Of a DNA stretch of 64,000 nucleotides, positions 1 through 64,000 are shown one piece after another. A program made the position numbers and the translations under genes. Source of the stretch: Auanema rhodensis (taxonomy: Eukaryota; Animalia; Nematoda); the NCBI GenBank assembly GCA_964057225.1, contig OZ059894.1, positions 15,500,001 through 15,564,000 of the forward strand, read 5' to 3'. The notes beneath the pieces are model-generated. The model was not told the origin of the DNA. It was given only the letters and a program-made list of their open reading frames with translations, and did not search any database. The number at the start of each line of letters is the position of its first letter. The first letter of the stretch is position 1.

Positions 1-70
1 AAAATTAAATAAACTATAAGAGAAGTGGATAGAAATATTTTAACAGAACAAAGCTCAATAAATGCTTTAC

Positions 71-190
71 CAGAATCTGTTGAAATTCCAATTTTGTGAT
101 GTGGTTCAACCCTGTCAATGATCGGAAGGATCTTAAAGAAGAGGGCTTTTGAGTCTTTAGTTGTCGTCTTAAACCCATACCGGCGAAATA
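71..190 (-). CDS. Possible exon of a gene running off the left edge; product unknown
   Basis: On the minus strand, TTTTCTAG acceptor (191-198) and GTAAAG donor (65-70) flank 120 nt with two open frames (MGLRRQLKTQKPSS... or FRRYGFKTTTKDSK...). No homology recognised. Confidence 0.3.
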
Positions 191-2233
191 CTAGAAAAAC
201 TAGATGATGTTCTTTAGGTATCATTTTATCTGGGTTAGAGCACAAAAAGCATATCATTAACCGTTAGGTGTTAGTGTAAATTATGCAAAACGATACATGC
301 CAACGTTTGTTTATCTATTAAAATTAGAGCGATAGCCTATCTAGATTTCAAAACAAAACAGAAGGACCAACATCAAAAAAAATCAGAAATTATAACAAAC
401 AATAAAATAAAAAATAGAATATAAAGTGTATGACATTAAGAAAAACTACTTAAATATAGTAGAAAATGATAAATAAAGCAGAATGAAACATTTCTTCAAT
501 GATTACCAAAAGTAAATCAATAGATGGTTTTGTCTATAGATGTAGGCTGCAAAAGGTTAAAAAAGGAACAAAAAAGGAGGATGTCTTGCTGCGTAGAATG
601 GGTGAATGCTGGATGTATGACTATGATTCAATGGGAGACAAAAAAAGAGAGATAGAAGAAAATACTGTATGATTACAGGAGGTCAAAAGAGAAGAAAACA
701 AAGAGAAAACGGGAGAGCTCGGCGATCATGAGAGTCTTAGGCCATGTTGAGGTCCCAGTCTTGGTTGGCCGATTACTATGGTAGAGCTATGCCCTAATAC
801 AGAGGTCACCTCAATCGACATCGGTATTTCGATTACTCTTTGCTGCTAATAGGCGGACGGTAATGGCATAAAAGACCGCAGGAGATCATGTATGGCTCTC
901 ACAATATTTGGGGGCTATCCAATGTATGAGAAGCACTGTATCCTAGAGCAATAGGGCAAATTATCTATGAACATTATAAATCTTAACTAAGTGTTTCGTA
1001 CAAATATATATCTATATATATACTAATGAATAAGAGCTGTTCATCATCCATAATGACATATCTGCATTATTTGAGTAAACACTAAGGTGTTAGGCAGATG
1101 AACCAGACGTTTATTAGAATAGTAATCATATTGGTAAAATAAATAAAAGAGAAGTGCTACCTTTCTGAGCTAACACATAATAACCATAAATAACATATGC
1201 GAGTGAAATAAAAGTTTTTGCTATTCTAATCATTTTTTACAGACAATCTTAGATGCGTTGTTATCTTCTTATCAGTTTTCCCACGGGTTGTTCTTTGAAT
1301 AAGCGGCATTTTTTGGCGCCTTATGTGAGAACAAGGTGTCATTCCAAAAAAGGTAACCGTGCCATTAGGCAATCATGTTATAAATAAGATATCAGGAAAT
1401 AGAATAAAATGAAGAAAGTACAATCTATCATGATCACAAAGCTCAAGTCTCAAAAAAGATGTTCAAAAAACTAAAAATGTGACAGATAGTTGGTCCGATT
1501 CAATATCTAGTTTATTAATGTATTAATTTACAATATGAATGTTTTAGATTACAAGAACTTTATGCTAATGTATGTCAAACCATTTCCATTTCTAATGTAT
1601 GCAAGTCCGGTTGTAGTTTTGATTAGGTCAAGAGATTTAGAATATTAGACGTTCACTATTTATTAAAACTAAAACATGCTATCTTAATGTAACGTGGTTA
1701 ATTGTATTGCTAATTATTAAGAAAAAAAATCCATAAATGTTAATTTTTTTTGACTTACCACGTTTTATATAAAATTAATATAGTAATATCATATTTTGAT
1801 GTTGCGTACACGAAATCATTTGATACATGTTGTAACAAAGTGCTGTTTGCTGTCAACGCTGAAGCTCTCGAACAAAATTAATGTTCAGAAGTAGATGTCT
1901 TGAGGCTATTTTCTGAAACCGGGCTGATACAATTGCTTCTCTATCTTAAGTTGTCCTATGGTTTATAGAACACCCACTCACAACACCTGAGAGATAAACT
2001 ATTAACAAAATGACAATACCAATCTTCATTTATAAAAAGTAAAGATTAAGGGGAACCGCGGATCAATATACTCGTAAATGGCAGATTCTATAAGCTATGT
2101 CATAATATTTCTAAGTTAAAAGATGACTATAATTCTCAACAATAAAAAAAATACCACAAGAGCTATGAGATGCAAGAAGCTATTTGTAAATATTAAACAT
2201 AAGTGATACAACGAAATAAAAGAAACACCGGAT

Positions 2234-4711
2234 TCAATGTTCACCTTCGCGAGCATCCTCGTTACTGCCTTCAGAGCTATCAGCTTCCGAAGGAAGTTGC
2301 TGAAGTATAAGAAGTACTATCGTAATTGAAGACCTAAACTCACTTGTTTTCCCCCTCTGAATGCTTTAAACGCACCTTGTAATGACTGCGGCATTTTTGG
2401 GCGATTTACAGCATGGCCAGGCTCAGATCCTAGAACAATACGAACTCTGTTTCCCCGATAAAAGCTCACCTTCGTCAATACCAAATCCTCCTTTTCGTTT
2501 ATTACGAGGCTCAGAAGGTGGGGTCATTCTGGTCTTTAAAATATTTAAAAAAATGATTTTAAATTAATTTTATCTTACTTGGTAAATGAGTGATCGGAAT
2601 AGACTAATCTCGGCTCTTTCGATTAGGGTTTCACAACTTTCTATAATCCTGAAACAATAAAGTTTATAAAAATACACTAAAGATCAACTTTACTTTCTGT
2701 AAGTATCTTGTCGAGGATCGGGTTGATGCATTCGTACAACGCCACCAACTGAATCTATTTTGGCGAGCAGAGTATCTTGTTCAATAAGTTTGACTATTTC
2801 ACTCTCAATCTTAAATGGTAATAGTATTTAAGAATCTCTTCTTCAAACGAACCAAATGCTCTGTAGTTCTGAAAGCGATAGAAACTTCTTTGATAGAAGC
2901 CGAGGAGAAAGGATAGAAATATTGCACAAGTGCCTGCAAAATATTATATATGTATCATAACTAAATAAGATAAACTACTCGTTCACGGATTATTTTAAAG
3001 AGACAGTCGACATGATCGGCTAAATAAGGATCCAAAAGAAGCTGAAAAATAGCATTGCTGAGAATATTTAAAAACTTTCAACAACCTTATCTCTAAGACT
3101 AGCAAGGGTATCGAAAACGAGTCCAAATCTACTTCCCACAAAGTTTTGCAATAATTCAACCAATTGTGGTTCAGCTTCCAAGAACTTCCTACATATCGCA
3201 TCAGATAAAACTTTTTTCTTAATATCAGTTCTTTCAAAACTAGCTAAGACGGTTAAAGTGGCATAATGTGCAATGTCAGAAGAATGTAAGAGCCAGGGCA
3301 AATCAAGTAAATCAACATCAACCTAGAAAATCAATTTTCTTCAAATGTAAAGGAGAATAATCTTACCTTGATAAGCTTTTCGGCAGCAAGACGATATTTT
3401 CCAGATACAATCTTCGATAAACCATTAATAGCATCAATTTTAGTCTAGAAATTATAAATAAACGTAAGTATATAGAAATTAAAATACCCTAGCTGAACTA
3501 ATTAAATGCCGATTGGATTTGAATCCCTGAACAGTTGCTCGTGCAGCAGAAGATTTGTCTCTCTTTATAAAAAAAATAATAATATAACCAAACACTTATA
3601 TTACCTGATCCGCATCATCAGCATCCGATATACTTCTTTCAGCATTAGAAATCAAAGGATCCACTCTGGCCCATTCATTAGAATAAATTATGACTTCAAG
3701 CCATTGGAGATACATCTGAATGAAAATAACTAAAACATCAAAGAACTCAAACTAACTAGTATCATATGTTTAAATTGACTACAATATTCTCTCATGCCAC
3801 GGGCATATAATCGAAGACAATCAGTATAGTTTCCTGTGATTTTATAATGTTGAAACAACTCGAACATTGCCCGACGGGTTGCTTCCTATATATAAAGAAT
3901 TACAATTGCTTTTAACAAAAATTCTTTACCTTGACACCTTCATCTTTTTGCTTCTTGTAGTCAGTCAGAAGCAAGTCTAAACGAGCAGCAGAAGTAGTAT
4001 GAGTTGTGTCGACCCATTCTTGATCAGGAATAGGTGGATCAACATTGGACTATAAAACCATAAAGTACATAAAAATAAACAAATACTCACGGTTATTCCC
4101 TCCATTTTTTCATAATTTGCAAACAATTGCATATACCGTGGAACATTCATAGAGTCCTAAAAATAAATAAATCATAACAGAAAAATATTTTTACAAACCT
4201 TTCTTATTGAATTTATTAAATGAATTGTGGCATCTTTCTCTAAAGGAGGGCAATGGTCTATGACATATTGAAGCCTAAAGGTTTGTTCGTTTTATGCATA
4301 AAGGATGTATAAAAATTAAACCTTTCAAACAGAGATGGTCCACTATAATTTTGTATTAAAACGTCGAGATCAATAGCAGGTGTATTAACAATAAAAGATT
4401 CATCAGGTTTATTATCTTAAAAGGAAACCGTATTTATTAATATTCAAAATTCTGTAACCTGTAAAATTGCACAAATCTGGTTTCTTAGGCACAGCCTCTT
4501 CAGGTACTGGAGTAGATTCCCGATCATTAAGTTCAAATTCTTGATTAGCATTCATAGCATCGCCATAATAATCATCTATAGGTTCATCTGGTTCGTCCGC
4601 TACCTGCACAATCTCGCGGTTAACCAATAATTTTCAATATTTTCGTACCATTTGATCATCATTTAAATCAGGCTCCATAACATAATCAGGATCAGGAACG
4701 TTTTCAGCCAT
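2234..4711 (-). CDS. csn-1: COP9 signalosome subunit 1 (GPS1/CSN1), multi-exon
   Basis: Spliced frame MAENVPDPDY...DHCPPLE...RLDLLLTDYKKQKDEGVKEATRRAM...ARGMREYC...RKFLEAEPQL...LLAKIDS (PCI domain)...DAREGEH*. Canonical short introns; TTTTGTAG acceptor 2 nt before the ATG. Confidence 0.9.
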
Positions 4712-5335
4712 ATCTACAAAATGCTGAAAGGAATCTATCTATTCAAAATAAATAAAAAAAAAGCTTATTTCTATCAGTAACACTTTTAAAATCATGAAAA
4801 CAATCGAAGATCCACGGGGCGCGGTTTCATTGTAAACGCCGTACAAGGTTGCTAGAACTGAACAGTGGGGGGCTTAACAAACCGTTCAACGAAGTTTGTA
4901 TATATGATGCGTATTATATGGTTTAGTAAAGTTCTATGATCTAGTTATTGTATTTTTTGTTGTGTACATTGAAAATCATATTATGTCATGATACGAAACC
5001 ATTGAATTTTTCCAATCTTATATCTGATAGATTGCCCGAGGGCTTAGATAGATTTTAGTGACAATAACTCTACCCTGTAAATGTTTGCTTAAAATAATTA
5101 AATATGAAATGATATGATATGATAGAGAGTATTAGTGGGTGGGCGAACTCACTAAAGATGTTTTCTGGAATATTGTTATGACAGGTTGTAATGACACCAG
5201 TCACATTTACACCCCTGCTTGCTTTTTATTAGTTCTTATCAGCACGTTTTTTTAATATTTCTACGTTTTTCTCAATTTTTCTTGTTTACTGATGCTTTCT
5301 CAAAGTATTATAGTTTCAATCTTTAGTTTCGAAGA

Positions 5336-5839
5336 ATGGATCAAAAATTTCACGGACTTCATACATGCCTGTTGAAAGAAGGCGCCATAGAGCTTAGAAA
5401 CGGTAAACCATCTTTCTCTGTTAACATCTGTTGAATTTCAGACAGACTTTGTCTGCCTACTGTATGGCCAGAAGATTTAATCAAAGATTTACATGAAACT
5501 CATAATAATTCAACAGATGATAAGAGAGATTTCAAATCATTTTTAAGTAATTGAGTAATATAAATAATACCTCTAAACATTAATTTTAGAATTTATTGAA
5601 ATATTACACTCGAAAAATAAAGAACGTGAAAAAGCAGGTAGTAATTTAGGTTTCATGTACATCATTGATAAATATATATTAGAAAAAACCCTCGCAGATC
5701 GATCTGGTAAAAATAAACTTGAAGAAGAGTAAGATATAATTATTATTTACAAATTATATATGATTTCAGAATATGCGAATTGAATAAACAATCACTGAAA
5801 ATGACCATTCGTCTCAAAAAAGGATTTCAAAAAAAATGA
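5336..5839 (+). CDS. Small 5-exon orphan protein (~110 aa) with basic/coiled C-terminus
   Basis: Four GT-AG introns of ~40-46 nt whose phases join into one frame: MDQKFHGLHTCLLKEGAIELRNDRLCLPTVWPEDLIKDLHETH...MTIRLKKGFQKK*. TTTAG acceptor just upstream of the ATG. Confidence 0.7.
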
Positions 5840-6080
5840 CTAAAACAAGCATCAATCAAAACAATATTTTCAGCTAAAACGCAAAAGAAAGCTTTATGAT
5901 TAATTTATATTTTTATCCATTTGTATTTATACTTCTCATTCACTTTGAATACATACATGGCACTGTTACATTTCTAGTAATCTTTGAATTGTTGCCACTT
6001 ATTGTAATATTTACAAACATTGAAAATAAATTTAATTCATAATAAATAGTGTTTTTGTACAATTTTTATATATTACTCCG

Positions 6081-7398
6081 TTAAACGAATGTTGGTTGTT
6101 CAATATCTGATTTGTTTGACAAGAAATGATAAGAGCTGTTAAGCCAATTAAATACAGGCAGATCAAAAAAGCATTTTCGTACTCGTGCATTAAACATAAG
6201 GAAAAAGTATGGAAAGGTAAGACAAAATAAGTCATTACAAATTGGAAGAATGAATATTGCTGCAGCTCTTTGCCATGAATCCTTCGGAGCTACATATAAG
6301 GCAGCCTAAAATATTTTATTATGAAATTGCATAAAGATGATAAATGATAACAAACCATGGTTATACTTGTAAGAGATTGGAATGTGAAAGCCAGAAAGGT
6401 AACTGATAAAAGGTTGAGTTCTCTTTTATAATTTGAACTCATTGACCGTTGACAAAGTATAAGAATAGATGATAAATTTAATATAACACAGAGAATAGTA
6501 ATCACACATTGGAAGATAGTCAGTCGTAAAATATCATCATAATCATTCTGAAATTTATAAATTAATTTATAAATTTAGATTTTTAAATGATACCGGATAT
6601 GATGAAATGAAATATCCTTGCAACTCATGATTGTATGAATAAAAACTTTGTTTCATTAACATTCCATAAGAAAATGGTATTGGAAAACCGAGCACAAATA
6701 TCACAGTTATCCAAAAGTGTATGTCCCATATCTAAAATTTGATTTAAGACTTATAGACTGGTAATAAAAACTTACTGCCTCTCTTGAAAATGGGCAAGCT
6801 ATTGATCGTAATCTATTCAAAATCATTAGGACAATGATTAGATTTTTTACATAGCAACTATAGTACGTTAAGAAATGTACAAATGTAAGTACTGAAGGAA
6901 AAGGGAATGCATCGAATATATAGGCTAAATTGCTTTCTTTACTGATCTGTAGCGGTAATCGTACAGTCAAATATATAAATATATATGATAGAATATTCTG
7001 AAAAAGTTAAACATTTTTTAAATCAAATTTGTTTAAAAAAAAAGTTTTTTTCAGTACTTTTGTACTTTTTTTAAAAATTGTTTTCTATTTGTTATATTCG
7101 CACAGCCAGTCATACAACAGTTTTTCAATTTAAAATGAAGAGAGATACACGTAACCTATTTTACATATTCAAATATATTATTTATATTATCTTTCACTCA
7201 TTTTTGATATTTAAACAAAAACTACTATTTATCAGATGATTAAGTTAAAATATAACTTACCAAAATGCCCAATGTAACAAATATTTTAACAAAAGATGAA
7301 TTAAAATAACGTCGTTCGCGTATAGTTAATCTAATTACGATTATGTAAAATATAATTGACAGGACACCATATACATTTTGAAATATGAAGAACCACAT
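6081..7398 (-). CDS. Serpentine chemoreceptor, srg-like class, intact, 5 exons
   Basis: MWFFIFQNVYGVLSIIFY...FNSSFVKIF...LTVRLP...LMILNRL...YKRELNL...LPICNDLFCLTFPYFFLMFNARVRK: 7TM pattern with srg-type motifs. Confidence 0.8.
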
Positions 7399-10300
7399 CT
7401 GAAAAATCATAATTTTGAGAAGAAATAAATAGAATAATAATACTACGAAAGTGAAAATAATTTGAAAAAATTAAAATCTAGTTGAACAGAAAATGTTAAA
7501 TCAATGTTGAATCAATCACGCTTTATGCATTGTTATTGAAAAAAAGATAAATTTATAATTTTGAATACTGAAGAAAAGCTACAAGCTAAAGTAATATACT
7601 AAGTTTGTAATACGAAGCTAAGAGATTAAATCATCGATATGAATTAAAATAGAAATATAAAACCTCTTTAGATAGATATAGTTGAATGATGCGAATGCCA
7701 AAAAAAAAGAAAAGAACAAATCTATAGTTATATTAAGAAAAGCAGTTTTCAGCATTTACTATACCACGTTAAACATTTCTATATGCCATCGTCGTAATGC
7801 CTCTTAAATGCGTTTCTTATGTGAAAATTTTGTACTCAGAATGAATATTCGATATGCATTAGAAAAAGCTTCTTTTTGAATAGTTTTCAAGAGAATTTGC
7901 AAGTGTTTCAACTAGGGTAATAGAGTTTAAGGCTCAAACAACACATAGTTAATATTTCAATACAGATATTACACAAAAGGAGAGAAAACGTTGCAAGCTG
8001 AGGAATTAACAAATAGAATTTCTACCTCTGTATTGTTAACGTGCAGGTTGAGATGGGCCACACGGAAGTGGACGAAATAATATTTGAGTGTCCTCAAAGA
8101 ATAGCTGTGGATGTTGAAAGTAGATTCTAACTGAAAAAAATATATAATCATTATCTACAAATATGTAAAAGTTTATTTTGAGAATTTTTAAATTTAGTAG
8201 AAAAGAAGTGCGACAGGAGGAAAATTCTAAAAGTAGATATAAACTGATGACAAAGACATAGTTGAATGGTTCGCTTTCAATTAGACTATGCAGATGGTAG
8301 TAACAAAGAATGAAAAACATCTAATTAGTATAACAAAATTCTTTTATTATGATGATAAAGTTAGAGAACTTCGATTTAATATCTGAATTATACAAACAAG
8401 AAAATAATTATAGAACAAGGTTCAAAATAAAATATATAAGATTTCATCTTATATCTATAGAGAATTTATATTATTTTTATGAATATTAACAATAGAGAGA
8501 AGGACAGATAATGCATTGAGCTTTTAGCAATGAATTGAGAAGACTATCATCACAAATCAAGTCTTTCGAATAGAAAAATGATAGAATAACAAAGAAATAC
8601 AATTGAACTTAACTATAAATAAATCTAAATCAAAGTATTAGATGTTAAAACTCTATAGATAGTTAGATAATAGTCTTATTAAACTAAATTTTCTATTGTA
8701 CTGAGATAGACAATCACATGAAATTACATTTTTTGATCGCCGTACTAGTAATAGAATGTTTTATTGTTGTCGTATTTAAGATTGAACATTCAAACTAAGC
8801 TGTTTAAGTTTCTCAAAGAAATATTGTTCTACTATTTGGATTTATTTGGTTTCTTTCACACACGTAGACAGAAAGTTAGTCGGATAACTTGGGAATTATA
8901 TAAAAATGTCTCAACATTCATAATGAAAAGGTTAATCACCATGAGAGCAAAGGAGGAAAAATGTCTTTTTATAATTTTTTATAACATATGCATAGAGCGG
9001 ACTCAAATTCACAAAAGAAAAGTCAACACCCAATCAAGCTTGTTCAAAAAATGATGTAATGCATTCAAAACAGGAAGAGTAACGAGATACATTGGTGAAA
9101 AATATTGAAGAATAGTTATATGGAACAAAAAATAAGTGACAAGAATGTTAATAAAACGAGATAATTAATAAAAATAAACGATCTTAATGCTCGAAACAGA
9201 TGTTTAAATACGTTCGACCTCACAAAACATGCTCTCTTTCAATGAGTTGAAAAGAAAGCCTTGAAGAAAACAGAACATTAACTAATAAAAACATATTTCT
9301 TGGCCGATATATTGAGCCTTCGTTTCACAAAAACTTGAATAGAATAGAAAGCTTCTTCTTCTGCAAAAAAAAAACATATGTTCAAGGAATAAGTTAGAGC
9401 CATAGATGCAACTGTAGAATATAGCATTTCGAAAATGGTTGAGCTTAACTGTATATAGAACAAATGCTTTATATTTCCAATAATTTGACAACAGTTGATG
9501 ATGTTTAAGATATATAATGAACCTAATCTAAAACACAAAATGTGGCAAATTAATTCTGAACGCGCGAAATACGACAAAGGTCACAAATGATTCTCCTTTA
9601 CAACTCAAAGAGATCTCATCTAGGATAGAAGCAATAATCTTTTCAATAAGATGGATGTAGGATGTCATTACTTCTATATTACAATCAAAGTAACGATGAA
9701 TAAACAAAAAAAAGACAAAACAACAACAGAAAGCACTTATAGCTGCATTGATAAAAGCTCAATGAATCGTTTAATCAATCTATCAACTTTTTGAAACTTA
9801 TTTTTCAGAAGCTAGCAAAACACAATCGACATCGACACAACTCTGAATGTTGTTTCTGTCAACATTAACTTTTTTTACTGCACTCGTTTATTGGAAAACA
9901 CCAATTATCAAGGATTGTAGAGATGACTATTTTAGAATAAAAATTGTAGAAGGGCATAAAACATCACATGAGAGGTGATGTTACCTTTGCTAGTTACTTA
10001 TTTTGGCAAAAAAATCTGACAATAATTTCAATTTTATTGTTGACGTTGACAGTTTTTAAAAGAAGGTGAACATTAGCTTAATAACAAATTAAATTATACA
10101 ATATTCAGAAGATGAAAAATATATGTATATATATATATATATAATAAAAAGGAAAAATAATGATGCTATTTTTAATTTTTTCAGGAAAACGAATTAATAA
10201 TTTTCATTTTTCAATTTGCTATTATTAGATCTTTTAATCATTCTGTTGGACTTGTATGCATCATAATCACTACAAAAGATTGATGTAACTATTTGGTTTC

Positions 10301-10753
10301 ATTGAAATCAGTATGGCTTCCGTAATTTCTGGTTTGTTTGAATTTGTCTATACGTCTAGAACAAAGCTATAGTTTCGATATGCTAATACATATGTGTATT
10401 TACAACTAAGAACTTGTAGAAATGATGATAAATTCATAGTCATGTAATGACAAAGTAAACTTTGCAAGTTCATAATAAGGTATTTTTCGAGGAAATGAAG
10501 TGCATATGACTGAGAGCATTACTCTTATAGCGCATTACTTTTCCTGTCATTGAATAACTAAAACATTTTCAGAACCCAAGTTTGAATCGGAAATACGTCG
10601 AAAGTTATGAAGTGGAAAACTCAAATATTAATTCAGCTTAAGCATTTTGCTTGAAACACCTACGTATAAAGTTGAATTTATTAGTTCTTTTTTTCATTTT
10701 AATTGAATCATAAAAAGTTCTTTTGAAGATTTCATATATATTTATATGCAGAT

Positions 10754-13700
10754 ATGGCAAAACGAGAAGAAAGAATTAAGTAAGTACTAAAGTATAATCA
10801 ATAATAAATTATTATTATTTAGTATTATATTAATTATTACATAAAAACGTTTTTAATTTCTTTCATGTTTTTTTTATTAAAGCATTTCAATTCTAATTTG
10901 TATATTTTATTTACGTGACGTCAATATGTGTGACGTTTTTCACGTGAAGGCACGTTATTACTAATTTTCAACAATGACGCACAAAACAGGTTAAGTATTT
11001 TGCAACCAAAACTAATAAAATACAAAAAAAATATTCTTCAAGAATGCATTCTATTATAGGAAAAAGAAAATTTTATATAAATGTGCTTTGAGCAATACAA
11101 TTAGCAATGTACTTGCTGGTCGTGATGGATGGGCTGAAACGACGTGGGTTGATAATTAAAAATTGTTATAATAATTATATAGTTATATTTTAAAAAGTAA
11201 AGAGAAGAAAAAAAAACTAATTATTTTTGAATCTTCCTCAAGTACTTAGAATTTATAAAAATGATTACTCAAACAACCAGTGATCTTTGTGAAATGATGC
11301 TACTACTTAAAGGGTTGTCCAATGTCTTTTTTTACAATTCTATGAAATTTTCATGAATGTCGTGTGATGTGAATTGTTATACCTGACTAGTAGACAGGTA
11401 TATGTATGCAAGTTGTTGGATTAACCTACAATTTTCAAAAAAAATAAAAAATAAAAAAATGGATACATTTTACTAATATAAATGAAATATAGTTGATGAG
11501 AAAAGTATATTGATAGAAAAAAATAGTTATTTTGAAGATCTGACGATTGGAACTTTTTTTGGACCACTAGAGACTGGATGAATAGCACTTTTGATCGGTT
11601 CAAATTTCGAGAGCGACAATTAGTCTGCCATTTTCGAAATGATTTTGAGTTAACAAGGTAGTTATAATTCGTTTTTCGGAGCTTCCTCTTTTCTGTTAAT
11701 TAAGAAAAGACTTTTTAATAAAAAATTATAAGAAAGCGAAGAAAGCCATGGAGAAAGCTGAAGGCGTTGCATCACGAGACCTTTCATACTTGCCATTGAG
11801 CTATTTACTTCCGGTCAATAAGATCTTCTTCTAATAATTAAAATAATGAGTAATTTCAGTCAGAATATCATCTGTTTGTTGAGGAATTTCGGAAATATTC
11901 TTCTGATACTATTTGGATTATGAAGCCTGTTGCGGGCTCGCAAGGACGAGGAATCTTTTTATTTCGCAAACTGAAAGATATACAAGAATGGAAAAAGGTT
12001 TGTTCATCTTATTATGATAGTTAAAATCTAAAGTACCTTTACATATAAAAATTACGAGCATTTTGAAAAAAAAAGCTATAAAAATAAAATGAAATCATAC
12101 ACTGGAGAGTATCGAGATGCAGTAGGTGGGGATGAGCCAAGCGGAAGGATTGGCTCATTGGTTGTCTGGAGCTTCCCTTGTTGTTATGAGAAGTTGACGT
12201 GTTTAAAATGTAAATCTACTTATATTCTTAAACGTTCTTTTGAGAAAGGCTAGTTAAGTAACTGCTTGAAATGTATTGACAAAGAAGAAAAGCAGAGTAA
12301 TATATACGCTTATTCATGTAGATAAAAAATATATACAATTTCAAGCAGCTTTTTTTCTGCATTTTCTAATAAAAATACGGAATCATGAGATACTGAAAGA
12401 GACACACACTCTCTCTACCATGAAATCTTCTTCTAAATGACCACCAGGATAGCTATTGCGATGAGACAAGCAGGACAAGCACACTCGTCATCTTGGCTGA
12501 CGATGTACCACTTGAACATACCAGCTTTTCATCGTTTGGAATCCTCGAACTTTGCTCTCAAAATATCGAAAAAAAACCTTTAAGACTAAACTCATTTTAG
12601 AGGTAATACTATTTAATCCTTTTTGTCGCTTAAAATGGAAATAATGCATCAAATTTCTTAACAATACATGGAAATATTTTTGCTTTTGACGTCTAGTGCA
12701 ACATTTCAAAAGCAGCATCTCAATTTGAAAGATTTAAAAAAATGTTTTATATACAAATCACATTCTTTAAACTATTTTCAGAAAGACGGGAATGGATCTG
12801 ACATTGTGCCTTATCTTGTTCAATGCTATATTCAGAATCCTTACTTAATTGGAGGAAAAAAATTCGATCTTCGTATTTATGTGCTAGTTACTACGGTCAG
12901 ATACTCCATTCTTAATTAGCTAAAAATTGAATTTTCTATAAAAGAAAGTACGTCGTTTTAGTTCCGTCCACTAACTGTTTGGGTTCATCGAGAAGGATTC
13001 GCACGCTTCTCACATTCACCATATTCAACAGAAGCTGTAGATAATGCTCGTAAGCATGAGAAGCATGCAAATTTTGAAATGAAAAAACTCATTAGTTTCT
13101 CGAAATCAAATGAGAAATTGCCTTTTCAAATTGTTATAGCATGTCTAATATGCTCATAGAAAACTCATCACGATCTGCAAGATATAACTTCTCATTCTCC
13201 TTACAGTCGTTCATCTGACGAATGTGGCTATTGCTAAAACTGCGCTCGACTATGATCCGGAAAGGGGTCTCAAGTGGAGTTTAGACAAGCTATTTCGATA
13301 TCTGAGAGGTCGTCATGGACACAGCCAGGTTATTAACTCATCGAATTGCAAATATGTTTTTGTTTTCAATTGCAGATAACGCAAGTTATGACTGATATTT
13401 CAAATGTAATCATTGAAAGTTTGAAATGTGTGCAAGGGCTCATCATTCAGGTATCATAATGACAAACAGCCTGTGTAAAAATGAACAAAAAAACAAAATT
13501 CCAAAAAGATGAAAAAAACAAAAAAATTTAGTTGAAAAAGATGAAATTGTAAACGAATGCAATCGATCTGTGTGTAGCTGCGTTGAACTGCAAAAAAAAG
13601 GGAAAAGTGAACTTACAGCTTTTGTTCAAATGTATATAAAACCACGTTATTTTGAATAATATGCTAATTTTGAGATATTAATATTTATTTGCATTGAATA

Positions 13701-14339
13701 ACAATCCTGTTTATAACAGCATACTATATATATATAAATAATAAAAAGATTCGTTAGAACCGGAAGAACAAAAGGATAACCAACAAATGAACCTATACGT
13801 ATTATAGGATTCACATTGCTTTGAAATGTACGGATATGACATCTTGATTGATGCCAATTTGAAACCATGGCTTCTTGAGGTAATACATATAGGAACAATG
13901 CAAATATTTACAAGAAATAAAAAAATTTCATTTTGAAGGTTAACGCTAGTCCGTCATTAACTGCATCTAGTACTGAAGATTTTCAATTGAAAACTCGTGT
14001 TTTGAATAACATGCTCGATGTACTTGATTTAGAACAAAAGCATGTAAGCTTCATCTGAATAGGAAACTCAATTTCATTTTTAGGCTAAATGGACACGAAA
14101 TACAAGTTGGCGGATTCGATTTACTCGTACACGAGAATGATGTTATAAATCTGTCAGTTTAAATACTAATTTCAAATGTTAACGTGTTATATATAGTCCC
14201 CGTTCTGGTGATATGTCACGGACATCTGCAATGTTTTCCTCTAAACCCAATTTAAGACTCGGTTAGTATTAAATTGATGTTAAGCCAAAATTTCTCATAT
14301 GAATTTTCAGGAGATTATTTGAATCTGGATAACCTATAG
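10754..14339 (+). CDS. ttll-9: Tubulin polyglutamylase TTLL9
   Basis: [22 protein letters not shown]...[21 protein letters not shown]...[17 protein letters not shown]...[12 protein letters not shown]...HLTNVA...[12 protein letters not shown]...PWLLEVNASPS...VGGFDL. One intron has to be GC-AG (14040-14083). Confidence 0.92.
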
Positions 14340-14609
14340 CTATGACATAATTTCATCAGCATTTATTATTTTGTTCTAGAACACAATGCTCTCTTTAAGG
14401 ATCTTAAAATACAAGAAACATTTCCGCTCTGTTGGATGAATAATAGCATTTTTAAAACAATGATAAATAATTAAAGATTTATACAAATAATCATAACAAC
14501 ATCATCACAACCGTTTTTGTTTTTCAATTATACATACATGTATTGCTAGAGAAAATATTTTGCTTTGAGCTATCTTACAGGTACTGTTAGTATTCTGGTT
14601 ATTACAGAA

Positions 14610-17600
14610 TTATGACTTAGCGGTAGCATTCTCGACCATCACCTTGAGTTCACGTAAGCTTTCAACAATATGAGTACGGAAACGAGCAGTATCCTGAAAC
14701 AGTGTAATATAAATATTTGTTTTTTGATAAGAAATATCATACAGTATTCTTGAGGGACTTCCAGGAGGCAACATGGAAACTGAGGCAATCTCCAGTAGAT
14801 CCGATGGTATAACAAACACCTAAACATTATCGGATGATTATCTTTCGCGTTAAAGTACTCTCACCATAGTTAGAGCCTTCGGGGCAGGCGAAAGCTCCAG
14901 CAGGCCAGAAGAGATCTTTCTCCTTGTTTAAAGCCTTAGAGTATTCAGTAGTTTGATGCTGTGGAGTTTGACTAGTAGACAAAGCATAGTTCATGCTGAA
15001 CACGTTATCCAAGAAAGGTGAAGAAATTTGATAATATTTAGAAACAACATATAATGCAAATAGATGACGATCAACTCCATTACCTTGAAAAAAATACGTG
15101 AATAAACAATACAAATAGGCTAATGCTTACCAGCCATAGCATTACGGTAATAATCTTGATGACGTTCACATGCCGTTTTCAATAAGTTCAATCTCTCCGA
15201 ATCCGAACAATCCTTATTCAGCATGGATTTGACGAAAGAACATGATTCGTTACTGCATGAGCGAACTGTTTCTGTTCTACCGTCTTTGAAAAGACGCATA
15301 ACAGCTGGTTCATAAGTGAGTTCGAATTTGCCTTGATCCTGGAAATTGATAATAATAAAAAATTCTGATCACTATTGTATATACCTTATAATAAGCCATT
15401 TGAAGAGCCATTTGAATGTAGGCATCAGGAGAAACACGAGCTTTCTTCATGAAATCTTTTCCATACTCAGAGAACACAATAGCAGAGTTTTCCATATCAT
15501 CAGCTACACCATGAGATACTTTATAGGCGTCATCAATAGCATTTAAGGTCTGAAATTAACAAACTTAAGCAGAAGAATCCTCTTATATTATACTTCTTGA
15601 TCTAAGTTCCACGATAATCTTTCACTCTTAGGGACATATTCAATATCACCGATACAGTGTCCGTCTGGACCATATGGCCTAGAAAGAAAAGAAGTTAATA
15701 TAGTATAACTTATAATATCTTACTTATCAAAAGCTTCATGATACTTCAAATACTCACGAACGTGTACATAAATCATCGCATCAACAACAGAATGTTCAGC
15801 ATTGGATGTAAACTGCAATGAAACAATTAAACTATAAAACTTGACACATTTCACATACTCTTCCGTTTTTACTGATGATATAAACGCTAGGCTTATCGCA
15901 CCAGAGAAGATATCCATCACCACCAAGAGAACGAGAATATTCACGTTCATATTTGGTAAGATCATTCTGAAACGTATTTATGTCACACGAAGCCAAAAGA
16001 TAAAAATTGCAAACCTCATCATAGAAACGCTCTTCTTCATCCAAAAAGATAATTTCAAGAGCATTTTCAATAGCAGCAAGAGATTCTTTGTTAACACCTG
16101 AATATTCATAAATGATTAAAAACATTATTTCTTTTACAAAACCTTCAGTAAACTTAGTAGATCTGATCTTAGCCCAAAGATCACGAGGACCAGCTGTAAG
16201 GGCAGAGAGATATTTCTCACCTGCCTGAGAAGTTGGCTCGTCATCGATAATAGCTTGGAGAGATCTGAAAATCAGGTTAAGTATGTCTTTGCCTATGACT
16301 TGATAAATAATTTACTTTTCTAATTCGGCAGCCTTAATCAATCTACGTCCATTGTAGATGTTAACCTTGTACCAGCATCCTTTAGAATAAACAGCAATAT
16401 GCTTAGCGTCAGGAAGTCGGATCATAACATCACTGGTCTCGCGTGGAACACGAAGAGTACGATGATAGTCAATGTATTGAGTAGCACAAAGAGGAATTCC
16501 TCCCATAGAAATCTGCAATTATTGTGTCAACTACTACAGTTTTCTCTATTATTATTTACAGGTTTCATGGTACTCTTGTGGAACATATCCATAAGGAAAT
16601 GCTGACGATTCAAGGTGACCCAAGCAGCACGTGCAGCTTGATTGTTGGTAGTTGGTCGATAAACAATATCTGAAAGATTACGGTAATAACCAGTCAAAAT
16701 ATTAAGAAATAATTACCAGCACAGGCTACATTGGTATTAATCAGAGAATTGCGATAACGCATGTACACAACTTCTTTCCACCAGTCAGATAACTGAAATA
16801 GACATATTTATAAAACAACAACAAATAGATATCAAGGTACTTACATAATTTCTAGAAATCAGCCATTTCATCCAGAGCTTACGTTGCAGTCCGCTGGCAA
16901 TTGTATTCTTGAATTCCTCAGCCTGTTCCTTCATGGTATTGTACTTTTCGTCATCAAGAAGTGGGCGTACAGTGTTCAGGTACTGTAATGAAGACAGAAT
17001 AAACAATTATTTCGACAAGTACGCACCTTCTCAATGGTTGCATCGAGCTTAGGTGGTAACATCCAAGGCATCATATCTTGGAATGAAAAATATCGGGCTC
17101 TCTTGCTCAACAAAGAAATAACAAGCTAAAATTATAATTAGTAACTATTTCATTCCCGCATTATATCCAACCATGAATGCCTTTGTTGGAAGACTTGGAG
17201 GTTTTCCAATGCTCTCGAAAAGCCATCCATTGTAGTACAGCATCATAGTAATGGAAAATCGGACGAACATCACAAATGTCAAAATAGCTGGGATAGCAAT
17301 AGCCAGAACACATGTTAAACGAAGAAGAACGGATGGACTGAAAATATATTCTTTTATAATTGTCTGTTTAAGCTGTATTTAGTACAACCGCTTTGCACCC
17401 AATTATATTTTTAAATATAAAATGCACACACCCACAGTAGCCCTGTGATCTTCGCATAATATTGAAGACAAGTGTAACTTTTGAACTTTCCTTCAGGTTA
17501 CTGATAGAAATTGAAAGTAACCATACAAAGATACGATGCTGTCCTTCGACCCCTTATTATTGGCTGATAAAAATATTGTTATCACTATTCACCGTTGGAC

Positions 17601-18159
17601 CCCGTTATGAATCTTATGACTAGTAAAATAACAATAATTAGCTAACCTGGAAATTATTTTTGCAACTTCTTCAAGAACATTTGTAGCTGAAGCTAACGGA
17701 TTGTAGCCAATAGCATCCAAAAGGACCCAGGTGCCAAGAACGTAGAGAAGCTCATAGGGATGGAATGGGAAAAGTCTGTCTTGTAAAGAGCTCTGAAGAA
17801 TCAAATTTAAACAAAAACAAGCAACGATTTTCTTTTTCAATAGTTTCTTATTATGACACTTTCTTTTCTCTCAGAAGTCGCGCTCTTGGCCAACTGTAGA
17901 GTATACACTGTCTCTCTCTCTCTCGCCTATTCTCACTAAGCTATGTTAGCACACTAAAGGCTCTTAGGTATACGGTAGAAAGTGGAGCGTCTTCTGTAGT
18001 TTATTGTTTTAATTTTGTTTCAGAAACTGTATTGAAAAAAACATTGAAAATATCTATATATTTAAGAAATGAAATTTAACTCACAGCCAATCGTTTGGAA
18101 CGTCGGATATATTTACGGAGCACGCTGTTCGAGCTCTCCGAGGAGGAGACTTTAGGCAT
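14610..18159 (-). CDS. Carnitine palmitoyltransferase / carnitine acyltransferase (nematode cpt-3..6-like)
   Basis: N-terminal TM segments, [12 protein letters not shown], catalytic-His motif [53 protein letters not shown]. Confidence 0.9.
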
Positions 18160-21100
18160 GTTGTCTTCCTCTCCCTGTAACATTCACATTAAGGCACGAA
18201 TTCTCAAATAGGATTGAAAGCAAGAACTGCATAACATGGCAAAAAAACATGAATAACAATAATAGGAAGAATTGGAAATGAACACTTGGCACAAAATGCG
18301 AGAACTTTCAATGCCTTTGCAGGGAAGACACAGTTTTTGAGCAGAACAGAGAAGGAACTAAAAGGTTGAAAAGATATGTGCTCTCTGTTATTCTTCCCTC
18401 AACTAGAACAAGTGCTGTTTTCTTGAATTGAAAGCAAAAGTGCAATAGGAAGTGGGTATTTTTCAGTCAAGAATCCTACATAGTAGATCATGAATGAGAT
18501 AGGCTGAAAAGGAACGGCTGAATTTGAGTGCAGGAGTACGGATATTAAACGAAACAAAATTAAGTTTCCAAACATTGGACGTGGCTACGGAGCAAACTCC
18601 ATTCCCTGTCTCATGCCAGGTTTGATTGTGATCCTTATCCATAGGGACACATGGTCTTATCAAAAATTACTCTGAATCAAGAAGTGACAATCAGCATATC
18701 CTTCTGTACAGCAACATTAGCAACACAACCACATTTGGAGGAATGATTTAAGAAGACTGAAGAGAATGGTGGGGATGTGACTTGACAACGCTTCGTAGGA
18801 TGAAAGAGAAGGACTAGCCCTCTCTCTAGTCCATCGGGGCGGAGGGCAAAGTCCACTAGCAGACGACGAGGGTATGTCAGACACGCTGGGTGGGTTATTG
18901 AAAGACTGTGATGGAAAAAGAGTGCGCAGACAATTGCTCTATTAGAACTAGGCTACCAATGGTAAAATCATAGAGAGATAGAGGTAAAAATAGAAAGAGA
19001 CTGAGAAAGTATAACCTTCCCTAGACTGATATGTGAGGTCCCAGACATTTTTTTATTGTTCTGTACGTAAATTTATTGTATTTCATTGAAAATTTACTTT
19101 AATCATATTGAGATATATGAAAAAATTTGCAAATAAGTTCAACCTTTATTGTCCAGAGTTTAGCCTTTAACCTCTAGATTTTCGACTTCAAATCAGCAGA
19201 ACACGACGGAAGCAATGGTTGTTTGCACTTTCTAGTCTTTCTTCTTTCTGTTGTATCTACAGTCTTCGGAAGTGAAGAATACTAGAAAAAAGATGAGAAA
19301 ATCTTCACATTATTTGAAACATGATGAACAATTTTTATTAATATATCATAAACATGTTCTTTAATTTTTTCTCATTAGATCCTAATTGATTTGATTTTTT
19401 TCCCAATAATTTAATTTACAAAAAAAATCGTGTGGTTATAAAAAAAACAATAATAATAGTAGCAGGTTCAAAGCATTATCAAAGGTTTCTAAATTCACAC
19501 TGTGGACCTCTCGTCGTTCCGGCTAGTCGTCCCTTTAATTATTCTCTTCGTAAATATTTTTTTCTATTCAAAATTAATAGTTTTTAAACCAAATAAAGGA
19601 TTATGATATTCGTAGATTAAATTATTACAATAATACTATGAAATAATTATTGTTTTCATGTTTTTAGTGAGAATGGGAAGAAGACTAATGTTGAAATGTT
19701 TTTCCTTCAAGCCATTCTGCACCATCATTCGCTATGTTCGTTTAATTCGATCGTTAACAAACCGACATGCTTGTTAAGGAATAAATAGAACAAGTATTCT
19801 ACAGATTACAGTCTTCAAGAACGTTCAGTACAAATGCCGAATTGTCTATATATTATAAGAATTATATAATTGCCATATGTATAATATATCTACATATGTT
19901 CACATGTTCAAAAAAAATGTTGACAAAAAATTAGAAATATTATTCGAAAGAAACAAAATTTCAATCATTTCCGTCAGAAAAAAAGTATTTATCAGTTGTT
20001 AAGGGAAACATGATTATTCAAAATAATTCAGTGAATTGACATAGTAAAAGACAAAATATTGAAAACAATTTGAATACACGTTTACGTGAGCTGTAGTTAA
20101 GGCATTTTATTTTGTCGCATGCTGACCAGATGAACGGTTGTTTCTTTAATTTCTCGATTTTTTCACTCTATAATTGATATTATCATCACACATCTCTATG
20201 TCATACTCTTCTATAATCCATCTTTACTTCGAAGGATGAAGCATGCAAGACACATAGAGTCCGAAGGGCCTTCAGATTCCTGTACACCATATGTGCCCTT
20301 TGGACCCCTTAATGATAACGATGATACGGGTTGCTTTTGGGGGCAAAACCATATCGGTTGAATGCTCTGGCTACTTATCGTACTGAAATAGCTTTATGAC
20401 AGCTGGACAGCATATGGCATGAGTTCTGTACTATTATGTCTTCCTTAACTAGAAACAGAACTGGATTTCTATTTATTTTCAACTTTTCATATCATTCACA
20501 ATGTAGTTTTAACTGAGCAAAAAAAAAAAAAAAGAAAAATTAGTTGTTCTACTGATATGTGAGTTAATCAGATAAATTGGTTATTCCTAATAAAATGCTC
20601 ATTTATTTATGATATGTTGCAACTTGTAAACATTTGTCGATCACTTACCCAACTAATGTAAATAATTTTGTTCGTGATATTCATTTTTCAAAATTTAATA
20701 ATGATATTCTTATATTATATATTGCAAGATTGTTATTACTCATATAAATTCTAATAATATTATTGTTTATTAAACTTTTTAAATGTAATTGTCTAACAGT
20801 TTTAAGAAATTATATAAATATAGATAGATATACTAGATAAAGGTTGATTTATATTAGGAAAGTTATACCTAGAACTTTTCTTCTTATCACTGTTTCATGT
20901 TAGATATCAGACAAAAAGAGAAAGTTGCACGCTGTACCTAAGTGCGCTTTGCTGATATGTATGTTGTCTTGACGTTTTGGTGTTAATGTAAACTTTAAAA
21001 CCAAGGAAAATATTATTTAATCATCAACGTGAGTTGAATTGAAAAGCGAAATTCAAACCTAGATAAGGAGAAGGTGAGCATGGTGTGAGCAGCATGATAG

Positions 21101-21844
21101 ATAATGTAATTGAAAAGAGAGATTTAAGCAAAAACTCATGCTCATTCATCAAGTGTTGAAAAACGTTTCAAACGATCCCCAGATTATGCAATTATTCAAG
21201 CGTTATAGGATGAGACAAGTGTGAACAATCCTAAAAGTTTCAAAAATCTCCATTCTTTCCAAAATATTTTGAGCTTAAACACAGAAGTTGCAAAATCAAA
21301 GATTGAAAAATGTAAAACAAACTATACACATAATATAGTATTTCTTGATAAGATGTTGAACTTCTTATCACCTTGCCATGTTAAATTGAATGTTTTAAGA
21401 TTGTAACACGCTTCATTAAAAGAATTTTTCTGGAAAGTTCTTACTTCACTACCGGTCTATCTATTAATAACATTTGAATTTCTTTGAAAAAGAAAAATAT
21501 CAAAGAGCGTGAATTGAATAGAAAGGATTCAGTATCCTCCCGTACATCTATTCAGGTTCTATACTATTACAGGCAAAACTCCCAGCGGATGATGAGATGA
21601 GAGGAGGTTGAATTTTATTTAAAAAAAACTGGATGAAGACTTTCATGCTTGCTGTCCATGCTCAATACTTCAGAGCTGTTTGAGTTTCGACCACAGTCCA
21701 GCCGGATACGATGCTCAGAACAAACAAGTGTTTAAGGTTTTTCGAAACATATATAAAGACATCTTTCCGCCTTTTCAACATTAAGTTTCTATTACATTTT
21801 CTCGACACATATTTATATATTTCTCCTAATAAATTTAATTTTCA

Positions 21845-23003
21845 ATGAATCTGTTAATATTTTGTTGCCTATTCATGGGAATCAACTTATCAAATATCAA
21901 TGCGTATAATGGTCGCATAATCAGGTTTAGACAATTAGTTCAGAAGAAATCAGGTAATTCATTGATAAAAAATTTACAAATGAAAAAATGCCTCATGCTG
22001 GAATCGAACCAGCGACCTTCTGTTTACTAGACAGACGCTCTGCCCCTGAGCCAATGAGGCTTAATGCACTGTTTTTTGTTTCTATTCAAGACTCTTTCAC
22101 GTCATTTTCAGTGATCTAATTATTTTTTTCAATTTATTGACGAAAGTGAGAAGTGACCAAAATAGCAAAAATTCCCATCAGGAGACTGTAAACTGATTTC
22201 TTTCAGCTAACATTGACTGGTGCGATTACTGGTTGAAATTAGGTGTTGATCGTAAAGAATGTACCCACATGCTTCAGATGACAACTGAACCAACTACAAC
22301 AACTACAACAACTGAAGGTTTTTTCAAAGAAAACCTATTGTTTTCTTTATTCTACATGATTTTCTTATTATTCCAGCTCCGCTCTCAGTCTGTGTAAATA
22401 AATTCTCGAAGTCATCTTGTATGTCTGATAATCGATGTGAATCAGGACTTGTAGGTTTTGTTTCTGTTTTTATTCCCAAGGAAAAACATTAAAAAAAAGT
22501 TTGAAATCAACAATACGCCATAAAAAACACGCATATTCATATGTTTATTGAAAATAAAAATAAAAATAATAATTGTTTTATTCTCGCAGATTTTCATACA
22601 GTGATTTGCACAGAGTAATTCGGAAAAATTCTTGTGAATTTTGAAAACATTATTATTATACGAAATTATTTTTAGTTGTGTTCTGAAAAAAGTGGCTCTA
22701 AATGTTGTCATCCCCCACGTGGAGTGTGTCCAACTCCTGAACAAATTGGATTTACATGTGTGGTAAGTGGATGCTCGATATGAAGTTGTTCATATACATA
22801 CATACATGTATATACTTTATGCATTTCAAACAAAAAAAAAGAAGTTGAAGAAAAGAAATAGTTGTTTCAAGTTGAACGTTATGATTGAAACGAATGAATT
22901 ATAGGTTAAGCTACCAATCAGTTGGTGTGAGCATGATCGAGATTGTGGAAATAGGGATCAGAAATGTTGTCCAACAGGTTGTAACTATAATATTTGTATC
23001 TAA
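21845..23003 (+). CDS. Secreted Cys-rich protein with Thr stalk and C-terminal WAP (four-disulfide core) domain
   Basis: Signal peptide MNLLIFCCLFMG; exons join in phase to ...NIDWCDYWLKLG...TTTTTTTE...GVCPTPEQIGFTCVVKLPISWCEHDRDCGNRDQKCCPTGCNYNICI*. Confidence 0.8.
21983..21988 (-). terminator. Pol III T6 terminator of tRNA-Thr
   Basis: TTTTTT directly after the discriminator base on the minus strand. Confidence 0.8.
21989..22060 (-). tRNA. tRNA-Thr (anticodon AGT)
   Basis: GCCTCATTGGCTCAGGGGCAGAGCGTCTGTCTAGTAAACAGAAGGTCGCTGGTTCGATTCCAGCATGAGGCA: 7-bp acceptor stem, TCTGT/ACAGA anticodon stem, GTTCGA T-loop. Confidence 0.97.
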
Positions 23004-25537
23004 ATATAATAAATATTATTTATTATGTATAGTTTAATATAATTTGTTTTCATATTACGTAGTATTTTATTATGGTTTAGATCAACTTCATAACATATAG
23101 ATACATATACACATGTATAGATGTATGTATGTACATGTATATGACCATATAAGATATATTAAATTACTATAATCTTTGAATACTTTACAAAATTTGAAAA
23201 GAAACAATGCAATAGAAGCTTTTTTTATTCGTGTTTAATTATCTTTCTGTAAAAACACGACCTTACATTATTCATAATTCATATTTTTTTTTAATAACAT
23301 AGAAAACAAAAAAAAAATTCTGATCATGCTATTCTTGATCTCTGAGAACATGTCCCTATTTTTTACTTAAACAATACATTTTTCTTTCTTTTTGTTTGTT
23401 TTAGCTTCTCCTTTTCACGTTTTTTCTAATACTTTGAATCGTTTTATTCTCATTGCTTTCAATAACTTATGAAAACAAATGTTTGAAGGCAATCGAAATA
23501 ATTTTTCTAAACTATTTGCTGGAAAAAAAGGAGTTTTTTTAAGAATGTTCCGATCAGGAAACAATATATTTGTCGTGAGAGGATATCCAATTCCTTGTTC
23601 TACTCTATGTGAAGTCTTGTGTTCTAGATTTCGTTTAGCTTACCAATCTGAAAACAAGTAAAAATTAGTTAGTTTGGTCTGTTAAGCAATATATTCCTTT
23701 CTTCTTAGTAGTGCCAAACTCAACGGTTCCTCTTCAAATTTGCAAAAATAAATTTTCATTGTCTACAAGAAATAAGAGACTGCTTGCAAAATATATGTAG
23801 CATCAAGAGGCTCTTCAGCTATAGGCTTAGGAGGTAAAATCGCCTATATACGCTTAGAAAAGGAGAGATCATTTCTTTTTACTGAATGCAACAAGTATTA
23901 TATAATATTTTAAATTAATTATTTAATTGTTCAATGTTCATTTGTACATTTGCTTAAAAAAAAAGAAATATCAATAATTTCTTTTTTTGTATTTTGAAAA
24001 ATCATTTAGTTTCAAAAAAATGTCTTATTATCAGCAATTACATTTATAATTTTGTATTCAGGTGGTCGAAAGCTTTTACATTCTCCCTCTATTAATATAG
24101 AAGTTGACTGTTCTTACGGCCAAAAAAGAGAAATAAGAAAAGATCTTCAGTATTTTCATGTCAGAATGTTTGTCATTTTTCTCCGTTGACTTCTTCTCCT
24201 TTCTTTCCGATTTTCACTCTCTCTCTCTTGTATTGCTCTTTGTATCAGAATCTCTCTTGTCCGTATCCACACTTCCTAACTGCTTATTCTACTCTATCTC
24301 TTGGTTTTTTCCCTTTTGCGTCATCTCGCTTCATTCTTTCATTTCCATATTCTCTCTCTCTTACATCTTCACGATCTCTCCTTTCCTCCAACTTTAGTTA
24401 CTTATGTGGACGACGAAGCTCGTATGCTGTGTTTATGTCAAATGGACAACCGAATCTGTTTTTTTTGTTTTGTATTTAAAAAAAAACTTGATGCTAATAT
24501 CTAAGACTCCGTATTCGTTAAACATATAGCAATTGAAAGCTAGAACGGACTTCCATAGGAAGCTTATCAATTCAATCTGAATATTTTCAGCTTCCATCAT
24601 TTTCATAAATTTAATAAAAAAAAAGCGAAATAACTATTGTCATTTCTGCAGGAAATGAATAAAGTATTAATCTAGTATGATATTGTACAATTTTTATTCG
24701 AAAGATTGTTATGAAATTGTATCTATCATGAGAATAATCAAGATAAAATAAATTAAAAGCAATCATACTTTTAAAACTGATTTTTTTTTCATGAAAAATG
24801 TAATAAACAAGGATATGGTTAGAAATAGAACAAAAAGGGAAAATAAACATTGACAAAGCTCATTTCCGGTTACCGAAACAGGCTTTTCCTCCCTCTTTTC
24901 TTTCTCATCACATTCAAGAGCTGACGTTATGACTTCCATTGACAAGCTTTAATTTTTTTGTTTTTTTAGTAACAGTATAAGATGAGTATATGAATTTTAG
25001 TAAGTCCATTAAACATAGTTGGAGCTATTTCTGTGCGTCAATATATTATGTGTAGTGCTACTAAGACAGAGCTAAATGGCCAACTTAGGAAAGTGTGTAA
25101 AGAAAGTTAAAGAGTGAAAGGTACAACAACAATTTGGTTAGTATAAGTCATAGCTATATACATATCCATCTATCTCTCCATATATTCAGTTACGTATTTG
25201 AAAATGAATGAAATGAAAAGATAAGAAGTAGTGTTCGTAGTAACAACCGTTCGTAGTATCTTTACTGATTTAAATGAGATCCACGTGAATACGTGAGATC
25301 AGCCCTCGTATATGCAAATGAAGTAATCGAGGGTTCTTAAGGATTCGAGAGAATTCAGAGAAAAGCCGTGACCAAATGAGGAATTGGTATAATGAGACAT
25401 ATTTACATATATGTATGCAACGACATATATAATATATTAGCTATAGCCTACTCAGAAAGTTTTCAAAAACAATTCTTTTTTTTGTCAACCGCTTTAGGAC
25501 AATTCTGTCCATATGCTTGATGCCATCAGAAGTTTAA

Positions 25538-25539
<2 letters not shown>

Positions 25540-25566
<27 letters not shown>
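25540..25566. repeat. (AT)n microsatellite
   Basis: Uninterrupted AT dinucleotide run. Confidence 0.9.
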
Positions 25567-25568
<2 letters not shown>

Positions 25569-27744
25569 GGTATAAAACTTTATATTAATTACATCATATA
25601 TAAAATTATTTCGATGATTAAATGGAAAAATCTTTTATCTATATTCTGATTGCACCAGAACTATGATGTGAAATCTTTATATCTTACTTCTTTCATTTTG
25701 TAAAGAGAAAAAAACTTTTTTTTTATCATAAATCCGAGAAGATTATGATTTCAATGAAATTCTCGAAGAAAAAAAAAATGTTAGTCGTTCATTGAAATCA
25801 TACAACTGATTTAATTAATCCAGATTTTGTAGGATAGACGTTTTCAGTTTTAATGATTGCTTGGACGACAAAATGATGGAAGCCAAACGAATATGACATG
25901 GAATATAAAAAACAGACATCCAAGATATGTTGAAGTTTTTCTTTTATCACAACATTGAAACTTGAAAGAATCTTTTGAAACGAAGAATGAATAGTAAATA
26001 TGATAAATGAACTAAGAAACTCCTTTCTTTCTTATACAAAAAGTTCATTGAGCTAAGAAAGCATAGAAAAAGGAAAAATATCACGATTTGAAAGAAGAAG
26101 TTCTTTTACATACTTAAGAATACATATAAATAATTCTATAATGTATGTTCACAACAGACTGTTTTGTTTGGAGGATTAACACATTAATCTTTATGTTTAT
26201 TATTTATTTTGTTCAAAAAGATTATACCTTGATCATGAACCTTCAAAACTTTTCCTATGTATTTTCGATTCGTATGTACCAAAATAGAAAAAAACCAATT
26301 TGAAACTTTTTTAAAATAATTTTTCATTAAAGTTCGAGTAGTTAACATCTGCATGTCCATCAATTTTTTACATTCCTTTAATATTTTTTGCTATTCTTCT
26401 CAGTTTTTGCATCAGCATGTTATTGAGAACCATAGTGCAGTGTAAAGACCCTGAAGCTTTGACTTCTTCATAAGAGCTGACCGATCCATCTCTTATTCGG
26501 GAAAATAAGTAAAAGACTCTAACTTGATTATGATTCATGTAAATGAGTTTTAACGTCATTTGCTTTATGAATTCCCATGAGAACCTTAGTTAGTTACCGT
26601 ATTCACGTTACGTATGACATCACTTATAAGATGAGTAAATGATATGCTAACCTTAGAATAATAAAGGAAATATGTATATATCAAAGAAAGATATAACATA
26701 TATAAAATAGAAATGGGAGGAGTGTCTATCTGAATGAAAGACATTGTGTAGGTGGTGCAGGTGAGCTTCTTGTCGCTTGTCATAAGTAGGAATCGATTAT
26801 AATGAAAGACATTCAATTAAGACTCTCTGTTCACCTCAAGTTTTAAAATGAAGCTGATATTAAGGTTTGATTATCAATAAATAGGATCATGATGAAGATG
26901 ATGACGTGAGTATCACGATGATGATGATAATCATGATGAAGATGATGAAGATTTGTAAAGATTTTTCAGTTTTCATCACTTTTTCCAATAAAAACCATTC
27001 ACATGTCATAACATAATCTCGTATAACTATGTACATACATATTTCATAAATTTTTTTCAAAAATCTAACAAAAAAAATTTGTTTAGCAGAATTCAAATAA
27101 TCAGCTTTGCAGTTTTGAAATTCACAAAGATTATACTTGATAAATTAGATTGAGAACTATAATGTTCATTATAATTTGCATTGAACCTATCATTTTGCAA
27201 ATCATTGTGATATCTTAATTCAATACAATGGCGATCTTTAAAATGCCCCCAACAAACTTTATACGAAAATCATGCAAACTATGTTTTTGCTTGCATTTCA
27301 GTATTTTGAACTGAATTTTCAACAAGAAAACAAAATTTAGATAAAATTTTGTTTAATTCGGTTTTCTTATGTAAGTAAAATGATATTTGGATATAAAGGC
27401 ATACACATTTTTGTATATGAACACATGATTATCAGCTTAAAGTTATCAATTTCAATAATGATTCGTTTAAAATAAGTAGAATATGATGAGGTTTTGAATT
27501 ATCATCCTCTTATATAATGGCGGATACTTTTCTTCATTTCTCTTAATTTTCTTCGAGAAAATTAATTTATTCAACTCTATCGTCATATAGGATTATCAGC
27601 TTATCAATGATTACATCTATATATGCTTATATATAACTGGGTATATGCACATACACATATTCATATAAAATAATTATTTCTCGTTTACGAAGCTTAGCCG
27701 TTCCATCTTTTCCCTTGTTCTCGATGCCTTTGTTCAGCTGAGTA

Positions 27745-27960
27745 GAGGGGCGGTTCCAAATTCAAGCTCATAACTCCGCCTTCTTTCAATGTTAGCCTCC
27801 TTTCTCTCTCTCTTTTTCTCTCTCTCTCTCTTTGTCCTCCTTCCTATTCCTCTCTCTCTCTTTCACTTTTTACATCTTTTCTTCATTTTTACATGAATCC
27901 CCTCTCTATAGCGGATGAGGAGGTTCAGTTTAACGTATCTGACTTCGGCAGTCAGTCGTC
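27745..27960 (+). promoter_or_regulatory. Probable flp-6 upstream promoter (GC boxes, CT-rich tract, Inr-like TCAGT)
   Basis: GGGGCGG and CCGCC in inverted orientation, long (CT)n tract, then TCAGT-like elements ~2 kb upstream of the TTTCAG acceptor before the flp-6 ATG. Confidence 0.35.
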
Positions 27961-30072
27961 AAGTTTGTAACTTCTTAAAAGTTCATTGCTTTCTTGTTTT
28001 GCATTCATATGCTTTTCGTCCAGGTCTGTAAGCTCTGTATTCTAACCAAGTATTCTAACTTTCCTTTCAACTACCATTATTGAACTTTGAATACAATGGC
28101 TGATTGTATCCGGCATGTCATATATACCTTGCAACTTCATGCCATCAATATTTAATGAAACATTTAGTTTTCAATAACTCGTCAATCTGTCACTCAGTAA
28201 GTCAAAAACTTATGTTTCTCTTTTCAAATCCGAAAACTTTGATTGAGAGTTTCATGTAATATTGAAAAATATTTCTCAGACTTATCTTACTATTCTTAGA
28301 AGTATAATTGAGTGGCGTAGTGTGGTTGTCAATTTGTCGCTGATTATAGTAACCAAATTTCCATATTCCTCCAGCTTTATACCTAATAAGAGATTTTTCT
28401 TTTAAAAAAAATAACTATATCTTCATGATATTTCCCCCACAAGACTACGGTGAGATTTTCTCATTCAAGGTAATCGTTCTAAGGATTTCGGAAAAACACA
28501 AAAAGCTCATATGAACTAATCTGGAAATATTGCCCTTTTGAGTCTTCAATTCGATTTCTGGAAAAACATTTACCGTAATTTATAAAAAAGCAATTTCGTT
28601 TTATCGTTCTCTTCGGTTTTAAGATAGATAAATGAGTCAGTAAACGATACTATGATCTACATTTTTAGTTGAGCTTCATTTCAATCTGCCATCATTTGCC
28701 ATCATTCATTCTTTCACCCTTAAGGCTTCAAGCTTTCAATGTCTGAACATTGTGCTCAGTTCTAAGTTTCTAGAAGCTGAAACCATATATGAAATTAATA
28801 ATTGTATATAAGAACAACGAATTATATGTTCTTACTGTATATAGATATATATATACATCACTAATCTATTTTAGTTTAAATACTGATTGTGTTTTTCTCC
28901 ATTTATCCTACCAACTTTTGAGACAAACAGCTAGAGCGTGTTATGGTTATTCATTTTCTCGTATTCCATAGTTCTTTTTATATATTTTCTTAGAAAATCT
29001 GAAAAGCCATTCTCTGACATATGTATATAGAATAGTTTCAGTTTTTTTCAATATGTTTGCTTCATCCCCTCATCTTAAGCTGGTTTTTTCTATCAGATGT
29101 TTTTTACCAAATCAGGCAGCCACTTCTCATGTTGTTTCCATGAAAATCAGAAAACTATCAGTCTTTAGTTCAGAGATCAGAATAGTTTTTCAAGCTTCTC
29201 GACTATAATTATAGTTAATTCACAACCATGTCTAGATTATGCTAATTTTTTATACTGAAATTCCGTGATGAACTTCCAGCTTGTGTTAACTAGATGAATC
29301 TTTCATTTGGAATATTTGATCATTTGACTTGGTATTCATATATTAATCTTCTTGCAATATTAAAACATTCAACTAGTCAAAGAATAATTTGTTAATGAAA
29401 GAGAATAAGATAACCTGGAAGCACATGGATTAGACTTATCAAATCCTTCAAGAAAGACTAAGAATCACGTGTGGGTGTAATGGTGTCCAGCATTCATCTT
29501 CCAGCATCTTAATGTATCACAAAGCTATATTCGTATAGGAGTATTACCACTATTTTCCAGGATATACCCTCTCCTATCTCCTCTCATATTTCTGAAAATC
29601 GGACAAAAAATCACGAGGTCGTCCAAACAGAGGGCAATGTTTCTACGATGAGCTCAAGCGATATTTTCAATTCGCACTAAGTCATCTTTCAGCTATTACT
29701 ATGCACATCTAACACCTGTGACGAAATTCTCGTGAATTCAGCTTGCGTTGTTTAGTACATTCAACGAAACCTTTTCCGTCTAAAGACTAATATAATAGTT
29801 TTCAAGTTATTGCCATAGTTAGGCTTCCTGCCCTTCTTTCGAATGTTTCATTTTAGACAGCAATTTTGCCTATTGTTCGTGTGTTAGTGAACTCAGGCAT
29901 ACAATTCTCATCACTAAATTTCTACAAACACTTAGCGGAAAATCCGCGAAACTTCCTTTCCATTCTAACCTAATTACATATTTTATACTGTTTTGCTTTC
30001 GTCGCTATTTTCTACCTTTGTTTCCATGTTTCTAAACAACTTCAGCCTTTTTTCTTTCTTTCAGACTTGAGG

Positions 30073-30716
30073 ATGAGAACAGCAATTATTTTGCTTGTTG
30101 GATCTGTCGCTGTTATTATGGCCATTAATGATCAATTCTCTGGTAAGCATCAGTATTAAAAAAACCTTTCCTATTAAAATGTTCTAGAAATGGAAAAGCG
30201 CAAATCGGCTTATATGAGATTCGGACGCTCGGATCCTGATTTGCTCAATGCCGTTGATGATATGGATGTGGAGAAAAGAAAGAGTGCTTATATGAGGTAA
30301 ATCTTTTTGATAAAAAAGATTAAACAATGAAACATTATGTCCAGATTTGGTAAGCGATCGGACCCTGAAGTAATGGAAGACGAATCTATGGATATGGAAA
30401 AGAGAAAGTCCGCTTTCATGCGTTTCGGAAAGAGAAAAAGCGCTTACATGAGGTAATAACTTAATCTAATTTTGGGATATATCATTAGTTTTGAGCTATA
30501 AGGTAATTATATTTCATATTTTAGATTTGGAAAACGATCAGCCTTCGAGGATAATGATGATAGCATGAGCATGGAGAAACGGAAGTCAGCTTACATGAGG
30601 TTAGTTTATTGCTTCCGATGAATAAATTAAATCAAAAATATTTTCTATAATCTTAATATCTTGGTCAACAAATACATTATCACCTCATGTGTAATTACAG
30701 ATTCGGACGGCGTTAA
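30073..30716 (+). CDS. flp-6: FMRFamide-like neuropeptide precursor FLP-6
   Basis: Signal peptide MRTAIILLVGSVAVIMA; four KSAYMRF-G copies and one KSAFMRF-G, flanked by KR/R cleavage sites; 5 exons. Confidence 0.97.
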
Positions 30717-31043
30717 AATACAAAGTACCCAAATTTCATCAGATCATAGGACTTCTATTTCTTCAAAGATCCTCGTAACATCTGTTGCTGACGTTCCTCT
30801 GAAAATAAAAAAGAACCGACTAATGAACCAACGACAATTTGCTATAAGAATCTTATAATACTATAATATATACGTTTTCGAGTTATATACACTTACAGTA
30901 CATACTTTTCAATAAATCTGCTGTTGTTAACTTACTTTTCTTTTTATATTGTTCGAATGTAGACGACATTTCCGAAGAAGATTTACTCTAAAATAATAGT
31001 AGTTAAAACAACTAAACAAAATGTTTTTTCGCCTTTTCCAACT

Positions 31044-32432
31044 TCAAGAGAATATACAGCTGTTTTTTTCATTTCGATTAAAATTCAAAACCAAATGAAC
31101 AATATCAAGAACATGAGTACGTTTGAAGAAACCCCTGTTTTTCGTTTTAATAGTCTTAATCAGACTGGTGGACAACGAATATGCAAAAGAAAATTACCGT
31201 AGGATTCGTTAAAGAGGATGGCTTCTTCTCTTCTTGCCTATTGAGTAATATTGGTCTAGGGCTGGCGGATCTTGACTTCTAGAACAACAAATGACTGTCA
31301 ATTACCCTCAACAAAAAAAACAAAAACCGGAGATTTAGAATTACAAGTCGAACAAATAAATATCCATCTAAGATCAGCGGCCTGTTTAGGATCAATATTT
31401 GGTTGATGGCATCTATAATATCCTTTGTGCAGAGTTAACAAAAGAAAAGCAAAAAAATTGAAAATTGACGTACTTAATGTGGTAGTTTGTCTGACAAGTC
31501 TCACAACAGACAATTAAATTATTTGTAGTGCTTGCTGCTGATTCACAAACCGAACAAACCTGAAAAGGAAGCATTTAGCTCGTAGTTCTAGTACCTTTTG
31601 CAAGGAAGATCATATTCTGTTCTGAAGTAGTATTCAAGAAATTGTTAGAATTATGTTTCTTTTGGATTTATGATTTATGAAAAAATATTTTGCATGACGT
31701 GGAGGCCATTTAGAGCTTAAGAACATGGAAGAATAAATGATATGAATATTTTTGGTTTATGAACATTTCCATGGAAAAAAATTCCAACTGAAGGCGTGAG
31801 AATGGATTTTTCTTTGGGAGCCACCCAAACTTTAACAAAGTTCCTTTGTTCTTGTAGAGGAAATAATGACAAAACTACCAAAAAATCAAACACGAAAATT
31901 CAAAAACACTACATGATCATAAAGAAGTTCTTAAATAAAAAAAATCCCTCACCTTTTCAGTTTCTGAATCATCATCATCCCGCTTCTTATGAGCTCCTTC
32001 CTATAATGCGATTTTAAAAGTTCTTATAATGCTGAAGCGGACCTTTATCGGCTTAGCTAAAAATGGCAAGGGAAGCTTCTTCTTCTCCAAACCATCAGCT
32101 TTCATAAATCTCATCTTTTCAGGCTGTGTTTTCTTTTGTTGTAATGATTTTAAGGTTGATTCATTAGTTATTTCATCTCCACTATCCCAAAATTCATCTG
32201 AAGGTTGTTGTTGATTGGACTGTATCTAAAAAGAAATATAGAACTTTGTTTTCGTATTTTCTGTTTTTACCAACTTAAGTAATTCTTTGATTTGATCTAA
32301 AGCATCAGGTTCGTTAGATAAAAGTAATTTACTCAATCTCCCGTAATAATTTTCACCAAACGGACAAACGTTCTTTCTTTTTATGCCCCCGCCTGTTACC
32401 GTAAGAGGACCCGAAGATTTAGATTGTTCCAT
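31044..32432 (-). CDS. ints-12: Integrator subunit 12 (PHD finger); 3' end approximate
   Basis: Spliced PHD CSVCESAASTTNNLIVCCETCQTNYHIKCHQPNIDPKQAADLRWIFICSTC matches the INTS12-type pattern (N.LV.C..C...YH..CH.P......D.R.VW.C..C). Last exon is uncertain. Confidence 0.8.
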
Positions 32433-32678
32433 TTTTACTAAACAATTGCAATACATCGTATGAAACAATATAAAACAAATATGAAAACATGACAAACACA
32501 TCATTTTAAATAAACCATATATACCACATAGATAAAAATTTATTGATATGTGAGCAGCGTTAGGTAAACTGGAGTTCCGAATTGGTGTCTAAGTGGCAAT
32601 TGATATGGACGAGATACATTCATGGAAAAACGATAAAACAATGAAAAAATATAATACAGCTATATACTGAAGTTTCGT

Positions 32679-34717
32679 CTAATCTTCAAACTCAAGCACT
32701 GCTTTTATCTGAGTAGATTCTTCTAATACTGCTTTTTTCTGAAATATATGTGAAATGTTGTGAGATTCTTTGCGTTAGCTTACCTCGCGTTGCATCAAAC
32801 TTTTAACTTTTCTTAGAGCCGTATTCGGAGTGTTTTCTTTCAATTCAAGTACAAATTGAAGTAAGTCTTTTGGTACAGGAGATGAAGAACAAGTTCTCGA
32901 ACCGGCTGAAAAATTCATATGAATTTCTATCACAAAATTGGATCATACTCATATAGGGATGATTTAAAAGTTGATCAATGGTTGCTCGTTTTTCAACATC
33001 TCTTTCTAGACATAACTAAATGGAAGCATAATTAAATTTAGATAATTTTACAATACGTACTTTGAGAGTTTCGAGTAAATCGTCATCTTGACAATCATCA
33101 AATTGAATTTCATATGAAGTATTTGTTATAGCTGCCATCTGACAAAGTTGAATAAAATACTTAAATTTAAAAAAATTAAAAATTACTTTCATGCTCTGAT
33201 TTTTGATGTGATTGAATGGAAGAACACCATATACCATATTGTACAATATACATCCTAAGGACCAAACATCTGATTTGAGGGGCAACTAAAAGAAAATTCA
33301 TAAATATGTATATTTAACAGCAATTCGCTTAATTACTTTATACTTCGAGCGTTCTGAACATGAAAAATTCAAGGCTTCTGGAGCCATATAGCTCAGCGTT
33401 CCCATTTGATAGTCTTTTAATACTGATGTCTGAAAATGACCAAAAATTAAACTTTGCTCATAAATAAATTTAGAAGTACCTGATTTTTTGGTATAGACGA
33501 AGCAATACCAAAGTCAATAAGTTTTAAATGGCCCTTTACAAGTAAGAAGTTTGCGGGCTTCAAGTCCGAATGAACAATTTCTAAGAAATAATATCTAGAT
33601 GAATTTTTAAAAATTCACATACTTTTATCGTGGATAGCTTTCACACATTTTAGCATTTCTTTCCAATAAAACCTGATAAAAGAAGAATCTATACTTTCTT
33701 CCTTTAATCTCGATCTTAAATAAGTACTGAAATCCGTGTCACCTTTCTCTAATAAGACATAAAGTAGGTTTTCAGAATCTTTAGTCTCGCTAAAAATAGA
33801 ACAATACTGTTTTGAAGAAGTTGAAAGAAAAAACCCACTAGTCATGCATCAGTATAACGTGGCTTGTTCCTTGTAGTTCCTCCAGCAATTTAATTTCGTT
33901 TAAATATGCAATTCTTTGTTCTTCTTCCTCTCCCAAATCAACTACTTTTATGGCGTATTGTTCATGAGTATTTTCGTCCATGACATCATACACCTGAGTA
34001 CAATCAAATAAAATTTATAAAAGCAAAATATTTCTTATTACTTTACAACTACCGCCTTTTCCGAGTAACTTAATCTTGATAAATGATTTTCCTTTTATAA
34101 TAATTTTATCATGAAGAGAAGGAACAGACAGAGTTAGTTTTTGAGGGAGTGGAGAATTACTAACTTTATCCTGAAAATAAAAAACTCAACTGAATGAAGT
34201 AATATTTAAACATACACTGTCAAAATGAGCACTCTGGCTTCTCTTTCTTAAACTATTTTCTTGAACTCGTTCTTGTCTAAATTTAAAAAGACCGTCACAT
34301 GATTATTCGAAATATGATTACTTAGTCTCCCTCGAGCGTACCATTTCCATATCTCCTTCTTCGAAGCCACGGCGAGATGATGTAGGAGCTCTAGGTGGAC
34401 GTGCTACTGACGAGGAAACAACGGGAGGGGGAGGCAATATCTAGAAAACCCCAAATACGATTTTAAGCCTCAGCTAGAGCACTTACATGACTAGAATCTA
34501 GAAACTTCGTTCCAGCAGGGGCTGTTCTATTAGCATGCGATGTTGTCATAGACGTTGATGCTAAACTCCTATCAGCATTACTATCACCTGAAAAAGAAAT
34601 ATAGACTTCGTCTTAAGCTTTCTGAAACGTACTGTGCGAGGAACGATGAAGCTCTTCGAGTTGCTTACGTTTCTGTTCCTGTATTCGTTTCAGTTTATCC
34701 ACAAATGACTCTACCAT
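32679..34717 (-). CDS. TTK: Mps1/TTK dual-specificity spindle-checkpoint kinase, short N-terminus
   Basis: [106 protein letters not shown]. All are Mps1-family signatures; frame intact across the introns. Confidence 0.92.
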
Positions 34718-34905
34718 TCTACAATCAAATATTATACAATATAAAGAAATTATCAAATTAGAAAGGTAAAAAGTGTATAAACACTGTGTAGAGTACAATA
34801 TTCAAAATTTAAATATATATTTGCAACAACAAAAACAAGACATTGAAAACATAAAACGAAAGAATAACATTCTAAAAATATCTAGGACACTAAGCTAAAG
34901 TTGAA

Positions 34906-36222
34906 CTATACATATGGAGGCATATATGGATCTTCTTCTCCTTCAGCTTCTCTTAATATCTTCTCTTTGTAATCCATATATCTAAATTATACGTATATAA
35001 TGGTCAATATAAACACATGATACCTGTATTTCTTATTAAGTGGTTCAGCGCGATGTAAATGCTGAAGTAGTCTGCTCTCTACCAAATCAAGAGCTTTTCG
35101 GGAAAAAACGATTGTTTCATATTTCATAAGGGAATAACAATTAAGACCATAGACCGGCATAGCATTGAACGATGGAATGCTCTCCAGACCAGGGACTAAT
35201 CCGCCAGTTATCTGAAATAGAACTTTCCTCATAATAAAAAAAAATAGCCGGCATACTTCGTCAATATCATTTACAAACAGCACTGAATAACCCCAATTAC
35301 GTTTATCTGCTAGATCATGAAGGTATTGAGCATCTGCTTCAGGTAGATTATCCAGACTAAAAAGCAGATGTTAGATTTGGGGAAACAAGGCTTTCAAACA
35401 CAGCCAGTTGAGAAACCGTGAAAATCAAAAATGAAAAAGCAACTTTCTTATGATCTTTTCATGCCAAATTATGCTAATTGATCATAATTACAAAAAAAAT
35501 AGCAAAATAAAAAGATTATATATAAGAATCATAATTCAGAAAAAAGGTAAAATCATACCTATCAACAATTTGCAAATCATCTTGAGCATGCTTAATTGTT
35601 AAAGCTGTGCAGAGACCTATAATTCGATTAATAGTTTATAAAGAAAAAATAAAATAATACCTTGAATTCTTAAAGAATCAGGAAGCATGTAAAACCAAGT
35701 TCGTGGTCCTCTAACTCCATTAGCAAAACCACCGTGTATGAAGTTAGGAGCTCTAATTGAACCTACATGAGCTCTACCTGTCTTCTTCTGTGGCCATGGT
35801 TTCCTTCCTAAAAAATTTTATACAGTTAGCCACAAGCACACAAACTATGACACCTCCTCCAGGCATTTCAGCTCTTGTTAACTGTTTAGTTAACTGAACA
35901 TTTCGATAGTTTAGCTGCCAATTCACATTTCTATGAAGAATATCTAATCGAGGTCGAACACGAAATATGTCAGGATGAAGATCCACAAGTCCCACTTTAC
36001 GTTCATCGATGGCATCGAAAGAACACACCCACGCCTTTAATTATTAAGTTAAATAACACAAAAAAGCCTATCTACCTGAGGAGTCTCAATAAATGGATTC
36101 TCGGGTTTTCGCCATAAATCTCTTTTGGTATCTTTCAAAGCGCTTAACCTTTCCTCAGTGGCAGTGTTAATTGTGCGTATAGAAGTGCGAAAAAGTGAGT
36201 CTATAAGATTTCGGCCTAACAT
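34906..36222 (-). CDS. mrpl-4: Mitochondrial ribosomal protein L4
   Basis: LHPDIFRVRPRLDILHRNVNWQ...[29 protein letters not shown]...GPR...ALTIKHAQDDL...RNWGYSVLFV. Confidence 0.93.
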
Positions 36223-36388
36223 CCCTATAATAGCACATATGTTTCAAGAAATAGAAACAAAAAAAAGAGTATTCAACAGAAAAAACTGTGTTTTGAATAA
36301 ATTATATTATACAAAAATTTGTTATGTATCCTAAACTCTATAACAATAAACATTTAACAACAACATAAAAACTTGGATATAATACACT

Positions 36389-37706
36389 CTATTCAGATTG
36401 TTGGCGTGCTTGTTGTCCTCTAACTATAGCTTCTTTGAATAACCTGAAAACAAAAAAAGTAACAATTGTAGAGAACAAAATTCAAACCTTAACAAAAATC
36501 CAACGCTTTCTGGAGAATCATCGTTGGAAGGGATCAGGTACGTAAGATAGGATGGATCAGCATTGGTATCCACTACTCCAACTGTTGGAATAGCCATTTT
36601 AGCAGCTTCTTAACATATACATAACCGTGATTTTTTTCCGTAAAAAATTTAAAAAAACCTATGATGGCAGGATGAGAAGAGCCCAGTGAAGTAAGAGTAG
36701 ACATGAATACTATTGTATCAGGAAGTCTTACTGTAGAGCCCAAAAGTTGTTTTGTATTAGTTAAAGTTCCTTGTTGCCATTTACGTGTATGAGAGTATTG
36801 TCCAACCTATAATCCAACATATAGTAAATAAAAAAAACAAAAAAAACCTCCTCAGCAACTCGTTCTACATCAAACATCGTAGCACGATTACTGGTAACGA
36901 ACAAGATGATGCCTCCTCTCATGGCGACATGAGCGACAAAGTTTAAAGCCCTGAATATGAGCAAATCAATTATTGGAAAATATGAATTATAAATTATTTT
37001 GACAAATGTGGTGCATATAGTTCTTTATATAGCTCAGTATCGCTTTTTTCAACACGACATAAGATAACTATAGTTTCTTATAATCTGTTCAAAGTGTAAG
37101 GCATCACAGCTACATATCTTAGACATATAAAGGATTTGAACTCATAACTGTCCTTCTTTCATTGAACCACTACCGTTATACTATGTGTTAGCATGTTTAT
37201 TATATTGACAAACCTAGTTAAATATTTCTTCGTAATTTCTAGATCGAAAATGCAAACTTCCAATCGTTCTCCATATAAAGCCCATTTCATGTTATCATTC
37301 AGAGTTCCAATCTGGAAACAAATGAGAAAAGGAACACAAATATATAAACCTTATGGCCATAATGTAAACGGGCATTGAACATATCCTCGATTGTAAATAG
37401 ATTGTCTAGACCAAACTTGTCTTCTTCCCTGTGTACCGGTGAGATATATTCTCTGAGAAAAAGCATATAGAATTCAATAATATAAATATTAACTAACTTC
37501 AAAACCACTGGCTGTACTGAGGCTTTAATCAAGGTATCTCTATCAGGAACAGATTTAGTGTTGTAATCCATCTATATTTTTAAATTAATGTGATTTATTT
37601 GAAAGTTTGATACCTCATGTGAGCTAGATAGGGAAGAGCTCTGACGAAGGCCACGCAATCGGTATGGAGCAAGAGTCCTAGGTAATGACACAGCCAGCCG
37701 TTTCAT
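36389..37706 (-). CDS. mrps-2: Mitochondrial ribosomal protein S2
   Basis: [17 protein letters not shown]...[18 protein letters not shown]...GTLTN...RLPD...[19 protein letters not shown]...IPSNDDS. Confidence 0.93.
37004..37142 (-). ncRNA. Candidate intronic box H/ACA snoRNA in the oversized mrps-2 intron
   Basis: Hairpin GTTCAAA...TTTGAAC, H box AGATTA, hairpin TATAGTT...AACTATA with upper stem TGTCGT/GCGATA, then ACA plus 3 nt. About 139 nt, ending ~50 nt before the 3' splice site, same strand as the host. Confidence 0.5.
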
Positions 37707-37970
37707 CCTAAATAAAATATTAATGTCAACAAAATTCACAAATAAGCAGTATCAATCGTCAGAACGAAATAATAATAACAGAAACATTTGATTATTAGGT
37801 ATAACTTTACAACCGGAGGTGAATGACTAATAAAAACTCTGGAAAAAGAATCTATTTGACAATAAATACGAAAGGATAAATAATTAAAAGCAATATATAA
37901 TCAGACTCACAATTTAGTTTGATAATTTCTGAGAACAGATCGCATAAATCGCCCAAGAATAAAAAATGAA

Positions 37971-40920
37971 CTATGACAATCTCAAAATAGGGAAGCAAGA
38001 ATCTTCGGACATTATCCAATCAGCTTTCTTATTATCCATCTTTCCACTTAAAAGCAACCGTAAAACAACAATGTTGTTTTTACAAAGCATTTCTAACGAT
38101 CTGAATGTATAAATAGTTAAATAAGTTAATTCTCAAAGAGAATTTAAATCACTCACTCAGCTTCCCGAATCATTTCACTACGTTCTATTAATCTATGAAA
38201 ATGTGTTTTTGCTAATTCAAAAGATTCAATGGCTTGTTTGAACATATCTTTAGGATCGTTTTGGAGATTTTCACAATATCTGTAGGGATAAATTACAATC
38301 TTTTACTCGGATCTTCAACCTACTTGCTAACATTTAAATATTGATAATAATTCAAATGTAAAGGAGGACCAAGATTGGCAAATGGAGCCATACGATGTTC
38401 GAAATGTAAGCGATCGGTGTTTGGTTCCCATCGAGGTACCTAAATAGAAAATTAATTGAAGGTACAAGATAATTTTAAGAAACCTTAATTTTCCCCCATT
38501 TTGTGAGACCTATTGTAGCTTTGAAAATTCCTGTAGCCAAAGCTCCTTCACCTATTAATTTTATTTTTTGATCGTGATAATGCTCAATTCTATAAATAAA
38601 GGAATAGAAGAAAGTTGACAAGTTAATTTTCTACCGCTGTTTAATATCCTCCTCAATCTTAACTCTACGAGCGTTTTTCTTTTTATTCTTAGTTGACGCA
38701 TTTTTCTCAATTTCTACTTTATAATCATAATAAGTAACTTCCAAAATTCGTTCTACAGAATTTAAATGCCACCTGCATAAGATTTCTCCAAAATACCTTT
38801 AATGAGAATTTCAAAAAGTTAAAAGATTATTATAAATTACCAATAATAATGGGCATATTCGTAAGGCGCAAACAAATCAAGTTTAAAACTTAATTCCATG
38901 TGATAGTGGATAATATTAACTAAGTGGTTAAACACAAATCCTAGAAGAGGATGTTGAGGATGCCCTTCTAAAAAGGAACAATCATTATGTAAGCCTTGAA
39001 GTTTGCGACAAACCTATCTCACAACCACTCATTAACATATTACATCTTCTATCTAAGTGTTCAGCAAGACCTTGGGTCACAATAAGATCCTCGATTGATG
39101 CCGCCAACTTTTCTCGCTGTCTGGCCAGGTTCATTCCTGCAAGAATATCTTTGGTTCATCTTTCATAGGCATTTAACAAACCAAAGTTGGCAACCATCGT
39201 TAAGGTGGCCTTTGTTATCTCATCTAGAAAATCAGCATATATATTACGACATTCTTCGTCATTATTCGCAGGAGAACTGAAACAGGATTTATACAATGGT
39301 TTAGCTTTATAAATGAACTTACCCCTCTTCTAAAACTACGTGACGTATAACTTTCCGAACAGAGGTATCTATGAGTGTTAAAAGAGATGTAGAGCCAAGA
39401 ACTAATTCGTCATGAGGGAACATTGTGAACTAAAATAAGTAATTTTTTTCTATTATTTATAAAATTGTCTACTTGTAAAACAGATCGTGTAAACACACAA
39501 CTATTATCCATACTGAAATCTTTAAAAAACTTTAAAAGTTTGGAGAAGTCGCTCGCAGCTTCATCACTTTCATCGGCGATTCGGTATAATCTGAAAAACA
39601 TTCATAAACACAAAAAACAATATTATTGATTTACCTGCATGATAATGAATTCAAGAATGCCATACTATAATTACGAGATTGAATAATGGTTCTCCGAGGA
39701 AATGATCCCGTTAAGTATTGCTTGTTATAGTCTGGTTGAAAAACTCCTAACCATTCAAACTTACCTAAAATACATAAGAAATACAAATTAAATAATTAAA
39801 ATGATAAGATACCATCTTCCTCAAAACTAACAGGAGCTTCTAGACCAAGCTTATAGGTTTCTATAAATGTAGCGGATATATTTTTCATGTTTTGAGCTAT
39901 AGTCGCTGCAGTGTCAAGACAAGGTCTACAAATTAGATAGAAAAAAAATATATAAAAAGAGTAACAAAAAAGATAAATAAAGCATACTTGAAAACATTAG
40001 CATTTGACTCGTCTTTGGTTCGTAAAGGTATCACAGATGTTAAAAATTCAACTAATAAACGGATCCATTGGAAACGAGAAGCAATAGCATTTGATACTTC
40101 CGTGTTAGTATTCTGCTAGAATATTACACAAAGTGAAAGAAAAAAACTATCTAACTTACTTTTGAGAGTGATTCCTCAATTTCTTTCATTTTATCAAGGC
40201 AGTCCGTGACAACACCCTCAGTTGGTACAACATAAGGAATAGAAATATTAAAATCTTCCTTCAAAATAAACGAAAAATAAAAAAAAAGGTTAGAATAAAA
40301 AGTACTGACCTCTTCGAATACCATAACATTATGAATAACAGTACGAATAATTGGAACCAAAAAACTGAATATTTGGGCAAGAGTAGAAAGAATAGAGTGA
40401 TCAAAGGAATAAGGTTCACTCAAAAGCACATTAGAATATAACTTGAAATTTGAAAAGATAAGAAAAGACAAAAAAATCAATTGCATACCGTATTGGCAAC
40501 ATTGCCACCTTCAAGATATGAAACAAAACAAGATAAAGTTGCATCGATAATTGTTAAAACTTCTCTATCGTTAACTGTATCAAAATACTCCTAAAGAAAT
40601 TGAAAAAATATAACTACAATATATAAAAGTAATACCAGAGATTTGAGCTGTTCAACACCCGATTTTCTGATGTATCGCTCCATACCAATATCCATTTTTG
40701 GATCCATAAGCTGCACTGCTCCCATGGCATCGTGTAACCGAAAACCATCTGTGAATACAACTTCACCTAACTTCAGTTCTACAATAGTAGTTGTTTGGTT
40801 ATAAAGACTGTACAGATTACCTTCACATGCACGGAAAAAATCATCTTTGATATCTATTCCCTTCACCTTCTCCGATACATGTGTTTTAGCCAGTAACTCC
40901 CTTAGTTCAGGTGAGGACAT
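37971..40920 (-). CDS. natc-1: NatC auxiliary subunit NAA35/Mak10
   Basis: DIKDDFFRACEELKLGEVVFTDGFRLHDAMGAVQLMDPKMD...SYLEGGNVANT...EEDF...FKDFSMDNSCVFTRSVLQ...NLARQRE...GISFKLDLFAPYEY...YWYFGE...FEHRMAPF. Confidence 0.92.
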
Positions 40921-41086
40921 CTACAAGTAAACATAACACAGCCAAAACTAAACAGAAAAAATAAACTTTGAGATTTAACTCTTATTAAATCATAGAATAC
41001 TGAAGTAATAAATATTTACAAATATATACAATTACAAAAAATAAAATAATATGACCGTCGTATAGTACAGATGTTTGAGTGTACAA

Positions 41087-41985
41087 TCAAATTTTGAGAT
41101 TTTTTAAATCTTTCCGATTTCGGGAAGCCAGGCGAGAAATTTCAATAGATTCTATATCGGACCGTTTTTCTTCGCCACTTAAGCTCAACAGTACAACAGG
41201 GTAATTAAGATCATCCAAATCTCGTCGGAGGGAAGAAAAATCACGTTTTGGTCGCTTAACCTCGGGTTCTCCTGAAAACATCGCATATACTTTAATGTAA
41301 GCTTTAAGCAAAAACATACGAAGTAAATGTTCTTCCATCGTTCCAGCCGAAATCAAAACACTTTCTAGTTGATCTTTTTCATTGGTTAGCCGTTCAATTA
41401 ATCTTTCCTACAAAAAAAAAAGGAATAACATGACAATAAAAAAATTAAAAACCTTTATTAGTATGGCGTTGTCTTCTTGATCTTTTTCAGATATGCGTTG
41501 TTGCCCTATAATCTTTCTTTCTAAGGAATCTAATTCCAAACCACGTATAGTAATAGCTGTCTAAAATTAATAAAACTTACAACAAATAAATTAAAGTTTA
41601 GTATACCTGTTTTTGATGCTCATAGTCTTCATAAGCTTGAGTGTTCCTATTAACTAGATCGCAAGAAATACCATCTTCAATTTCTTTCCTTTTTATTAAT
41701 AACTACAAAATATATAAATAAATAAATAAATATGAAATTAGCATACCTGCTTAAGTTTCAATTCTTTAACGATAGCTTTCACTTTGTTGAATTGTAATTC
41801 CGAGAGAATAACTTTTCTATAGTCGATTTCACTAAATTACAAAAAAAACATAAATGAATAATATGATAAACATACAGCCTTCTTTGGAATTCAACAGTGT
41901 CTAAGATTTCTTCTTCAGAATCTTCAGAAGATTCACACTCTTTCTCATCCTCAGATTCGCTTTTAGCTTCATCTTGTTCCGTCAT
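41087..41985 (-). CDS. Sds3/BRMS1-like Sin3-HDAC complex subunit
   Basis: Acidic N-terminus, then coiled coil ELQFNKVKAIVKELKLKQLLIKRKEIEDG...KERLIERLTNEKDQLE, and C-terminal YPVVLLSLSGEEKRSDI resembling the Sds3/BRMS1 P.IVY.L...EI..D motif. Confidence 0.55.
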
Positions 41986-43677
41986 CTACAATTCAAAATC
42001 ACTGTTCAGACAGACTATCAGAGTGAAAGTTCAAGAAGTAAAAAAAAATGAACAGAGATAAGTTTCACAGATGATTATGAAGATCAAGTACAAAAGAAAA
42101 GTGTTTAAACACTGGAAATCAAAGTAACTTAACATAAGCATAGGAAAGGGATTAAGGATGAAAAATTATGAAAAAATGAACAAAACTACATTATGATACG
42201 AGAATGGGAGTTTTAAGTTAAGTTTCTGAATTTTAATTTTAAATTTAGTAAATTATGCGAAACAATAATTAACTATAATTCTATTATTTTCAAAAAACGC
42301 TATTGAGACTGGGCGCATCGTGCGTTAAATACAACACGCCTTGTAAACAACGTGCAGTAATGCAAGCCAAGAGTAGCAGATGCAGATGCATATGCTGACC
42401 TGTAGTTATGAGCTAAGCTTACTTTGACTTGGTTAGTAACGGTTGCCCTTTTTCTTTATGCGTAACTATCACTGTAATTTCCTGTGAATGAAAGTTTGAA
42501 AACTTTAATGATATCATATCATACTGATAAAAAATATAAATTTGTGTTTTCAACGGAATACTGTTCAATGAATTTATCACTACTTTTTATATTCAAAGCA
42601 ATCGTTTTCCTTTAACTATCGTATATATATATTATATATATTGAATAGAATACAGAATTAAGATATGAAGTTTCATATTTTGTGTATTATTTGAATACTC
42701 AAAATCAGTGTTTTAATTTTTAAAGCAATTCAAATGCTTATTATTGTAATCCAGAAAATTAATGAAAAATATGGCGGAATTAATAATCAACATAATCGAC
42801 TACATTGTTGTTTCTTTGAGCACATCAACAGATTTAATAAATTCACATGTTTATCTCTGAATATGCGGAACCAATGGATAATCTGTCAAGTTTTTTTATT
42901 TGAAGATGAAAATAAATGTAGCGAAGATTTGTTTGAGGGAACACAATGTCTGTTTAATCTTAAAAGCGTATTTTTAACAAGAGTTTCTATATATCTCTTG
43001 ATCAACCGATCTGCTCGCTGTGAAGATAAGAAATATATCATCAGAGTTCACGTGGAATATGAGTAGGCATATAATTGTTATTTGAAAGAATATTATAATA
43101 TTCATAACAAGAAAATCCAAAAATATATGTCAGTTTCTGCTAATTTTCTTAACAATGGTTACCTCAATTGTAGTTGTATCTTTGTTTTGAACAAGTTTTT
43201 CAATAAAAGCTTGTGAATACTATGAAAAAGATATAATCTGATATACGTAACTAGACTTTCCATGACAAGAAAGAACCTTACTTGGTTCTATAGATGGGAA
43301 ACTTCAGTCATTAAGCTTGCTGGCAGTAAAGCGCTGTGACTCCGCCTATTCACACTGAAGGCTCGCCGGACCAAGGGCGTGGATTAAAATTGCTTCGCCC
43401 TTAGTCTAGTCTTTCTTGTCGTTACCGTCATCAGGACATTTCAGTCTTTCGGTTATCTTGCCCTCACTGCTTGTTTTAATCATCAAAGCATCATCTTTCT
43501 CTGCTCTGCCAGAGCTGCTCCTCTTCAAAAGAGGAGGTCTGTTTTCAGTGGTCTAGGTTGTCTATCACCTCTGCCTTCAACAGTGAGCTTGTATTCTGGA
43601 ACATCAGAGAGGTTCTTCCTCTTACTCCTCCGAAACATATTCTCGTATCCCTTTCCATCGTTTCATCACCTTCACCA

Positions 43678-44876
43678 ATGAGCAGTCTCACTCAAGTGAT
43701 CCTTCCCCTTCTTCTGTTTGCAATGTAAGTTTTACACTGTGTCATTACCACTTGAAATTACTAATCACAAAAGTTCTAACTAATGTTTGATTATTAAATT
43801 CCATGTTTTATTATGATGACAGCAATTTGATTTTGATATTTCTGTGAATTTGATAACAAAAGAAGAATATTTATTCCTTAACTATTCAAACATATGAAAA
43901 CAATAATATAATAAGAATTATTGTAATTTTAATGAAATCAAAATTATATTTTAGTTATTTAGTATCAATGACTACCAATGAAAAACCATTTCACAAGTTT
44001 TTAGTTTATTTTCTTGTCATTATGCTGAAACTAAAGCGTGCTTTCGTTATATTTACATAAGAAAGATGATGACAGTAGAAGTTACTGTTGTTCTTTTTCA
44101 AAAATTTTCTTTCCTGTCAATTCCAGGATGAACTTTTGAGAGTATTTGTAATAGAATATTATTTAGTTTTCGCTACTTAGGAAAAGATTTAGGATACAAA
44201 AAAACATGGCAAACAAGCATAGTTGTTATAGATTTCAAGCTATGAAAACCTTTTTTTTTTTCAGAATCTCAAGTAATTATGCAAAACCTCCGAAAAATTT
44301 ATCTCGTCTTCGTAATAAGGGTAGCTTGAGGAATGAAGGTTCTATTATGAGCAGTTATTCTATGGTGAATAATGGGCAACAAATCACGGTTTTTGAGGTT
44401 TGAAAGCTTCTCTCTTTTCAACTTTTACCTCCTTCCAACTGGGAACTGAATGATGTACACAGATTGTTTTGGGATGATTCTTTTTCTATTTTCTAAAAAA
44501 AAAGTTCTTCAGAAGTGTCTTCTCTTTACCTTAACTTAAACCAAGTTTTTGCGTAATAGTCTTGTCATATGATTTCCAATTCACATCTTCTTACTAATTA
44601 TCATAAGTCCATTGGAGTTAAATCCACAATCCATTCAACTTCGATTAAATAATCTCCACCCTGTTTCAACTTTAAACTTAATAGTAAAACTTGTACTAAT
44701 GATAGAAAAATCGTTAGCTACTATGATGGAAAGATGAGCAAAGATGCTTGAACATCTTGCATCATGAGTTGGTATCATTAGTTGCACGCACGTTTCCTCA
44801 GATTTCATGTGGCTCACAGGCCGAATTTCGGATTGCCAATAGCCAATTATCTATTTTTGAAGCTTATAAAAGATAA

Positions 44877-44918
<42 letters not shown>

Positions 44919-47900
44919 AATAATTATTCAAAACCATTCAAACATTTATAGTTTATACTTTCCCAATATATTTGAAGGCATAGTTCAACCTGAGTTACAA
45001 GGCAAGAATAAAGTTTGAGCAAAAAAAAGAAGACGTCCTATATTAGAGAGCAAAAGTTTTTATTATTCTGAATAGCTTTGTAATAATCAATCTTTTCAAA
45101 AAAAAAATTGTTTTTAGTGTGAGAGGCGATAAGTACCTTTGTTAAAAATTCAGCAGAGCATACAACAAGTAGACAAACCAATTAAGAATTCTTCAAATCA
45201 TATACCCGGAAATCCCAATGTTTTTCAGCAATGTTAAAACTTCAGCATTTTCTTTTCTTGACCTACTCATTGAAATGCTGAATATTCTTGATATCTAGAT
45301 GTAAAGAAGAACCGATGCTCCGTATTTATAGAAAGAATGATATAGAGAGAGAGAGGCTTGGAAGAGAAGGAATATGAAAGAATGAAAGGATATTTCTAAT
45401 ATTTATTTTGCCATCATCAATATCGCTAGTATCAGTCTCAGAATGACGGAGTCATCGCCGTCAGAGACATTGGTGGCGACCGCAAGAACGACCATGACGT
45501 CGGTGAGTATCAATTCATTCAGAAGACAAGAGCCTTTAACAACAGAATGTACATAATACATATGTATTAACGTAAGAAGGAAATTCATCTTTTAACACAT
45601 TTTGTTTCGTTTTTCTTCACTTTCGTCTATGAATTAGATAGAAGCTCACAATGATGTTAGAACTGTTGGAAATATATGAAAGTCTTTTTAAGAGTTTTCC
45701 TAAGATTCATTTCTTTATGTATATTTAGGTCTATTAACTTTTCAAAGGTTATATCTTAGTTGTTCTCAAAATTTTCCCAGGAAATCACCAAGTTTGGCTA
45801 AAAAATTAGCATTTAGGATGGATTAGATGATGAGAAAAATGGAACTGCAGCAGGACAGCAGCCTTCAGATACCATGGCAAACGCAGAGACGACAGAAAAT
45901 ATAGATCCGGATGATCTCGACGACATTCTGGCCGCAGCTGAATTTGAGTCTATGGAGTAAGTCTTCATATACAAAACGATGAAGATCTGGAATTCAACTA
46001 CTTTTATTTGGGAAATTTCCCATAAAACTTTGAAAAGCATTCAAAAATTCAAAAATGATGTGAAATTTCAAAAACTAAGAAGCTTTAAAATTCAAAAAAG
46101 TATATTTGGAAACGTTACAGGCTCCCAGAAACAACTACAGAAACTACAACAACGAGAAGGATCACAACAACAGCGGAAATAGCTCGTGTTAGAATGTCTG
46201 TAAGTATTAAACTGATCATGTACTTAAATGACAACCTTAATTACTTCTTCAAGGTCCACACGCCAATAGCTCAACCTCAGTCATCAGACACAGAGATTTT
46301 AGAGCGATTACTTAGCAAGGGATACGATTGGAGAGTTCGACCCCCTGGTCAAGATGGTGAGTATACTACGTGCATTTCTAAATTTCAAGGTTGTTTGATG
46401 CTCTGTAGGAACCTTTTTTCTTCAAAGTTTTGAGAATGTTGAAACAAAATGAGCAACGGGTTATTATAATTTTCTAATTTTGGGATGCACTTTACACTTT
46501 TATGTGTTCAGCCTCACTTGAGTAGACTCTTCAAAAGAATTTAGAATAAGTTGGAACCTAAATGAAAAGCTTTGATTTTCAAAATTTTTCTTTTGAATAT
46601 TTCAGGAACTTTACACGGTGGACCAGTAGTAGTTTCTGTTAACATGCTCATTCGAAGGTAGGGAATCAGTATATTTGTCTTCAACACTTTTACTTTAGTA
46701 TATCGAAAATCGATAATGTTAATATGGAATATAGTGTACAGTTAACATTTCGAGAAAGTTGGAAAGATATTCGACTTCAGTAAGATATTAAAGAAAATAT
46801 CCTTTAATATTAATAATTAATAATAATAATTAGATATGAAAAAGATGATAATGGCAATGTGAAGGATAATGTTCCTGATTTTCTTATTTTGACTGCTGGA
46901 CAGCAAATCTGGATGCCTGATTCTTTTTTCCAAGTAAGCCATACTATCATTTGAATTTTATCAAATATGTTGATTATAGAATGAGAAACAAGCTTATAAG
47001 CATATGATTGATAAGCCAAATGTTCTTATTAGAGTTCATAAAAATGGAGAAATTCTATATTCAGTTCGTATTTCTCTTGTTTTATCATGTCCAATGCATC
47101 TTCAGGTTCGGTTATATTATTTAAATACATACATTGTTTTTGCTTAAACATTTAAAAGAAAAATAAGCAAAGCATATCTGAGAGTTTGCTCAGCTTTTTA
47201 CATGTTTTTCTTCCTAAAGCAACAGATTGAGTTAGAAAATCTTTGTTTTCAGTTTTATCCTATGGATGTTCAGAAATGTTTAATAGATTTAGCTTCATAT
47301 GCCTATACTACAAAAGATATTGGTATGTTTTCGACACTTCTTGCAAATAACATTGCAATTCGATAAAATTATGAAATAAACTTTCATGTATTCAGAATAT
47401 GTTTGGAAAAGTGAAGAACCAGTGCAGCTTAAGAAGGGTTTAAGCTCATCTTTGCCATCATTTCAACTTCGAAATGTTTCTACTGGATACTGCACAAGTA
47501 ATACAAATACAGGTGCTTATTCATGTCTTCGAACTACATTGGAACTCAGGCGACAATTCAGGTAATTATAATTTCAAATATGATTTGAATAGTAGAATAA
47601 GATAATTTATTATTAATTTTTAGTTACTATTTACTACAATTATATATTCCATCTTGTATGCTTGTAATTGTATCTTGGGTTTCATTTTGGATTGACCGAA
47701 ATGCTGTTCCTGCTCGGGTTACTTTGGGAGTTACAACATTACTAACAATGACTACTCAAGTAAGTACATGAGATTGTCAAGCATGTCTAGTTTTTATTAT
47801 TTAGTCTTCTGGTATTAATGCAAAATTACCACCAGTAGCTTATATAAAAGCTATTGATGTTTGGATAGGAGGTAACTATTTACAAAAAAAATCAACAAAA

Positions 47901-48431
47901 TAATACAAGTGCTTCAGCTTGTATGACTTTTATCTTTGGTGCTTTATTGGAATTTGCTTGGGTAACTTACATAGCTAATCGAATTGATGGAGCAAGAAGT
48001 ATTCATAGAATATTCATTTTATTAAATAAAATATGTTTGTTAAGAAAAAGAAGCGGAGAAAATGGCTTTACTCGCTAAGAATCAAGATGTGTGGGTTCCA
48101 AGAGATGTGGCAGAGCAAGAACGCGAAGTTGATAAAGCTTTACGGGCAGCGAATAACAGAAAATATCGGAGAAGTGCTTTCACAAGGTATAACTCTCAAA
48201 ACATATAGTTAAGTAGCTTCAATATTCTAGGTTTATTGAAAGACACACTGAATGGCATGATCCACCAAAACGAGCAGATCTTCTGTCAAGTAAGTTTTTC
48301 TAAAATTTACAAAGAAAAAGTGAAAGAAATCTTTTTTAGGAATTCTGTTTCCGTTATCGTTTTTATCATTTAACATAGCATATTGGATGCATTATGCTCA
48401 ATACAAACAATATGAATCAACTCGAACTTAA
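43678..48431 (+). CDS. avr-15: Glutamate-gated chloride channel alpha subunit, long N-terminal form
   Basis: Signal peptide; [10 protein letters not shown]; [24 protein letters not shown]; Cys-loop [16 protein letters not shown]; [17 protein letters not shown]; DVWIGAC; [13 protein letters not shown] loop as recalled for AVR-15. N-terminal exon joins are less certain. Confidence 0.88.
44881..44910. repeat. (TA)15 microsatellite in an avr-15 intron
   Basis: Perfect TA run. Confidence 0.9.
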
Positions 48432-48930
48432 AGCTTGAAAAAGCTTTAAAGTATCATAAATAAGTATTTTTTAGGATATATTTGTTCACTAAAACTTTGT
48501 CGAACGAGACAAAATTAATTGACTTATTTATGTTCACTTTGTATAATATACAATAATAATTATGAGTTAGAAAAGAAAGATGAAGATGATTAGATGATTC
48601 AAAAAATTGTGTATATTAAGGGTATCTTAATTATATCAATTATATTATTCAGTTTTAAATGTATTTGTAATACTTAATTGAACGAATATAGTATCTTGCC
48701 TTTCATTTGAAACACATTTATAAAAGAATTTTCATTGTATAGTCATGATTTTATCTCATTTTTTCAAAAATATTGTTTGTATACTGTAAATGATTTTTGT
48801 TTTATTTGTTTGTATATTATAAAGAGAACTCAACATATATAATTATTAAAAATATCTTTGGGCATTTCAGATCAAGTCAAACCACTTAATTGTTTGAAAA
48901 AAAGATAAATCTCTATGAAGTTGGACAAGA

Positions 48931-48941
48931 GGGGGGGGGGG
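48931..48941 (+). repeat. G11 homopolymer
   Basis: Eleven consecutive G, just past the stop of the minus-strand mucin-like gene. Confidence 0.85.
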
Positions 48942-48947
48942 ACTGGC

Positions 48948-49996
48948 TTAGGGTCTGAATCTTTTTTTGTGACAATATAAGCTGATTAATATAATTATAA
49001 CGATAATTGCTAATGTGGCACATACTCCTAATGAAATGGACAAACCAAGAATAATACCTGAATTCGTATATGACGTTGTCGTTTTTTCATATTCAGATGA
49101 TGTTGTTGAAGGGTTTACTGACGATGCTGTTGAAGGGTCTACTGATGATGTTGGAATGAATGTGGTTGATAAGGTTGTACTGGTAATACTGGTAGTTGGT
49201 ATAAAGATAGGAGTAGTACTCATTAAACTAGAAGATGTTCTAGAGCTTCTTAAAACCGTTGTAGTTGTCTGAGATTTTGTACTAGTTGTTTCAGGCTTCA
49301 AACTTGTAGTAGAAGGTATTGTAGTAGTTGTAGTAGCAGCAGCAGTAGTAGTAGTTGGAGATGCAGTGGTAGTTGTAGTAGAAGTACTAGAAGTAGTAGT
49401 AGTTGTTGTTTCAGATATTGGAGGTACTATATCAACTATAAAATTTATAAAATTATATGAAATTAATATAATTGAATTGTATACCATAACATTCAAATTC
49501 ATTATTGTAAGGTACAATATCTGGCATTTCAGGTAGAGACCATCCTAATGGAAACCATTGCAATGTTTCTTCACATATAACAATATTATTTGTCATTTTA
49601 TCATCATTTTTATAATCATACTAAAATAAATAATTAATAAAGGAAGTAAAAACTTATAATAGACTTACAATAATTGAATTTTCCAATGTGTTCATTGTTG
49701 AATTTTGAGCAACAAGATAACATAAATTCATACCACGACATTGAACTACAAGATGACATGAGTCATCTTCACTTTTATAGAAATAATCAAATTTAAGATT
49801 AGGATTATACTCAAATGTTTGTAAATAATCATCGACAGCTTTACCGGAACTAGCTTGTTTAGTGTTTGAACAATGTTTTGAGAAATCATCATCTAAGAAT
49901 ATTTTGATTATAAGATTATTGAATAGAATTATTACCTGAATGAACAAGTTGAATAATAATAAAAAGAAGAAAAAAGCTGAAGAGTAGTTGAGTCAT
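48948..49996 (-). CDS. Type I membrane protein: signal peptide, 6-Cys (C6-like) domain, Ser/Thr mucin stalk, TM, short basic tail
   Basis: MTQLLFSFFLLFIIIQLVHS; six Cys over exons 2-3; Thr/Ser-rich stalk; GIILGLSISLGVCATLAIIVIIILISLY followed by CHKKRFRP*; 4 exons in phase. Confidence 0.8.
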
Positions 49997-52900
49997 GGTT
50001 CCATAAAAAAAAGTTAAGAAATTCAAGTTCTTTTCTTATATAGCAAGTATCTTGTTGAACGAAACACCTCCTCCTCTTTCTATATCATATGAAGAAATTG
50101 ATAAAGAAATCACAAACATTAATGTAAAAAATAATTTGTTTCTCAAGTCAACTATCTTAACTATCTTGAATAATAAAAAAAAAGATTTTCTATTCGCAAC
50201 TTCAGTTTGCTTATACAAGCTGCTTATACAATTAATAAAACTTTTACTTATCCAATTATGTATTTTGATTGCAGAAGAGCTTTGCAGAATTATCATTAAA
50301 TCATTTTAATCTATGAAAAGAAGTGCAGATTTCACTTTTTTTTTGTAAAAAAAACGTCATCAATAAATCGGATTTATAATATTAATTTTGATACAATATT
50401 GAGTGTAATAGGATTGGCTTAAATAATTAATTTGTATTATATCAGAAGAAGCATTGAAATAAATATTATTATCAAAAGAAAATGATTTATATATATATAT
50501 AAATAATTAAAATCAATATTTATCTTTAAAACTATTGTAAGCAATAGTTTCACTCTCACCTACTATGTATATGGCTTACTCACTATTCAAAGAATGATTA
50601 ACAGGAGGGAAAATGAATAGATTGCCATAAGCCGGAAATCAATTGTTTTTAAATTTTACTTATATCATTTTAGGGCGTTGTTATTAGAGAAATGATTCAA
50701 GAACCAATCATATACAAGATGATAGCATGATTGTTTTGGTTTAAAATCATATTTATCAATCTGTAGGTGTCATATCTAGAATTTCATTTCCAATTGAAAC
50801 AGTTTTTTTTTATGTTGAAATATTACGTATTACTCTTGTATGAGTTTTTTCCAACAAAAAAAGGAAATAAAGAAAAGTAAACTGAACTTAATAGCCTTGA
50901 TATGAATGCAACCGATCATATCAGCGGGGGCGCTGAAAATAAAATTTTAAATAAATTCACTCAATGTTGCGGAATATAAAAATTTTAGAAGAGAATATCA
51001 TACTATTTGAAGTAAAATTATCAATTTTTCTATGATTCTGACGACAGTTTATGCTCACTGTGTTATGAAGGGCTCAAATGAAGACATTTATCTGTTTAAA
51101 GCTTATTAAATATCTTTTGTTATAATGATTAATCATATATTTCATTAAAATATTTAAAAATTCTATAAACATGAATAATATTTTTTCAAATATGAAAAGG
51201 TATATATCTAAGAATGTCAGTCTGATCCTCTGATCTTACAGCCATATATTTTATTTTTCACATTTAATTAAGTATATATAACATTTTATACATTAAAAAA
51301 TTATAATCTTTTTATATGAATATAATGTGGTGTTATTGTTAGATAAGAAAATACAAGACAAAAAAAGAAAGAAATTTAAATATTAAATCTGTCTCATTCA
51401 ATGCTCAGTTCCCACTATTTACAACATTTTACTTCCTTATTAATATTTTCTTATCATTTTTGTTTTGCGTATAATTAACATAAATTAATATATTTTTTAT
51501 AAAATAAACATTTTTTTAAATAAATACACTGATTTGTCGGCTTATAGAATAGCTCAATGTTATGATGAACTTCTTTTGAGTAGTATAACTAGTTTCACTA
51601 GCCTGATGAGAACGTCAAACACTTGAGGAATACTTGGGAATGAATAAGCTGTCGGCTACCTCGCTAATGAACCTCTTAAGCTTTCCTGATGAGCATAGAG
51701 ACAAGAAAAGACAATAGCCGATTAGTAACTAATATCCTAACTAAACTCAATTTATTTTCTCGGGTCCTTTCATATTCATAATGTTTATTTATCAAAATTT
51801 GTCTAGAATGTTGATTGCAATAATTGCAAAACAAGAAAATACAACATTATGTAGACATATACTTTCTATTATACTTTCTTTTCAAATAAAATTAAGAAAA
51901 GAACTTTAAAATCTTTAATTATAATTTATAATTATTTAATTTTACTTTTCATTTATCTACTATTTTCTCATTTTTTATTTTAAATTAAATTTTTTAAAAT
52001 GTTTTTATAATTATTAATTTGTATTTAAATCTTGTCTTTAATAATTATAATAATAATCTATATATGTAAGTAAAGTGAAATGATAAGCATTCGTGAGAAA
52101 AATTCTACATAAGTGATTCTTCAGTCTCTGAATATTTGTAAATTTCAAGAGGTCAACTGTATTGAGGTAGTGTGATCTATAAGCTATTATACGTGATCTT
52201 AACACAACCTCTATAATTATTTCTGAAGAAAATTCAGAAGATTATTAAGATTTTAATAATTCTCGAACGTTTATTTTTATTTTTATTTGAATTTTTTTCC
52301 GTTGAATCATCATGTGTTCCTTGACCATCTGCTGATAATTTCATTCTTCCGCATAAGTAAGCATTTATGGAATATAGCTACAGTAATGCAGCTTTTCGGC
52401 CATAATATGGATGAAGCTATTATCGGTAAAAATTCTTTGGATGCTCTGGAGTTGACATAGTTGAAAAGATGAGGAGACAGCCAAGATAAACAACCAATAA
52501 AAGCATATCGCATATTGTCTTCAGTCTTTCTTTTGTTTTTGCTCATCACCCATCTGAACTGTTCAGCACTGTTGCTTCAACTTATGTATAAGAATTTAGT
52601 TTACGGAGATAAAACATGATGAGCGAGATAGATGGGAAACTATTGCAAGTTTGTATGAAGATTAGACCCGCCATCTGGCTATCTGTTTCTCTTTGAAGTG
52701 GATCTCATTGTGTCCTTCGTTGATCTCAAAAGCCACTGATTGGCAACTCAAAATCTGCCGTCAAGGGTCCTTTGGCTAGCTATGGTATCTGGTCTTCCTC
52801 TCTCTTCTTACTGATACCCCTCGCTCTGTATCCGGTCCTTTGGGCGCAAACTCGGATACCAACTTAAGCTTGACCTTATAACCACTTGTTGAAGACGACC

Positions 52901-55844
52901 AAGCCAACTACACTTCCTTCAACGTGCTTCCTATTTCAGAAGTTATTCTGATCAATCTAGTCAATTTATTCGATTTTTCAGTTGTAAATTAGAAAAGCAT
53001 AATAAAACCTTTTATTTTTGAATAAGTAACTGCTTATGAAAAGACATAACTTTGTTTGTTTTATCTGTTTAATAGCAGAATGATTCATATAATCTTCATC
53101 ATTTAATCTCACAATAACATTGCTTAACTATATAAAGATTTAGATATATACATAAGAATATAATATATAGATTTATACATGTATATATATATATATACAT
53201 ATGCACAATTATCAGATCAAATGATTCTTTTGTCGTAATAACAATGATATTTAGTCAGCTTTTATTCTTCGATCCTTTATCATTTTATCCAAAAAGGATA
53301 CTCAAAATTTATTTCACTTTTGATATCTTTTATGTTTAATGACAAGTAAAAATAACATTCGTATTAAACTTTTCGCCTACTCTTTATATCGTTTGGTTTT
53401 TCATTCCTTTATTACTATTATTGACCTAATACTTTTAAATTTTAAGACCAATTTTGAAATAAATTGAAACTATTTTCCAATAAAAATACAATATTAGAAG
53501 ATTGCTAAATATTATATATAGTAATTATATTTATAATTATTTAAAATCTTGATTATTATTAAGAAAATGAAGGATCTAATTTATCAAAGTTCGAGATTAA
53601 GTTGAGATCAACGTGATCATTTTTCTGTTTCTGCTTCTTGAAATTTAACATATATGTGTAGATATATGATGAGATATCTAAGTTCTCTAAATAGTTCTGT
53701 TTCGTTGATTGAACGATCCCGATCAAAAGCCACAGAGCTATTTTGGGCTCTGAGAATATCACCTCTATGCTCGTAAAATTTCAACACAACCCTTGTATTG
53801 AAACTCTTTTATCTTCAATTCTTCTTTCACATTTCTTCAATCTCTTTTGGCTTGTTTGGAAGCCTCATAATGACTGCAACTTGTGCCAATGACTCAATAT
53901 TTGGTTCATCTGAGAGATCTTCGCCTTGATTTATCAAATCAACTACCGTACCCAGGAGCTCTTTGCTGTAAAGATTTGGACCCTAATGGTCCTGTCTGAA
54001 GCAATTCAACTAGGTGCCTCATTTCGCGCTCCAATCCTAATCAAATTCACAGAGACAAAAGGACCCTAATCGTATTGTTTGGCACAATCTAGGATGCTTA
54101 GATGAGGCTGTCCTATCTTTTCCTTGGTTAGCAGGGCTATCTGTTTCTTCTTTTCTCCTCACCATCTCCTTATTGTGCTCCCATCTTCCTCTTCTTCTAT
54201 ATACATAACTATCTAAAAAGAAAAGAAAAGTTTTAATTTTTGAGCTCATTGTTGAAATACAAAAGAGAAAAATCAGTTTTGTACATATCATATCATACCG
54301 TATCATCAGTAATATTACGGTATATGAGGATTAGCTAGATGCAATCTCTTCATAAAACGTCAAGTATCTTAAGTGCTTGAAGAATAAGTTCTCAACAATA
54401 CTTCAAAAGTGAAAATCGTTTTTTTTTATTCTTCCGCTATTTGATTTTAGACTATTCATCCTGTATAACTGATATTCAGTACTGGATATTACTTAGTCAT
54501 TTGACTTTTCTATTATATATTGCAACATGCTTCTTTGATTTCTTAATCCTCTTGACGTGCATTACCTGAAGTATCAAGATGTAGATTGAGAATTAACAAT
54601 GCTTCAATGTTTTTTGATTTGATAAAGCATTGTTTCAAGAAAATACTAATTGAATACCCACTAAGGTTCTATATGTGATCATCTAAACTGTTAGTTCCTA
54701 ATCATCTTTATATAATTCCAAATTATCTATTATATTTCTTAAAAATGCCATGTAATACACGTCAATGTTTACGTCATCGTCTCCTAGCTTTTCCACATTT
54801 TCCATTCTCCTCTGAAATGATATGGATGCCATGCCATTTAATCTTTTTATATTTTGATCATAACTTCTAATGATCACGAGCATGTAAAGATTCTATTCTT
54901 TCAAGTTAAATCACTATAACAATGCTACACAGCATTGATCTATCTATTCTTTACACTTTTCGGATAACAGGATATCATCAGACTTATTTTTCCTCATAAT
55001 TCCTATTTTTCTTCATATTTTTTCTTTCTTTTTTTTTGTCAAATTTGATTTGATTCTTTATTTGTCAAGTGAGACTCAGTTACTACAAGATCATGCATCT
55101 GTATTCTTTTGAGTTGCTTAGAAGAAGCTTGGATTACGGTATTGCCTCGAGGGAGAAGCATCTCCACTAGAAAATGATATAGTTGACTAACTTAAGCATC
55201 CTCTTCTAGCATTAGGTCAGAAGATCATTTTTATGGAAAATGTATTTACTTCGAGGATTCTTCACATTTTTTTACACTTTTTTCTTTAAATTAATTTTTC
55301 ATTGAAATCCTGAGCCTGTTTATAAGTTGTCATAAGCTACATTCGTTTGAATAAATTATGTCAATTTTTATATTAAAAAAATATAACCATTAAGAAATAT
55401 TTCTATTTTTGTTTTATCTTATTTTTTTTTTAAAATGATAACATTGAAACATCGAAGATGATAGGATTTACTCTTCAATATTCCATTTCTAGAAAATATC
55501 TGTAGCTACTTCATGTTAGTAGAGATTAAGTTTTATTTTATATTATCACATCATAAAAGAATTAAAATATAAACAATATTATTATAAAATAATTGAAAAA
55601 ATTCTTATTCTATTATTCAAAAAACACGTCATTATATCTGTGCTATTCATTATGATCTATTCTAATAGTTTTTCTAATATTCTTTTTAATCTTTGAATAT
55701 TTAAACTCTATAAACTATTTCATTCAATTTTTTTGTTTGAAATATTTCTAATTCTTAATAATCGTATTTCTATTTCTTTTTTTTAGAAAATCCTTTTATT
55801 GACTGCAGAATTGAAGTACAGGAATCATTTTCAACAAATAAATA

Positions 55845-58800
55845 ATGAGTGAATCTGGGAAGGTATAAAAATTTTTATGTTTCCATCCAAAAAAAAATTG
55901 AAGAGTAGAACATTTATTTTGGACTTAAACACTAAATCTTTTCAAAATATTTTGTTGTAGCTTGAAATTGCATAGAACTCGTTGATAGATAATTTGAAAA
56001 TAGAATAAAGATTGTGAACCATATGTCGTAAAAGTTTCCTTCTGTTTTCATGAAAATGAAGCTTTTGCTCAATTCTTTTCAATTTTTCTGAAGTACATTA
56101 CTCGGAAACAAAGTCTTTTCATAATGGCACCGTAGTCCTCATAGACCACGCCCACTAAATTCACAGCAGGGCCAATCAACGGCCACAATCCGTAGCATTG
56201 GAAAATTCAATATTTGGCACTAGATAATAATGTTTTTGAACCATCATCAACAAAAAAAAAGAGGAAATTATAAGATTGTGTAGGTTTATTCATATATAAT
56301 ATTTGAAATAAATGGCCTTGAAAACTAACTAAATTTTCACAAGAAGATTTTTTCTCTAGGGAATTGTTAAAGGAATAGTTTGTTGTAATATGAATAAAAT
56401 GATATTATTCAATAATAATAAATAAATAAATCTTTAATAAATAATAAAAATTGATGAAATATATGATATAAGTCAGCAGAATATAGTCTGAATTTACTTA
56501 ACTTCTTCCAGAAAACACCAGAGAGAGTTGTGGTTGTGGACGACAATGATGAAAAGTCAGGAGAAGAAGAAGAAGGGTCGCCTGAATTGACTTCAGACAA
56601 TGGGAGATCATCTCCGGAAAGAACAGTTTCCGGAATTTTGCCACGCTTTTCTGTCAACCACATCTTGTCTCCGTTAGACAACTTGGGTATGTCGTCTAAT
56701 CTATTTTACAATTAAAGCTTTACATATGTATATAACTTGAATAAGAAGAGAAATATAGATGATAGGAGAAAGGGAAAATATTTTTTTTTGATAAAACTAA
56801 TAAAACGCATTGTTTAACCCTGCTAATGAAAAGGAAAATAAAAAATCCGTTGACAGTTTTTGGCGTTACTACCGTAGTCTCATCCGTATTTGATGTTTGC
56901 CGACCTGAATTCAACAGAAAGCGTATTAGAAAGCAAGAAGGAAGATTTATTTCATCTTCGTTTTCTTTATTCTTGACTACCTTCTCTCATATCTCCTACA
57001 TTTTCCCAAACCACTTTACTAAGGTTTCACCCTTCTCTTTATCTTTTCCTCTCTTTAGATCGCTGTATTTCTTACTATTTACTCTTCGATCTACTCACTA
57101 TTTCTTTTCTTGTTCTCCATATTTTTCTATCTCTTACTATAATACACCGTAAATGCAGTCTAGTCTGATATTTTTCTGTCAGTCAGTCTGCGTCACAATC
57201 TCGGTAAAAGTAGAGGAGCAAAGCAGACGAATAGCTGTAGCACTTGAGTGCTCAATCTTGTTGGAGAAGTGGCTCGGGAGGAGCTTTTCATGGGAACCTC
57301 AGCATTCAGAAGGGTCCTTTAGAATCTCGACGAGCTTTTCGTTTTGCTCCACAACGACCATGATGACTACGGCATGCACAGGATGAAGAAGTAGCTGAGC
57401 TATCGTCTTGGCCGCCGTTTTCTTCCTCAGCCTGGTCCTATCCTGCGCACTGCATGGAAACGAAAGAAAGGCGGCTCCCTGAGGTTGCTGCTCATCTACC
57501 TCTTCTCATCCACTTTCATCATCATCTCATCTATACTCCTCCTTGGCTTCTTCTTGTCTACGACTTGAAAAGAGAAGAGTCGGGCTCGGTCGCCTACGTA
57601 TGTGTATGTTGCTTCGACGACCTCATGGCTAGAAAGAAGAAGCACACTTCTGTAGTACTCTCGTCGTCAATTCAGTGGTCCTTTCCTACTTCTCTAGAAT
57701 CTGTCTCTGGCTTTTCTTCCGTCAAGTTGGCTGACTCTTGAGACATGATCCCAACTGCAAAAAGTACCTATTAGATAAGGTTTTGGTCTCACCTCCACCC
57801 TCAATTCACATTCTTATGCACACTTGAAATACATGAAATCATTTACTCTTCTGTAAATATTATCGTTCACACGAAGAATCTTACTGATTATATGTTAACA
57901 AGTGTATATGTTATGTCATATTTACATATCTTGAACCATAAGTCTATCCATATTTGAATGAAACATTCCGCCAGTGAAACTATAGAACAGTTCTTCCTTG
58001 CTTACATATTGCTAGAAGACTAATAGCCACCTAATCTTTTCAGCACGTGTACAACAGCAGCTCCTTAAGATGACATCGTCACCCTTAGGCGAACATTCAC
58101 TACCATTTGGATATCGTCCTCCACCTGGAACATTGCCTACTTCTTATTTTGGGACGACTCCCTTTCAGGGTTATCAGAGTGATTTTACTAGGTTTGTATC
58201 TTCAACTTTAAAGCTTTGAATTTGATATTTTAATCTTATAGTTATATGACTAATACATCAAATTGGTATAATAGTAGTGATCCACGATTTGCTGCTCGTA
58301 AGTCTTAAATTCATATTTCTTATATAAATCTATTCATTCAATTTCAAAATATTGTGAAATTTGAATTATTACTGGCGTATTGACGTTTTACGTCTTCACG
58401 TTTTTCACGTTCACTGATCCTGTATGAGTAAGAGCATGCATAAGCGGTTGTTCATATAATCTTTATATTTAGTATATATCTGATAGTAATAACGTTTACA
58501 TTCCAGTATTGCCTTGTGGTATTGATCCTTCACGAGCTGCTGTACATGGAATACAGCTTCCCATGTCACAAAGACGGAAACGTCGTGTTCTATTTAGTCA
58601 AGCTCAGGTATTACAGTTGATCCTTCTGTTTTTAGTCATGTGTAATTCATACACAACTAAATTTGCACATGCTTCATTGAGTTGCTTGTTATAGGTCTAT
58701 GAGCTTGAAAGACGCTTTAAGCAGACCAAGTACTTGACGGCTCCTGAAAGAGAGCAGCTGGCAAATGCTATTCATTTAACACCAACTCAAGTATAGTTCA

Positions 58801-59306
58801 TTTGACCTTAAATCCTAAATGATTTCTGGAAATTCAGGTCAAAATTTGGTTTCAAAATCATAGATATAAATGCAAACGACAAGAGAAGGAAAAAGCGATG
58901 TCAGGTGCGACTGGGGCATCTGGTTCAGCCCGGGAGGGTAGCACAACTCCCAATTCTCAGATAGGAGATGACGAGTATGTTTAACATTTTTTAATATTCA
59001 TCAAATAATTCAATTACTTGAATAGGCTATCAAGATCCGGGCTTAAATCAAAAGAAGATCTCCCAAACTGTTCAGAAACAGAATCTAGTCTTGCTGATGC
59101 AGTAGCTTCAACCAGCACTGATCAGAAACCAATGATGTTCACTTCGGTAAATCAAATTATAGTGCATAAATATATGTTGAGAAAACATTTAGGTTCCACC
59201 ATCTATGTATCCAACTCAAACACCTTTCACATTCCCGTTCGGTTCTCAGCAGTATTCAGCAGCACAAACAGCATATTACAACCAAATACGTGGTGTCGGA
59301 TGGTAA
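55845..59306 (+). CDS. ceh-24: NK2 (NKX2.1-class) homeobox protein
   Basis: TN motif [10 protein letters not shown]; homeodomain [59 protein letters not shown] with Tyr54. Confidence 0.92.
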
Positions 59307-59964
59307 TAAACTATAAATTTTAAACACTTAACGGAATACTTTCAATAATATTAAATCTCTTTGCATTCCATATTTGCCTTTTTGTTGTTTTTATAAATGG
59401 CACTTATTCCTCACGGAAATCTGCCATGGCTTCAGCTAAATGTATATGTAAACTCTGGAACAGCTTTACATTATTATGACTTAAAAGTATAAAACACTCT
59501 TGTGGGTTCATAGTTTCTCAAAGTCCAGACCTGAATATTTATGTAAATACCCTCCTATAACAAGAGTAATTATTCTAAAAGTTGTAACTTTAACTCTTTC
59601 GCAATCTCACCCATTCCTATGAACTATTAAACAAATTTCCCTGCCAACGATTCTTGTCTAGTCCCTGTTCCTAGTCCGTGACCGGGTCATACTTCTTCGT
59701 TTTCCGGCTATTTTTAAAGCAATAAAGATTTTTGATAATATTTTTATATTTATATATACATATATTTACAATTACGAAAATCCGAAAGCGATGTAAAATA
59801 TGAATATGCAAAGTACAAAGGAATGAGAATTATTACCTGTTTTCATTACAATACGAACTTTGAAAAACGTATGGCAGTTAGTCCTAATTATATTCAAAGG
59901 TTGGTAAAACATGTAATTACGCTTATTAAATAAATATTTACAAATCTATATAAAGTTTTAAAAC

Positions 59965-61725
59965 TTAAACTTTTTCACGACCAGCGTCTTGTTGATTTGG
60001 ATGACGACGTAATAGATGAACTTTCAAATTATATGGATGGGAGAATGCATGTGAGCAATGCATACATTTGTACTGTTTTTCACCTACAAAGATAATTATT
60101 TTAATAAAGTATTGTAAAATAATCAGCACCTGTATGAGTTTTCATGTGAGCTTTCAGGTTACTTTTTAGCGAAAACAATTTCGTACACCCTTCATGATTA
60201 CACTGAAAACATCTTCTCCTTTGTTTTTTTTCGAAAAATATTTGACAAACCGCGAATGGCTGGACACGAGTGTGTACAAGCATATGTCTTTTCAATTTGG
60301 TTCTCTCCACAAATTCTTTACCACATTTGGAACATGAAAATCTCTTGGGCTGATGAACTAGTCGATGTTTGCGGAGCGCTGTAGCTGAAGCTAGAATGGA
60401 AGAACATCCCTAGAAGTAATTTTTGAAAACCGAAGAATGTATTGAAAAAACCTCTTGCGGGCAAGGAAATTTCCCGGTGTCAGACATAGATGAGGGTAAA
60501 ACACGGCACTTTCCATTACTATAATAATTATTTACGTATTCTAAGGCTTTTAATCAACAAGAAAAACTAACGCAGTAGATTTTTCAATGTTTACGGGCAA
60601 AACAATTCGTACAAAATCTGTGGTACTATTTCTTTCCTGAAATATTATTTTTCAAATAAACAGCTATTAGTAGTAGCTACCTTATCATCATCGCATGGGT
60701 TTTGCATAGATGTAGAAGGCAAATCATTCTCGTATCTGAAAAAGCATGCAATTCATAAACTAGTACAGCGCTTATCAATAGCTCAAAATTGATGCAAAAA
60801 AAAAAGAATTTCGCGTTACCCAGAAGATAAATTTGTTGGAGAGACAAAATTAGAACATAGTTGATCTATTTCCGACTGGACAGATTTTATGAAGTTTTTT
60901 CTTTCATCCTGAATCATATTACACATTTTAATCATCTTAAAAAATAAATTTACTGGTAAGATTGCTGTATCACACATTTTATAGTAATTATTAGAGTTAG
61001 AAAGACATACATCTGAAATTAGTAATGATAAATAATTGATTAATTTGTATAAACAACCTTTATCGGACCAACTTGACAGAACTAATTTCATATCATTTTT
61101 ATTCTGACTTGATTCTCTACGAATAATCACATTTATCTGAAAAAAATGATAGCAATGATTGAAAATAGTTTTTCATTTTGAATTTGGTTAATCAAAAAAC
61201 TTTAACTTTCACGCCGCGAATAAGTACCTTTACTTTTTTACAGTATCTATCCACCAATTAATGTATTTCACTGTACAATCATAGTGTTCATATTCACTAT
61301 GTAAATCTCTTTTTTTGAGTTATAATTCGAGTATACGAGATCAATATTCATTGGTCAACTGTCTTATGTTTGGTTTTACATACCTGAAGATTAGCATTTC
61401 CGGAATTACTTTTTTGTACTCTTACAATAGAGTGCTTCAGCATAGGAATAGGTACGAGATCTTCATCTTTTTCATTTACGAGGACTTCGTTGCTTACAGC
61501 CTAGAGTAAAATCATGATATCATTTTGCAAAAGAATCACTGTACATTTTACTAAGTATTTCTATTTTCTCTTTTGGTCATCAACTTTATTTCATTTGGGT
61601 ACGAACAAAATAGAAACATATATATATTAAATTTTAAGAATTAAGAATCTTACCAAATCATGTACATCATACGCAGGTATCATTTCGGATTGATATGAAA
61701 AATCCGAAGAATTATGAGCTAACAT
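59965..61725 (-). CDS. YY1/Pleiohomeotic-like four-C2H2 zinc-finger protein, divergent
   Basis: CPQEGCSSILASATALRKHRLVHQPKRFSCSKCGKEFVERTKLKRHMLVHTRVQPFACNHEGCTKLFSLKSNLKAHMKTHTGEKQYKC...NLKVH aligns without gaps to YY1 fingers 1-3. N-terminal exon choice is less certain. Confidence 0.75.
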
Positions 61726-62449
61726 TCTAAATTATGTATACTTAGTATTTCATTTGCTTCAATGAGAAATGAAGCTCTTTCAAAAGGAGAAAGTTGTAAA
61801 AAAAAAGTATTATTTTTAATTTCTTATGCATTGGTATTTTAGCTGAGTATATCAATCACGATCTTTGAAATTAGATAATGAAAATAAGAAAAAATAGAAC
61901 ATCTGAAAGAACGCTTTACAACGTCCACAGAACGCGGAAGCGGATAACTCAGTAAAAGCAGTACGCAATGCATGTACGTATTGTGATTAAGCTGTTGTCT
62001 ATATGATATAATCATTGATACATGATTAGATAAAAGTTGATGTTCTTTATTTTAAGAATATAAAATAATTGTAAACATTTTGCGAATTCCTGGAATATTC
62101 AAAGAAATAGACTGATTCTTAATATTTTAGACCTTTAAACTTCCTTGAACTCGCACGCGATGTCGCACGCATAGGTCATATATACGTGATCTATGGGATT
62201 ATTCTCTGTATTTAACTCCTTTTCTGGTTCAATTTCTGTTTGTATACCTACATGCTACGATTCAAACTATTATTATTTAAACGATAATGATCAGCCAACT
62301 TTTCTTTCGAACATCGAACAACTTTTATTGTTATTGATTTCTCAAGTGCTTAATAGAGTACCTTTACTGCACGTGTTTAATTTTCCTAGACTTGTTCCAA
62401 CTTGCTCTGAACTTGAACAATTTTAATTGTAGAGTAGCATTTACCGTAA

Positions 62450-64000
62450 ATGGATGGTGAGAATGATGGATTTATAGGATTTGTTAGAGCAGTAAGTGAA
62501 GTTGAAGCAGTCTCTCCGGATGCCTCAAGTGATGAGAAGCCAGTATGCAATGTTTGCTTTTCTACGTAATGCTATTCTGTTTTTAGTCGTGTTCAAAGAG
62601 AAAATCATCAATGGAAATCGATAAAGTTGTTAATCAAGGTAAACGTTCTAAGGATAAAGCTCAAGATAGAGAACTAAATATGAATGGGTAAGTCTTTTTG
62701 TTACTTCGTACTGTTTAAGTAATAAGTTCATATCTTTCAGGCTGCTAATCGATTCCGATGAAGAATATATGGATGTTTGCGATGAAGACCATGCTGAAGT
62801 TGTTGCACCATGGGTGAAACAATTTCAGGTATATTCATGAAATATTTTGGACCTGTTTTTAATTTTAAGACTATGGGACGTGCATGTCAAAAGTCAGCCC
62901 TTAAAGCTTTAGTTGATACATTGGGTCTTCAACACGTTCGTCAACTTAGGCGAATAATAGAACCCCATTTTCAAAAAGATTTTCTCGCTGTTCTTCCTCG
63001 TGAGGTATGCTTCGAACTTGTTGGAATAATTTAAATATTTATCTAATATAGATAGCTCTATTGATATTGGCGAATCTTTCTCCTGAAGATATCTGTAGGG
63101 CGTCGCTTGTTTCATCAACATGGTATTCATTGTGTAGTGACGATTGGCTTTGGCGCATGAAATGCGAAGATTATGGACTTAGTAGAAGTGATGCCAGGAT
63201 TTTCCCAAGGTTTACTTGTTTCTTATTATATTATAGTAACACGTTTTCATCTAGTGTTCGATCCGAAGGTGCATGGGCAGCAACAGCTTATAGTAAGTTG
63301 ACTGTTGAAATGGACCATCTAACAGGCAATGCTTTGAAAGAATATAGAAAACAACGTGAAGTTCATTTCGGGCCGTGAGTTTGCATTTTAAAATTCATAG
63401 TAAGACTAATATAACTGCAGGGTTTTCGAAATATCTAAATATAAATCTCTTTTCCTTCGATATTGTCGGGTGAACTCAAACTGGAGGAAAAACCCTATTG
63501 GAGGAAGTTGTTTACTTCGTGGTCATGAAGAACATGTCATTACATGTCTACAAGTATATATAAACCTCTAAAGCAATATTATGTTATTTATGTTTTCAGA
63601 TTAATAATGATATTATAGTTACGGGTTCTGATGACAATTCTTTGAAAGTATGGAGTATCTCTAAAGGCAAAGTAAGAAATTATTTGTTATTTTTCATAGT
63701 ATCTGTATGCATTTAGTTATTATTCTCTCTAATTGGCCATACTGGAGGAGTATGGACTTCTCAATTATCAAAAGATGGTAAATTCATTATGAGTGGATCA
63801 ACAGATCGAACTGTCAAAGTTTGGAGCGGAACGGATGGATCTCTTATATATACCTTGAACGGGCATACGAGTACTGTGCGATGCATGAGTCTACATGGAA
63901 CAATGTTAGTATATGAAACAATTATTTTTTTCTATAGGACTACTGCTTAGACTGGTATCAGGTTCACGTGATGCTTCATTACGTGTTTGGTGTATTGTCA
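62450..64000 (+). CDS. sel-10: F-box/WD40 protein FBXW7, truncated by window end
   Basis: [18 protein letters not shown]-box; [13 protein letters not shown]...[12 protein letters not shown]; [10 protein letters not shown]; [11 protein letters not shown]; GHTSTVRCM; [13 protein letters not shown]. Confidence 0.93.

What the first reader, a model, noticed from the sequence alone, without database searches (positions are those of the whole stretch)
32679..34717. Intact Mps1/TTK checkpoint kinase in a nematode, at the operon slot that is empty in C. elegans
Seen: a complete spliced kinase with Mps1-specific motifs ([47 protein letters not shown]), lying ~190 nt after mrpl-4 and ~250 nt before ints-12. 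Established: C. elegans and many nematodes lack Mps1, and PLK-1 substitutes in KNL-1 phosphorylation. Recalled, unverified: C. elegans has natc-1, mrps-2, mrpl-4 and ints-12 adjacent (T23B12.4 to T23B12.1) with no kinase between them. Inference: this is the ancestral locus from which Mps1 was deleted, and this species may run an Mps1-dependent checkpoint on presumably holocentric chromosomes.
Basis: partly seen in the sequence, partly recalled or inferred. Interest (0 to 1): 0.85.

Follow-up and report, generated by a model that had tools for sequence, protein, structure and literature searches.

The report
Expressed Mps1/TTK kinase gene in a rhabditid nematode
This is a real, expressed Mps1/TTK spindle-checkpoint kinase gene lying between mrpl-4 and a PHD-finger gene, a slot that is empty in C. 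elegans, but the same kinase is present and already annotated in most other nematode groups, so it is a useful confirmation and not a surprise.

Summary
A 14-exon, 478-aa kinase gene lies on the minus strand at 32679-34717. It has 13 GT-AG introns of 42-51 nt. Spliced transcript contigs from four public runs skip nine of the predicted introns exactly; six further joints were not displayed.

It is an Mps1/TTK orthologue. Human TTK is the best solved-structure match for four kinase-domain exons taken separately and ties with CDK7 on a fifth. A profile of nematode orthologues scores TTK at 370-386 bits against 137 for the next family. In a tree it falls inside a nematode clade nested in animal TTKs. 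Against the Auanema sp. JU1783 orthologue, pN/pS is 0.14.

The neighbours are natc-1, mrps-2, mrpl-4, kinase and a PHD gene. Auanema and Ancylostoma show the same order, and Pristionchus has the first four. In C. elegans, C. remanei and C. bovis, mrpl-4 is followed directly by the PHD gene (161-245 bp spacer), with no kinase remnant.

Two corrections apply:
- Mps1 orthologues occur in at least 27 nematode genera, and several are already named Ttk.
- Diploscapter also has the empty slot but keeps a divergent Mps1 elsewhere. The slot may therefore have been vacated by relocation before the Caenorhabditis loss.

Checkpoint function, operon status and holocentricity are inferred, not shown. The scan has no earlier Mps1 note.

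The parts
32679..34717 (-). Mps1/TTK orthologue, CDS from ATG to TAG. It has 14 exons and encodes 478 aa. Exons (high to low): 34717-34633, 34587-34487, 34440-34322, 34276-34216, 34170-34042, 33993-33839, 33789-33623, 33580-33480, 33429-33337, 33285-33187, 33138-33061, 33015-32949, 32905-32784, 32738-32679.
   Evidence: The model was built, and all 13 introns are GT-AG and 42-51 nt long. Nine junctions are seen exactly in spliced contigs of four runs. The protein scores 533 bits over its full length against a profile of 11 nematode orthologues.
32949..34170 (-). Exons 5-12, which encode the protein kinase domain (about residues 148-420). It contains the GKGGS loop, the AIK lysine, the NEI glutamate, [12 protein letters not shown], the TSV...GTLSYMAPE activation and P+1 loop, and [10 protein letters not shown].
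   Evidence: Per-exon PDB searches put human TTK first. Exon 7 and exon 9 hit no other kinase at E<=1 and E<=10 respectively. Exon 8 scores 38.5 bits against 22.9 for the next kinase, and exon 10 scores 35 against 25. Pfam Pkinase matches come, and the alignment.
34216..34717 (-). Exons 1-4, which encode a short N-terminal region of about 122 residues. It carries a conserved basic helix ([16 protein letters not shown]) and an N(K/R)TAP motif. There is no TPR domain.
   Evidence: The alignment with 11 nematode orthologues is. Pfam finds only a kinase domain in nematode orthologues, while fish, bivalve and sea urchin TTKs show weak N-terminal Mad3_BUB1_I hits.
32679..32905 (-). Exons 13-14, which encode a C-terminal tail. 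It carries a nematode-conserved motif ([17 protein letters not shown]) and a terminal L-E-F-E-D.
   Evidence: The alignment is. The profile alignment to the long human TTK constructs runs to profile position 502.
34719..34720 (-). AG acceptor lying 1 nt upstream of the ATG. It is the likely trans-splice site.
   Evidence: The kinase contigs of all four runs end at 34720 at their 5' end, which follows from the depth arithmetic on bin 34693-34839. Their 3' ends differ (32428-32532). No spliced-leader letters were recovered, so this is inferred.
32428..32678 (-). 3' UTR of the kinase mRNA, 147-251 nt long in the assemblies. In run X1 it reaches past the start of the next gene.
   Evidence: Table 8 shows contig 3' ends at 32428, 32470, 32493 and 32532. 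The PHD-gene contig starts at 32439.
34909..36222 (-). mrpl-4 (mitochondrial ribosomal protein uL4m), the gene immediately upstream. Its stop lies about 192 nt before the kinase ATG.
   Evidence: Pfam Ribosomal_L4. tblastn with Auanema uL4m P0266 covers 36222-34909. Spliced contigs lie on it and the 3' UTR reaches 34804.
36389..37706 (-). mrps-2 (mitochondrial ribosomal protein uS2m). The boundaries are approximate and read from ORFs.
   Evidence: Pfam Ribosomal_S2, frame reading, and tblastn matches to the S2 genes of seven other nematode loci.
37971..40920 (-). natc-1 (NAA35/Mak10 auxiliary subunit of NatC). The boundaries are approximate.
   Evidence: Pfam Mak10 and TPR_NAA35 on its ORFs, frame reading, and matches to the Mak10 genes of other loci.
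30770..32432 (-). It lies immediately downstream, with its ATG at 32432, 246 nt after the kinase stop. The 3' boundary is approximate.
   Evidence: Pfam PHD at 31413-31574. Its first exon is 83% identical to that of the PHD gene downstream of the Auanema kinase and 52% to that of Ancylostoma. A spliced contig starts at 32439, on an AG acceptor.

Best explanation
The gene is the orthologue of the Mps1/TTK dual-specificity kinase in a rhabditid (clade V) nematode. The nearest sampled relative at this locus is Auanema sp. JU1783.

Shown:
- It is intact and spliced as modelled.
- It is present as mRNA.
- It carries every catalytic and activation-loop motif of Mps1.
- It is under strong purifying selection.

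It is the fourth gene of a same-strand cluster: natc-1, mrps-2, mrpl-4, mps1 and a PHD gene, with spacers of about 166-264 nt. This order is ancestral for at least the rhabditid, strongylid and diplogastrid part of Nematoda.

Inferred:
- The cluster is an operon whose downstream genes are trans-spliced at AG acceptors 1-5 nt before their ATGs.
- The kinase does what Mps1 does elsewhere: it phosphorylates KNL-1 motifs at unattached kinetochores to recruit BUB-1/BUB-3 and start the spindle checkpoint.

Like all nematode Mps1 proteins sampled, it is a short form without the N-terminal TPR domain. Any kinetochore targeting must therefore use the short conserved N-terminal helix or the C-terminal tail.

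In Caenorhabditis the slot is empty and no orthologue was returned. In Diploscapter the slot is also empty, but a fast-evolving copy sits elsewhere. The most economical history is relocation out of the cluster in their common ancestor, followed by loss in Caenorhabditis (about 50% likely).
For: Gene model and splicing:
- All 13 introns are GT-AG and 42-51 nt long.
- Nine junctions are reproduced exactly by contigs of four runs, and contig length fits the whole model.

Family:
- Human TTK is the top solved-structure match for exons 7-10 taken separately and ties with CDK7 on exon 6. Exons 7 and 9 hit no other kinase.
- A profile of 11 nematode orthologues scores TTK at 370-386 bits, against PAK2 137, ULK3 136, PLK3 133 and TLK2 124.
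- The window protein scores 533 bits over the full length of that profile.
- Searching with the Ancylostoma orthologue returns nematode proteins first, then named TTK/Mps1 of ticks, spiders, molluscs, echinoderms and fish.
- In the tree, all Mps1-like rows form one clade (99/90*). The nematode rows form one clade (94/87) nested in animal TTKs, and its internal order follows nematode phylogeny.

Constraint:
- The window protein is 83% identical in amino acids to the Auanema orthologue over 445 codons.
- Exon sizes match for the fully aligned exons.
- pN is 0.114, pS is 0.84 (saturated), and pN/pS is 0.14.

Synteny:
- Auanema L006 and Ancylostoma L001 have the same five-gene order.
- Pristionchus L002 has the first four genes.
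- Public gene models that fuse Ribosomal_L4 or Ribosomal_S2 with the kinase (P0156, P0162, P0046) show the same adjacency.
- C. elegans L008, C. remanei L005 and C. bovis L007 lack the kinase, with no tblastn remnant at E<=10.
- Diploscapter has an empty slot and a copy beside a CDT1_C gene.

Trans-splicing hint:
- All four kinase contigs end at 34720, on the AG acceptor.
- The PHD-gene contig of run X1 starts at 32439, also on an AG.
Against: - No functional data exist. Kinetochore localisation, KNL-1 phosphorylation and a checkpoint role are inferred from orthology alone.
- The protein lacks the TPR domain that helps target vertebrate Mps1, so its targeting could differ.
- No spliced-leader letters were seen, and the runs are only guessed to be RNA by the tool. 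The exact intron skipping is what argues that they are RNA.
- The outgroups in the tree are unnamed kinases on long branches. Separation from named families therefore rests mainly on the PDB searches.
- The relocation-then-loss history rests on one Diploscapter assembly and on the sister relationship of Diploscapter and Caenorhabditis, which I take from established phylogeny and did not test here.
- Absence from Caenorhabditis genome-wide rests on the literature and on no Caenorhabditis protein appearing in the top 120. It does not rest on a genome search.
Confidence: 0.85

Rival explanations
1. Mps1 was deleted in place, from between mrpl-4 and the PHD gene, on the Caenorhabditis branch. The Diploscapter relocation is then a separate event.
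For: The Caenorhabditis spacers of 161-245 bp look like ordinary intercistronic spacers with no scar. Relocation out of the cluster also happened independently in Mesorhabditis, so such moves are not rare.
Against: Diploscapter shares the empty slot. In-place deletion therefore needs two independent emptyings in sister lineages, where relocation in the common ancestor needs one.
Confidence: 0.3
2. The gene is Mps1 by descent but no longer acts in the spindle checkpoint. A short, TPR-less kinase might have been kept for a meiotic, centrosomal or other role, with PLK-1 already doing the KNL-1 job across rhabditids.
For: All sampled nematode orthologues lack the TPR domain. Caenorhabditis manages without the kinase, according to Espeut et al. 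2015, which I know only through citing papers. The relocated copies in Diploscapter and Mesorhabditis sit on long branches (1.01 and 1.39), which suggests weakened constraint in some lineages.
Against: The catalytic core and the activation and P+1 loops are nearly invariant across nematodes. pN/pS is 0.14. A tick protein named Mps1 also shows no TPR hit, so a missing TPR does not by itself argue against checkpoint function.
Confidence: 0.12
3. The gene is not Mps1. It would be a member of another kinase family (PLK, TLK, ULK or CAMKK) with convergent motifs.
For: None was found beyond the general similarity of all protein kinases. Exon 6 alone ties TTK with CDK7 at 15 bits.
Against: There is a gap of about 240 bits between TTK and every other solved kinase. 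TTK comes first for exons 7-10. The protein is nested inside animal TTKs in the tree.
Confidence: 0.02
4. The gene is a decaying or silent copy, or an assembly or contamination artefact.
For: None.
Against: The reading frame is intact through 14 exons. Spliced transcripts are found in four runs. Selection is purifying. The window is collinear with an Auanema contig from 26518 to 47978.
Confidence: 0.01

Closest known systems
Human TTK/Mps1 (solved kinase domains such as 3cek, 2zmc, 5ntt)
   Same: The kinase domain is the same type, including the HSD variant of the catalytic loop (HSDLKPANF), DFGIA, a Thr/Ser cluster in the activation loop, GT..YM.PE in the P+1 loop and [13 protein letters not shown] is the best match for four of the five exons tested and for the family profile.
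   Different: The window protein has 478 aa, against about 790-890 aa for the fish and sea urchin TTKs returned here. It has no N-terminal TPR domain, only about 140 residues before the kinase domain.
Annotated nematode Mps1 orthologues: Auanema sp. JU1783 (487-aa unnamed product), Ancylostoma duodenale Aduo_017513, a Haemonchus contortus protein, and Toxocara canis and Dirofilaria immitis 'Dual specificity protein kinase Ttk'
   Same: The architecture is the same over the full length, including the conserved N-terminal helix, the N(K/R)TAP motif and the C-terminal TP.T motif. In Auanema and Ancylostoma the neighbours are the same.
   Different: Identity is 83% to Auanema over aligned codons and 42-47% to strongylid, filarial and ascarid proteins. 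The KEN sequence found in the N-terminus of most of these proteins reads NAD in the window protein.
C. elegans natc-1 / mrps-2 / mrpl-4 / T23B12.1 cluster on chromosome V
   Same: The flanking genes, their strand and their order are the same.
   Different: There is no kinase. mrpl-4 and the PHD gene are 220 bp apart and no remnant is detectable. According to cited work (Espeut et al. 2015, seen only through citations), PLK-1 phosphorylates KNL-1 in its place.
Diploscapter pachys Mps1-like protein WR25_21876 (P0241)
   Same: It falls in the same nematode Mps1 clade and aligns over its full length.
   Different: It lies at another locus, beside a CDT1_C gene, while the ancestral slot is empty. 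It sits on a long branch, has HAD in place of HSD, and has lost the activation-loop TSV.

Membership tests
Mps1/TTK protein kinase family | The kinase domain is closer to Mps1/TTK than to any other kinase family. | tested here: met
   TTK is the top PDB match for exons 7-10 by wide margins and ties with CDK7 on exon 6. The nematode profile scores TTK at 370-386 bits against 137 or less for PAK, ULK, PLK and TLK. The window protein scores 533 bits against that profile.
Mps1/TTK protein kinase family | The protein falls inside the Mps1 clade in a phylogeny. | tested here: met
   The Mps1-like rows form one clade at 99/90*. The nematode clade (94/87) is nested among named animal TTK/Mps1 proteins. 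A caveat is that the outgroups are unnamed kinases on long branches.
Mps1/TTK protein kinase family | The catalytic residues are intact, including the family's HSDLKPAN catalytic loop, the beta3 Lys, the alphaC Glu and DFG. | tested here: met
   The protein sequence and the alignment show [20 protein letters not shown] and DFG all present.
Mps1/TTK protein kinase family | The activation-loop Thr/Ser autophosphorylation cluster and the P+1 loop threonine are present (T-T/S-V ... G-T..YM.PE). | tested here: met
   The sequence reads [21 protein letters not shown]. Exon 9, which carries it, matches no kinase other than TTK at E<=10; the only other hits are two weak reductoisomerase chains. This is a test at motif level, and phosphorylation itself was not tested.
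Mps1/TTK protein kinase family | An N-terminal TPR domain is present, as in vertebrate Mps1. This feature is not universal in the family. | tested here: not met
   Only about 140 residues precede the kinase domain. Five nematode orthologues show no TPR hit, whereas fish, bivalve and sea urchin TTKs show weak Mad3_BUB1_I hits. A tick protein named Mps1 also lacks the hit.
Mps1/TTK protein kinase family | The protein localises to kinetochores and is required for the spindle assembly checkpoint. | not testable with these tools
   This needs tagging and a knockout or inhibitor assay in the worm.
Nematode operon (SL2-type polycistron) | The genes lie on the same strand with intercistronic distances of roughly 100-400 nt. 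| tested here: met
   The spacers are about 264, 166, 192 and 246 nt between natc-1, mrps-2, mrpl-4, the kinase and the PHD gene.
Nematode operon (SL2-type polycistron) | The downstream genes are trans-spliced to a spliced leader. | tested here: inconclusive
   The contig 5' ends coincide with AG acceptors at 34720 (four runs) and 32439 (run X1). No leader letters were recovered, because contigs cannot show them.
Nematode operon (SL2-type polycistron) | A polycistronic precursor spans the genes. | tested here: inconclusive
   In run X1 the kinase contig reaches 32428, 12 nt past the start of the PHD-gene contig. This is suggestive only.

The most novel reading that the evidence does not exclude
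Loss of Mps1 in Caenorhabditis was a two-step process. First the gene left its ancestral operon slot in the common ancestor of Caenorhabditis and the Diploscapter/Protorhabditis group, and began to evolve fast, as in the Diploscapter copy with HAD and a degraded activation loop. The relocated copy was then lost on the Caenorhabditis stem once PLK-1 had taken over KNL-1 phosphorylation. Rhabditids such as Auanema, which still have the constrained in-operon copy, would then be the closest culturable relatives in which the handover from Mps1 to PLK-1 can be tested directly.
Probability: 0.4. Interest if true: 0.45.

Novelty: new member of a known kind. Interest (0 to 1): 0.3.

Why it matters
The C. 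elegans checkpoint is a textbook case of a pathway rewired after the loss of Mps1. This locus gives three things:
- a direct genomic picture of that loss: the same four flanking genes, with the kinase present in Auanema-type rhabditids, strongylids and Pristionchus and cleanly absent in three Caenorhabditis species;
- a correction of scope: the loss is narrow, because Mps1 orthologues were returned from at least 27 nematode genera, and the literature read here reports absence only for C. elegans (PMC10996584) and Trichinella (PMC5015942);
- a hint from Diploscapter that leaving the operon preceded the loss.

It also flags a close, free-living relative of C. elegans in which the division of labour between Mps1 and PLK-1 could be tested. 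None of this changes what is known about Mps1 itself.

Tried and rejected
- Whole-protein database searches with the window's own spliced protein were not possible. It has no reference, and long sequences may not be typed, so I searched single exons by reference and ran the whole protein only in local scripts.
- The window's own protein did not appear as a 100% match in the representative library.
- The main paper on Mps1 loss in nematodes (Espeut et al. 2015) and Desjardins et al. 2013 are not held. What they say about which nematodes lack Mps1 is known to me only through citing papers and memory.
- Paper searches for the C. elegans operon annotation of T23B12 and natc-1 gave nothing useful.
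- An attempt to enumerate the exact Auanema gene model from GT-AG paths gave over a million valid paths. I used per-exon codon alignments instead. Exon 14 found no match there.
- The Rfam scan of the window found only one tRNA and no SL RNA gene.
- Rejected readings: another kinase family, a pseudogene, contamination.
Full report
**Observation.** The minus strand between 34717 and 32679 carries a clean gene model of 14 exons. It has 13 GT-AG introns of 42-51 nt, a 1437-nt reading frame and a 478-aa product. All four quoted motifs are in the translated product.

The upstream neighbour is mrpl-4. Pfam finds Ribosomal_L4 on it, and tblastn with Auanema uL4m covers 36222-34909. Its stop lies about 192 nt before the kinase ATG. 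The downstream neighbour is a PHD-finger gene whose ATG at 32432 lies 246 nt after the kinase stop. Further upstream lie a Ribosomal_S2 gene and a Mak10/NAA35 gene. All five genes are on the minus strand.

**Expression.** One search found four runs from a single study that hold about half of the sampled words of the stretch. That share is what spliced RNA would give. When laid on 31900-36300, each run has a contig of 1589-1691 nt that skips the predicted introns at the exact predicted bases. Nine kinase junctions are listed, all CT..AC on the plus strand, and six further joints were not displayed. The longest contig is 1691 nt, which equals the 1437-nt CDS plus 251 nt of 3' UTR plus 3 nt.

The tool only guesses that these runs are RNA. 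Exact removal of every displayed intron is the argument that they are. So the gene is transcribed and spliced as modelled.

The depth figures for bin 34693-34839 show that all four kinase contigs stop at 34720, the AG acceptor 1 nt before the ATG. Their 3' ends vary between 32428 and 32532. The PHD-gene contig of run X1 starts at 32439, also an AG acceptor, 5 nt before its ATG. This is what trans-spliced downstream operon genes would look like in an assembly. No leader letters were seen, however, so trans-splicing remains inferred.

**Family.** The spliced protein has no reference, so I searched its exons one by one.
- In the solved-structure sequences, exon 7 hits only TTK among all chains at E<=1. 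Exon 9 hits no other kinase at E<=10.
- Exon 8 scores 38.5 bits on TTK against 22.9 for the next kinase.
- Exon 10 scores 35 against 25.
- Exon 6 ties TTK with CDK7 at 15 bits.

A library-wide search with exon 8 returned full-length relatives. By local BLAST the window protein aligns over nearly its whole length at 42-47% identity to strongylid, filarial and ascarid proteins.

A search with the Ancylostoma orthologue returned nematode proteins first, and then proteins named TTK or Mps1 from ticks, spiders, molluscs, echinoderms and a fish. No other kinase family appeared in the top 120.

A profile of 11 nematode orthologues scores human TTK at 370-386 bits. The next families reach only 124-137 bits: PAK2 137, ULK3 136, PLK3 133 and TLK2 124. 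The window protein scores 533 bits along the whole of that profile.

In a maximum-likelihood tree of 50 kinase domains, all Mps1-like rows form one clade (99/90*). The 27 nematode rows, the window and one unnamed row form one clade (94/87) nested among animal TTKs next to arthropods. Inside it the order is Plectus, then spirurids, then clades IV and V, as in the species tree. The outgroups are unnamed HRD kinases on long branches, so the PDB result is the stronger test against named families.

**Constraint.** The window is collinear with a contig of Auanema sp. JU1783 from 47978 down to 26518, at 66-80% nucleotide identity. Thirteen of the 14 kinase exons map one to one, and the eight fully aligned exons (6-13) have identical lengths. 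Over 445 aligned codons, amino-acid identity is 83%. pN is 0.114, pS is 0.84 (saturated), and pN/pS is 0.14. The gene is therefore under strong purifying selection.

**Architecture.** Only about 140 residues precede the kinase domain. Nematode orthologues from five genera show nothing but a kinase domain in Pfam. Fish, bivalve and sea urchin TTKs give weak N-terminal Mad3_BUB1_I (TPR) hits, and a tick protein named Mps1 gives none. Nematode Mps1 is thus a short, TPR-less form. Conserved across nematodes are a basic N-terminal helix, an N(K/R)TAP motif, a C-terminal E-L-x-N-x-T-P-x-T motif and a terminal L-D/E-F.

**Synteny.** The order Mak10, Ribosomal_S2, Ribosomal_L4, kinase, PHD is found in Auanema sp. 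JU1783 and Ancylostoma duodenale. Pristionchus pacificus has the first four genes. Public gene models that fuse Ribosomal_L4 or S2 domains with the kinase show the same adjacency in further strongylids and in Heterorhabditis.

C. elegans MRPL-4 was identified in the cluster of the C. remanei protein. Its locus on chromosome V reads Mak10, S2, L4, PHD, with 220 bp between mrpl-4 and the PHD gene. C. remanei (245 bp) and C. bovis (161 bp) show the same order. The window kinase finds nothing in these loci even at E<=10.

In Brugia the kinase lies in another context. In Steinernema hermaphroditum the locus tags of the two genes are far apart. The arrangement is therefore not shown outside clade V.

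**Two corrections.**

First, Mps1 is not rare in nematodes. One search lists orthologues from Plectus, Enterobius, Parascaris, Toxocara, Thelazia, five filarial genera, Steinernema, Panagrellus, Panagrolaimus, Bursaphelenchus, Aphelenchoides, Ditylenchus, Globodera, Pristionchus, Mesorhabditis, Diploscapter, Heterorhabditis and eight strongylid genera. Several are already named Ttk/TTK. In the literature I could read, absence is stated for C. elegans (PMC10996584) and for all Trichinella taxa (PMC5015942). The key paper, Espeut et al. 2015, is not held.

Second, Diploscapter pachys has the cluster with no kinase between L4 and PHD. I take its placement in the sister group of Caenorhabditis from established phylogeny. 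The PHD first exon actually starts near L009:12168. The Diploscapter Mps1-like gene sits beside a CDT1_C gene on another contig. It is on a long branch, with HAD instead of HSD and a degraded activation loop. Mesorhabditis spiculigera also has its copy elsewhere, likewise on a long branch.

The simplest history is that the gene left the slot before the split of Diploscapter and Caenorhabditis, and the relocated copy was then lost in Caenorhabditis. In-place deletion in Caenorhabditis plus an independent move in Diploscapter is the rival.

**Mechanism.** Shown: an intact, expressed and constrained kinase gene with every catalytic and activation-loop feature of Mps1, in a conserved same-strand cluster. 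Inferred: co-transcription as an operon with trans-splicing, and the canonical role of phosphorylating KNL-1 to recruit BUB-1/BUB-3 at unattached kinetochores.

**Verdict.** The finding is a new member of a known kind. The closest relative's orthologue is already deposited as an unnamed product, many nematode orthologues are annotated, and the loss in C. elegans is well known. What adds some value is the explicit view of the slot, filled or empty, across eight rhabditid, strongylid and diplogastrid genomes, together with the Diploscapter hint of relocation before loss.

Noticed in passing
L009:10001-14515 and L003:10001-13524 (Diploscapter pachys): Diploscapter has the natc-1/mrps-2/mrpl-4/PHD cluster without the kinase. 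Its Mps1-like gene lies beside a CDT1_C gene on another contig. That copy is on a long branch, with HAD instead of HSD and without the activation-loop TSV.
   Followed up: partly
L010:10001-12349 (Mesorhabditis spiculigera): The Mesorhabditis Mps1 orthologue is also outside the mrpl-4 cluster, between a Zip transporter gene and an F-box gene. It has the longest branch among the nematode rows (1.39).
   Followed up: no
P0156, P0162, P0046 (public protein models): Several deposited gene models fuse Ribosomal_L4, and in one case also Ribosomal_S2, with the kinase into a single protein. These are probably annotation artefacts caused by the tight spacing of the cluster.
   Followed up: no
window 34587-34487 (exon 2; protein residues about 29-40): Most nematode Mps1 proteins carry a KEN sequence in the N-terminal region (GNKEN or GDKEN), which could be an APC/C degron. 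The window protein reads SNADRS at that position, and Toxocara and Mesorhabditis also lack KEN.
   Followed up: no
window 35357-35558: mrpl-4 has one intron of 202 nt, while its other listed introns are 41-46 nt and all the kinase introns are 42-51 nt. I did not look at what the long intron contains.
   Followed up: no
window 32428-32439: In run X1 the kinase transcript contig extends 12 nt past the 5' end of the PHD-gene contig. The kinase 3' UTR therefore overlaps the next gene's acceptor and start codon, or a read-through precursor was assembled.
   Followed up: partly
window 26518-47978: This stretch of more than 21 kb is collinear, in reverse orientation, with Auanema sp. JU1783 contig CALQYR020007214.1 at 66-80% nucleotide identity. 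It includes a Cys-loop ligand-gated channel gene (Neur_chan domains) at window about 43600-47980.
   Followed up: partly
window 21989-22060: A single tRNA gene on the minus strand was the only Rfam match in the window (69 bits). No SL RNA gene was found.
   Followed up: no
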